A stretch of DNA of 64,000 bases, taken from Octopus vulgaris. Lineage: Eukaryota. The stretch lies in the NCBI GenBank assembly GCA_951406725.2, contig OX597817.1, positions 155,434,001 through 155,498,000 on the forward strand. Direction: 5' to 3'. Numbering within the stretch: position 1 is the stretch's first letter; each line of letters starts with the position of its first letter. Shown here in pieces: positions 1 to 64,000 of this stretch. The position numbers and the translations under genes were made by a program. The notes beneath the pieces were generated by a model. It saw only the letters and a program-made list of their open reading frames with translations. It ran no database searches and had not been told where the DNA came from.

Positions 1-224
1 CTAAGTATCTCACAAGTAATAATAAAAAATTTTGGTTAGATTTTAGATGCACTGCACTCCTATTCTATAAAGTCACATAACCTGTATTCTGTTTAATAAT
101 TGTTTATATAAAATTTGAACTTCCTAGCTTCAACAGTTTCTGAAATATCACTGGTGCCAAATTTGCTTGTGATTAGATATAATAAATTGAGAAGGAATGA
201 TGGTTGTGATGTTTATTTACTTAC

Positions 225-383
225 CAAACCTGGAATTATTTTCTTGAGTGATTCTGCTGCAGTTTCAGCTTTTGGTTTTTTGCCATTCAGGCTATCTTCA
301 AAGACAAATAATGACTGCCGTACAGGGTTGGAATATGAAATCTTCCCATTGTCCACCAATGTCAAATTCCTAATACCCCATCC
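225..383 (-). CDS. ATG7: ATG7 exon 11 ([53 protein letters not shown])
   Basis: attgtag|GGA...TTG|gtaagt, 159 nt; ThiF/E1 motif SN..RQ. Confidence 0.97.
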
Positions 384-3095
384 CTACAATAAAACAGAAA
401 TTATATCAGGACATGCCACAACATTGTAGCCTTGTAGTTAATATATTAGAGCATGCTATTGTTAGGGTCTTATATTAAGACCATACTATCTCACCACTCT
501 CAGATGGTACACCAGACAGCAGTATATTAGAATATATTAGAATATGCTATTGTGTTGCAATCTTGTGGTCAATACATTAGGACCATATATAAAGCAGCAA
601 GCTGGCAGGGTTGTTAGCACACCAGGCAAAGTGTTTAGCAGAATTTCGTCTGTCTTTACATTCTGAGGTCAAATTCCACTGAGGTCAACTTTGCTTTTAA
701 TCCCTGTTGGGAGTTAATGAAATAAGTGCCAGTTGAGTACTGGAGTCAATGCAATTGACTAACTCACTTCCCTGAAGACTTGGTTCCTCAGGTAAATTCT
801 GTTCAGGTGTAACAAACGAACTCAGAATAACAGATATAGCAAGATTAAAAATCAAAAAGACACAACAATTAGAATGAGGGAAACATCAAAGAGCAAAGAT
901 TAAAAACTTGCAATAAAAGAAAAAGAGCTAAAAATGAATGACTAAACTTGTAAAAAAAATCTACGGAAAATGTAAAAGACTAAAGAGGCAAAGATTAAAA
1001 CTTACAGCAAAAGATATGTTAAGATTAATGACTTACAATAAGACATCTGGCAACATTACAACCAAGAGTTCCAGCTCCAAGTAAAAGACATTTGGTCTGA
1101 GAAATTAACTCTAAATCCAAGTCTGGGATTAGGCGCCAGCGCATCAACTTTAAATTTAGGCCAACAGCAGATTCCGCTAATCTGAAAGATAGAAGATGTG
1201 GATTATCACATGTAGATTATGTGGAAATTTAGTAAAATGGAGAAATATAAGACTGAATATATCAAAATCTCTTTAGAATTATTGATCTCTTCAATTCATG
1301 ATAGCATTTAAAAACCTTTAACAATAATGATGATGATACCTATTTCTTTACTACCCACAAGGGGCTAAACACAGAGGGGACAAACAAGAACAGACAAATG
1401 GATTAAGTTGATTATATCGACCCCAGTGCGTAACTGGTACTTATTTAATCGACCCCAAAAGGATGAAAGGCAAAGTCGACCTCGGCGGAATTTGAACTCA
1501 GAACGTAACTGCAGTCGAAATACCTATTTCTTTACTACTCACAAGGGGCTAAACACAGAGGGGACAAACAAATGGATTAAGTTGATTATATCGACCCCAG
1601 TGCGTAACTGGTACTTATTTAATTGACCCCGAAAGGATGAAAGGCAAAGTCAACCTCGGCGGAATTTGAACTCAGAACGTAACTGCAGTCGAAATACCTA
1701 TTTCTTTACTACTCACAAGGGGCTAAACACAGAGGGGACAAACAAGAACAGACAAATGGATTAAGTTGATTATATCGACCCCAGTGCGTAACTGGTACTT
1801 ATTTAATTGACCCCGAAAGGATGAAAGGCAAAGTCGACCTCGGCGGAATTTGAACTCAGAACGTAGCGGCAGATGAAATACCGTTAAGCATTTCGCCCGG
1901 CATGCTAACGATTCTGCCAGCTCGCCGCCCTAATGATGATGATACCTATTTCTTTACTACCCACAAGGGGCTAAACACAGAGGGGACAAACAAGAACAGA
2001 CAAATGGATTAAGTTGATTATATCGACCCCAGTGCGTAACTGGTACTTATTTAATCGACCCCAAAAGGATGAAAGGCGAAGTCGACCTCGGCGGAATTTG
2101 AACTCAGAACGTAGCGGCAGATGAAATACCGTTAAGCATTTCGCCCAGCATGCTAACGATTCTACCAGCTTGCCGCCCTAATGATGATGATACCAGTGCA
2201 CACTATAATAGGTTTGTTTGACTGTTAATAGAGAGATTAACAAAAATTCTGAGATAAGACACTGGCATTATAGGATAGTACTGTTGCCATTGTTATTGCT
2301 AATGCTGTTGTTTAGTTCTCGGTCAACCATGACTGACCAGATCTATCATCAAAGACATTTCAGACGCTACCACCCAATCTTTTTCTCAGGCTCATAGCAT
2401 TTTTGGTTTTCAGGCAGGCAGCTGACCACTGTTGCTACTAGTAAAAGGATATGAAACACTTTGCTGACCATAGCAGTTTTATGAAAGACATGGCAGAAAC
2501 TGTGTATTTGAAACCTGATAATACAGTTGCTATCACACGCATAAAATAATCAAATGAAAGAGCAACAAAATCATAGACATCTTACATATTAGGGTCCATG
2601 GAATGACTTAGGTTGACCATACGCGGTCCCATCTTGCCCCGTTCATTCTTCTCCCAGCCTACTGTTGATGAGCATTCTGGTGAAGGAAAAAAATACCAAT
2701 GTAATAATCATATAAAACAAAGGAAATATTTCAATATAAGAATTTATAAGTAATCTTCATCAAAGATAATTTTTACAACCCCTAAGCCAAATATATATGG
2801 GCCTAACAACCAAAGTATCTTTATATAATTTCGATGGATCTCATCTTTAATGCAATTGGAACCATACATGCTATTACTGTCAGGATCTTTATAATCATTC
2901 ATTTTACATGTTTTTCCAGGCTAGCATGGGTTAGGTGAATATGTTTTACACTGGATGCTCTTCCTGTCACTAACCATTACTTGTTCGCTTACTTGACATG
3001 GACTAGAGGATTTGTTGACAGAGGAACTGACAACAATAATGCAACTTACAGATTGCAACTTTTTGGAAACAATCGCAAAAGTAAACAAGCATATA

Positions 3096-3137
<42 letters not shown>

Positions 3138-6100
3138 ATCACACACAAATACACATGCAAACACACACACACGCATGCAAGCACACACACATGCATGCAT
3201 GCAAGTACACATACATGCAAGCACACACACACATGCACACACACACACATATGCAAGCACATACACACATACACACACATGCAAGCACACACATACACTC
3301 ACATACACACATACATATAAACAAGTTTTCCATCTCCCAAAATTCACTCACAAAACTGAACATATCAATCATCAGAGTAGCAACAGCAATGATCATAGTA
3401 CTCACCTGTAATATGGGAAACTGGTGGAATCTTCAGGCTGAGGGCAAGACTGTGAGCTATGCTGCGTACACCATTCTGCATTTTGTCTTTGAAGCAGACG
3501 ACTTCAATTTCACTCACTTTGTCACCTCTGCAAGTTTACAAACAAGTCACATCATCATCATCATCATCATCATCATTATTTAATGTCTGTTTTCCATGCT
3601 GGCATGGGTTGGATAGTTTGATAGGACCAGGCTCCATTCATCTGTTTTGGCATGGCTTCTATGGCTGGATGCTTTTCCTAATGCCAACCAATTCCATTTC
3701 CAAGCTGGATCTATTTCACTTCAAATCCAACACTAATGCCCTTGGGAAAGGCATGAACTCCATTAATTTTCATCCATGCCCTTCTATTTTGCTTGTAAAA
3801 ATTGATCTAGTTTCATGCTAACATAGAGGAGATATGTAAGAGAATATGTATTTTCTTCAGTGTGTATTTCCTGAAACCAGGGCTGTGGAGTTGAAACAGA
3901 AAACTTCAACTCCTCTCCTAATGGCACCTCTGACTCCGACGCCTCTATGTATATGTGTTTCTGTGTGTGCATCTTTGTGTCTGTGTTTGCCACCCCTACT
4001 ACCACTTGACAACTGGTGTTGGTTTGTTTATGTCCTAGTAACTTAGCAGTTCAGCAAAACCGTCCAACAAAATAAGTATCAGACTTAGAAAAAAAACAAA
4101 TTACTGGAATTGATTTGTGTTCAACTAAAACTCTCCAAGGCAGTTCCCCCGCATGGCAGTTCACTGACTGAAACAAGCAAAGATAAAAATAAGAAACCCA
4201 TACTATGCCCGTAACATATATTGAAGAGTGCTGTGTCACCTACCAAATATCTAAACAACTTGTTAAAAGATGCAAAATACTAAATTTTGCTTAGTAATTA
4301 GTGATAAAAAAAATTAACTTAGTTTCAGTAGCCTTCGAGGTAACAGAGAACATTTAATCAAACAAAGAAAAGCGGTAAAACACAGGCACCTAATTTTTTG
4401 GTGGCTGAAAATATTGGATGCGACTTGTCAAATGATTGTAAAGCATAATACTGGTTTCAAATTTTGGCACAAGCTCAGGGAGGAGTAAGTCAATTATATC
4501 AACCCCAGGCGGCGAGCTGGCAGAAACGTTAGCGCGCCGGGCGAAATGCGTAGCCGTATTTCGTCTGTCGTTACGTTGTGAGTTCAAATTCCGCTGAGGT
4601 CGACTTTGCCTTTCATCCTTTCGGAGTCGATAAATTAAGTACCAGTTACGCACTGGGGTCGATGTAATCGACTTAATCCCTTTGTCTGTCCTTGTTTGTC
4701 CCCTCTATGTTTAGCCCCTTGTGGGTAGTAAAGAAATATATATATCAACCCCAGTGCTCAACTGGTACTTATTTCATTGATCCCAAAAGGGGTGAAAGGC
4801 AATGTCAGTCTTGGCAGAATTTGAACTCAGAACATAAAAGATGGACAAAATACTGCTAAGCATTTTGCCCAGTACAGTAATGATTCTGCCAGCTCACTGC
4901 TTTATTGCAGAACATGATATTTCCTGGAGAAACAATGATCAGACCAAAGCTGGGTTGGGTAACAAAGAAATAGAAAACTGTAAAGACATACTTACATGAC
5001 ATATGAGATGAAGTAGAGGTAATTCCGTAGGGGCCAACCAGGGAAATCACTTGCAGGACAAGGATCATAAAAGGCAAATATCACCTGTAAACAAAGAAAC
5101 AGGACATTATTTTTTAACTTTTACTTGTTTCAGTCAATGGACTGTGGCTATGCTGGGGCACTGCTTTGAAGGGTTTAGATGAACAAGTTGCCCTCCAGGA
5201 CTTACTTTTTTTAAACTCTAGTACTCATTCTGTGAAGTTGCATGGCTCAGTGGTTAGACTGTCGGACTCACAATCATGAGGTAGTGAGTTTGATTCCCAG
5301 GCAAGGTTGTGTGTTGTGTTCTTGAGCAAGATACTTTATTTCACATTGCTCCTTGCTCGCTCAACTAGAGAAATGAGTTGCAATGTCACTGGTGCCGACT
5401 GTATTGGCCTTTGCCTTTCTCTTGGATAACATCAGTGGCATGGAAAAGGGAGGCTAGTATACAGGAGCAGCTGCTGGTCTTCCACAAACGACCTTGCCTA
5501 GACTTGTACCTTGGAGGGTAACTTTCTAAGTGCAATCCTGTGGTCATTCATGACCGATGGCAGTCTTAATCCTTAACTACTCGTTCTATCAGTTTCATTT
5601 TGCCAAGCTGCTAACTTACAAGGTCACAAACAAACCAACACCAGTTGTCAAGTGATGTGGGGTACAAACACAGACAAACACACATACATATATATGTACA
5701 ACAAGAATCATTCAATTTCAATCAGCCAAATCCCTCACAAGGTTTTGTTCAGCCTGAGGCTATAGAATAAGACACTTGCCCAAGGTGCCACACAGTGAGA
5801 CTGAACCTGAAACCATGTGATTGGAAAGCAAGCTCCTTAAAACATAGCCAATTTTTTTGTTTGCTACAGTGGTGATGGAGGTGGAATTGATTGTTGTATT
5901 GGTTGCTATTGTTGAGATGTAGCTCTCAGGGCAGTCCTGGTGACGGCAGTGAAATCCTAGGTGAGTGAGATGAGGAATAGTTACATTGTAAAACCCAAAT
6001 TTAAATGATTGTATATTCACCATGTTCACTTTCATCACAACCATGATCATTGTTTTAATATCCATCTATGTTTTACAAGCTAGCATGGGTTGGATAAGTC

Positions 6101-6930
6101 TGCCATATAGCAGATAGAGCATCATCATCATCATCATCGTTTAACGTCCGTTCTCCATGCTAGCATGGGTTGGACGGTTCGACCGGGGATCTGGGAAGCC
6201 AGAAGGCTGCACCAGGCTCCGGTCTTATCTGGTAATGTTTCTACAGCTGGATGCCCTTCCTAACGCCAACCACTCCGTGAGTGTAGTGGGTGCTTTTTAC
6301 GTGCCACCTGCACTGGTGCCAGGCGAGGCTGGCATCGGCCACGGTCGGATTGGTGCATTTTACGTGCCACCTGCACGGAAGCCAGTCGAGGCGGCACTGG
6401 CTTCGGCCACGATTCGGATGGTGCTTTTTACGTGCCACCGACACGGAAGCCAGTCGAGGCGGCGCTGGCATCGGCCACGATTCGGATAGACAATACAAAA
6501 AAGAAAGAAACAGCATTGAACTGCATTAACAGAATAGATTGAACAAATATACATAACTGATAACGAAGAGGAGAGTGGAGATTTATTCACATCCAAAGCT
6601 TTTTTATTAAAAAGTTTTCTACAGCATAACACAGACCTACATATGTTTCGACTGCGTATGTAGGTCAGTATTATATATGCTGTAAAATAACCATTTTGAT
6701 AAAAAAGTTTTGGATGTGAATAAATCTCGACTCTCCTCTTCGTTATCAATTATATACTCTATGGAATATTTGCAGTTCTAAATAGGAACACAGAACTACC
6801 CAACGAGTGAAGCTTATTAGTACCAGTATCTCTTTTAAGCTTGAGTACTATGTAACTGGACTGTTGTGGATAGCCAGCATCTATACCAATTTGTGAGATA
6901 ATTATCTGCCAGGATAATTAATCCCTTTTA

Positions 6931-6967
<37 letters not shown>

Positions 6968-7480
6968 TAGTTTAATGAATTATCTTAGTATGGATAATTC
7001 GGTTAACCGATACCTGGGTAGCAAATTCACGTCAGAAAAACACGGTTGAAGCTACATGCCAAGGGCAGAGATCATGTACTTTCGTGTGGAAATTTGTGTG
7101 TTTTTTTAATACAAATAAATGAAAGAATGGAGTTGAACGACGATTTAACAAAATTCCATTATTCTCGACATATGTTTCGAAGGCTGCATATTCCTAATTT
7201 CGAAGGAATAAGGGGTGCATTATGCCGCCTTCTTATCAGGAATAACAAGGAACTTATGTCAGCATCAAGATGAACAAAAACTCTTAGATGACTGCCCACA
7301 CGGAGTCCATAGCGATAATGTTTTTGTTCATCTTGATGCTGACATAAGTTCCTTGTTTTTCCTGATGAGAAGGCAGCATAATGCACCCCTTATTCCTTCG
7401 AAATTAGGAATATGCAGCCTTCGAAACATATGTCGAGAATAAAGGAATTTTGTTAAATTGTCGTTCAACTCCATTCTTTC

Positions 7481-7530
<50 letters not shown>

Positions 7531-10327
7531 CCACACACACACACACAGATGAACTGTTTCATTACTGCTACCAGAAGTATACTTCAAAGGCAGCGAACTG
7601 GCAGAAACGTTAGCACACTGGGCGAAATGCTTAGCGGTATTTCATATGCCGCTACATTCTGACTTTGTCCTTCATCCTTTCGGGTCAATTAAATAAGTAC
7701 CAGTTACACACTGGAGTCGATATAATCAACTTAATCCATTTGTCTGTCCTTGTTTGTCCCCTCTGTGTGTAGCCCCTTGTGGGCAGTAAAGAAATAAAAA
7801 GTATACTTCAAGTCCCTTAACACTGGTTGCCCCATAACCATGGGTAGGGTACCTGACCACCACTGCCTGCACAAACCACAGACTGACCTTCCATACATGT
7901 TATACTAGATCATTAGAGTGAGAGGAAGGAAGGGATGAACAGGCTTATCAAGTGTAGTTAAGTATTACCACACCACCATTTAAACATCCTCATCACCATC
8001 ACCAATTTACATCTGCTTTTCCACACTGGCATGGTTTGGATGTCAGATCATACAAGTCTTATAAACACACTAGCAGTATTGCCCGGCGTTGCTCGGGTTT
8101 GTAAGGGAAATAACTATAAAGCATTTTTAGAGAGTTATAGCCAAAAAATAGCAAAAAAATGGGTAAAAAATTATGGTAAATTTTTTTGAGAGTTAAAAAG
8201 GTCGAGTTGCGTCCCCTAGACAGTCTGTTGTTTGTGTTTCTGATCCTCGACCCCATGTCGAATTTATCGATTTTTCAGAACTGGGGGAACTTTTCAAAAT
8301 TTTCGCTGCGTTAGTTTTGAATTATGACATTGGGCTATGTGTGTGTCAAGTTTCATCAGAATCGGTTGAAAGCCGTGGTCAGGGTAGGGTACAACCTGAC
8401 AGACACACAGACACGCAGACAGACAAACTGCCGTTTATATAGAGAGATACACTCTCAGCATCACACTATCAACTGAAGCAGAAACAAATATATACACTCA
8501 GTAAAACACAATGACATCACATGTACATATACATAGTCGAACTCATATAGGCACGTTCACAAATGCATACACACAGCTTATACACATCATCATCATTTAA
8601 CGTCCACTTTCCATGCTGATATGAGTTGGACGGTTGACATGGAGCTGGCTAGCTGGAAGCTGTCCAGATTCTAATTGTCTGTTGTGGCATGGTTTCTACA
8701 GCCAGATGCCCTTCCTAACGCCAACCACTTAACAGAGTATACTGGGTGTTTTTTACATGCCACCAGCACGGGTGAGTTTACACAGCAGTGGTATGGATAT
8801 GTTTATAGTGACGGCGAGCTGGCAGAATCATTAGTGCGCTGGGCGAAATGCGTAGCTGTATTTCGTCTGCCGTTACGTTCTGAGTTCAAATTCCACCGAG
8901 GTCAACTTTGCCTTTCATCCTTTCGGGGTCGATAAATTAAGTACCAGTTACGCACTGGCGTTGATGTAATCCATTTGTCTGTCCCCTTTGTGTGTAGCCC
9001 CTTGTGGGTAGTAAAGAAATATATAGTGACGGCATCTTGGAAATCTCCAGCATGCATGCACAGGGTTGGAGTCTTCCAGGAGGCCTGCCAGAAGTTCCCT
9101 TGTGCGCATGCGCAGAAAAATAGCAGCGGCAAAATTCTCTGGTATCACTCTCTTAGACGCCAGCAGCTGAACAAGACAGACGTATCTGCATCAGCTCTCT
9201 CAAGCTGCTACCTCATGATGCCTCTCCGTTATGCTTGAACGAGCAAGATTAACTCATTCTACTTGACTACTGCCGATAAGCTCCTAGGCTGCCGATTCGC
9301 CCAGAGGAAGGAAATGTTTATATTGTGAATCAAGGCGGTGAGCTGGCAGAAACGTTAGCATGCAGGGTGAAATGCGTAGCCATATTTCGTCTGCCGCTAC
9401 GTTCTGAGTTCAAATTCCGCCGAGGTCGACTTTGCCTGTCATCCTTTCGGGGTCGATAAATCAAGTACCAGTTACGCACTGGGATCGATGTAATCGACTT
9501 AATCCGTTTGTCTGTCCTTGTTTGTCCCCTCTGTGTTTAGCCCCTTGAGGGTAGTAAAGAAATATATATTGTGAATCAAGAAATAAATATTTATACAGTT
9601 AAAGTTATTCAGAAGTCTTAACTCTTCCTTCGATTAATATTTAATATAAAGGATGCGAGCTGCACCCACCCAGTGCGGGGAACTCTCATCCCGTTATATG
9701 CTTATACAGCACCAGCAAGGGTGCATTTACACATACAAAAACAAATACATAGTGTAACAGTATCACCTCTGAAACACAGTCCATATGCACATACTCACAA
9801 ATATAGACACCAAGATTACAGAAACCAAAAAAGGCTAAAATTTAACCAGAGAACTCAACACAGCTGACCAGTGATTGTTCATTAACACATCACTAGTGTG
9901 AAATTTGGTCATAAACATAACTAGCCATCGATACTAACCTTTTGGTTCTCAGACATCAACTTGGTCAACATGCTGACAGGATGTACAATAATTTTACCAT
10001 CATTTGTTTGTTGAAATAAAAAAAAGGCTTGCAGTCTTTTGTTTAATGACTGGAATTCATCATAGGCTTTCATGAGGTTTTCAAGCTGCAAATATATCAA
10101 AATTCCAAGGATTATGTACATTTATATATCAACATTTCAGGGATTATAAACAATAGTAGGTGTAGGAGTGGCTGTGTGGTAAGTAGCTTGCTTACGAACC
10201 ACATGGTTCTAGGTTCAGTCCCATTGTGTGGCACCATGGGCAAGTGTTTTCTACAATAGCCTCAGACCAACCAATGCCTTGTGAGTGGATTTGGTAGACG
10301 GAAACTGAAAGAAGCCCGTCGTATATA

Positions 10328-10380
<53 letters not shown>

Positions 10381-13026
10381 GTGTTTGTGTGTGTGTATGT
10401 TTGTGTGTGTGTGTATGCTTGTGTGTCTGTGTTTGTTCCCCCAACATCACTTGACAACCAATGCTGGTGTGTTTACGTCCCCGTAACTTAGCAGTTCGGC
10501 AAAAGAGACTAATAGAATAAGTACAAGGCTTACAAAGAATAAGTTCTGGGGTCGATTTGCTCGACTAAAAGGCGGTACTCCAGCATGGCCATAGTCAAAT
10601 GACTGAAACAAGTAAAAGAGTAAAGAGTAAATAATCTGCAAGTTAAGATATTATTATATTAAGCAGTATTATTCCAGTTTTATATTCTTTGTTTTCATGT
10701 TCAATTTTTTTCTCCTGTGCTTGCATGGTTTATTTCTGGGTGTGGGGGGGGACTAGTTTTCCAGCTGCCTATTCTCACTGCTAATAACTAACTGTGAAGT
10801 AAAGTATGGAGCCTGTTTTATTCTCAGTCAAGTCAGTTGGAACAAACAGAGTTATGTACCTTGTTCACAAACCAGCTACAATAAATTTCAGTTTAAAACG
10901 AACATGTAGGCGCAGGAGTGGCTGTGTGGTAAGTAGCTTGTTTACCAACCACATGGTTCCGGGTTCAGTCCCACTGCGTGACACCTTGGGCAAGTGTCCT
11001 CTGCTATAGCCCCGGGCCGACCAAAGCCTTGTGAGTGGATTTGGTAGACGGAAACTGAAAGAAGCCCGTCGTATATATATGCGTGTGTGTTTGTGTGTCT
11101 GTGTTTGTCCCCCCTAGCATTGCTTGACAACCGATGCTGGTGTGTTTATGTCCCCGTTACTTAGCGGTTCGGCAAAAGAGACCGATAGAATAAGTACTGG
11201 GCTTACAAAAGAATAAGTCCCGAGTTGCTCGGTTAAAGGCTGTGCTCCAGCATGGCCGCAGTCAAATGACTGAAACAAATAAAAGAGTAAAAGAGTATGT
11301 ATGACCAGTTAATAATAGAGTTCATTTATTCATACAAATGTCATAATTCACTTTCTCACTGCCCAACGTTTTTCACTGTTTGTTTGCTTACACCAAAGAT
11401 ATATATGTGCTCACATACCAAAACCACTCACAGGGTTTTGGTCAGACCAGAGCTAGAGAAGAAAACGTTTGTCCAACGTTCCACACAGTGGGATTGAACC
11501 CAAGACCATGCGGTAGGGAAGCAAACTTCTTATGAAAGCTGCATCTGCACCTAGTTGATTAATAAAATTCTAAGTTGAATATTTAACAAAACACACACAT
11601 TCAAATTATATTTTACATAATTAAAGAAGAAATAGAAGAATAAGTAAGAGAAATAAATATATTTCTTTACTACCCACAAGGGGCTAAACACAGAGGGGAC
11701 AAACAAGGACAGACAAACGGATTAAGTCGATTACATCGACCCCAGTGCGTAACTGGTACTTAATTTATCGACCCCGAAAGGATGAAAGGCAAAGTCGACC
11801 TCGGCGGAATTTGAACTCAGTACGTAACGGCAGACGAAATACCTATTTCTTTACTACCCACAAGGAGCTAAACACAGAGGGGACAAACAAGGACGGACAA
11901 ACGGATTAAGTCGATTACATCGACCCCAGTGCGCAACTGGTACTTAATTTATCGACCCCGAAAGGATGAAAGGCAAAGTCGACCTCAGCGGAATTTGAAC
12001 TCAGTACATAACGGCAGACGAAATACGGCCACGCATTTCGCCCGGCGTGCTAACGTTTCTGCCAGCTCGCCGAAATAAAGAGAAATAAATAAGCATAAGA
12101 ATAGGTGCTGGTGTGGTTGTGCGATTGAGAAGCTTGCTTCCCAATTATATCGTCTTGAGTTCAATCCCACTGTACGGTACCTTGAGCAAATGTCTGTTAT
12201 AGCCCAAGGTCACAAAACCTTGTGAGTGGATTCAGTATATGGAAACTGAATGAAACCTATCATGTGTGTACTCTTGTCTTAATATTATGTGATGGTTGTA
12301 AACAAGCATCACCACCATACAAGCAATGCTGTTCATCTCCAGTCTTCCAGGCATGGGAAAATATCAAAATATCAACTTGCTTTGAAACAGGTAAGGGATG
12401 GTGACATGGAGGACATTCATCATCATTTAACATCCATTGTCCATGCTGGCATGGGTTGGACAGTTTGACCAGAGCTGGCAAGCTGGAGAGCTGAACCAAG
12501 CTCCAGTCTGAGACAGTATGGTTTCTAAGGCTGGATGCCCTTCCTAATGCCAATCACTTTACAGAGTGTGCTGGATGCTTTTACATGGCACTGCATGGGT
12601 ACTTTTACATGGCACTGCACAGGCACTTTTATGTGGCGCTGCATGGGCGTTTTTACGTGGCACCACCACAAGCGCTTTACACCACCAGCTGGATTGGTCT
12701 TAACGCTTCTCCTGTGGGTGCCGGATATCTCAGTCCTTTGTCATCTCGCCTGAAATATTCAGCTTCCTGAGGTCAGAAATTCTGTCTGACCCATGCAAGA
12801 ATGGAAAAGTAGATGTTAAGTAATCATGATGAAGGTAGTGAGCTGGCAGAACCGTTAGCACACCGGGCAAAACACTTAGCCATATTTCGTCTGCCGTTAA
12901 GTTCTGAGTTCAAATTCCAACTTTGCCTTTCATCCTTTCGGGGTCGATAAATTAAGTACAAGTTATGCACTGGGGTCAATATAATCGACCTAATCCGTTT
13001 GTCTGTCCTTGTTTGTCCTCTCTGTG

Positions 13027-13076
<50 letters not shown>

Positions 13077-15019
13077 CAATAAAAAAGGGTAAAATTATAT
13101 ATATATATATATATATATATTGTCAATAAAAAGGATAAAATTAATTAATTATTGATTAATTCGACCGAGCAGTGTTCGGTATGTAAAACGACCATTTACG
13201 GTATATTTGAAATATTACTTTATAAAAATAGGGTAAAGTAAAATAATTTACTTTACCACACACCAAACTTTTTAGAAATAGCAGTCAAAAATTTGGCTAT
13301 TTCTTCTACTGCAAGAAAAGCCCCTTGTGGGTAGTAAAGAATATGTCAAGTAATCATGATGATGATGATGATGAAGAGCACACAATAAGGAAGAAAGAAG
13401 GAAGTGCAGAAGAAAGAAAAAGTTGATAGAAGACAAGGAAAAAGCAAAAACGACAAAGATATAATAGAGAAAAGAAGCAGTTTGAGATGTAATTACCATG
13501 TCATTTGTGAAACAATCCTTCAGTAGTCTCTGTTTGTGAACAAGGACATTGTCTGGTAAAGAGATGCAAGGGAAGGCATACCAGTAGTAATAGTGGTACT
13601 TCTTTAGATCCTGTATAAAATATACAAAACAACACAGGTTATTTAACAAAAATTACTGAAAAGGAAACGGAAATAATGCTAGACTTCTGACAGGCTGAGT
13701 CTGCCTCTCAATGTCAGTTTGATATGAAGTTGTGTCAGTTCACTATGTTTATTCCTTCTACTTGTGGTTCCCAGCTGTGGAACCCACAAGCCAGTGTAAG
13801 AGATGGGCTCCCAGCTTCCACAATGTTTAATACAGAGAGAATACCAAACTCATTCCCTATGGATACCGTATTTATTACGAGTGGCTTGTAAACGTATCTA
13901 ACTGGCTTTCGCTCGTTAGATACGTTTACAAGCCACTCATTGTAATAAATACGGTATCCATAGGGAATGAGTTTGGTATTTTATTTATTACACACGAATA
14001 AACGACCATATTTTATTAACCCAATAACTAAATTCTTCACGTTTAGTTGTAACTTATGAATGACAAAAGTAGTGCCGTCACCGTGATCTCAAGTCATCAC
14101 CATGGATTGACCAATCAGAAGCAGTGCTGTCACCGTGACCTCGGGTCATCACCATGGATTGACCAATCAGAAGCAGCGCTCGCAGTATCTGACATATGTT
14201 AGATACCAAAAGTATATCAGTGTTCTCACTCACATGTGTGTAATAAACTACATGATGTGAAAACTGCATTTTCAGTGTTGTTTACTGCTACATTTGACAC
14301 ATGTAAAAAAAAAAAAAACAAGCCAGAGCTAACAAGAGAGCCTCTATATAGAGACACTAAACATGCTAGAAACAACAGTACCTAAATTTCTTTGAAATCA
14401 TATTGTTTGGGGGAAAAAAATGGAAGGTTACATTAGCCATGGCTAATACAGACATAGCTATGTGATTAAGAAGTTTCATACCCAGTTACACGTAAAAAGC
14501 ACCCACTACACTCATGGAGTGGTTGGCGTTAGGAAGGGCATCCAGCTGTAGAAACACTGCCAGATCAGACTGGAGCCTGGTGCAGCCTCCATGGCTTCTC
14601 AGATCCTGGTCGAACCGTCCAACCCGTGCTAGCATGGAAAACGGACGTTAAACGATGATGATGATGATATATATATATATGTTTGTGTGTGCCTTGTCCT
14701 GTTATTCCTTATTTATACTGTTTTTACAACTGTCTTTTCTTCATTTGTATTGCATTCACGTCCTGTTCTTGTCACTCGTTTTACCCCTCTGCAAAAGAAT
14801 TTTATTTAATTCCTTTTGCAGGAAGGATTGTTTCGGCCTGGCCGTGTTCTGTCCTTACCTTCGAAACACGCATTGAGCTGAATCAGGGACAGCTGAAGAA
14901 GGGGAATTTTCCTTCTATTGTTTGTCCTGTACTCTGCTTTTTCGTTGTTAAAAAAAGTCTGTTTCCTTGTTTGATTTTGTTTTCGTTTCTCGTTCTACAT
15001 TTATTTGTGGTGTCCTATA

Positions 15020-15054
<35 letters not shown>

Positions 15055-18000
15055 TTGTATATATACATGTAGATGTAAGTATGTACATATATGTATATAT
15101 GCATATATTTTATTTATTTATTTATTACATTGTTATTATATGACCGAACGCACGCGTCGTTTCTCTTCGTTTCGCTTCTCCAAGTAAGTTTTTATTTATA
15201 TATATATATTAATAAAAGGAATTCCAACCGTGTCTGATTTTCACGTTTTATTTACAATCTTATAATGATATAAGATAAGATAATAGAATATAATAAAATA
15301 AAATAATAGAATGTTAAATGTTCATTCTGATTGAACTAGTACTTTCATGCATTAAATTCTGCAATCTTCAGGTTCATGTAGTAGTGGTGACAGTCATGCT
15401 TCACAATTTTTGACTGTTTAAATCCAGTATGTATCATCATCATCATCATCGTTTAACGTCCGCTTTCCATGCTAGCATGGGTTGGACTGTTCAACTGGGG
15501 TCTGGGGAGCCCGAAGGCTGCACCAGGCCAGTCAGATCTGGCAGTGTTTCTACAGCTTGATGGCCTTCCTAACGCCATATGTATATATGTATATATGTAT
15601 ATATATATATAAATCCAGTATGTATATATGTATATATACACACACACACACACTCACTCACACCACACACATGCACACACAGATTGCACCAAGGTTACCC
15701 TCTGAGGCACAAGTCCAGGCAAGTTTGTTTATGGAAGATCAACAATCACCCATGCATACCAGCCTCTCCTCTCCATGCCACCTATGTTATCCAAGGGAAA
15801 GGTAAGCTACTGAGTGAACTGGAACAATGAGAAATAGTCCTTTGCTCAAGGACACAACATGCTGAATATCCTGGTCACTAAGGCACATGGCTCAGTGGTC
15901 AGAGCATTGGACTTAGAATCATGAGGTAGTGAGTTTGATTCCCACCTGGTGTGTGTGGTGTGTTTTTGAGCAAGTCACTTTATTTTTTAAATTCACTTTT
16001 CCAGGTTAGCTTGAGTTAAACAACTCCTTTCCAACACACCATTCCACCATTTTTTTTTTTTTTTTTGTGTCATCACCTTGTGAGGTTCAACATCTTGAGA
16101 TCAGCTTTTATCAGTTCTGCTCAAAGTCTTCTTTGGTTTTCCTCTTCAACAGTTTTCTTCCATTTGGATATCATGACACTTCTTTGCACCCATCTGTTAT
16201 CCTCTACATCTACATGCATCACATGTCTACACCAATGCAGTCTTCATCCTTGCACACTACAACTGATTCCTTTTATACATAGCTTATCCCTCAGCTGTTT
16301 GTATCACACCAGTCATATACACAGCAGAGCATGCTTGTTTCATTTCTCTCCAACCTTCATTTGCATTCAGCACTTACGTCTCACTACTATGCAGCACTGC
16401 ACTTTATATACAGGTAACATACAAGCTACTTGTCACTCAAAAACTCTGAACTTTTCCCACCCTGTCTTTATTCTGGCTACAATGCACCCTTCTCCACTAC
16501 TGATAGATTACCCAGGTAACTAACTGAAGCTCTTTTACTCCATTACATGTTTTAGTCATTCGACTGTAGCCATGCTGGAGCACCACCTTAAAGGGTTTTA
16601 GTCAAAGAAATCGACCCCAAGGCTTATTCCATATGTCTCTTTTGCCAAACCAAGTTATGTGGATATAAACACACCAATATCGGTTGTCAAGCAATGGTGG
16701 GGAGATAAACACAAAGACACACACATAGACATATATATATTTTTTTTCTCCTCTGAATAATGTATAGTCTACTGACTAAATTTTTTCCTTCTCACTAGAC
16801 CACTGGTAGCTAAGAATTTTTTTGATAAATATTTTTGCAACCCTGAGATTTTAATTAATGATTAAATATATATATATATATATATCTAGCTACATGGTTT
16901 CGGGGTTCAGTCCCACTGCGTGGCACTTTGGATAGGTGTTTCCACTATAGCCCCGAGTCGACCGAAGCTTTGTGATTAAATTCGGTAGGTGAAAGAGAGA
17001 GAGGGATATATATATATATATACCCACACACACATACAATGGGCTTCTTTTAGTTTCCGTCTACCAAATTCATTTGCAAGGCTTTGGTCAACCTGGGGCT
17101 ATAGTAGAAAACACTTGCCCAAAGTGCCATGCAGTGGGACTGAACCCAAACCATGTGGTTGGGAAGCATTCCTCTTACCAGACAGCCATGCCGGCGCCTA
17201 TTAACTATTTCATCATAACCATCTAAGCATTGAAAGGAATTTATTTTACTACTTCACTGATTGCCAACTATGCCTGTACATTTGCCATATATAATTATGT
17301 AAGTGCATAAAATGGTACTAGTTATGTACTGGAATCAATCCAATTGACTATAACGTCTTTCAGAAATATTTGGCTTTGAGCCTTGCAACAAATTAATATT
17401 TTGGAATTTGTATTGCAGCACACACATACACACACAAACACAAATGCTTGTTAATTCCTTAACCCTTTTGTTACTGTATTTCTGTTGAGATGCTCTGTGT
17501 TTCTTCCAATTACTTTAAGTATAACAAAGAATTTAGTAAAATAACTTAGTTATCATTCAGCTATTGTTAGGAACGTAAATTGTGATTAAGGTTTGGTGGA
17601 AGATTTTAATTCAAAACTTATGAAAACAAGACATTTGTACTACAAAGCCAGAGCCGGTTTCAGCCGGGTTGGTAATGAAAGGGTTAAAGAATGATTGGGT
17701 CACCAAAGGTGGCTTTATCTTCAGCAAGTATGTCAAGGACCATTGAGGAAATCAGACTGTATGCTAAAGCAGGAAATTACAAATAACAGGAATAAGTGGA
17801 TTTAAACAGTACAACAGCGGGTAATGAGATCAGCTATGTCACACTCACACACATTATTTCTTACATACTTACAGACATATTCTTAAACACATGTGTATAA
17901 ACACACAGACTTCATTTACTCTAGAGTGAGAGTAATATAGTTAGAAGTAGAGTTATACTCTTACTGTTTCTCTCGTGGCTTTTAAAAGGACTTGAGCTCA

Positions 18001-18470
18001 GCTTTGTGAGCTGGTACACACTTAGCAAATCTATAGCGTTACCCACTTTTCAGCATTAAACTATACCACAGCCTCTACATGGTCGTTCAGTCAGCTAGAA
18101 ATAGCAGCCAAGTTTCTTTGAAATCACACCAAGCATCATCACAATCACCATTAACTTCCTTGTCCTCATCATTTCTCCATCGACTTTTCCATGTCTGCAT
18201 GCAACAAATAAAATTTTTTGAGGCAAGTTTTCGACAGCCAGATGCTCTTCCTGTCACCAACACTAATCTGTTTCAAACCAATATATCCCAAGTACTTTGA
18301 ACATGAACAGTACACGGCCAAACGTATTTTCATGGAAGATTGCAAACAAATGACTTCATCGTATGATGGTGACATTTATATATAATACATGATAGGAAGA
18401 CAAGAAAACATAAGCACACACATACACACACCTATGTACAGATATTATGTGTGTGTGTGTCCGTGTGTGC

Positions 18471-18525
<55 letters not shown>

Positions 18526-20898
18526 CGCAGGAGTGGCTGTGTGGTAAGTAGCTTGCCTACCAACCACATGGTTCTGGGTTCAGTCCCACTGCGTGGCATC
18601 TTGGGCAAGTGTCTTCTGCTATAGCCTCGGGCCGACCAATGCCTTGTGAGTGGATTTGGTAGACGGAAACTGAAAGAAGCCTGCCGTATATATGTATATA
18701 TATATATATGTGTATGTGTGTGTTTGTGTGTTTGTCCCCCTAGCATTGCTTGACAACCGATGCTGGTGTGTTTACGTCCCCGTCACTTAGCGGTTCGGCA
18801 AAAGAGACCGATAGAATAAGTACTGGGCTTACAAAGAATAAGTCCCGGGGTCAAGTTGCTCGACTAAAGGCGGTGCCCCAGCATGGCCGCAGTCAAATGA
18901 CTGAAACAAGTAAAAGAGAAAAAGAGAGAGAATATATATAATCAAAATAAGCAACCAGAATATCCAGAGGTAATTGTTGCTTATTTTAATTTTAATCACC
19001 TTATTTTGAAATTGCATGGATAATACCGTACTAAATTCTGGTGCCTCAACCTAAGTACCATATTCATCTGAATCTAAATTTTATATATATATATACATAC
19101 ACAATGACTGACCTCTTTCAGTTCCTATCTACCAAATCCACTCACAAAGCTTTGGTTGACCCAGGTTACAGTAGAAAATACTTGCCCAAAGAATGGGCTG
19201 CACAGTGAGACTGAACTGAAAACCACATTACTCTTTTACTTGTTTCAGTTATTTGACTGCGGCCATGCTGGAGCACCGCCTTTAATCGAGCAACTCGACC
19301 CCGGGACTTATTCTTTTGTAAGCCCAGTACTTATTCTCTTTTGCCGAACCGCTAAGTAACGGGGACATAAACACACCAGCATCGGTTGTCAAGCAATGCT
19401 AGGGGGACAAACACAGACACACAAACATATTCACACACACTTATATATATATACATATATACAACAGGCTTCTTTCAGTTTCCGTCTACCAAATCCACTC
19501 ACAAGGCATTGGTCGGCCCGGGGCTATAGCAGAAGACACTTGCCCAAGATGCCACGCAGTGGGACTGAACCCGGAACCATGTGGCTGGTAAACAAGCTAC
19601 TTACCACACAGCCACTCCTGCGTGTGCATGGTTGCAAAGCAAACTTCTTAATCACACAGAGCCACACCTCATCTTAAAATAAGAAAGACACTTTGTATTT
19701 TGTAGTCTGGGATAAGCTAAAACTAAATAAACAGCTTGGCCTTTCATTACTGATCTTCTTGATCAAGACTCACAAAGAGTTAAATGACAAAAGCAACAAT
19801 AATCATCAGCCTGTGGTACCCATTTACAGCTGAGTAAACAAAGCTGTTAATAGTCAAAGGTTTTGGCTCTGGATGCTGTAGAGCCCCAGTGAGAGGTTAT
19901 GAGCGACTGACCCCTTGACCAGTTGTCCACTACCATAATGATTTAGTCAACAAAACAGTGATTAAACAAAGAAATAAAATATGATCATTGCATCTACTTA
20001 CAGCAAAGGACAGCATGATAAACTGAGTGAGTAGGTTGGGGTTCTCCATTGCTTTCCCTGACTTAATATCATTGAATATCTGAAAATAAATGATAGCATT
20101 AAGAACACTTTATTAACAATAATGGGTTTTCATTCAGCAAGTCTTAACCCTTTAGCATTTAACCATTTACTGTTCGCATTATTCTACCAAAATTAATGCT
20201 TTTTTATCCACTTTGTTTTGAACTAATCAGGCATTATCTTGTAGCTATGAGATTTTGATGAGGAAGCTGTTAATTTTTAAAACGATTTTGTAGGGTTGGT
20301 GTGAGAGACCAGATCTGGCCAGTTTGAACATAAAACAGACAGAATACTTTTGGCCGGATATGGCCAGTTTAAATGCTAAAGGGTTAAACCAGCCATATTT
20401 GGCCCAAATATTCAAAATCTTTTATGCTCAAACCAACCATTTGCAATCTTTCACACTGATATGACAATATTACTTTCAAAATAAGCAATCACATCATTGA
20501 AATTTCAAAGCTATGAGATAATGCATGATTAAATCAAAACAATGTGAATAAATAAGCATTACTTTTGACAGAATAATTTGAATGCTAAAGGGATTTTTTT
20601 TATTACCCATAAGGGTCCAACAAAGATGGGACAATACAATCTGATTTGGGGGTTAGATGAACGAATGGTGATACAAAAAAAATGGCATTAAAAATTTAAC
20701 AAAAATTATAAGATGTAATAAAATCGAATGATAGAACAGACCGGAAGACATTATGAATGGAGTGGGGGGAGGGGGTTAATTTGGACCCCACGAGCCCCAC
20801 CTCGCCACCCTTACCTTTGACAGAATATGAATACTAAAGGGTTAAATAATTATTTGACCACATTATATGATTACTACTACTACTACTACTACTACTAC

Positions 20899-20950
<52 letters not shown>

Positions 20951-23336
20951 TACGGAGATGTACTTGCATAGCAAGTGATTTGATCTGAGATCGTGTGCTG
21001 AAACGAAAACAATTGCAGCGTGGAAGGTGTTTGTAAGCCATTTAAGAAACACACAAAAGCCGTTCGATTCACTTCAACATTTAACTTTAATTTGTCAAAA
21101 TATTTTCGTCGCTTTAAGACCTTGACCTGTTCACTGAAGCGACGAAAATATTTTGACAAATTCAACTTAAATGTTGAAGTGAATCGAACGGCTTTTGTGT
21201 GTTTCTTAAATGGCTTACAAACACCTTCCACACAAGAATAATAATAATAATGATTAAAAGTAACCAAACTACTTTTACATATCCTACTTCTCAATCACAC
21301 CCATTGTAAACTTTATTGCAAATTCTTTGTCATAAAAGATATAAGAACAACTGTTGAGTCAAAACAATTGCCAGACATCTCAACATGGCTAGTTCAGCCA
21401 TGAGGTATCTCAACATGGCTGGATTAACAAGCGAGACAGCTCTTTAACACGACTTATTCCACACTTGTTAGGTGTCACAACACGGTTTCTTCAACAGATG
21501 TGAATGAAACTTATCAACACGGCTGGTTCATAGCTGAAAACATGTATTTATCGACCCCGAGAGGATGAAAGGCAAAGTCGACCTCGGCGGAATTTGAACT
21601 CAGAATGCAGTGGCAGACGAAATACCACAAAGCATTTCACCTGTCATGCTAACGTTTCTACCAGCTCGCCACCTTTGGACAAAATGCTTAGCAGCATTTT
21701 GTCTGTCTTTATGTTCTGATTCAAATTCCACCATGGTTGACTTTACCTTTCATCCTTTCAGGGGTTGATAAAATAAGTACCAGTTGAGAACTGGGGTTGA
21801 TGTAATTGACTAAGCTCCTTCCACTAAAATTTGCTGGCTTAGTGGTTAGGGTATTCTGCTCACAGTCATATAAAGCTGATTCAACAGTTATGAAATAACT
21901 CATGTAGAAGGAAGATACATAACCCTTCAGCATTCAGACCTCTCTATCAAATTTAATGCTTATTTATTATCATTGTTTTAAATTAGTCATGTATTATCTT
22001 ATAGTTTTGAGACTTCAATGATTTGATAATTCATTTTTAAAATGACATGGTAGGGTAGAAGTGAGAGGCCAGAATATAAAACAGGTAGAAAATTTGAACC
22101 AGTTATAGCTGGTTTAAATGCTAAAGAGTTGAAGATGGTGAATTGGTAGTCACTGGAACATTGGAATGAATACCATGTAGTATTTGCTCTGAATTCAAAT
22201 CCCACCAGGAGCAACATTACCATTCGTCCTTTCAGAGTTGATTAAAAAAAAGTACCAATCCATAACATAACAGTAAGAATATATGACCAGAAGCCTTGAA
22301 GCATGTGTTCTGGTTCTTTTTGTTCTGAGTTCAAATCATGTTACAGGTGGTGCACTTAATCGATAGCCTATAACAGAACAGTCTCTTCTGCCGAATGTCT
22401 AAGTTACGGGGATGCAAACACACCAACATCGGTTGTCAAGTGATGGTGGTGGGGACAAATACAGACAAAAACACACACACACCGACATATATACGACAGG
22501 CTTCTTTCAGTTTCCATCTACCAAATCCACTCACAAGGCTTTGGTCAGCTCAAGGCTATAGTAGAAGACACTTGCCTAAGGTGTTATGCAGTGGGACTGA
22601 ACCCAGAACCATGTGGTTGGTAAGCAAGTTTCATACCACAGTCACACTTGCGCCTATAGTTAAAAATTATTTCACATTAACTTGAAATTTCTGAATTCTC
22701 ATGACAAAATCAACTTTACGTTTAAAATGCTTAACATGGTGGTCACTCACCTGCTCTGCTGTTGCTTGCAAAATCTCTTTTTGCTTGAAGTTCTTGAATG
22801 CTTCAATGGTGTTCACCAGATATAACAAGCCTTCTGCTTTACAATGGCGTGGTGGTGCCTCAGCTTTGCTGGAATAAAACAGATCATCTTCAACATCATC
22901 ATCATCATTGTTGTTGTTTTAACATTCACTTTTACATGCTTGCATGGGTTTGACAAAATTTCTTTGAGGTGGATTTCCTATGGCCAGATGACCTTCTGTC
23001 ACCAACCCCAGCCTCTTTCCAGATAAGGTAATATTTCCCCATAACATGGTTTCAAGTTCAGTTCCACTTTGTGGCATCTTGGGTGAGGGTCTTCTACCAT
23101 AACCCCTGGCCTTGTGAGTGAATTTGGTTGATGGAAACAATGTGGAAATCCACCATATACTCTTTTACTTGTAGGAGTGGCTGTGTGGTAAGTAGCTTGT
23201 TTACCAACCACATGGTTCCAGGTTCAGTCCCACTGCGTGGCACCTTGGGCAAGTGTCTTCTACTATAGCCTCGGGCCGACCAAAGCCTTGTGAGTGGATT
23301 TGGTAGACGGAAACTGAAAGAAGCCCGTCGTATATA

Positions 23337-23379
<43 letters not shown>

Positions 23380-25856
23380 GTGTGTGTCCCCCAACATTGC
23401 TTGTGTGTTTACGTCCCTGTAACTTAGCAGTTTGGCACAAGAGACCGATAGAATAAGTACTAGGCTTCCAAAGAATAAGTCCTGGGGTCAATTCGCTCGA
23501 CTAAAGGTGGTGCTCCAGCATGGCCACAGTCACATGACTGAAACAAGTAAAAGAGTATATGGTGGATTTCCACATTGTTTCCATCAACCAAATTCACTCA
23601 CAAGGCCAGGGGTTATGGTAGAAGACCCTCACCCAAGATGCCACAAAGTGGAACTGAACTTGAAACTATGTGGTGGCAAAGCAAGCTTCTTCAGATGTGA
23701 GGGATCAAGACAGTTCATGAGTATTGAAGCCATAATAACTGTCACTCTGTCAGCTATGACAATGAGAGTTCCAGTTGATCTGATGAATGGGACAGCTTGC
23801 TCATGAAATTAACATGCAAGTAACAGAGCACTCCACAGATATGCATACCCTTAACATAGTTCTCAGAATATGACAAGACTGGCCCTTTGAAATACAGGTA
23901 CTACTCATTTTTGCCAGCTGAGTGGACTGGAGCAACAAGAAATAAGGTGTCTTGCTCAAGAACACGAAATGCCACCAGGTATTAAGCTCACAACTATATG
24001 ACTGTGAGCAGAATACCCTAACCACTAAGCCAGCAAATTTTAGCTGAAAGAGCTTAGTCAATTACATCAACCCCAGTTCTTAACTGGTACTTATTTTATC
24101 AACCCCTGAAAGGATGAAAGGTAAAGTCAACCATGGTGGAATTTGAATCAGAACATAAAGACAGACAAAATGCTGCTAAGCATTTTGTCCAAAGGTGGCG
24201 AGCTGGAAGAAACGTTAGCATGACAGGTGAAATGCTTTGTGGTATTTCGTCTGCCACTGCATTCTGAGTTCAAATTCTGCCGAGGTCGACTTTGCCTTTC
24301 ATCCTTTCGGGGTCGATAAATTAAGTACCAGTGACGCACTGGGGTCTATGTAATCGACTTAATCCATTTGTCTGTACTTGTTTGTCCCCTCTAAGCTTAG
24401 CACCTTGTAGGCAATAAAGAAATAAGCATTTTGTCCAACATACAAATGACTCTGCCAGCTTACTGCCTTACTGGAACCATAATACTGATGACTATCAGAC
24501 ACCTTAAAAATAAACAGCCCAAAGAATTGAACATGAAGTCATTGATATGATATGTGAAACATATCTGAGTTGTGTTAATTATGAGCATAAGATATGTGAT
24601 TGTGACAGCAGAGAGAGTCAAACTTTTGAAACACCTGCATTATGATACACTCACAATTCACACGCAATCACATGATGGTGATCATCAGCATTGCTCAACA
24701 TTTGGTCTCCATGCTGGCATGGGTTGGGCAGTCTGACATGGAGCTGCCCAGAATCCAACTGTCTGATGTAGCATAGTTTCTATGGCTGGATGCCCTTCTT
24801 AATGCCAACCACTTAAGAGTGTGCTGGGTGCTTTTTATATGTCACTGTCACAGGTACGTTTATGCAGCACTGGCACAGTGCATTAATGCAGCACCAGCAC
24901 AGGTGCAGTAATGCAGCAGCAGCCATATCTGGCTCAAATTTTCTACCTGTTTTATATTCTGGCCTCTCACTTCTACCCTACCATGTCATTTTAAAAATGA
25001 ATTATCAAATCATTGAAGTCTCAAAACTATAAGATAATACATGACTAATTTAAAACAATGATAATAAATAAGCATTAAATTTGATAGAGAAATCTGAATG
25101 CTGAAGGGTTAAGTATCTTCCTTCTACATGAGTTATTTCATAACTGTTGAATCAGTCGTACTAACATACATGTTTTCAGCTACGAACCAGCCATGTTGAT
25201 AAGTTTCATTCTGGGGTGCCACATGGTCCCCATTGAGAACCTTTGCACTAAACCCTTCAAGGTGGTGCCCCAGCATATCTGTAGTCCAATGACTAAAACA
25301 AATAAAAGATATCTTGTTTAGGCTGTTGAAGTAGCCATGTTGAGACATCTGTATTGAAACATCTCATAATTGTTACACTAATCATGTTGAGGTATCAATC
25401 AACTGTTGAACCAGCTATGTTGTGGCACCTAACAAGTGTGAAATAAGTCGTGTTGAGAGCTGTCTCACTTAAAAAGTGTTTCTGCTTTTTAAGTGGCACA
25501 AGTACCTGAAAAGACAAGCCTGTATGTGTAGGAGACATATGTCTGCAGAGGGACACAAGCCTATGTCTTCTTCCACAAATAGGGGATTGTCCTTTTAGGT
25601 GCTAGAGTGAAATCTCAGTCAACAAAGATGAAACTAAAATATAGAAGTATTTATAATTAACATACCTGTCAAAGGCAGTGAAATCAAGGCTCAGCCGACA
25701 TGGCCCACTGGAATATCCTGGTCAATAAAGCAAAAAAAAAGTAGAAGTAAATATGTACATGGGAACACACTGCTTGACAACCAGTGTTGATATATATATA
25801 TATATAACTGAAACAAGTAAAAGAATAAAAGTATGTATGTGTGTGTGTGTATATAT

Positions 25857-25899
<43 letters not shown>

Positions 25900-27588
25900 C
25901 TTTCAGTTTCTATCAACCAAAATCCACTCACAAAGCTTCGGCCAGCTTGGGAAACAATTTAACATTAAACTGAAGGATTATTCAGTACTTCTTAATAAAG
26001 TCCATCTTATAATAATTCTGCTCGTCATTACGTTACTTACCTCTTCGGTAACACTTTCACGTGATTAGAGAAAAGAAAAAGAAGGAGAAAGAAAAGTGGG
26101 AGAGAGAAGCATCCATGATTTGAGGTAGAGGGAATGTAATTGTAATGCTTTCACATCGTTAGTTGAAGGGAAAAAGAGGCTAGGGTGAAAAGTCAGATAG
26201 GAAAAGGGAGAGAGAAGCATCCATGATGTAGGGGGAACATAATATTTATTATGTGATCCAAAAAAGTTAGTTGAAGGTAGTGATATAGAGAAAGAGAGTT
26301 AGAAATATAATTTTAGCAGAGAGGTGATGTTCTGATGGTGAGGTTAAAGAAAGGTACAGAAAAAAGGGAGGACAGGAGAGAGAGAGAGAGAGGAAAAGAG
26401 AGATGGGGAGAGAGATGGTGGAGATGGAGGAGATTGAATAGTGAAAAGTGTATTTTTTTTAATTGGATTAAGTGTTTTATATCACCTATCACTTAATGCA
26501 TGCAAATAAATGCAATTCCGTGAAATATTCACACTTATTTATGTGGGAGATATATACAATTTAACTAAAGATTGTATCATATGTATAGGATATTTTTTTA
26601 TTTTATGGGGGAAATGGAAAAATAAAAGTGAATATTTATTTTATGAGTGTTGTGTATTAAATCTATAAAATTGTGCATAAAGTATATAAAGTGTATATAT
26701 AAAGTGCATTAATTAATCATCATCATCATATTCCAATTTCTTTCACTTTTCAATGAGTAGCAGATGAGTGACTATCTTTCCATACAGACACAATAGAGGC
26801 TACACTTTCAGGCATTTGGGATAAAATTTTCAGAAATAACCCAATAGGTTCACCATTAATTCCATGAAATATTCACAGATCCTGCTAGTATTTATTAATT
26901 TTTAAAAGGAAAAGGTTGACAGTAATTCCAAAGTAGTTTTGGCTAATTCAACTCACCATCATCAGACTAACTAATGAAACAAGAAAGCTGAAACTTCAAA
27001 GTTACTATCAATCTCTATCTTATAAAAATTACCACACACACAGATGGTTGTAGGTATAATGTGGTTAAGAAGTTCACCTCACAGTCTCTAGAATCCGGTT
27101 TCAATTTCACTGTACTGCACTTTTGACAAGTGCATTCGACTATAGCCTCAGGTTAACCCAAATACTGTGAGTGAAATTAAGTAGACGGTGACTGCAGAGA
27201 TGTCTGTCAAATGGATTGCACATGTAATTTGGGTGACAGACCTAATCTACTTCCTTGGTGCTTCAGCAGAGCCCACTCTGTTGCATGCATTCTGATTAGC
27301 TCTCTGATTTGAGGATAACAACACATCATCACAAGTGTGTGAAGTGTGTATGCTTGTCATCGTGGTGGGGAAAATCGTCACCCTAAGAGAACTGCTTGAC
27401 ATAGAAACAAGATAGTAAAAAATTAAACAAACGATATTCTAACCATTGTAATAAAATCCAAAAACTGGTTTCGGCGATTCGTCTAATCCGTAGACATTGA
27501 GTTTGTTCTCTGAAAGTTTATACCATAAACCAGCATCTAAGGCGCTACTGAAGGGTACAAACATCAACTTCTGAGGTTCGGTTGCCAT
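225..27588 (-). CDS. ATG7: ATG7 (ubiquitin-like modifier-activating E1 enzyme), coding exons 1-11; gene continues beyond the left edge
   Basis: Eleven exons splice in one open frame with GT-AG junctions: 27444-27588, 25666-25717, 22751-22868, 20002-20079, 13497-13610, 9939-10085, 4996-5084, 3406-3527, 2586-2676, 1037-1181, 225-383. The product contains ATG7 motifs [71 protein letters not shown] and GWG...[14 protein letters not shown]. Confidence 0.97.
1037..1181 (-). CDS. ATG7: ATG7 exon 10 ([48 protein letters not shown])
   Basis: ctttcag|A...ATT|gtaagt, 145 nt; GxGxxG nucleotide-binding motif of the adenylation domain. Confidence 0.97.
1341..2178 (-). mobile_element. Tandem array of four tRNA-derived SINEs (family A)
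   Basis: A box tggcagaa and B box gagttcaaattcc; central gcctttcatcctttcggggtcgat block; taatgatgatgatacc repeated at 1325, 1931 and 2179. Confidence 0.9.
2586..2676 (-). CDS. ATG7: ATG7 exon 9 ([30 protein letters not shown])
   Basis: ttcaccag|AA...AT|gtaag, 91 nt. Confidence 0.96.
3096..3320. repeat. (CA)n/(CATG) compound microsatellite in ATG7 intron 8
   Basis: Direct reading. Confidence 0.95.
3406..3527 (-). CDS. ATG7: ATG7 exon 8 ([40 protein letters not shown])
   Basis: cttgcag|A...G|gtgagt, 122 nt, phase 2 to 1. Confidence 0.93.
4508..4738 (+). mobile_element. SINE family A, full length, nested in an older SINE
   Basis: TSD tatatcaaccccag. Confidence 0.9.
4996..5084 (-). CDS. ATG7: ATG7 exon 7 ([29 protein letters not shown])
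   Basis: tttacag|GTG...AT|gtaagt, 89 nt; DP...PGWPLRN motif. Confidence 0.95.
6121..6489 (-). mobile_element. Short (GAT)n-tailed element matching the RTE 3' end
   Basis: Same terminal ~170 nt as 33795-33965 plus variant ~60-bp repeats; near-identical to 52371-52735. Confidence 0.85.
6553..6753. repeat. Imperfect 200-bp hairpin, probably a truncated Penelope-like terminus
   Basis: Arms ataactgataacgaagaggagag... / ...ctctcctcttcgttatcaattat; the centre reads GAAAC-ATAT-GTA on the minus strand. Confidence 0.6.
7154..7252 (-). ncRNA. Mirror hammerhead motif with mutated core (CUGAUAA)
   Basis: Opposite arm of the same hairpin; G8 is replaced by A at 7234. Confidence 0.6.
7349..7447 (+). ncRNA. 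Type I minimal hammerhead ribozyme motif (Penelope-type) with intact core
   Basis: Stem I ttccttgtttttc / gagaataaaggaa; CTGATGA at 7362-7368; stem II GAAGGC...GCCTTC; GAAAC-ATAT-GTC, predicted cleavage after 7434. Confidence 0.8.
7589..7796 (+). mobile_element. SINE family A
   Basis: Consensus match; TSD aagtatacttcaa. Confidence 0.85.
8070..8447 (-). mobile_element. Non-autonomous Helitron
   Basis: Minus strand: A|TC start, subterminal hairpin cccgagcaacgccggg, CTAG|T end, no TSD. Confidence 0.8.
8810..9021 (+). mobile_element. SINE family A
   Basis: Consensus match; TSD tatagtgacggc. Confidence 0.88.
9334..9564 (+). mobile_element. SINE family A
   Basis: Consensus match; TSD tatattgtgaatcaag. 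Confidence 0.9.
9939..10085 (-). CDS. ATG7: ATG7 exon 6 ([12 protein letters not shown]...LMSENQK)
   Basis: ttgcag|CTT...AAG|gttagt, 147 nt, phase 0-0; fills the gap between exons 5 and 7. Confidence 0.85.
10159..10629 (+). mobile_element. tRNA-derived SINE family B (CORE-like block, internal TA/TG microsatellite, TAAAAGAG tail)
   Basis: Head aggagtggctgtgtggtaag; ggttcagtccc B box; tgggcaagtg block. Confidence 0.9.
10909..11295 (+). mobile_element. SINE family B
   Basis: Full consensus match. Confidence 0.9.
11660..12072 (-). mobile_element. SINE family A head-to-tail dimer
   Basis: Two units joined at gcagacgaaatacc|tatttc. Confidence 0.9.
13497..13610 (-). CDS. ATG7: ATG7 exon 5 ([38 protein letters not shown])
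   Basis: atacag|GAT...ATG|gtaatt, 114 nt; lies within ORF 13272..13649. Confidence 0.95.
13840..14247. mobile_element. Palindromic non-autonomous element: 141-bp hairpin, 12-bp inverted repeats, 52-bp tandem duplication
   Basis: Hairpin 13840-13980; tttattacacac (13984) / gtgtgtaataaa (14247); direct repeats starting at 14071 and 14123. Confidence 0.6.
15332..15376 (-). ncRNA. Minimal hammerhead ribozyme motif in ATG7 intron 4, sense orientation
   Basis: Minus strand reads tgaac CTGAAGA t-tgca-gaatttaa-tgca-t GAAA gtac TA gttca: 5-bp stem I, palindromic GTAC loop III. Confidence 0.7.
16060..16525 (-). mobile_element. Highly degraded RTE C-terminal fragment
   Basis: Similar to the YLG..S.GG..SV.ARI..GW.KFR region and the RTE 3' end. 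Confidence 0.55.
17463..17683. mobile_element. piggyBac-type MITE, 221 bp
   Basis: TTAA on both sides; TIR cccttttgttac / gtaatgaaaggg. Confidence 0.85.
18524..18930 (+). mobile_element. SINE family B
   Basis: Full consensus match; inverted partner at 19229-19622. Confidence 0.9.
19229..19622 (-). mobile_element. SINE family B
   Basis: Consensus match, reverse strand. Confidence 0.9.
20002..20079 (-). CDS. ATG7: ATG7 exon 4 ([26 protein letters not shown])
   Basis: ttttcag|...|gtaagt, 78 nt. Confidence 0.94.
20148..20593. mobile_element. Nested pair of TTAA MITEs (ccctttagcattt family); other copies near 21920-22130, 24920-25112, 37814-38041, 55931-56122
   Basis: TIR ccctttagcattt / aaatgctaaaggg with TTAA flanks. 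Confidence 0.75.
20950..21231 (-). mobile_element. Fold-back element family, copy 1 (Penelope-like, hammerhead variant)
   Basis: Arms 21020-21113 / 21137-21231; starts ttacggagatgtacttgcatagc as in copies 2 and 3; (TAA)n flanks. Confidence 0.7.
22751..22868 (-). CDS. ATG7: ATG7 exon 3 ([39 protein letters not shown])
   Basis: tattccag|C...CAG|gtgagt, 118 nt, phase 2 to 0; G.L...NT.E.FK motif. Confidence 0.93.
23171..23555 (+). mobile_element. SINE family B flanked by a 129-bp inverted duplication
   Basis: Consensus match; arms 23044-23172 / 23543-23671. Confidence 0.88.
24194..24424 (+). mobile_element. SINE family A nested in an older opposite-strand SINE
   Basis: TSD taagcattttgtccaa. 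Confidence 0.85.
25666..25717 (-). CDS. ATG7: ATG7 exon 2 ([17 protein letters not shown])
   Basis: ttgaccag|GA...AG|gtatg, 52 nt, phase 1 to 2; resembles PARLTLEFSAFD of ATG7. Confidence 0.92.
26005..26888 (+). mobile_element. Possible Helitron-like element in ATG7 intron 1
   Basis: A|TC start and decayed hairpin followed by ctgCTAG|T; purine-rich interior. Confidence 0.45.
27444..27588 (-). CDS. ATG7: ATG7 coding exon 1 ([48 protein letters not shown]+G)
   Basis: ATG at 27588-27586; donor G|GTTAG, phase 1; matches the ATG7 N-terminus. Confidence 0.95.
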
Positions 27589-28862
27589 AATTACGAGGCT
27601 CAGTTGCAGACGACTGTCAGCTTCGTTGGAGAAAAAGTAGTTACAATATTTCAAAGTCCATTGACAAAACTGTCCAAACAACACCACAACTCGTTATCTT
27701 TATTATTATTTGGTATATCAGTTGGTAGGAATAATTCGAGTTTTATCTTGTGAAAAAAAAAACACTTCTATCTCACTAGCAACATCTGGAACGAAAGAAA
27801 GAAAAAATGAGTTAGTGAAGCAAATCAAAACAGACCCTGTTTATTCAAGGGATAAATATATATTTCTAATATTGATACAAAAATTTCTGCATAATTTTGG
27901 GAAAACATAAAATCAATCCCAGGGCTTCAGTGGTATTTTATGGTAACATCTGAAGGATGTCCGCAGGATTTGAACTCTGAAAATAAGAGATTTAATCCGA
28001 CACTGCCATTCACAGCCCTTTCAATAGATAAAAAAAAAAAAGGCAATAAATATTCTATCGTAAAAACAAAAGAATGAATTAAAGTGTCGCTGTCCATTTG
28101 TCCAAGTACAAGTGATCCTTCGTCAGCACATAAAAACACTTCGGCCGATATCAGAACCAAGACAAGCATTTGTAAGACGATGGCATATTGTCAAGTGAAT
28201 CGACTTTAGTCCATGAATGGTACTCGTTTTGTATACAGGGGTTGCATGAAAAGTAAAATTAAACGAACCACTCCCACCACTAAAAATTCAACTTAAGATA
28301 TGAAAAGCTAAAATAGATACTAGTTTGGTTACAAACAAACACGATGCGTGTCAGAGTCCCGTGATAAGCATAAACTAATGTTTCGGACGAGGTCTTTCGT
28401 TAGAAAACAAATAAAGAACATTCAGTTAATTCTACCTTGTCACATCCTCCCACTTTGTCACATTAAACATTAGTAAAAATTTCATGCAGTAAGATTCACA
28501 TTTATCGTATCAAAACATGCGTTACATAACTTGTTTAGCCCCAGGTCAGCCCTGATAGACGGGTTCCATGATCAAAAGTGTTCCAGTCATTACCAATCCG
28601 GTTTTTTTTTCTTTTTCTGGCAGTGTACCAAAATTATCTAATGTCTTTCCCGCCTTTTAAGACGGTAATATGCAGTTTGAAGAAAATTTACAGGGTCATT
28701 TCTAGCTGGTCAAAAAACCATGTTGTGGTAAGATGAACCATAATTGGCCATTCATAAATTTAATACAACTTCACGTTCTTTTGTCAGAACTGACAATATG
28801 TTTCATAAAGTGGTTCCTTCATTGGCATTCCTACATTGCTAGTTATAAATATAAGAACAGTT

Positions 28863-29240
28863 TTACGGAGATGTACTTGCATAGCAAGTGACTTGATCTG
28901 AGATCGTGTGCAGAAACGAAAACAATTGCAGCGTGGAAGGTGTTTATAAGCCATTTAAGAAACACACAAAAACCGTTCGATTCACTTCAACATTTAAGTT
29001 TAAATTGTCAAAATATTTTCGTCGCTTTAAGACAGCGACCTCTTCACTGACAAAAATCGTGATGCATCTCAGAAGAAAAAACAACAGAAGAGATGCAGCA
29101 CGGATTTTTGTCAGTGGAGAGGTCGCGGTCTTAAAGCGACGAAAATATTTTGACAATTTAAACTTAAATGTTGAAGTGAATCGAACGGTTTTTGTGTGTT
29201 TCTTAAATGGCATATAAACACCTTCCACGCTGCAATTGTT
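28863..29240 (-). mobile_element. Fold-back element family, copy 2
   Basis: Arms about 28921-29069 / 29088-29240; flanking direct repeat taagaacag. Confidence 0.72.
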
Positions 29241-30368
29241 TAAGAACAGCTTTATTATTAAACAAAATTATTTTTAACACTTTATATTGTAAGAACTGTC
29301 ACACCACTGAAGACTGGGTCATTGGATTCATTTTTACAAATAAAAATAAACATTGCTCATAGTAGTAAAGTCTTTTGTGTAACAGTACCATAAATAAGGC
29401 AAGGGAGAGGTGTCGACGGGCTTCATTAATTGTAATATTTAGCAAGACGAAAAGAGAGATAGGATGGGGCTTAAAACGTAGACAGCATACATTACCTCAG
29501 GTAGATATGTAATAATTAAAACAATTGAAGAAATATCCACAGCGAATTATCTTCGATCCAATGAAGAGTATAACTAGACGTTAGTAATTAACGTTTGTGA
29601 AGCCAAGTGCTCGATTCAATTGGACTGAATCTGGATATAAACATTGCAGATTTACGTCCCTTCTGTATTCGGTGTTAGCAGAAAGCATGTCACCACTAGA
29701 AACTAATTGAGATCTTCTACACGAACCAGTGTTATCAAAGGAAAACACCTAAAAGCTCCACGAGGCTCCGGCAGGGATGGTGGTGATCCCTGCTGTACTC
29801 TTTCACCACAACTTTCTCTCACTCTTACTTCCTGTTTCTGTTGTACCTGTATTTTTTCAAAGGGCCGGCCTTGTCACTCTCTGTGTCACGCTGAATATCC
29901 CCGAGAACTACGTTAAGGGTGCACGTGTCTGTGGAGTGCTCAGCCACTTACACGTTAATTTCACGAGCAGGCTGTTCCGTTGATTCGGATCAACCGGAAC
30001 CCTCATCGTCGGAACCGACGAAGTGCTTCCACATATCAAAGGAATATTACACTTTAATACGACCTCTATAAATTTACCAAATAGGTTACACTTATCAAAA
30101 TTTACCAAATAAAATGACAAATAAGGAAAAATAATGCTAGTTACTTTATTTGAAAAGAAGCGAAGAAACTATGTCTTTACTAATGAAAATGAGACGACCA
30201 TGCACACAAAAAAAATAGTTAAAATATCTTCTTAGTATATAATGGTGGCAAGTTTTACATCATCTGAAAAGTTATTATTTGAACAATTAGTCCTCCTGCA
30301 TTCTGTGGGGTATCGGAGCGTTTCAGTGACATTAGACCCCAATAAACGCCCATAAATTAAATACACCT

Positions 30369-30966
30369 GGGCCACGATCGTGGCCGGTCGACCTGTGCAT
30401 GACGACCACGATCGTGGCCTGTCGACCTGTGCATGACGACCACGATCGTGGCCTGACGACCACGATCGTAGCCTATCGACCTGTGCATGACGACCACGAT
30501 CGTAGCCTATCGACCTGTACATGACGACTACGATCGTGGCCTATCGACCTGTGCATGACGACCACGATCGTGGCCTATCGACCTGTGCATGACGACCACG
30601 ATCGTGGCCTATCGACCTGTGCATGACGACCACGATCGTAGCCTATCGACCTGTACATGACGACCACGATCGTAGCCTATCGACCTGTGCATGACGACCA
30701 CGATCGTAGCCTATCGACCTGTGCATGACGGCCACGATCGTGGCCTAGCGACCTGTGCATGACGACCACGATCGTGGCCTAGCGACCTGTGCATGACGAC
30801 CACGATCGTGGCCTGACGACCACGATCGTAGCCTATCGACCTGTGCATGACGGCCACGATCGTAGCCTATCGACCTGTGCATGACGGCCACGATCGTGGC
30901 CTATCGACCTGTGCATGACGACCACGATCGTGGCCTATCGACCTGTGCATGACGGCCACGATCGTG
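30369..30966. repeat. 34-bp CpG-rich minisatellite, about 17-18 units
   Basis: Unit gacctgtgcatgacgaccacgatcgtggcctatc containing the palindrome ccacgatcgtgg; two shortened units. Confidence 0.95.
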
Positions 30967-31049
30967 ACCCGTCGCGTTTTATATGTTAATCGGTATTTCC
31001 ATCATTGCTACTTTATTCCTGGGTTAAATATGTGTCTATTGTACAAGTT

Positions 31050-32160
31050 TTATTTGGTGTTGCCAAAGTTAAATGGTCATGTTTGTAGTATGTAATTTCA
31101 GATCATATTTTAATGAGATATCTGCTCCAAGCATTCTATTTCCTGGTTTTGTTTTGATAAAATTCATGTTACCTAATATTCTTTCTCCCTTGGTATTTTA
31201 ATTAATAATGTAAAAGGATTAAGAGCAAATGCTGGCATATTTTTAAAAGGATTTTCACCAGTATTATTTTGATAAAAAAAAAATTCTCCAAATGTTTTCA
31301 TTATTTGTAGTGTTGGATTATTTAAGCAAATAATTACTATTATATTGTAATTCAAAACCTGTTACTTGTAATTTGAATTTATTTATTTCAAAAGAGGAAT
31401 AAATTGATCCTTTACATGTCTCAAAATATTTCCTATGGAAAAAAACATTTAATGTTCTTCAATATGTTAAGATTTTTGGTAATCGATGTTTGACCAGTTT
31501 GTAAAGGTAGATTAGACAATTTTGAGATCTCTTCTTTCAGCTGTTATCTTTTTCTTGTCCATTTCTGTAATATTTTTGTCGAGACTGGAGTGAAGATTAT
31601 GATCTAAAAATTCTTCAATATTAGAAGTAGGATGAAGATGGTCTATTTTGCTAGTTGGTAGTGTAAAGATATGTACAATAGAGTTGATCAAATACCAAAG
31701 TTTCGGTAAATAACCAGGATATACCATTGTTTCAAATGTATTTTATTCTAAAAACTTATCAGCAACTTCTTGAACATGATTTAAAATTAGATGTAAAAAG
31801 CAATAATGCATATTCTTATCATCATCACTGATTCAAAATTCTAATCATAACAGGCTCAATTGATAAGCATTTAGTTGACAACTGTCTAAAATCTTCAATA
31901 GTTCTTTATCATTCATAGCAAGATACAACTGGCTATAAGCTGTTTGGTTGAAGAATCAGAAAACTTTTAAGTTTCTGCTCCCCAAAACCGTGAGTTTCTC
32001 AAAAGACATTCAGCCCCAAAATGGGATAGTGCCAGTTTCAAAGAAAGACAAATACAGCAACACAAGTAATGATGGAACTTCTTTATGCTTCTGGTGGATG
32101 CTGTCATTGAATCCATGATACCAGCATTGTCAGTTCTAATAACTGATAGATTTTTAATCT
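31050..32160 (-). mobile_element. Degraded hAT transposase, middle and C-terminal part
   Basis: KNLSVIRTDNAGIM (TDNA motif), C.C.SL.LA, and GENPFKNMPAFAL...NMNFIKTKPGNRM (dimerisation-domain-like), with many stops. Confidence 0.72.
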
Positions 32161-32232
32161 TAAACAAATAATATTCTGACCATTGTAATAAAATCCAAAA
32201 ATTGGTTTCGGCAAATCGTCTAATCCATAGAC
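32161..32232 (-). pseudogene. ATG7: Duplicated fragment of the ATG7 exon 1 3' end plus intron 1 start
   Basis: Translates as VYGLDDLPKPIFGFYYNG versus [18 protein letters not shown] at 27444-27495. About 20 nt of intron are also similar, and the GT donor is retained. Confidence 0.88.
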
Positions 32233-32619
32233 TGGTCCTGTGCCAGTAGCACATAAAACGTACCATTTGAGCCTGATTGGTGCCAGTGCCTCCTGACTGG
32301 TTCCCGTGCCAGCGGCACATGAAAAGCACCATTCAAGCATGGTCAGTGCCAGTACTGCCTGACTGGCCCTCATGTCGGTTGCATTTAAAAAGCACCCACT
32401 ACACTCTTTGAAAGGTTGGCGTTAGGAATGGCATCAAGCTGTAGAAACCTTGCCAGATCAGACTGGAGCCTGGTGCACCCTTCTGGCTTGCTTGCCAGTC
32501 CTCTGTCAAACTGTCCTAGCCATGCCAGCATGGAAAGTGAACGTTAAACGACGATGATAATGATGATGATGATGATGATGATATATATATATATATATAT
32601 GTATGTATATATTTATATA

Positions 32620-32666
<47 letters not shown>

Positions 32667-33239
32667 ATATTTATATATATATGTATATATACATAAGGTT
32701 AACTGAGTTAGAGGCTAAAATAACTGTCTAAGAGGAAGAGAAGGAGAGAGAGTGATCAAGAATGAGGGCAGAAACAGGTATGCTGCTGCAGAGGAGATAC
32801 CTGGTTACCCTGCTAGAGTGAAGTGTAAGGGAAAGAGAGAGAAAGTGGGAGACAGCAAGAGAGAGAGAGACCAGGAGAGGGATGGGGGCAAAGTGCCAGG
32901 GTATACTCACAAGGGACAAGACTCTGAGCATAGATGGGATGGTAGAGTAAGGAAGGTGCCAGGGCATACCCTCAAGGCATGGAGGTCATAATATACGTGA
33001 CAGGGTATTGCCAGGAAGGAGGGAGTGTAGGTGGGAAATGCAGTGACTGGTAAGAACCTGGGTATACAGAAGGGGTGGGGAAAGCAACAATACAGTGCAG
33101 ACAGAATTGGGGAGTGGAGGATAATTATAGTGTATGATGAGGAATAGAAGAGATGCCGTTTGGGAGAGATGTAGTTTGATTTGTTAGGGTAGGGTGTGTG
33201 AAAATTTTATTATGTGTGGGTAGAACAACACTTCTAGAA

Positions 33240-33783
33240 CTCAATTTCACTGACATGGACAGGTCTTCTTTAGAACCTCATATCACCAGACATCTCATTC
33301 CATTCTCATTTCCTCCATGAACCCCAGCATCTTGAGATTCGTCCTCACCACTTTATTCCATGTCTTCCTGGGTCTCCCTCTTCCACAGGAACCATCCACT
33401 TTCAGTGACCAGCCCTTCCTTATACAGCTGTCTTCATTCATACACATCACATGTCTAAACTAATGTAGTCTCCTCTCTCACATGCTGCATTTGATTCCGC
33501 TTACTTCCAACTTTTCTCTCAACACATTTGTCTATACATGTCCTCTGCATTCAGATCCTACGTCTCACTGCCATGGAGTATAGCTGTTCATACACAAGCC
33601 TCATACAATCTACTTTTCACTCTGAGAGAAAGAGTCCTTTCATTGCCAACAGAGGTAGTAGCTCTCTGAACTTCCCCCATCCTATTCTTATTCTAGAAGT
33701 AATACTTTCAGAGCATTTACCATCATTGCTAATTTGGTCACCTAGGTAACAGAAACTATCTACTAACTCAAGAGATCCTCCTG
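33240..33783 (-). mobile_element. Older degraded RTE LINE C-terminal fragment adjoining the young copy
   Basis: Minus strand resembles YLGDQIS..G..SESITSRIRIGW.KFRELLPLL and GRGRPRKTW, with disruptions. Confidence 0.8.
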
Positions 33784-33962
33784 ATATATATATATCATCA
33801 TCATCATCATCATCGTTTAGCGTCCGCTTTCCATGCTAGCATGGGTTGGACGGGTCAACTGGGGTCTGTGAAGCTGGAAGGCTTCGTCAGGCCCAGTCAG
33901 ATCTGGCAGTGTTTCTACGGCTGGATGCCCTTCCTAACGCCAACCACTCCGCGAGTGTAGTG

Positions 33963-34452
33963 GGTGTTTTTTACATGCTACCTGCACAGGTGCCAGACAG
34001 AGCTGGCGAACGGCCACGAACGGATGGTGCTTTTACGTGTCACCGGCACGGGGCCAAGCGATGCTGGCAACGGACATGAACGGATGGTGCTTTTACGTGC
34101 CACCGACACGGGGCCAGACAGAGCTGGCAAACGGCCACGAACGGACGGTGCTTTTACGTGTCACCGGCACGGGGGCCAGCCGAGGCTGGCAACGGACATG
34201 AACGGATGGTGCTTTTACTTGCCACCGACACGGGGCCAGACAGAGCTGGCAAACGGCCACGAACGGACGGTGCTTTTACGTGTCACCGGCACGGGGCCAG
34301 GCGAGGCTGGCAACGAACATGAACGGATGGTGCTTTTACGTGCCACCGACATGGGGCCAGGCAGAGCTGGCAAACGGCAACGAGCGAATGGTGCTTTTAC
34401 GTATCACCGGCACGGGTGCCAGACGAGGCTGTCAGTGGACACGAACGGATGG
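33963..34452. repeat. About 60-bp tandem repeat (about 8 units) in the RTE 3'UTR
   Basis: Unit ggtgcttttacgtgYcaccgRcacggggccag...gctggcaacggMcaYgaacggaY. Confidence 0.9.
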
Positions 34453-34499
34453 GTCACTTAACCCCTGCTTTCTGATATATGATTTGATTTTGATTGTTC

Positions 34500-36710
34500 T
34501 CACTGGTTTTGCCGGGTCTTCTCACGCACAGCATACTTCCATAGGTCTCGGTCTCTGGTCATTTCCTTGGTGAGACCTAGAGTTCGAAGGTCGTGCTTCA
34601 CCACCTCGACCCAGGTTTTCCTGGGTCTACCTCTTCCACAGGTCCCCTCAACTGCCAGGGTGTGGCACTTTTTCACACACCTATCTTCATCCATTCTCAC
34701 CACATGACCATACCAGCGCAATCGTCTCTCTTGCACACCACATCTGATTCCTCTTAGGTCCAACTTTTCTCTCAAGGTACTTACACTCTGTCGACTATGA
34801 ACACTGACATTACACATCCAACGGAGCATACTAGCTTCATTTCTCGCGAGCTTACGCATGTCCTCAGCAGTCACGGCCCATGTTTCACTGCCATGTAGCA
34901 TGGCTGTTCGTACACATGCATCATACAGTCTGCCTTTTACTCTGAGCGAGAGGCCTTTAGTCACCAACAGAGGTAAGAGCTCCCTAAACTTTTCCCAGGC
35001 TATTCTTACTCTAGCCGTTACACTTTCAGCACACCCACCCCCACTACTGACTTGGTCACCAAGATAACGGAAGCTATCAACTACTTCTAGTTTTTCCCCC
35101 TGGAAAGTGACGGAAGTTGTTTTCTGCAGATTTTCAGAGGTTAATGCTCCCGAGCATCTGCCACATACAAAAACCATCTTCCTAGTTAGCCTTCCTATGA
35201 CATTGCTGCACCTCTTATGTGTCCATAGCTTACACTTGGTGCATCTTATAGAGTTTCTACCTACACCTTTTCTACAGATCGAGCAGGGCCATCTACCTGA
35301 AGGCGTTTGTGATTTGTCTACCTTCCTACTTATTAGGACTTTGGTTTTAGCTAGGTTGACTCTAAGGCCCTTCGATTCTAAACCATGCTTCCACACCTGA
35401 AACTTCTTCTCCAGTTCTGATAATGACTCAGCAATTAGAGCAAGGTCATCAGCATAGAGGAGCTCCCAGGGGCATCCTGTCTTGAATTCCTCCGTTATTG
35501 CCTGGAGGACTATGATAAATAGGAGGGGGCTGAGGACTGAGCCTTGGTGGACCCCTACCTCGACCCGGAATTCTTCACTGTACTCATTGCCAACCCTCAC
35601 CTTACTAGCAGCGTCCCTGTACATGGCTTGCACAGCTCTCACTAACCATTCATCTATTCCTAGTTTCCTCATTGACCACCATATGAGGGATAGGGGGACC
35701 CTGTCGAAGGCTTTCTCCATGTCAACAAAAGCCAGGTACAGGGGCTTATCTTTGGCTAGGTATTTCTCCTGCAGCTGCCTTACCAGGAATATAGCATCAG
35801 TGGTACTTTTCCCTGGCACGAAACCAAACTGCATCTCATCTAAACTAACTCTCTCTCTAATTAGTTGGCTTATGACCCTCTCTGTAACCTTCATCACCTG
35901 ATCCAACAGCTTGATACCTCTGTAATTATTTGTATCTAGGGCATCACCTTTACCTTTGTAGCAGTTGACTATTATGCTGCTACACCAGTCATTGGGTATG
36001 ACTCCTTCATGTATCACCTGATTAACTATACAGGTGACTAGGCTATAGCCGACACTACCAGATATTTTGAGCATCTCTGCAGCAATACCTGATGGGCCTG
36101 GGGCTTTCCCTGTCTTCATGCTTCTAATTGCCTTAGCTACTAAGGAACTATCAACCCTGATAGCTGGTCCCTCTGTTGGGTCAACGTTCGGCAGACTCTC
36201 TTTATCCCATTCATTTTCTTTATTCAGCAACCTTTCATAGTGGCGTCTCCAAGCCTCTCTCTTTGCATCCTCGTTTAGCGCAAGTGAACCATCTTCCATG
36301 CGAACACACTTCTCTCTCACACACTGTCTTGCAACGCGAAACACCTCCAGTCTTTGGTCCTCACGGTGCAGAACATTGGCAAATTTTTTCTTATCTGCTT
36401 CCCCTCTGGCTAGATAGACCTGTCTCCTAGCTTCCCTTTTAGCAGTCTGATACAATTCCCTGCTACCACCATTCTTCCAGTGCTTCCAAGTCTGTCTCTT
36501 TTCTCTAATAGCCCTGTCTACGACACTGTTCCACCACCACGTTACCTTGGGACGAGAGGGGACTTTGCACCAGCCACAGATCTGGTCAGTGGCTCTCAGC
36601 AGGTTGTCCCTTAGAAACGTCCAGTTGTCCTCTACCCCATGTGATACTCTATCCCCTTCTACTTCGTCAAAGGCTTCAAGTAACATGTCTCTAAATCTCT
36701 GTCCATTCAC
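34500..36710 (-). CDS. RTE LINE reverse transcriptase ORF (partial ORF2) with internal C4HC3 PHD-like finger
   Basis: 736 aa uninterrupted; CSIC...CTKC...HKRC...CGRC lies after the YADD motif. Confidence 0.92.
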   Translation of the reverse strand: MNGQRFRDMLLEAFDEVEGDRVSHGVEDNWTFLRDNLLRATDQICGWCKVPSRPKVTWWWNSVVDRAIREKRQTWKHWKNGGSRELYQTAKREARRQVYLARGEADKKKFANVLHREDQRLEVFRVARQCVREKCVRMEDGSLALNEDAKREAWRRHYERLLNKENEWDKESLPNVDPTEGPAIRVDSSLVAKAIRSMKTGKAPGPSGIAAEMLKISGSVGYSLVTCIVNQVIHEGVIPNDWCSSIIVNCYKGKGDALDTNNYRGIKLLDQVMKVTERVISQLIRERVSLDEMQFGFVPGKSTTDAIFLVRQLQEKYLAKDKPLYLAFVDMEKAFDRVPLSLIWWSMRKLGIDEWLVRAVQAMYRDAASKVRVGNEYSEEFRVEVGVHQGSVLSPLLFIIVLQAITEEFKTGCPWELLYADDLALIAESLSELEKKFQVWKHGLESKGLRVNLAKTKVLISRKVDKSQTPSGRWPCSICRKGVGRNSIRCTKCKLWTHKRCSNVIGRLTRKMVFVCGRCSGALTSENLQKTTSVTFQGEKLEVVDSFRYLGDQVSSGGGCAESVTARVRIAWEKFRELLPLLVTKGLSLRVKGRLYDACVRTAMLHGSETWAVTAEDMRKLARNEASMLRWMCNVSVHSRQSVSTLREKLDLRGIRCGVQERRLRWYGHVVRMDEDRCVKKCHTLAVEGTCGRGRPRKTWVEVVKHDLRTLGLTKEMTRDRDLWKYAVREKTRQNQ

Positions 36711-36895
36711 AGGATCCTTAAGCTTCCAGATCCTTCTTCTCCATGTTGGTCGTCTTCTGGTTGTCCTCCTACTCCTGATCCTAAAGTCACTAACTACCAG
36801 TCTATGTTGTGGGGTGCATTCTTCGCCTGGGAAGGTTTTGGCATTTATAAGTAGCCATCTCTCCCTTTGCCTGGCAAGGATATATATATATATAT

Positions 36896-37289
36896 CTTTT
36901 ACTCTTTTACTCTTTTACTTGTTTCAGTCATTTGACTGCGGCCATGCTGGAGCACCGCCTTTAGTCGAGCAAATCGACCCCGGGACTTATTCTTTGTAAG
37001 CCCAGTACTTATTCTATCGGTCTCTTTTGCTGAACCGCTAAGTGACGGGGACGTAAACACACCAGCATCGGTTGTCAAGCAATGCTAGGGGGACAAACAC
37101 ACAAACACACACATACACATATATACATATATACAACAGGCTTCTTTCAGTTTCCGTCTACCAAATCCACTCACAAGGCATTGGTCGGCCCGGGGCTATA
37201 GCAGAAGACACTTGCCCAAGATGCCACACAGTGGGACTGAACCCGAAACCATGTGGCTGGTTAGCAAGCTACTTACCACACAGCCACTC
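36896..37289 (-). mobile_element. SINE family B abutting the truncated 5' end of the RTE
   Basis: Consensus match. Confidence 0.9.
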
Positions 37290-37439
37290 ATATATATATA
37301 TATATATATGATGGGCTTCTTTCAGTTTCTGTCAACCAAATCCACTTAAGGTTTTGGTCAGCCCCAGGCTATAATAGATGACATTTTCCCAAGGTACTAT
37401 GCAACCATATGGTTGGGAAGAAACCTTTTTACCACACAG

Positions 37440-37810
37440 CCACACAATTTTTTTGAAATTATTACTGAAATATATTATAATCATTCCCAGAAACTTGTTA
37501 ACTATGATGTCATTAGGTTTATCAGTTAGAAGACTAAATTTTTTAGTTTCTACATGAGAAATCAAATCTCCACTAAAGTGTATAACAAGCACCTTCTCTA
37601 CAACACTTGTGTATTTGGTGTGATGTGATTTCATTCTGGAAACAATTTTGTTATCAGGTATTTTGCTATTTTTGCACAAATCTAAAAAGAAATTATCATA
37701 GGCAACAAATACATGTTGCTAATTTAACTTCAATCATTGAGGCTTTATCACATTTTCTAATCAAAAAATTTATGACAGGAATTGCTTTAACTGGAACCTT
37801 TGTCATACAT
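37440..37810 (-). mobile_element. Degraded hAT transposase, N-terminal catalytic part (likely the same element as 31050-32160)
   Basis: HHTKYTSVVEKVLVIHF...KFSLLTDKPNDIIVNKFLGMIIIYFS...KIV matches the hAT FSL.IDESTD block. Confidence 0.72.
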
Positions 37811-38166
37811 ATTTTAACCCCTTAGCATTTAAACTGTCTATATCCAGCCAAAATATTCTATTTGTTTTATGTTCAAACTGATCAAATCCAGTCTCTCAGA
37901 ACTATCCTACAATATCACATGAAAAGTAAATAATCACTACTTTGAAATCTCAAAGCTATGAGATACTGCATGATTAATTCAAGATAATGTGAACGCACAA
38001 GCATTACTTTTGACAGAGTAATCTAAATGCTAAACAGTTAACAAGGACTAACCAACATAGAATATTTTGCTGTGATGTTAAATTTTGGAAATTTTCTGTA
38101 TGCTTCAGAAAGACCAGGAAAAACTTCACATATACATATATGTACACATGTATACATATACATATA

Positions 38167-38541
38167 GGCGCAGGAGTGGCTGTGTGGTAAGTAGCTTGCT
38201 AACCACATGGTTTCAGGTTCAGTCCCACTGCGTGGCATCTTGGGCAGGTGTCTTCTGCTATAGCCTCGGCCCGACCAAAACCTTGTGAGTGGATTTGGTG
38301 GACAGAAACTGAAAGAAGCCTGTCGTATATATGTATATATGTATGTGTGTGTGTGTGTTGCTTGACAACCGATGCTGGTGTGTTTACGTCCCCGTCACTT
38401 AGCGGTTCGGCAAAAGAGACCGATAGAATAAGTACTGGGCTTACAACGAATAAGTCCCGGGGTCAATTTGCTCGACTAAAGGCGGTGCTCCAGCATGGCC
38501 ACAGTCAAATGGCTGAAACAAGTAAAAGAGTAAAAGAGTAA
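38167..38541 (+). mobile_element. SINE family B
   Basis: Consensus match. Confidence 0.88.
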
Positions 38542-39879
38542 TATCTACTCACTAAATATTGATATAGTAAGCCCAGTGGCGGCTCATGTATAGGAATTGT
38601 GGAACTGCTACATATGATGTTTACTTTCTCTGTTAGCTTGCCAATGATTCCACTCCACTACTTGTGCTTCCATAACACTGAAGACACCATATGGGATTTC
38701 TGCCTACTCCTTTTTGGCATATTAAGGCACAGTCATTGTCCTAATGGCAGCAGAGCCCTGTCTTTTTCCAATTAACTAAATCTCAAGTCTTTGCTCAGTT
38801 TACTTTGAAACTTCTCAATTTTAGATGTTTCCATGTCTGAAATTTTTTTTTCCTAAATTTTCAATAGAAAGTCACTTGGTGACCCCCATCAGTGCAGGTT
38901 CCCCCTTAAAAAGCACCTAGTCCACACTGTAAAGTGGTTGGCATTTGGAAGGGCATCCAGCTGTAAAAACCACACCAAAACTAACCTCTCCTATGCAAGT
39001 GCCATGTAAAAAGCACTCAGCCCACTCTACAGAGTGGTTGGTGTTAGGAAGGGCATCCAGCTGTAAAAACCACACCAAAACTAACCTCTCCTATGCAAGT
39101 GCCATGTAAAAAGCACTCAGCCCACTCTACAGAGTGGTTGGTGTTAGGAAGGGCATCCAGCTGTAAAAACCATGCCAAAACACACTCAGAAGCTTAGTGC
39201 GTGCTCCCACCTAGCCAGCTCCTGCCAGACAATCCAACCCATGCCAGTATGGAAGGAGGATGTTAAACAGTGATGATTCAGCTATAAGAACAAGGTCATC
39301 AGCATACAGGAATTCCCATGGAATGCCAGTTTTAAACTTTTCTATTAGGAGATAGCCTGGGGATGAGAACTAAGTTCTGTCTGCATGCTAAATCTGTCAC
39401 TAAATACATTGCTATCTTGTACCTGGCTGTCTGCACTTCCCAATAAAAAGATGGCAGTCTATATATGGTCATGGGAAAACGTCAATGAAAATATGACATT
39501 GAAAGTGTTTACTATGTGGAGTTACATGAAAACTGAAACAGCATTGTTTCTTCAACATGGATAAACATTCAAATAATTCAGAAATAATATTTAACTGGCC
39601 AAAATATTGTCGTAAAATGTTATAAAGGAAAAATACCTTTTCACAAATAAGTTATCTTAGTTATACTATTAGCATATCTGGCAATTACTAATTTGGCAAA
39701 ATGCAAATGAAGAATCAACATTTGTTTCAAATGGTCATATACTATCATGTGTTCATTCAAAATACAGGAAATCTTATTGTATTATTTATATATTTCAATG
39801 GAAAAGAACATACCATAATTTTATGAGCTGAAGTGGTAAGTGAGTGAGTTCACAGAGCTCATTCATCACAATGAAAATT

Positions 39880-40720
39880 TGTCACTAATTTTGGTACCAG
39901 ATGTATTGGCAGTTGGTGCTACAGTGATTCTCTTACAACATAAAAATATTGTTGAATGTCCATTGGCTCATGCATCTAAAGCATTACTTGCACATGAATA
40001 GTATTATTCATGAATAAATAAAGAAGTATTGTCTATTATTTTCAGTTTTCATAAATTTAATTAATTCCTATAGACACAACATTTTTAATTAACTCTTTTG
40101 CCACCACATTTCTGTTGAAATATGCTGCTTTTGTTTCATTTTGAAAATACTGAAGTATTTAGTAAAATAATTTTGTCTTTATTAAACTGGTGTTTCTGAA
40201 CAAAAACCAACAGGAAATTTTGATGGAAGGTTTATAATTTAAGTCACTTCAGAATGGTAAATTTCTATCATAGAACCGAGGCAGTCTCAAGTGGGTTGGT
40301 ATTAAAAGGGTTTATTACCAATTGTAGGTTGCTAATATGCATGTCCATATAAAATTAAAATATGCAAGGGCTTACATCTCAATCGCTGTATTATTGCATG
40401 ATGTTATGGGTGTTGCAGAAATATGAAATACGATATAAAGCCTTGAAGCAACATGAAAATGGTGATGTATTAACAAGTCTGTCAGTTGGACCTCATTACA
40501 ATTTTAACAAAAATCATAAAAATCATATTCTATTTGGATTTAAAGTACAAGAAATTATTAATGAAAGTCTCAATAGAATACCAGTTGAGTCAGCCATGAA
40601 GTCTGATATTGATATTTGTTGAACTATTCATTGATAATAGGTGGCTGAAAAAAACGAATATTGAAGATGACAACGAATACATATTAACTACACCAAACTA
40701 TTTTATGATAAAATGTAGGA
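39880..40720 (+). mobile_element. Gypsy LTR retrotransposon RNase H remnant, split by a TTAA-type MITE (about 40090-40312)
   Basis: PLAHASKALL.HE..YS.INKEVLSIIF...KF and YEIRYK..KQHENGDVLTSL. Confidence 0.7.
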
Positions 40721-40974
40721 ATGTAGGTTATTATCATTGACTCATACTGAAAATTTCCATGTGATGTAGAAACAACATCAGACAATAGAATTCAGTTTAT
40801 GTCATTAAATATAATTTTGCAAAAAAAAAACAAACAAAAATTATTGGTATGAAACATTTGACCTCATATTTACAGAGTTCCATCGTCAGATGTAGAAACA
40901 AAAACAGACAACGGAACTCAACTTATGTCATTTAAATTTAAATAATTTTGCAAAAAAAAACCAAATTGGTATCT

Positions 40975-41105
40975 AACCAACCACATGGTTTCGAGTTCAG
41001 TCCCACTGCGTGGCACCTTGGGCAAGTGTCTTCTACTATAGCCTTGGGCCGACCAAAGCCTTGTGAGTGGATTTGGTTGACGGAAACTGAAAGAAGCCCG
41101 TCATA

Positions 41106-41157
<52 letters not shown>

Positions 41158-41370
41158 TGTGTGTGTTTGTGTGTCTGTATTTGTCCCCCTAGCATTGCTT
41201 GACAACTGATGCTGGTGTGTTTATGTCCCCGTTACTTAGCGGTTCAGCAAAAGAAACTGATAAAATAAGTACTGGGCTTACAAAAGAATAAGTTCCGGGG
41301 TCGAGTTGCTCGACTAAAGGCGGTGCTCCAGCATGGCCGCAGTCAAATGACTGAAACAAGTAAAAGAGTA
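40975..41370 (+). mobile_element. SINE family B (5' clipped)
   Basis: Consensus match. Confidence 0.88.
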
Positions 41371-42419
41371 AACATTTGACCTCACCTTTCTAGAGTACTT
41401 TGTTTAAATGTTCAAAGGAATTATAAGACGAAAATAAAAACATGTTTTGAAAATCATTCATTGGTGAAAGGACAATAAATTTTTTTATTCTCATAGCATT
41501 CTACTCCTTCTTTATTATAGCCACAAGGGCTCAAAGTAGAGGGGGCACAAATAAGAACAGACAGGACAAATAAGGACAGGACACCACAGAGGGGATAATA
41601 CATAAAACGAATATAATAATGAGATTATGAATGGCTGCATGTGCCCCTCATCACATGCAGTACCATTAATCTTGTTTACAGTCCATTATTTTCGGGTATT
41701 TACATAACAATTAATTAACATGTAACATAACATTGCAAGTCGCCAATCTGTATATTCTCCAACGGCCTACATCGGATTCTTGATGCATTACCTTTCCAAT
41801 AAAAAGTCTTATCACTCGCTTTCCATTGATTGAGGTCTATCTAAAAGACAGTCCTTTTTTAATGGTATCACGTTATCCCAGTCGATTACTGGTTCCAACT
41901 TTTCAAACTCGACTTTAAACTGTACCTTTCCCAAATCGCACCTTTCTTTTAACTCCTCATAGCAATTCGGTTCTATTATTAGTTCTTTCGTTGCTGTAAC
42001 CCTTAGGTAATTTTACCCATGTTACTGGCTTCATTTTCAGGATCTCTGCTTCTGTATGTATTCTCCTTTGGTATTCTACATAATACCATCTCTTCTTCGT
42101 CTGGTTTTCACTCCCTCCTTCATTCCTTTTTTCTTCACCTCTCTTCATCTCATAGCACTCTATACCACATCGAGTATCACATGGAAAATAGCCAACAGAA
42201 ATACTGCCTGGATGCTGACCACAAGCAATTACGTTTCTCAAGCACCAAACCATGATTAACCGAAAGACAAACAGTGGACATACTCTTAGCAGAAAAGTGG
42301 GTAACTGAGGTAGTCAGAGTGTGCCATAGGGTTATTAAGTTGAGACTTATCATAGTTCTGTGATGCAAATGAATTTAAGATCTGCAACACTAACTTTAGA
42401 AAGCCAGCCAGCCACCTAA

Positions 42420-44076
42420 TTATTGATCAGTCTAGTGGGAATAATAAGCCAGGTTGATTACCTCCCCACCAAGCAACAAGACAGACTGCTGCTCATAAAT
42501 GCCAAGTCTTTCCCAGGTGAAGAGTGTACATGCCTACATAGGTTGCTAGTTAGTGACTTCAGAATTAGGGCTAGAGAGACATAAGCCACACTGGGAAAGA
42601 AGATTATGGAAGCTAAAAGACCCAGCAAACCAACAAAAATTTAGAGACATTCTACTGGAAGCCTCTGATGATAGAGAGGAGGAGGAGGAGGAAGAGACGT
42701 ATAACTTAGAGGATAACTAGAAGTTCCTGCAGGACAATTTACTGGGTGCCACTGACCAAATCTGTTGTTGGTGCAAAGTTCTAGCTAGGCAGAGGGTGAC
42801 TTGGTGGTGGAACAAGGAAGTGGACGGTGCTATAAAAGCAAAGAGACAGGCCTGGAAGGACTGAAAAATGGGGGAAGCAAAGCATTATATCAGGGAGCCA
42901 GAAGGGAGGCTAGGCAACAGGTTTACATAGCAAAAGGAATATCAGAAGGTAAGAAGTTTGCCAATGTTATACAGCATGAGGATCAGAGGTGTGAAGTGTT
43001 CAGGATTGCAAAGCAGTGTATCAGAGAGATGTGGTAGGTGAGAAATGTGTGCAAATGGAGAAGTGAGAAAGGAGATAAAACTCTCATTCTGGCTGGTAAA
43101 TAGCTCTGCACAATTTGTAGGAAAGGAGTGGGATGTGATTCCATTTGCTGCACCAAGTGTAAACTATGGATGCATAAGAGATGCAGTTGAATCATGGGTA
43201 GGTCACTTCCGTATGTGGCAGATGCACAGGAACAATAAGTACTAAGAGCACAAGGGACTTAACCCTTTCGTTACCAACCCGCCTGAAACCGCCCCTGGCT
43301 CTGTAGTACAAATGTCTTGTTTTCTTAAGTTTTGAATTAAAATCTTCCACCAAGCCTTAGTTACAATTTATGTTCCTAATACAAGCTTGATGATAACTAA
43401 GTTATTTTACTAAATTCTTAATTTGATTTTAAGTAATTGAAAGAAACACAGAACATCTCAAAATAAATATGGTAACAAAAGGGTTAAACTCTCTCAAATG
43501 CCCAGGTGGCTCTCTTGAGGTAGTAGATAATTCCTGCTATTCAGGCGACCAAATTAGCAACAATGGTGGATGCTCTGAAAGTATTGTTTCTAGAATAAGA
43601 ATAGGATGGAGGAAGTTCAGAGAACTGCTACTTTTGTTGGCAGCAAAAGGACTCCCTTTCAGAGTGAAAGGTAAATTGTATGATGCTTGTGTGAGAACAG
43701 CTATGTTACATGGGCTCTGACTGCAGAGCACATGTGTAGACTGAAGAGGTAGTATGCTCCATTGGATTTGCAACATCAGTATGCATGACTGATGAAGCAC
43801 TACTGTGTTGAGAGAAAAGTTATGCATAAGAGGGATTAAATGTGGCATGCAGGAGCTGAGAATGCATTGCTTTGGACATGTGATGCGTATGTGTGAAGAC
43901 AGCTGTGTACAGAAATGCCTGTCACTGAAAGTGGATGGTACCTGTGGTAAAAGGAGACCCAGGAAGACATGGGATGAAGTGGTGAAGACCAATCTTAAGA
44001 TGTTGGGGCTCACAGAGGAAATGACAACAGACCAAGATATTTGGCGATGTGAATTTCTAGAGAAGACCCATCCATA
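42420..44076 (+). mobile_element. Degraded RTE LINE with most of the RT deleted, interrupted by a TTAA MITE
   Basis: ORF pieces 42801.., 43469.. and 43805.. align to the 34500..36710 protein; multiple stops and frameshifts. Confidence 0.88.
43263..43483. mobile_element. piggyBac-type MITE, 221 bp, same family as 17463-17683 in opposite orientation
   Basis: TTAA TSD; TIR ccctttcgttacc / ggtaacaaaaggg; sits inside an RTE remnant. Confidence 0.88.
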
Positions 44077-44579
44077 AAACTGAGTGTTAGAAGAGCTGTG
44101 TCCTACCCACATGTAACAACACACTTTTCACCCACTCTATCCTAAGAAACTGAACAACTCCTCTTCTGACTGCATCTTTCGCTTCCTCTTCATAAACTAT
44201 GTCTTCTAATCTCCTTCCTTGCCCTCATTGCTCTGCTCACTGTATCGCTGCTCCCCACTCCCCCCAACACCCTATTTTTCTACCTAGGTTCTATACTCAG
44301 ATCTTCTGGGAAACAAATCCAGGAGTAATGTTGTTTACGGAAGACCACCAGTTGCCCATGCATACCAGTCTCCCCTCACCATTGCCACCAATGTTATCCA
44401 ACGGAAAGACAAAGGCTAATACAGCTTGACATCTGTGACATTGCAACTCGTTTCTACGGTTGAGTGAACTGCAGCAATGTGAAATAAAGTGTCTTCCTCA
44501 AGTACACAACACACAGCCCAATCCAGGAATCGAACTCACTACCTTATTGTGAGCCCAGTGCTCTAACCACTGAGCCATG

Positions 44580-44950
44580 ATATATATATATATAAAGCTG
44601 AAGTTGTCTTGGCAGGTTTGGTAGCCTTCAACTAACACTATCTCCTCCGAGACCCTGCGGTGCAAGTTGACCAAAATTGAGAGTATGATAGAAGAAGGCT
44701 TGCTCTTCCTTTCTTAAAAGAAAAATTCAAATTGGACCATGTTAACATCAAAAAGGTGCATTTTTTTCTATGAAAATCCCTATTTTTTATGATTTTTTGA
44801 CTGCTGTGTTGCCATTTTCAGTGTATTTCAACCAGAAAAATGTTCACTTAAAGAGAATAACAAGCTACATAATGCAAAATTTTTACTTTTCAAAAATTCC
44901 AATTCTAAAGGGTCGAAACAAACCCAAGCAACACCAGGCGATACTACTAG
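44580..44950 (+). mobile_element. Non-autonomous Helitron
   Basis: Ends cccaagcaacaccaggcgatactaCTAG|T, the same type of 3' terminus as 8070-8447. Confidence 0.7.
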
Positions 44951-45048
44951 TATATATATAAAACACGTGTGTGAATTAGTGTAATATAGTGTGTGACAAG
45001 CTGGATGTTTGAATTACAGGTTTCTGCTCAATTTTTTTGTCAACTCAA

Positions 45049-45437
45049 TGTGAAAAGTCTGGCTGCATCCGAAAAATATATATTATGAAACAAAAATAAA
45101 CATATATATTATGAAACAAAAATAAACACAAAATTTATTACACGAAAATGTTACCACCACGACAGTCAACTATTTGACGCCGAACACGAGTTTGATGTTG
45201 AATACATCCACGAATTTTCCGCTCAGCTCTTCCCAAGACTGCAAGACGGCTTCGTGCAATTCATGCCTCACTGATTTGTTCACCTCGCCTGCGAGCCATC
45301 TAAAGTTAATAATGATTCTGCTAATTCCACGTGTAAACATGTGTTGAATAGAACTCACTGAATAAATCTTAATTAACTGTGTTGTCAGTTGTATGCACCT
45401 GACATATGCTAACGTGTATGCAGCCAGACTTTTCACA
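45049..45437 (-). mobile_element. Tc1-derived MITE
   Basis: 20-bp TIR tgtgaaaagtctggctgcat / atgcagccagacttttcaca; internal ELHEAVLQSWEEL resembles a Tc1 transposase C-terminus. Confidence 0.7.
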
Positions 45438-46922
45438 CAGAGGATATGTATTATAAATGTTGTTAGTATTAGTTGTTTCTAGGTAGAAATCCCACAGAAA
45501 TTGACATTGCTTTTCATTTCTTCTGGATCGATAATCTAATCAACAAGTGAAGCCGATGTAATCGATTGTTTTTCCTTCACATCTGCTTATGTAAGAAATC
45601 AATATTATGTTTAATATTGAATCAAAGTATCAAATAATCTCTTGTTAAAACTTATAGGAATAATAAATTCTCACTGATGGAAGTTTTATGTTAATGTAGA
45701 AGCTCTCTACTCTGGAGATTAACAAGTAAGACCACTTGTACATCAAGTATAACTCATCATCATCATCATCATCGTCCGGCATGGATTGGACAATTCAACA
45801 GGAGCTGGCGAGCTAGAGGTCAGTGCTAAGCTCCAATGTCAGCTTTGGTATGGTTCCTACAGCTAGATGTCCTTCCTACTACCAACCACTTTACAAAGTG
45901 TAAAAGGTAATTTTTACATGGCACTAGCACTAGTAAGGTAACCTAGTAACTCACAGTACAAGACCCTTCAACTGAGGGTGGTGTAGTATTTAGGAGGGCT
46001 TTATGGTCAGATGATGAGAGGTTAAAGTATGGTAGAGTGACAGGAACAAGTATCTTGCTGTAGAGGTGATACATGGCAACCCCAGTTGGGAAAGAGAGAA
46101 GATGAAGAAGTGTTAGGTTGTGTTTTCAAATTACAGGAATGTGAATATAAGAAAAAAGGGCAACAAGGACTGGATAGGGTGAGCTGGTACATAAGTAAGT
46201 CCAGAAGAGTGTGTAAAGAGAATGGCATATGGCTACACAGATGGAGATAGAGGAGAATACAGCAAGTGGTGAACATGGGTGGAGAGAGTTGGGTGTTAGG
46301 AAGATAATTAATGAGGGAGAGGTTGATTCATTAATAACAGAATGTGTGTAGGGGCATAGACACAAACAATATGCTTTCAAGGCCTCATTTTTGTTTAGAT
46401 TAATGTTTTATCAAAAGTTCCAACAATTCATAAGCCAATCCTCATGATAACCTCAACCATTTCCAAATGTTCAATTTGATTTGTAATGAATTTATTTTAT
46501 TTGCAAAAGTATTAAGTATAGAACTGGTAGAGGGTTAGGTTAAATACCTTACAGTGGTTAATTTTGCCATTTTATGTCCTTTGAATTTTCATCCCTCCAA
46601 AGTAAACAATCCAACAAGGATTGCCTTATCTTTTAATTAGGTATACTATATCTAAAACTACATGATTCAACACAATCATTTTTAAGAAGACAAGATATAG
46701 TTTAATGGAGACTTGGTTGCTCTTTCTAGCAATCAAGTGACCAGATAGAGCCTCCTTCAACAAAGCTAATGAGAGCCAGTAACATATAATGAAGTCAATT
46801 CATTTGATTTTAGTTTCATCTTTACAAATTTGTGGCCTCATACCAAGTTAGAAATCCATACTTTAAAGTGTTGTTTTACACTCTGGTCTCCATTTTCAAC
46901 TGCCTAAGATAACTAAAATATT

Positions 46923-47082
46923 AGGAGTGGCTGTGTGGTAAGTAGCTTGTTTACCAACCACATGGTCCCGGGTTCAGTCCCACTGCATGGCACCTTGGGC
47001 AAGTGTCTTCTACTATTGCCTCGGGCCGACCAAAGCCTTGTGAGTGGATATGGTAGACGGAAACTGAAAGAAGCCTGTCGTA

Positions 47083-47147
<65 letters not shown>

Positions 47148-47365
47148 TTGTGTGTCTGTGTTTGTCCCCCTAGCATTGCTTGACAACCGATGCTGGTGTG
47201 TTTATGTCCCCGTTACTTAGCGGTTCGGCAAAAGAGACCGATAGAATAAGTACTGGGCTTACAACAGAATAAGTCCCGGTGTCGAGTTGCTTGATTAAAG
47301 ACGGTGCTCCAGCAAGGCCGCAGTCAGATGACTGAAACAAGTAAAAGAGTAAAAGAGTAAAGAGT
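46923..47365 (+). mobile_element. SINE family B
   Basis: Consensus match. Confidence 0.9.
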
Positions 47366-48279
47366 ATATATAAGTACACGTTACCATATCATTAAGACAG
47401 TGAAGCCAATTAAGTTTAGCCTTATGACTAGCCTCTTGTCAGCGAATAGCACAGATAAATTGGATTTTTACCCAAGTGTGCTGTAAAATTTAGTATCATG
47501 TGTCAGATGTCTAGAACATTAACATCATAAGGTACCTCAATATTATATAATGTACATAAAGTATATATATGCATGTGTGTAATTTCTGTTATCTATACAA
47601 GGTGCTATATTAGTTTGAAACTGGTTTTATCTTACTGCTCTTTAATACTTTCAAAGATTAGCAGCAAAGTTAGATTACACTATGAATTATAATTGAAACT
47701 ACATGTACTGTTTATAAATAAAATGTCTCAATTCTAGTGTACTAATACTCATGATATATAGAGTTCAAGATTTGGTGGGTAATAGTGAGATACCACAGTC
47801 ATGTGGAAAAACCTCATTCACTGATGTCAATAACATAGAAACATCTACTGTATGAAAAGCATCTCTTAGTTTAGGTTAACATATTTATATATAGTGAACA
47901 GCAAAAATCTAAGAGGGAAACATTAGCTCATTATTATCCATGAGCACCATCCGAGTGTGATCGTTGCTAGAGCGGCTATCTGGCCTCCATGCCGATGGCA
48001 CGTAAAAGACACCATTTGAGTGTGATCATTACCAGCATCGCCTTACTGGCACCCTGTACCGGTGGCATGTGTAAAAGATTCGAGCAAGGTCGTAGCCAGT
48101 ACCGCCTGACTGGCCCCATGCCGGTGGCACGTAAAAGCACCCAATACACTCTCAGAGTGGTTGACGTTATGAAGGGCATCCAGCTGTAGAAACTCTGCCA
48201 GATCAAGATTGAAGCCTGGTGCAGCAATCTGGTTCGCCAGCCCTCAGTCAAATCGTCCAACCCATGGATGATGGATGGA

Positions 48280-48656
48280 AGCACTCCGTCGGTTATGATG
48301 ATGAGGGTTCCAGTTGATCTGACCAACGGAAAAGCCTGCTCGTGAAATTAACGTGTAAGTGGCTGAGCACTCCACAGACACATGTACCCTTAACGTAGTT
48401 CTCGGAGATATTCAGCGTGACACAGAGAGTGACAAGGCCGGCCCTTTGAAATACAGGTACAACAGAAACAGGAAGAAAGAGTGAGAGAAAGTTGTGGTGA
48501 AAGAGTACAGCAGGGATCACCACCATGCCCTGCCGGAGCCTCGTGGAGCTTTAGGTGTTTTCGCTCAATAAACACTCACAACGTCTGGTCTGGGAATCGA
48601 AACCGCGATCCTACGACCGCGAGTCCGCTGCCCTAACCACTGGGCCATTGCGCCTC
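48280..48656 (-). mobile_element. tRNA-derived SINE family C; related pieces at about 29740-30030, 23760-24030, 5240-5570, 15882-15985, 44400-44578, 54415-54720
   Basis: Minus strand ggcgcaatggcccagtggttagggcagcggactc...ggtttcgattcc tRNA-like head; body shared with 29740-30030. Confidence 0.75.
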
Positions 48657-49241
48657 CCCAACCCATGCTTGCATGGAAAACGGACGTTAAACGATGATGA
48701 TGATGATGTTTCAATCTCTGCTTTTCTAATTTCACTTGAGTCAGATGAAAGAAGGTTGGGGCAGGGTTTTCTACTGCTTGGTGCCATTTCTGTTGCTTAC
48801 CCCTACTTATTTTAAATCTCACTCTCTGCTGACCAACAAACAACTGGGATGTGTTTTATGTAGAGAGCTGGAAATAAACAACATTGTATGAATGAGCTTT
48901 TTGCTACAAAGTTCATGCAAAAACTGAAAAATCCTGGACCTGATTTTGTGACTGTTTGCAAGCAAATGACACTTTTAGGATGCTTACATATCAGCAAACA
49001 AAGTGTGTGGGAGAGGTTAATACAAACTCACTCATGCATATATTTTTTATCGTTTTCTTGTTTCAGCCATTTGAAAAGGACTATTCTTTAGTCGAAGAAA
49101 TTGACCCTAGGACTTATTTTTTTAAAGCCTAGTATTTATTGTATCGGCCTCATTTGTTGAACTGCTAGCTTTTGGGGATATAAACACACCAACACCAGTT
49201 GTCATGGAGTGGTGGGGGACAAACACAGACACAGATATATA

Positions 49242-50375
49242 TTGGGTTGGCAAGAAAGTAATTTCGGTTCTTTAGTGTGAAATAAAAGTCATTTTTTTTC
49301 ATACAAAGAATGAACTTTAATCAATTATGTATTTGCCATCTTTCTGACAACTTCATGATTCCATGTTCATAGAACTTCTGGTTCTTATCAGTCAAAAAAC
49401 TGAAGCAAGTGTGATTTCAAGTCATCATCATTATTGGAAGTTTCGCTATTCAAAGAATTTTGCAAACTTCAAAATAAATGGTAATCTGATGGTGCAAGGT
49501 CAGGGCTATATGGTGGATGTGACATCACTTCCCAACCAAACTTCAATAATTTTTCATGAGTTAGCAAAGATGTGCATGGTCTAGTGTTGTTGTGGTGAAA
49601 CAATTCCTTTACGATTTTCCAATTCTGGCCGTTTTACTTTGATTACTTTCTCCAGTTGCATTAGTTATTGACAGTAAACATCTGAATTGATAGTTTGATT
49701 CCTTCGAAGCAGCTCAAAATACACAACACGTTTGTAATCCCACCAAATTGACAACATGACCTTTTTTGATGCAATTCAGCTTTAGATGTGATTTGGACCA
49801 TTATTGTCTTTGATTTATGTTATTGTAGACAATTAATTTTGCATCACTAGTGATGATTTGTTTCAGAAAAAGGTCGATTTCATTGTGCTTAAGATGCATA
49901 TAGCAAATATTGATTTGTCGTGTTAAGTGAATCTCTTCCAATTTATGTGGAACCCAAATATCAAGCTTTTTAATGAGTATAAGACATTTTAAGTGATTTT
50001 CAATTGTTCTGTGTGTTACATTTAACCTCTCTGCAATCTCTCACACAGTTATATGACAATCAGATTCGATTATAGCTTTGATTCTGTCATCATCAACTTC
50101 AGTAGGTCGACGTTGATCATCTCTGAGTGAAAAATCTCCAGAATGGAATTTTAAAAACCATTTCTGACATGCATGTTCTGTTAAGCAATCAACACCATAA
50201 ACTTCACATATAATAGCTGCAAACAAAATTACATGAAATTTGCTTTCTAAAGTAATCTAGAAGTAAAAGCTATCAAATGTCAAAAGGAAAAAAAAATCAT
50301 AACATTGACAAAGTCATTCAAAAAGATTGTAACTCTATCTATTTGCGAAAAATGAAATTAGTCTTGCCAACCCAT
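49242..50375 (-). mobile_element. Degenerate mariner transposon with TIRs
   Basis: TIR ttgggttggcaagaaagtaatttc / gaaattagtcttgccaaccca after TA; ICEVYG...CQKWF.KF.SGDFSL.D..R HTH in ORF 50041..50226. Confidence 0.88.
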
Positions 50376-50717
50376 CAAGCCAAGTGAAGCTGTGACAGAT
50401 ACTGGTGTCACATAAAAGCTCCCCATTACATTCTTGGGGTGATTGGTGTTAGGAAGGGCGTCCAACTGTAGAAACCATGCCAAAACAGACTGGAGTCTGG
50501 TGCAGCCCCTTAGCTTACCAGCCCTGGTCAAACTGCCCAATCCATGCCAGCATGGAGAATGGATGCTAAATGATGATGATGATGATGATGATATAGCTAT
50601 GATGGGCTTCTTTCAGTTTTCATTTACCAAATCCACTCACAAGGCTTTGGTCAACCTGAGGCTATAGAAGACACTTGCCCAAGGTGCTACATAGTGGGAC
50701 TGAATCTGGAACTGTAT

Positions 50718-51100
50718 ACTCTTCTACTTGTTTCAGTCATTTGACTGCGGCCATGCTGGAGCACCACCTTTAGTCAAGCAAATCGACCCCAGGACTTATT
50801 CTTTGTAAGTCCAGTACTTATTCTATCGGTCTCTTTTGCCGAACCGCTAAGTGACGGGGACGTAAACACACCAGCATCGGTTGTCAAGCAATGCTAGGGG
50901 AACAAACACAGACACACAAACACATAACATATATATATACATATATACGACAGGCTTCTTTCAGTTTCCGTCTACCAAATCCACTCACAAGGCATTGGTC
51001 GGCCCGGGGCTATAGCAGAAGACACTTGCCCAAGATGCCACGCAGTGGGACTGAACCTGAAACCATATGTTTGGGAAGTGAACTTCTCAACCACACCAGC
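50718..51100 (-). mobile_element. SINE family B
   Basis: Consensus match. Confidence 0.88.
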
Positions 51101-51528
51101 CATGCTTGCTCCTCAATGGCTAATATTTTAATGATTTCAGCAAGTGCAGAAGACAACTCAAAGTGTGTTTGAATTTCAAAAGACCTCTTTAGCAAAGTAC
51201 AGACTTCATCATACAAGATGAAGTAATGCTGTGAGAATCAGTAAGTAAATGTACAATACTATAGAACTAAAGAAGCAAAAACTAATTTATTTTTTAAAAT
51301 ATACTAAATTTTCATGCTTATGCGTTTATTTCTAAATGATTCTATTATTACTACACTTAAGCAGGTACAGTGAAGTCTATGCTTTACTTATCATCATCAT
51401 CATTTAATGCCCACTTTCCATGCTAGCATGGGTTGGACAGTTTGATTGAAAACTGGTAAGCTGGGAGCTGCACCAGGTTCCGATATGATTTGTCAAGGTT
51501 TCTACACCAACCACTCCAAGATTGTAGT

Positions 51529-52270
51529 GACCGGTTTGCGGAACACCTCCGAGACATCCGACTCGGCAATGACACCTCGGTCACTCTTTGCAACCTATCT
51601 TTGTTGCACAGAGGCCATCCAGACTCCTGTTTGCACCGTGAATAGGGATTACTCTTCTCTCCACATGGGCTCGACTCTACTTCTCACACCTACTTCATCC
51701 CACCCACCTCTCTCCCACATACCCCACCCTCAGCCTAACCATTGCTTCCCCACCACGCACTGACCACTTCCTAGTCCCACACCTACACATCAAGGTCACC
51801 AGCCCTCTTCCACACACACATACATGCTCTCTTATACACACGCACCTTCATTTTGGGATTACCACTACTTTATTATCTCCCCTTCTTCCTAGTTCTCCTA
51901 TGTGACACTTCTGTCTGGCATTGGCTATGATAGATCACTAGCCACTACACATTCTTTATTTTCTCTCCTTGCTTCTTTCTGTGGAAGAGCACAGGCTCAA
52001 AATGTTAAAGACTTTTCACTTCCCGATCGTTAAACTAATACGTCTTCGTCTTTTTGTGAATTCTCTACACACATATATATATACGTACATAAGACTTTCT
52101 CACTTCCCAAGCGTTAAACTAATAAATTTATATACATATGTATACATATACACACACATATATATCTCCCTGCTTATTTCTGTCGAAGAGCCTAGGCTTG
52201 AAACATAAGACTTTCTCACTTTCCTGAGCGTTTAACTAATGTTTGTTGTTTTCACACTCTTGTTTTTTTG
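51529..52270 (+). mobile_element. Penelope-like retroelement 3' remnant: GIY-YIG endonuclease C-terminus followed by tandem terminal repeats
   Basis: Translates as DRFAEHLRDIRLGNDTSV...LHRE*GLLF..PHGLD (RF.EH and P.GLN-like motifs); duplicated 3' segments carry degenerate hammerhead-like motifs at 51974-52011 and 52175-52210. Confidence 0.65.
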
Positions 52271-52370
52271 TAAATACAAATATATACACACATACATAGA
52301 CATAAATGTATATATACACACATATATATATATTGGCACCTAGCAGTGGACTAAAGATACATAAAAATCA

Positions 52371-52735
52371 CTATTCGAATCGTGGCCGATGCCAGCACCG
52401 CTTCGACTGGCTTCCATGTCGGTGGCACGTAAAAAGCACCATCCGAATCGAGGCCGAAGCCAGTGTCGCCTCGACTGGCTTCCGTGCAGGTGGCACATAA
52501 AATGCACCAATCCGACCGTGGCCGATGCCAGCCTCGCCTGGCACCAGTGCAGGTGGCACGTAAAAAGTACCCACTACACTCTCGGAGTGGTTGGCATTAG
52601 GAAGGGCATCCAGCTGTAGAAACTTTGCCAGATAAGACCGGAGCCTGGTGCAGCCTTCTGGCTTCCCAGATCCCCGGTCGAACCGTCCAACCCATGCTAG
52701 CATGGAGAACGGACGTTAAACGATGATGATGATGA
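52371..52735 (+). mobile_element. Short (GAT)n-tailed RTE-3'-end element; others near 8586, 12417, 14490, 15433, 32233, 38880, 47940, 50390
   Basis: gagtggttggcattaggaagggcatccagctgtagaaac...ggacgttaaacgatgatgatg. Confidence 0.85.
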
Positions 52736-52829
52736 CATGTCTGTCCATTTACAGACCAAACAGTTGTTTCATATTCATGTTTATCACTGAGGCATTCAGT
52801 TCATACCATATCAAAGTGTTGGGCTTCTT

Positions 52830-53480
52830 TATAGATGATCTAATAGTTTCATTGGCTATTCATCTATAACTCCTACTTGTATATACTAAAGTCACACTTG
52901 TTCAAATCTCCTTCAAGTACATCTTTGAATTACTGTTTTGTTCACTTTGCATATGGTTTCCTTTATAGCCCTGAGAATAAAATAGCCTACCATTTATACA
53001 CAATAAGGTCATTGAAGCTAATGTTAGATAATCTAAAAATATTGGCTTACTTGAGCACACCAACATTACACAATTTTCTCTGCCTGATGTGTAATTCCTC
53101 AGAAAACAGATCGTAAATTTCCAGCTTATAGAAACATCACCTATAACTTATCCCAATTATCAAAAAAGTACAGGGGAGTGGGTACAACTCCTTATACAAA
53201 AAGGTTGCACAGGCACATTTTACCCTTAGCAATATCATCATTTTATGATATTGGAAGTGCTTTATACTATCTACCATCCGTCCATGTGCTTGAATGGTTG
53301 AACCTAGTATCTGCTTGCTGATGTATCAGCAAAAATGTTGGTAGCTGTCTGTAGATCTGCTGATGTTGCATTAGCTCTGACAACATCTGCAAGGAATAAA
53401 TTTGCCAACTGCACAGTATGAGTTCTAGAAACCAGATAAGCAGGTGCACACAGTGAACTTGACTGTAACTGAGAACAAAA
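52830..53480 (-). mobile_element. Old RTE/BovB-like LINE remnant
   Basis: LFLADVVRANATSADLQTATNIFA resembles LLFADD.AL.A.S..DLQ; downstream FKDVLEGDLNKC resembles the RTE C-terminus. Confidence 0.5.
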
Positions 53481-53742
53481 TGGTGAAATGTGCTGGATGA
53501 TTATGCATTCTTGACTGACTGACTGATTTTCATTCCAAACTGATTGACAGTAAATAATTAGCACTGCACTTAAGCTTTCATGTTATGCAGAAGTTGCATG
53601 ACTGCTATGAACTTTTACTGTATCATGTGTATATAGAAACACATGCACCCCCCTTGGAAAAACAAATGGTTTTTAGTATATCTACTTCACCATGGATTCG
53701 GCAAATTAAATCTACTGTTATCCCAGATATACTATATTTAAA

Positions 53743-54038
53743 TTACGAAGATGTACTTGCATAGCAAGTGACCTGATCTGAGATCGTGTGCTGGAACGAA
53801 AACCATTGCAGCATGGAAGGTGTTTATAAGCCATTTAAGAAACACACAAAATCCGTTAGATTCACTTCAACATTTAAATTTAATTTGTGAAAATATTTTC
53901 CTCACTTTGAGACCATGACCTGTTCACTGACAAAATTCCGTGCTGCATCTTGAGATAATTTGATAAATTAAATTTAAATGTTGAAGTGAATCTAATGGAT
54001 TTTGTGCGTTTCTTAAATGGCTTATAAACACCTTCCAC
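53743..54038 (-). mobile_element. Fold-back element family, copy 3
   Basis: Same left end; shorter inverted arm; 12-bp flanking direct repeat actatatttaaa (53731-53742, 54039-54050). Confidence 0.72.
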
Positions 54039-54366
54039 ACTATATTTAAAAGTCTGCTGAAACAAATGCCTTTGTATTATTTTCTATTATAGCAGGTTAT
54101 TGAAATGCAAATAAATCATTAACTGTTCTAATAGGAAATAAGCAAATACTAACTATTTTTACAATAATTTTAATGTTCACTTTTCCATGCTTGCATGGGT
54201 TTGACAGTATACCGAAACAGATTTTCTAGAGTCAGATACCCTCCTTGTTGCCAACTCTCACCCGTTTCCAAGCAAGGTAATATTTCTCAATGTTTTTCAT
54301 GTAGTACTGGAGATGAATGTCAGAGACACTCATCTAAAACTACCAAGACAAAGAGACAAGCATTCA

Positions 54367-54411
<45 letters not shown>

Positions 54412-54892
54412 AAGGCACATGGCTCAGTGGTTAGAACGTTGGGATTACTATCATGTAGTGAGTTTGGTTACTGAACCGGGCTGTGTCATGTTCTTGAGCA
54501 AGACACTTGTTTACATTGCTCCAGTTCACTCAGCTGTAGAAATGAGTTGCGATGTCACTAGTGCTAAGCTGTATTGGCCTTTGCCATGGTGGAGACAGAA
54601 GGCTGGTACACATGGGTCACTGCTGGTCTTCCATAAACAAATTTGTCCAGACTTGTGCCTTGCAGGGAAGCTTTCTAGGTGCAATCCCATAGTCATTCGT
54701 GACCAAAGGGGGTCTTTACCCTTTATACATAAACACAATGGGCTTCTTTCAGTTTCCATTTATAATGCATAATCATTAAGTATGTGTAAAGAAATTTAAG
54801 CAATACATATACTGACTAAAAATCTAGATGATAACCCAACTTTACAATATGGTTGGCATTACTGTAATGACTTCATGTATCCAAAAACTGAC

Positions 54893-55379
54893 TACCATAT
54901 ATGCCGGCATATTAAACAACTGGGTGTACAAGACACAACCCCAAATTTCCATTTAAAAAGCGGGTTTTGAGCTATACCTGCTGTATAAGACTACCCCAAG
55001 TTTTCATGGTAAAATAGCTTCAGCGCCAAAGGTGTGAGCTTCATAGATAAAGGAATCAGGTGAGCTGGAGCTGCCCTGCTTTTCTTGTGTTTCAACTAGT
55101 AAACTTCGTATGCAACAATTCTGCAGTCTTAGTTGTTTAAAATTTGTGGCCAAATATTGTAAATCACCTACTACAATACATATGAAATGTACCTGGCTGG
55201 TGTAAACACTAATGTAGTGACGTCACTTAAGCATAGTTTATTTTACATTGACATTGGTACTACTCTAAACCACAGGCAGTTAAGGTTCAGATTTTATACA
55301 GAGTATCTAAGACAACCTCTAATTTTGGGGTGAATTTTGTAAAGTTCAAATTTTGACCTGTACACCAGTATACACAGTA
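54893..55379. mobile_element. Pogo/Tc-mariner-type non-autonomous element
   Basis: Imperfect TIRs taccatatatgccggc / accagtatacacagta with subterminal taagac repeats. Confidence 0.55.
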
Positions 55380-58300
55380 ATTATCCTAGAGAATGCTGGT
55401 AAACTGGTTAAGAGAAGTGAAACCTTGTCTTTGCACAAGGTTTCACTTTTGGTTCAAACCCAGTCTAGGGAAATGTATATTTTAGGAACAAGACACATCA
55501 AAATTTGTAATAGATGGAAAATTTCAACCACATTTAGTTCTTGGAAATTTCAACCATTCAACATATAGACATTTTAAGACTAATTTTGTGCTCCTAACTT
55601 GGTCTCATAACCACATTTACATTATGCAAAATTGAAGTTACCATTAAACCCATTGAATAAAACAGATTTCACTAAATAATTATTGGGAACTTTACAATAA
55701 AAACAAAATAACTGCTTGATGAACTGCAGAATGATGATCTATCATTCTGTTTGTTCCAGTCAATTTTAGTTGAATGCATCAACCCCATTACTTATTCTCT
55801 TTTAAGTCTGGTACTTGTACATCAACACCAGCTAGTCTACAGTATATGACAAAATTACTTTTCTTCATTGCTCTATTGTGTAATATATAGAAAGATCTGT
55901 CAGCTACTTGATATTTCAAATATCAAAACATTAACCCTTTAGCATTTAGATTACCATCAAATGCAATGCTTATTTATTCACTGTTTTGAATTACACACGC
56001 ATTATCTCACAGCTTCAAGATTTTGGTGGTGTGACTGCTTATTTTTAGAATGACATTGTGAGAGTTCAAATCTGGTAAAATATTTAGGCTAAATATGGTC
56101 GATTTAAATGCCAAAGGATTAAACCTCATCCCTTCACTAATTTCTACTAGTTGAAACTGACCAGTGGTACTCTGATGTCATACATAAACCAGATAACAGA
56201 GAACCAGTCCACTATGCAAGTTAAATTGATGTCAAATATCAAGTAGATCTATATTTCAGAGGTTCTATCAGAATTTTTTTTTCCTTGTTAAACACATTCT
56301 AGAATGGTTATAGTGTAAACGTGTGCATGTTCAGATAAATAAAATAATAATAATCAACCATACCAAAGCATATTTATATTTACTTTTTTAAATCCACCCT
56401 AAATTATTGAAAAATTTGAAATGCTGTTAATGATGATGTTGGTTCATAAAACTCAAGTTTTTGAAATAGCTCCTGTTGTAGTAAATGGTTCACTGTGGTA
56501 TCTTCTGTGTGTCTGAAGTAAAAAAATAACATAGAAACAAGAACAACCTCTAATAATTATCATTATCTTTCTGATAGATTTACTATAGATTGAAGTTTTG
56601 TTATATTCATTCAAGTTTTATTCTTTTTACAGGACATATTTCTACAATTTTCTTTCAGTTTTCAAACAGTCAACTTTTAAAAACCTCCCATATTTTGTTT
56701 TCACTTTTTGAGCAATACTACAAGAGCACTTTGTTAAAGGTTTGGTAAATACTCTTTAAACAATAGTATTGATAAAGTAGGTGATGCAGAATATCATTGC
56801 AAAACTAGAAGCATTATCAAAGAATACAACCTCATGTCATCCAATTCAATAATACACTCATCCTTCAGCAAATTTGATTTGCTAATGAAAACAAAAAAAA
56901 AGAAACACATTTATCAGCAAGTGATTAATAGTATTACCATCTTGATTGTTTATTATGGATCAAGATAATATATATTCAGCACAGGGATCAAGCAACTGTC
57001 TTATTAGCATTCATTTATCAGTTTTAAAATTCTCAGTCAGTATCACAGATACTCAATTCTTGACCTAAAATTTCACAAGACTCACCTCAAATAATAAAGA
57101 TAAACAAAAGAGATAATGCAGCACCAACCATAGGTGGAATACTGATCACGTACAGGTGCATTGTTTGGCTTTTCCATCTAGATATATTGGTCGTGAGTAA
57201 CTGCTTTTATTTACATGGACGAGAAGAAAAAGGGAAGGATTTAGGATTTGCAAATAACTTTGCAAACAAGAGAGGCAATCATCACATTAGCTTTAAGTTC
57301 AAAGTAGCATCCAATTTGAAGAGTACACATTCAAGGAGATGACAAGAACAGAAAAAAATTAAATAAATAAAAAAAAACCAAAAAAAATTCAAAGAAAATG
57401 AGAGAGAGAGAGAATAAAGTGAAAGTGGTGCTTGTATTAAAAACAACATTTTTGCTATTTTAATTTGCATTAAATTAATTTTTAGAATTAGAAAACTGAA
57501 ACAGTTGAGAGGGGTGATAAGTATGGATTGAAACAGAAAACAAAATAAGTTAAAAAAAAATAATCAAAACGTGTAAAACAGGAAAATGATGAGAAAAGAG
57601 AGAGTGAGAATTAAAGCTTACTGTAAATTATGTTTCTTAGCCCATAACTTAACTGTCTAATATAAAAAGTAAAAAAGTAATAACTAGATATTGACAAAAC
57701 CTGAAGACTGTGTCACAGAAACAAGTCTCAGATAAATTTTACCTTCTACATTTTAGTAATTCTTTACAGTAAGTAACATTCTTAAAAAGAAAAACTATCA
57801 GCAATATTTTGATTTAGCAAATAATTGTATTGGAATAAAAAAAATAAATAAATGTGATTGAAAAATTGTAATATTTAATTACAAAAATATTTTTTTAAAG
57901 TTTATTTCCAGATACTAAAATGTTTTAGACAAAAAATTTAAGATAACTAGTTTATAAATATTTTTTTCCTAAGTTTTTAAGAACAAAAAGTTATAGGCCA
58001 AAAAATAATTCTTTGAAATTTCATTAGTATACTTTCCTATTTTGACAAGATTGCTGATGATAAAGGTTGTTTTGTTGGTAACATTTATGTAGACAAATAT
58101 TTTAGTGAAAAATTAGCATTAGAGGGCTTTTGCTTTTCATAAAACATCTATTTTCAATGCTGCCAAGGCAAAGCATATTACACAGCAATATGTTGAGCAG
58201 AGTACATTCAACTGTAGTTTATATTGCAGTTGAAATGAGTAAAATGACTTGGATAATTAAAGCCTCTTGAAGTCAGCAAATATCAGGAAGATAATCCAAA

Positions 58301-60159
58301 TAGTATTATTGAAATAATCAAATTTTTTTATAGAGTTCCTCCTATCAAACTATAGAATTAGCGAGATGTAATCAACTTTAACAATAAAGCAATAACCTTG
58401 CATTTCTAATTGATAAAAGCAATATTCAAAATAATTAAAGTTATCCATAACAATTAAACAAATATATTAAATCTGTGGAAAAAAAAGAAGCCTAGTCTTC
58501 AAAAATTTAATAAAAAATTCAAACTATAAGAGAACAGCAAAGCTTTAGCTTAATAAAAACCAACGTAACCATTAATAAATTGTAAATAACATAAGGTGTT
58601 AAAGGCTGAAATTATAAACTAATTAATTATAAGAAATTAAAATCTTTCCTGATTGAAATAGTATTATTCCACATCTTATTAAGGACCAACTAATAAAGAA
58701 TCTTGCATCCTCTAGTGAAGGTAGAGTAGGAGATCCATTTATTGATGTTTAGGATGAAGTTTGCCAGACAGACCAGAACAAAGTTAACCAATATGTTGCT
58801 AACTTTTAATTTCGAAATAGATGCTGCACTGCTTTCCCTATGGATGTGTACTTTATATTTATTAACAGATTTCATGTTGCAATTCATTTCTTATAAATAA
58901 ATTATTTCAAATCTTTCTTACAATTGGTATTTTTTCTTTGAATGACCCAGACAGATATTACAAACGATATCAGTCATAAGACAAAGTCTACTTTAGGGAA
59001 TGTGCTACAGTCATCAAAAAAGAAAATTGAAAAATATATTTATCTTAAAAATTACATAGGAAAAAATATTGTCAATATCTACTTAAAAAATTGACAGCAC
59101 AGCAGTCATATTATTTTATCATTTAATCAGAGAAAAATCAATAAAAAGTTAGCACCCAAATGAAAATTTCATAAATTAATTGGAGTAACTTTCAGACCAA
59201 ATCTGGTGTGGTTTTAGGTAAGGGCAGCTTTCAGAATGTATTCCATCAAACATTTACTGACAGAAAATATTTGAAAACTATTGAGTTCAAATGAAAAACA
59301 TTAAATACACACGAAAATAATCTTTCAATAGGAATAATAACTTGGATTTAGAACTTAAGGCTATTTGATTATTATTCTCCCAAAAATCATTAAATTAATA
59401 GATTTTCAATATATATATATATATATAAAGCCTTGCTTTTTAAAATCTTAGCATTATTACTAAAAGAAAAATTTTATTACTAAGAGAAATATTTCAGAAA
59501 AGCAAGCAAAATTTAACTCTAAAATTACAGAGACAGTAAAATCTGTAACAAAATTGTAATCAAGTATAACATAAAACTGCGAACTAACCAAAACAATAAC
59601 AATGATGATGATGATGATGATAATGATATGAAGAGAATGATTAGAGTATTACCTTATTCTTAAAAATAATATTTTACAGTAGAGATAAAATTTTCTTTCC
59701 CTTCTGTTATATATCAATGAAGAAATCCACTGGTAATATTACTTCATTTGTAATAACTCAATCTTTAATTACTAAAGGTGTTCTAAATTTAAATAATGTA
59801 ATTTACTATACAAATTGAAAATACTTTCAGATTGTATCAAGATAGATGGATTTAAAGCTAACAAACGTCTTAGGATTTAGGAGGATGATGATGTCTAACA
59901 AATTTACAATGACTAAATATCAAAAGAAGAGATAAATTATATATATATATATATAAACCTAAACTAAATGCCAGCAGTTATGATACTAAATATGATTTAT
60001 GAAGAGTAGTCTTGCGCTCAATAACTTCACACCTCCAACACAACAAAAACTGCAATTTTTATAGCAATCTTTCTGGCAAAAAAAGCCAAACATAGGAGAA
60101 GAAAGAGAAACAAAACACACTTAGAAATAATCAGAATTTTGATTGTGTGCAACAAACCT

Positions 60160-60182
60160 TATATATACACATATATACATAC

Positions 60183-60215
<33 letters not shown>

Positions 60216-60238
60216 CACATATATATACATATATACAC

Positions 60239-60293
<55 letters not shown>

Positions 60294-60722
60294 TATACAT
60301 ATATATATATATATACACATATATATACATATATATATATATACACACATATATATACATATATATACACACACATATATATATACATACATATATACAC
60401 ACACATATATATATACATACATATATACACATACATATATATATACATATATACACATACATATATATATATATACATACATATATATATACATATATAT
60501 ATATATACATACATATACACATATATACATATATACATACATATATATATACATACATATATATATACATATATATATACATATATATATACATACATAT
60601 ATATATACATATATATATACATACATACATACATATATACATACATATATACATACATATATACATACATATATACATACATATATACATACATATATAC
60701 ATACATACATATATATATACAC
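60160..60722. repeat. Long compound (TA)n/(CATA)n microsatellite
   Basis: About 560 nt composed only of TA/CA dinucleotides; source of six spurious ORFs. Confidence 0.97.
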
Positions 60723-60831
60723 ACTTGGCTTTGAAAGACATTGAATGAGGAAAAAGCAAATCTTATACAGGTAAAGTATGCTCAGTTTATCATTCTAAGC
60801 AAGCAACTCAAAAGAATAAAGGCACACACAC

Positions 60832-60872
<41 letters not shown>

Positions 60873-61799
60873 AATACACTATGTATGCATGTATATATGC
60901 ACATGTATTTTAAAAACATACATAAGAATGTATGTGCGCATGTGTATACATATATGCACATATGAGTTTTTACAAATCTATATATATACATACACATTAG
61001 TATGCATGTAAACATAGGTATGTACATGTATATAAATATATGTTCAAACCCAAATGAAGTCAACATATTTTTCTTCTAAGAATCACTATGTGTTGGAAAA
61101 AAATTCTTCAAACTCAAACCTATGCACTGACAAACTACAAAGCCGAGAAGTAAAATTGAAACTTATGAGAATTAAATATATATCTTCAAACATAATGATT
61201 TTAGTGTCAAAGAAAACAGATTTTGTTTTTTAATTAAGCAGAAAAATCATTGCATCTCTCTCTCTCTCACACACACACACACACTCATACTTTCACATAT
61301 ACAGACAGGAGAAGATGTTTCTAAAATTTAAAGCTAACCACTTATAGTTAAAAAGAAGATGTACAGGAAAGACTAAAATGGAATACAGTAAGAAGTATGA
61401 GCTAAGCTGAAATAGAGAGCTATGTCAAAGAAGAACCTAAGTTTCTTAGGTAAAACTAGTTTTATGAAAGTCTAACCAGAATTTTAATTGATTGAAGAAG
61501 GCAGCCAGATCATAAGACACCTATCAGCACCACATGCAAAATTCTAAAGATCAATAAAAGGAAAATAGACAATTTTACCTTTTCATTTTTAAGTAGTTTG
61601 AGAAATGCAAAAGAAAATACTGCACAAAGCAAACATTTTTTTTTCTTCTGAAAGAATTCAGAAAATTGTTAAACAGAGCTATGTGAAAATGGAATTCAGA
61701 ATTTTTTTTTATAGTTCTCGCTGTAAATATCACATGGTAATCTTAGTAAATTTTATTTACAATTATTCAAGAAGAAAATGGAAAGACGTGGTGGTAGCA

Positions 61800-62673
61800 T
61801 CACATATTACTTGGATTGTCAGTCTTTGGGTCTGTTGACTTACTAATTACTGTTTCAAAAGCCTCTGTCTGAGAAGGGTGAGTTTTGGGGTGGTGCTCTT
61901 TAGAAGATTGCAACATGTCTTTCTTTGACATTGGTTCTGAATAACTAGTTTTAGTAGGAGCTGTGGCTCCTTGTGAGACAAGATTTGTTGTTGGATACTG
62001 CCAACCCTGTAACAATGATGGCTGGCGGAGAAATGGAACTCTATTTAATACTGGCTGGCCATACTGTGCCTGGTTTTGTTCATCAGTCATTTGATAAGAG
62101 TGACTCTGATCTCTCTGTTGCTGATAGTCAGAAACCCTGTGCCCAGAAGTTGAATGATGTACTGGAGGACCAGATCCCATATGTTCTGATGGCAATTCAG
62201 AAAAATAGTCTCCTTGTGAAGATTTAGAACTTACATCACCTTTATGATGTAAAGACTGCTGTCCCTTTGAGGATGCTTCCCACTGAGAAGGGGTGGGATC
62301 CATATCAGAATGTGATTGAACAGGGGACCTGAAAGTAGAATATGGTGAGATGGACCTATAAGGTCCTTGCACATCAGGTGAAAGATTCCTAGATTGTTTT
62401 GTAAAGTTTTCCATACATTTCAAGATACCAGCTGAAAACAGCTCCTCACTCTTTGGTACATTCACAGCCATTTGAGGAATACTACTACTTCCAACTGGTA
62501 AAGGTGATACTAAAGAGCCTGGGACAGATTGCAAAGTAACTGGAATTGGGCTCAACATTGGTCCATTATTCACATGTTTAATAAAATCTTCAACATGGAT
62601 TCCATGTTTACGTAGGAAAAGTTCAATCTCATTTTTATGCCTTAATTGCATTTCAGCTAATTCTGTTTTTTGC
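61800..62673 (-). CDS. Large, probably terminal, coding exon of a second gene; tentatively the C-terminus of a WNK-family kinase (coiled coil plus S/P/Q-rich tail)
   Basis: Acceptor aatttcag|G at 62673; about 290 open codons to TGA at 61800. RQKTELAEMQLRHKNEIELFLRKHG resembles the WNK C-terminal coiled coil. The rest is low complexity, so the family call is uncertain. Confidence 0.6.
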
Positions 62674-64000
62674 CTGAAATTATAAAAATATTCTATAATT
62701 AATAATTTACGCAAACAATTAATTTCTTTTACACAGTAATCTGTATTGCAACAGAAATCTGCAGTCAGTCAGTCAAGAAATATTAATGATACATGTGAAA
62801 AATAAATTTTTCAAAAGAAAGCTAGTCCCCCCAAAAAAAAAAAAAAAATGCATATTAAAGAATCAAGTAATGATTTTTATTTGGTTTTCAAAATTTCAAA
62901 ACAAACATTTTCATCATTATTCCATTTTTCCACAACTGAAAAAAGACATTTCCTTACATCTGATCTTAATAACTTTTTGCCCTAAATATTACCATCTTCA
63001 GACAGCTTCTTGTCTGATAGAATTCTTCATAGCTCTTTTAGATTTGGTATTGTGAGATGTTAAAATTTCAGTTCACATTTTGCAATATTTATCATTAATG
63101 GAATTAAACAACTTTTTCCTATGAAAGTAAAAACTAATGATTTTTAAAAAGAGTTAGTTATAGCTACTAGTATCCTAAATGAGGAGTTCTAACAGTGACA
63201 AATGGTTAAATGCTTGTAAAGGCTAAATATTTGTAATAGTTAAAAATCAAACACAAAATACTACTGGGACTTATTTTAGATCTCAGATGGATGAAAAGTA
63301 AAAACCAACCCTAGAGAATTCAATTTAAAGAGATGAAACTAAATACCTCAAACATTTCAGCCAATCCACTTAAGTAATAATGACAATATAAAGATTTAAT
63401 AGATATATATTTAAAAAAAAATATTTTCATTATGATTTCCAGTTATGGTGGAATAATATTTTCTGACTCTTACCAAGAAGGAATATATATTCCACAAGCA
63501 TTTTGAAAATGTAAGCTTAACACCAGAAAAATAAACAAAAAGTTAATACATTAGCATTTAGTCCTGAGTATTATGAAGAAAATACATATAAACTAATGAG
63601 GGGTATGAAATTTAAACAATTTATTCAAGAATAATATCAAACCTGATAATATTTGTTTTATGCTTTTAATATACTGGTAAACAAAACAAACTTGTGAAAC
63701 TCATATAAAAGTACGAGAAATACTAATATATTAGAATAACAACACACATTAATGAGGTGATTTTTTTGAGCTTAGTATAATAATATTAAATATGACTGAG
63801 TTGAAATTAAGACAATGGGTAGCGAAATTTTATAATCAAAGGGTGTAAAGCTAATATGAAGTTACAACTACGAACTTCAAAAGGCAATCTTTTTAAAATA
63901 TGTACTGAGTGAACTGAAATTTTAATTTATTTTCATTTTTAAAACTTTATTTGTAAATGAAATAATTTCACTTGAATAATAATAATAATAATAATAATAA

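What the first reader, a model, noticed from the sequence alone, without database searches (positions are those of the whole stretch)
7115..7486. 372-bp fold-back element containing a complete hammerhead ribozyme and its mirror image
Seen: 167-bp inverted arms with a 38-nt loop. The plus arm has stem I (11 of 13 positions paired), CUGAUGA, a long branched stem II closed by GAAGGC/GCCUUC, GAAAC, palindromic loop AUAU, and a GUC cleavage triplet at 7432-7434. Known: minimal type I hammerheads with palindromic loop III mark Penelope-like element termini and cleave as dimers, and such elements often have inverted termini. The long stem II and back-to-back arrangement inside an essential gene's intron are unusual. 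Inference: a non-autonomous ribozyme-bearing retroelement family.
Basis: partly seen in the sequence, partly recalled or inferred. Interest (0 to 1): 0.8.

Follow-up and report, generated by a model that had tools for sequence, protein, structure and literature searches.

The report
Penelope-type fold-back scar with hammerhead
This hairpin-shaped stretch is real and holds one intact self-cutting RNA motif and one mutated copy, but it is most likely the ordinary head-to-head tail-end remnant of a high-copy Penelope-like jumping gene, unusual only in the ribozyme's long second helix and a long one-sided tail.

Summary
The fold-back is real: 167-bp arms with 5 mismatches, a 38-nt loop, and on the + arm a type I hammerhead with GUC at 7432-7434. 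It is not a perfect mirror: the - arm copy, the one read in ATG7 pre-mRNA, has a private G8-to-A core change, and on either strand the antisense arm is made first and buries the ribozyme. The unit is larger and asymmetric: about 6966-7486 between two (TA)n tracts, a long - copy with a ~145-nt extra tail plus a short inverted + copy. Contigs from public runs show a family thousands of times deeper than the flanks, depth falling 8- to 17-fold toward the pivot, and three copies with other pivots. Two more hammerhead-bearing fold-back families lie in the window; one has three copies with a shared end and different pivots. This matches the published Penelope-like insertion pattern of a 5'-truncated copy, an adjacent inverted copy and a one-sided tail, rather than a fixed fold-back element. 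No link to an RT/GIY-YIG gene could be tested. New details: a 54-nt helix II and the ~145-nt tail.

The parts
6966..7486 (.). Whole insertion unit: long copy on - joined head to head to a short inverted copy on +
   Evidence: left edge uncertain within 6966-7000
6966..7114 (-).
   Evidence: depth as high as in the arms; contigs 7003-7146 and 7016-7130 run across the 7114/7115 edge
7115..7281 (-). Paired part of the long copy (left arm)
7154..7252 (-). Hammerhead copy on the ATG7 sense strand with G8-to-A at 7234, predicted inactive
   Evidence: family letter at 7234 is C in over 99% of contig depth in all 4 runs
7282..7319 (-). The 38-nt 'loop': family sequence, the 5' overhang of the long - copy
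   Evidence: contig 7226-7320 joins left arm and loop; high depth over 7274-7319
7320..7486 (+). Short inverted, 5'-truncated copy (right arm), ending at the (TA)n tract
7349..7447 (+). Intact type I hammerhead: core 7362-7368, 54-nt helix II 7369-7422, GAAA 7423-7426, palindrome 7426-7433, predicted cut after 7434
6929..6965 (.). (TA)n tract, left half of the probable target site
7484..7523 (.). (TA)n tract, right half of the probable target site
6550..6903 (.). Neighbouring fold-back of a second family with the same layout: arms 6550-6756, pivot inside a hammerhead remnant, ~147-nt one-sided tail
4998..5084 (-). ATG7 exon downstream of the element (Pfam ATG7_N 216-241)
   Evidence: E 5e-8
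13488..13613 (-). ATG7 exon upstream of the element (Pfam ATG7_N 127-162)
   Evidence: E 2e-7

Best explanation
It is a dead insertion product of a high-copy Penelope-like retroelement family (or of a non-coding RNA carried by its enzymes). Shown: two 5'-truncated copies of the same 3' end are joined head to head inside a (TA)n tract; one starts ~145 nt further 3' than the other; each covers the terminal-repeat hammerhead. Inferred, following the lizard Poseidon data (PMC11167929): the element's endonuclease nicks both strands of an AT-rich target, reverse transcription is primed from each nick at two different internal start sites (with and without the tail), both cDNAs stop early near the structured ribozyme, and their ends are joined. 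Self-priming fold-back of a cDNA (PMC3846280) is an alternative for the joining step. The hairpin is therefore made anew at each insertion and is not the mobile unit. The ribozyme would work in the parent's tandem transcript, probably as a dimer through the ACAUAUGU palindrome. At this locus it is predicted silent: the ATG7-sense copy is G8A, and the intact copy is antisense and paired with the arm transcribed before it.
For: Summed contig depth over 6952-7503 is 7e4-1.1e6 in run X1 (5.8e4 in the last bin, partly skipped) against 37-68 on the flanks, with the same pattern in X3 and X4. Mirror-summed depth falls 8.2-, 16.6- and 8.0-fold from outer arm to loop, as expected from 5' truncation. 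Joints 7155>7439, 7188>7391 and 7192>7388 are copies with other pivots, two with 7 and 3 nt of microhomology. A third family in the window has 3 copies with the same long-arm end, short arms ending 57-70 nt earlier, and different pivots. The motif fits the published Penelope consensus: U-rich leader, CUGANGA, G10.1-C11.1, palindromic helix III (PMC4209133). Alone, the + arm forms helices I and II (P 0.86, 0.99) but barely helix III (0.013); in the fold-back all are 0. Layout and (TA)n targeting are described in PMC8557442.
Against: No RT or GIY-YIG sequence was linked to this family: no genome is held and a 52-aa frame gave 2 hits, both unrelated tandem-repeat translations. The tail (~145 nt) is well above the published 30-40 bp. 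No target-site duplication can be read inside the TA tracts. The pivot joints have only 20-25 nt on the short side, 3 of 15 shown joints bear on this element and 116 were not shown. Summed contig depth is not a copy number. No compensatory changes were seen: of 3 common variants shown inside the motif, 2 are at unpaired positions (7375, 7401) and 1 breaks the helix I pair next to the internal loop (7357); 113 variant rows were not shown. No contig spans this locus.
Confidence: 0.8

Rival explanations
1. A fixed non-autonomous fold-back element of about 370-520 bp that is copied as a unit, using Penelope-like enzymes in trans.
For: High depth over the whole unit including the loop, about 2000-fold over flanks; no coding link found.
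Against: Depth gradient toward the pivot; three other pivots; a read-through transcript would be a 167-bp duplex at -287 kcal/mol; variable pivots in the third family.
Confidence: 0.08
2. A fragment of a non-LTR retrozyme: a tandem hammerhead repeat that makes circular RNA and here inserted as an inverted pair.
For: Type I hammerhead in a non-coding high-copy animal repeat; retrozymes are proposed derivatives of Penelope terminal repeats (bioRxiv 10.64898/2026.07.22.740005).
Against: No direct tandem copy in the window; none of the 15 joints shown goes back by a monomer length in this element; head-to-head layout with a tail is the Penelope pattern.
Confidence: 0.06
3. A DNA transposon-type miniature inverted-repeat element with a TA target, or a local fold-back repair event, that captured a ribozyme.
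For: Long inverted arms and TA at both ends.
Against: Asymmetric ends, variable pivots, 3'-biased depth; three different families in one window share the layout around a hammerhead.
Confidence: 0.03
4. A host-recruited intronic ribozyme or hairpin that regulates ATG7 RNA (cleavage, editing, splicing).
For: It lies in an ATG7 intron and the pre-mRNA can form a 167-bp duplex.
Against: The sense-strand core carries a private G8A change; arms have drifted by 3%; the introns are dense with repeats.
Confidence: 0.03

Closest known systems
Insertion units of endonuclease-bearing Penelope-like elements (Penelope/Poseidon, Neptune, Nematis, Hydra; Craig et al. 2021 PMC8557442; Arkhipova et al. 2013 PMC3846280)
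   Same: 5'-truncated copy with an adjacent inverted copy, head to head; one-sided tail; hammerhead near the 3' end; AT-rich or microsatellite target that hides the duplication.
   Different: Tail about 145 nt instead of 30-40 bp; no ORF remnant recognised; clade cannot be assigned.
Penelope minimal hammerheads with palindromic helix III (Cervera and de la Pena 2014, PMC4209133)
   Same: Type I, U-rich leader, G10.1-C11.1, weak palindromic helix III suited to dimers; pairs on opposite strands 100-700 bp apart are reported there.
   Different: 54 nt between the core boxes (16 bp in three segments) against about 23 nt at most, by eye, in the Fig. S3 rows read; helix I is long with an internal loop.
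Poseidon element of Anolis, in vitro (Frangieh et al. 2024, PMC11167929)
   Same: Both target strands nicked and extended at AT-rich DNA and two internal RT start sites explain a long and a short arm; G8 mutants lose ribozyme activity; cleavage is not needed for insertion.
   Different: Start sites there are adjacent or 30-40 nt apart; joining of the two cDNAs was not shown.
Non-LTR retrozymes (PMC7229834; bioRxiv 10.64898/2026.07.22.740005)
   Same: Non-coding animal repeats with type I hammerheads; about 42-44% of Xenopus copies overlap introns.
   Different: Retrozymes are direct tandem repeats; this unit is inverted and asymmetric.
Octopus Naiad elements (PMC8557442 supplement)
   Same: (TA)n target preference; one is flagged as having half cores 35-50 nt apart.
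   Different: No match to short motifs of this element and unlike 3' ends by eye; Naiads lack canonical hammerheads.

Membership tests
Penelope-like elements (EN+) | Telomerase-like RT plus GIY-YIG endonuclease ORF linked to the terminal repeat | not testable with these tools
   No genome held; only 38 nt lie upstream of the arm; 52-aa frame gave 2 unrelated hits
Penelope-like elements (EN+) | Type I hammerhead with weak palindromic helix III near the 3' end | tested here: met
Penelope-like elements (EN+) | 5' truncation with adjacent inverted copy, variable junction | tested here: met
   depth gradient and three other pivots; short-sided joints, so moderate strength
Penelope-like elements (EN+) | Extension present at one end only | tested here: met
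   6966-7114 belongs to the family and has no mirror
Penelope-like elements (EN+) | Usual tail length of 30-40 bp (typical, not defining) | tested here: not met
   about 145 nt here, about 147 nt in the neighbour, 57-70 nt in the third family
Penelope-like elements (EN+) | Target-site duplication or AT-rich/microsatellite target | tested here: inconclusive
   (TA)n on both sides hides any duplication
Hammerhead ribozyme, type I | Core CUGANGA, GAAA, NUH and three helices | tested here: met
   + arm met; - arm not met (G8A)
Hammerhead ribozyme, type I | Covariation of helices among copies | tested here: inconclusive
   no compensatory pair among 40 variant rows shown, 113 not shown
Hammerhead ribozyme, type I | Self-cleavage | not testable with these tools
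   needs an in vitro assay; only assembled contigs were available
Non-LTR retrozymes | Direct tandem repeats each with a hammerhead | tested here: not met
   single inverted pair in the window; genome-wide arrays not testable
Naiad clade | Sequence match to known octopus Naiads; absence of canonical hammerhead | tested here: not met
   a full hammerhead is present here
Miniature inverted-repeat DNA transposon | Symmetric uniform termini | tested here: not met
   one-sided tail and variable pivots

The most novel reading that the evidence does not exclude
A very abundant (TA)n-targeting Penelope-type family, possibly a protein-free parasite RNA, whose hammerhead has a family-wide 54-nt helix II (perhaps from a duplication of the CCUUCGAAA box, repeated at 7395 and 7418) that standard descriptors and Rfam miss, and whose two reverse-transcription start sites are ~145 nt apart. 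Such long-helix ribozymes could be a hidden class in invertebrate retroelements, and the thousands of pivots would map where the two cDNAs stop and join, a step not yet shown for these elements.
Probability: 0.25. Interest if true: 0.5.

Novelty: new variant of a known kind. Interest (0 to 1): 0.25.

Why it matters
The architecture is known, so the locus is not surprising to a Penelope specialist. Two details are useful: a natural hammerhead with a much longer helix II than published Penelope examples, which tests how freely that helix can grow and shows what motif searches miss; and ~145-nt tails in two adjacent families, which test whether the two-start-site model from the lizard element holds with wider spacing. 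A genome with thousands of such pairs would be a good data set for the unsolved joining step.

Tried and rejected
Rfam scan of 5000-10000 at E<=1: 10 matches, 9 microRNA-hairpin models and 1 lncRNA, all below gathering score, no hammerhead. Pattern scans: strict pattern 0 hits in metagenome contigs; relaxed patterns 9 viral and 41 metagenome loci; 49 of 50 had helix I of 3 bp or less and helix II of 2 bp or less, none matched the element by blastn; L045 had a 6-bp helix I but folded unremarkably, z -1.3. Protein search with the 52-aa open frame across the - copy: 2 hits, both repeat translations, rejected. Naiad identity rejected; FASTA line breaks can hide short matches. The three families' 3' regions are not alignable above shuffles. 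Expression: no RNA holder listed on record; one guessed-RNA run holds family pieces, which shows nothing about this locus. A probable exon at 9939-10085 and one at 3407-3526 gave no ATG7 Pfam hit. Assembly artefact rejected because the arms carry private differences and independent runs show other pivots. A dimer energy was only estimated by summing parts (two open monomers at -26.2 plus a -7.0 duplex against two minimum-energy folds at -27.8). Lunse et al. 2016 and Arkhipova et al. 2017 could not be read; long helix II variants may be described there or in unread supplement parts.

Full report
Observation. The arms are 7115-7281 and 7320-7486, 167 nt with 5 mismatches, around a 38-nt loop. 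The + arm holds a type I hammerhead: helix I 7349-7361 with 7435-7447 (11 of 13 paired), core 7362-7368, helix II 7369-7422, GAAA 7423-7426, palindrome ACAUAUGU 7426-7433, predicted cut after C7434. It was the only descriptor hit on both strands of the window; 60 Markov control windows gave none, and 60 more gave none under a stricter filter. Helix II is predicted as an unbranched bulged hairpin of 16 bp in 54 nt. The - arm copy reads CUGAUAA. G8 changes abolish activity in the lizard Poseidon ribozyme (PMC11167929; G8C tested there, G8A inferred).

Host context. Exons on the - strand at 13488-13613 and 4998-5084 match Pfam ATG7_N, and 225-383 matches ThiF, so the element is in an ATG7 intron and the pre-mRNA carries the mutated copy. 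On either strand the antisense arm is transcribed first. Alone, the + arm forms helices I and II with probabilities 0.86 and 0.99 and helix III with 0.013, the profile of a motif that needs a dimer partner; in the fold-back all three are 0. The repeat-rich animal genome looks octopus-like; that is recalled, not tested.

True extent and family. No genome is held, so contigs of 4 of 24 listed public runs were laid on 6400-7750 at 80% likeness. In X1, flank bins have depth 37-68 and bins from 6952 to 7457 have 7e4 to 1.1e6; X3 and X4 agree in pattern. Summed contig depth is not a copy number, but the family is clearly large. The loop is family sequence continuous with the - copy (contig 7226-7320). 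The unit is thus a long - copy (7319 to ~6966) and a short inverted + copy (7320-7486) lacking the last ~145 nt. Family letters show that 7158, 7234 and 7243 are private changes of the - arm, so the family core is intact. No indel inside helix II was among the 12 rows shown (11 hidden), so the long helix appears family-wide. Mirror-summed depth falls 8.2-, 16.6- and 8.0-fold from the outer arm to the loop. Three of 15 shown joints (116 hidden) are other copies pivoting at 7155>7439, 7188>7391 and 7192>7388, each with only 20-25 nt on the short side. No compensatory base changes were seen among the 40 variant rows shown (113 hidden).

Neighbours. A second family at 6550-6903 has the same layout with a ~147-nt tail and a pivot inside its hammerhead. 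A third has three copies (20950-21231, 28863-29241, 53743-54041) sharing the long-arm end, with short arms ending 57-70 nt earlier and different pivots. The three families are not alignable beyond shuffles. The layout is therefore a product of how these elements insert, not a trait of one element.

Mechanism. Craig et al. (PMC8557442; passages, supplement searches and supplement part 24 of 59) describe heavy 5' truncation, an adjacent inverted 5'-truncated copy, a 30-40-bp tail at one end and microsatellite targets that hide duplications. Cervera and de la Pena (PMC4209133; text parts 1-2 of 4, supplement parts 1-2 of 3) report hammerheads in the terminal repeats, pairs on opposite strands 100-700 bp apart, and low dimer-dependent activity. 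Arkhipova et al. (PMC3846280; passages) report head-to-head inverted repeats and propose self-priming. Frangieh et al. (PMC11167929; parts 1-3 of 4) show nicking and extension of both strands at AT-rich DNA, two internal start sites that define the tail, and no need for ribozyme cleavage. I infer two primed cDNAs, one with and one without the tail, both truncated near the ribozyme and joined. The anatomy is shown; the enzymatic steps are inferred. Confidence 0.8.

Limits. No RT or GIY-YIG link could be tested; a 52-aa frame gave two unrelated repeat hits; 50 pattern hits in viral and metagenome contigs gave no relative; octopus Naiads do not match. It works like a Penelope-type insertion; formal membership and clade are open, and a non-coding parent RNA remains possible. 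Retrozymes (PMC7229834 passages; bioRxiv 10.64898/2026.07.22.740005 parts 1-2 of 5) are direct tandems, which is not seen here. Also consulted as passages: PMC13282606 (Penelope-like elements 6.83% of an octopus genome, 190 families), PMC6765202, PMC3088659. Four earlier notes of this scan from other genomes reach the same reading; they are unchecked leads, not support.

Novelty. The architecture is known. The 54-nt helix II exceeds the roughly 23 nt at most seen by eye in the published alignment rows, whose descriptor limited length, and the ~145-nt tail exceeds the usual 30-40 bp. I found neither described in five paper searches, but two key papers and the preprint supplements could not be read. 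Verdict: a minor new variant of a known kind; interest 0.25.

Noticed in passing
window 20950-21231, 28863-29241, 53743-54041: Three fold-back copies of a third family with a shared long-arm end and different pivots. Their hammerhead-like core starts with G at position 3; two of the four arms examined have C at position 8, a natural G3-C8 swap, with palindromic AUAU and a UUU triplet.
   Followed up: partly
window 6550-6903: Second, lower-copy fold-back family next to the finding, pivot inside the hammerhead so that no first core box survives; ~147-nt one-sided tail.
   Followed up: partly
window 13840-13980: 141-bp palindrome, 90% self-complementary, single in the window, no hammerhead core seen.
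   Followed up: no
window 23044-23671 and 18526-19622: Inverted pairs around or made of SINE-like repeats; the first has 129-bp arms at 99% identity.
   Followed up: no
window 34500-36914 (-): 804-codon open frame with a reverse transcriptase domain and a PHD/C1-like zinc finger, RTE-like by recall; unrelated to the finding.
   Followed up: partly
window 7395-7403 and 7418-7426: A 9-nt box containing GAAA is repeated 23 nt apart inside the ribozyme, hinting that the long helix II arose by duplication.
   Followed up: partly
window 61800-62768 (-): 322-codon open frame of another gene, no Pfam hit.
   Followed up: no
L045 545-603: Marine metagenome contig with both hammerhead core boxes 40 nt apart, the same palindromic loop and a 6-bp helix I; folding not convincing.
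   Followed up: partly
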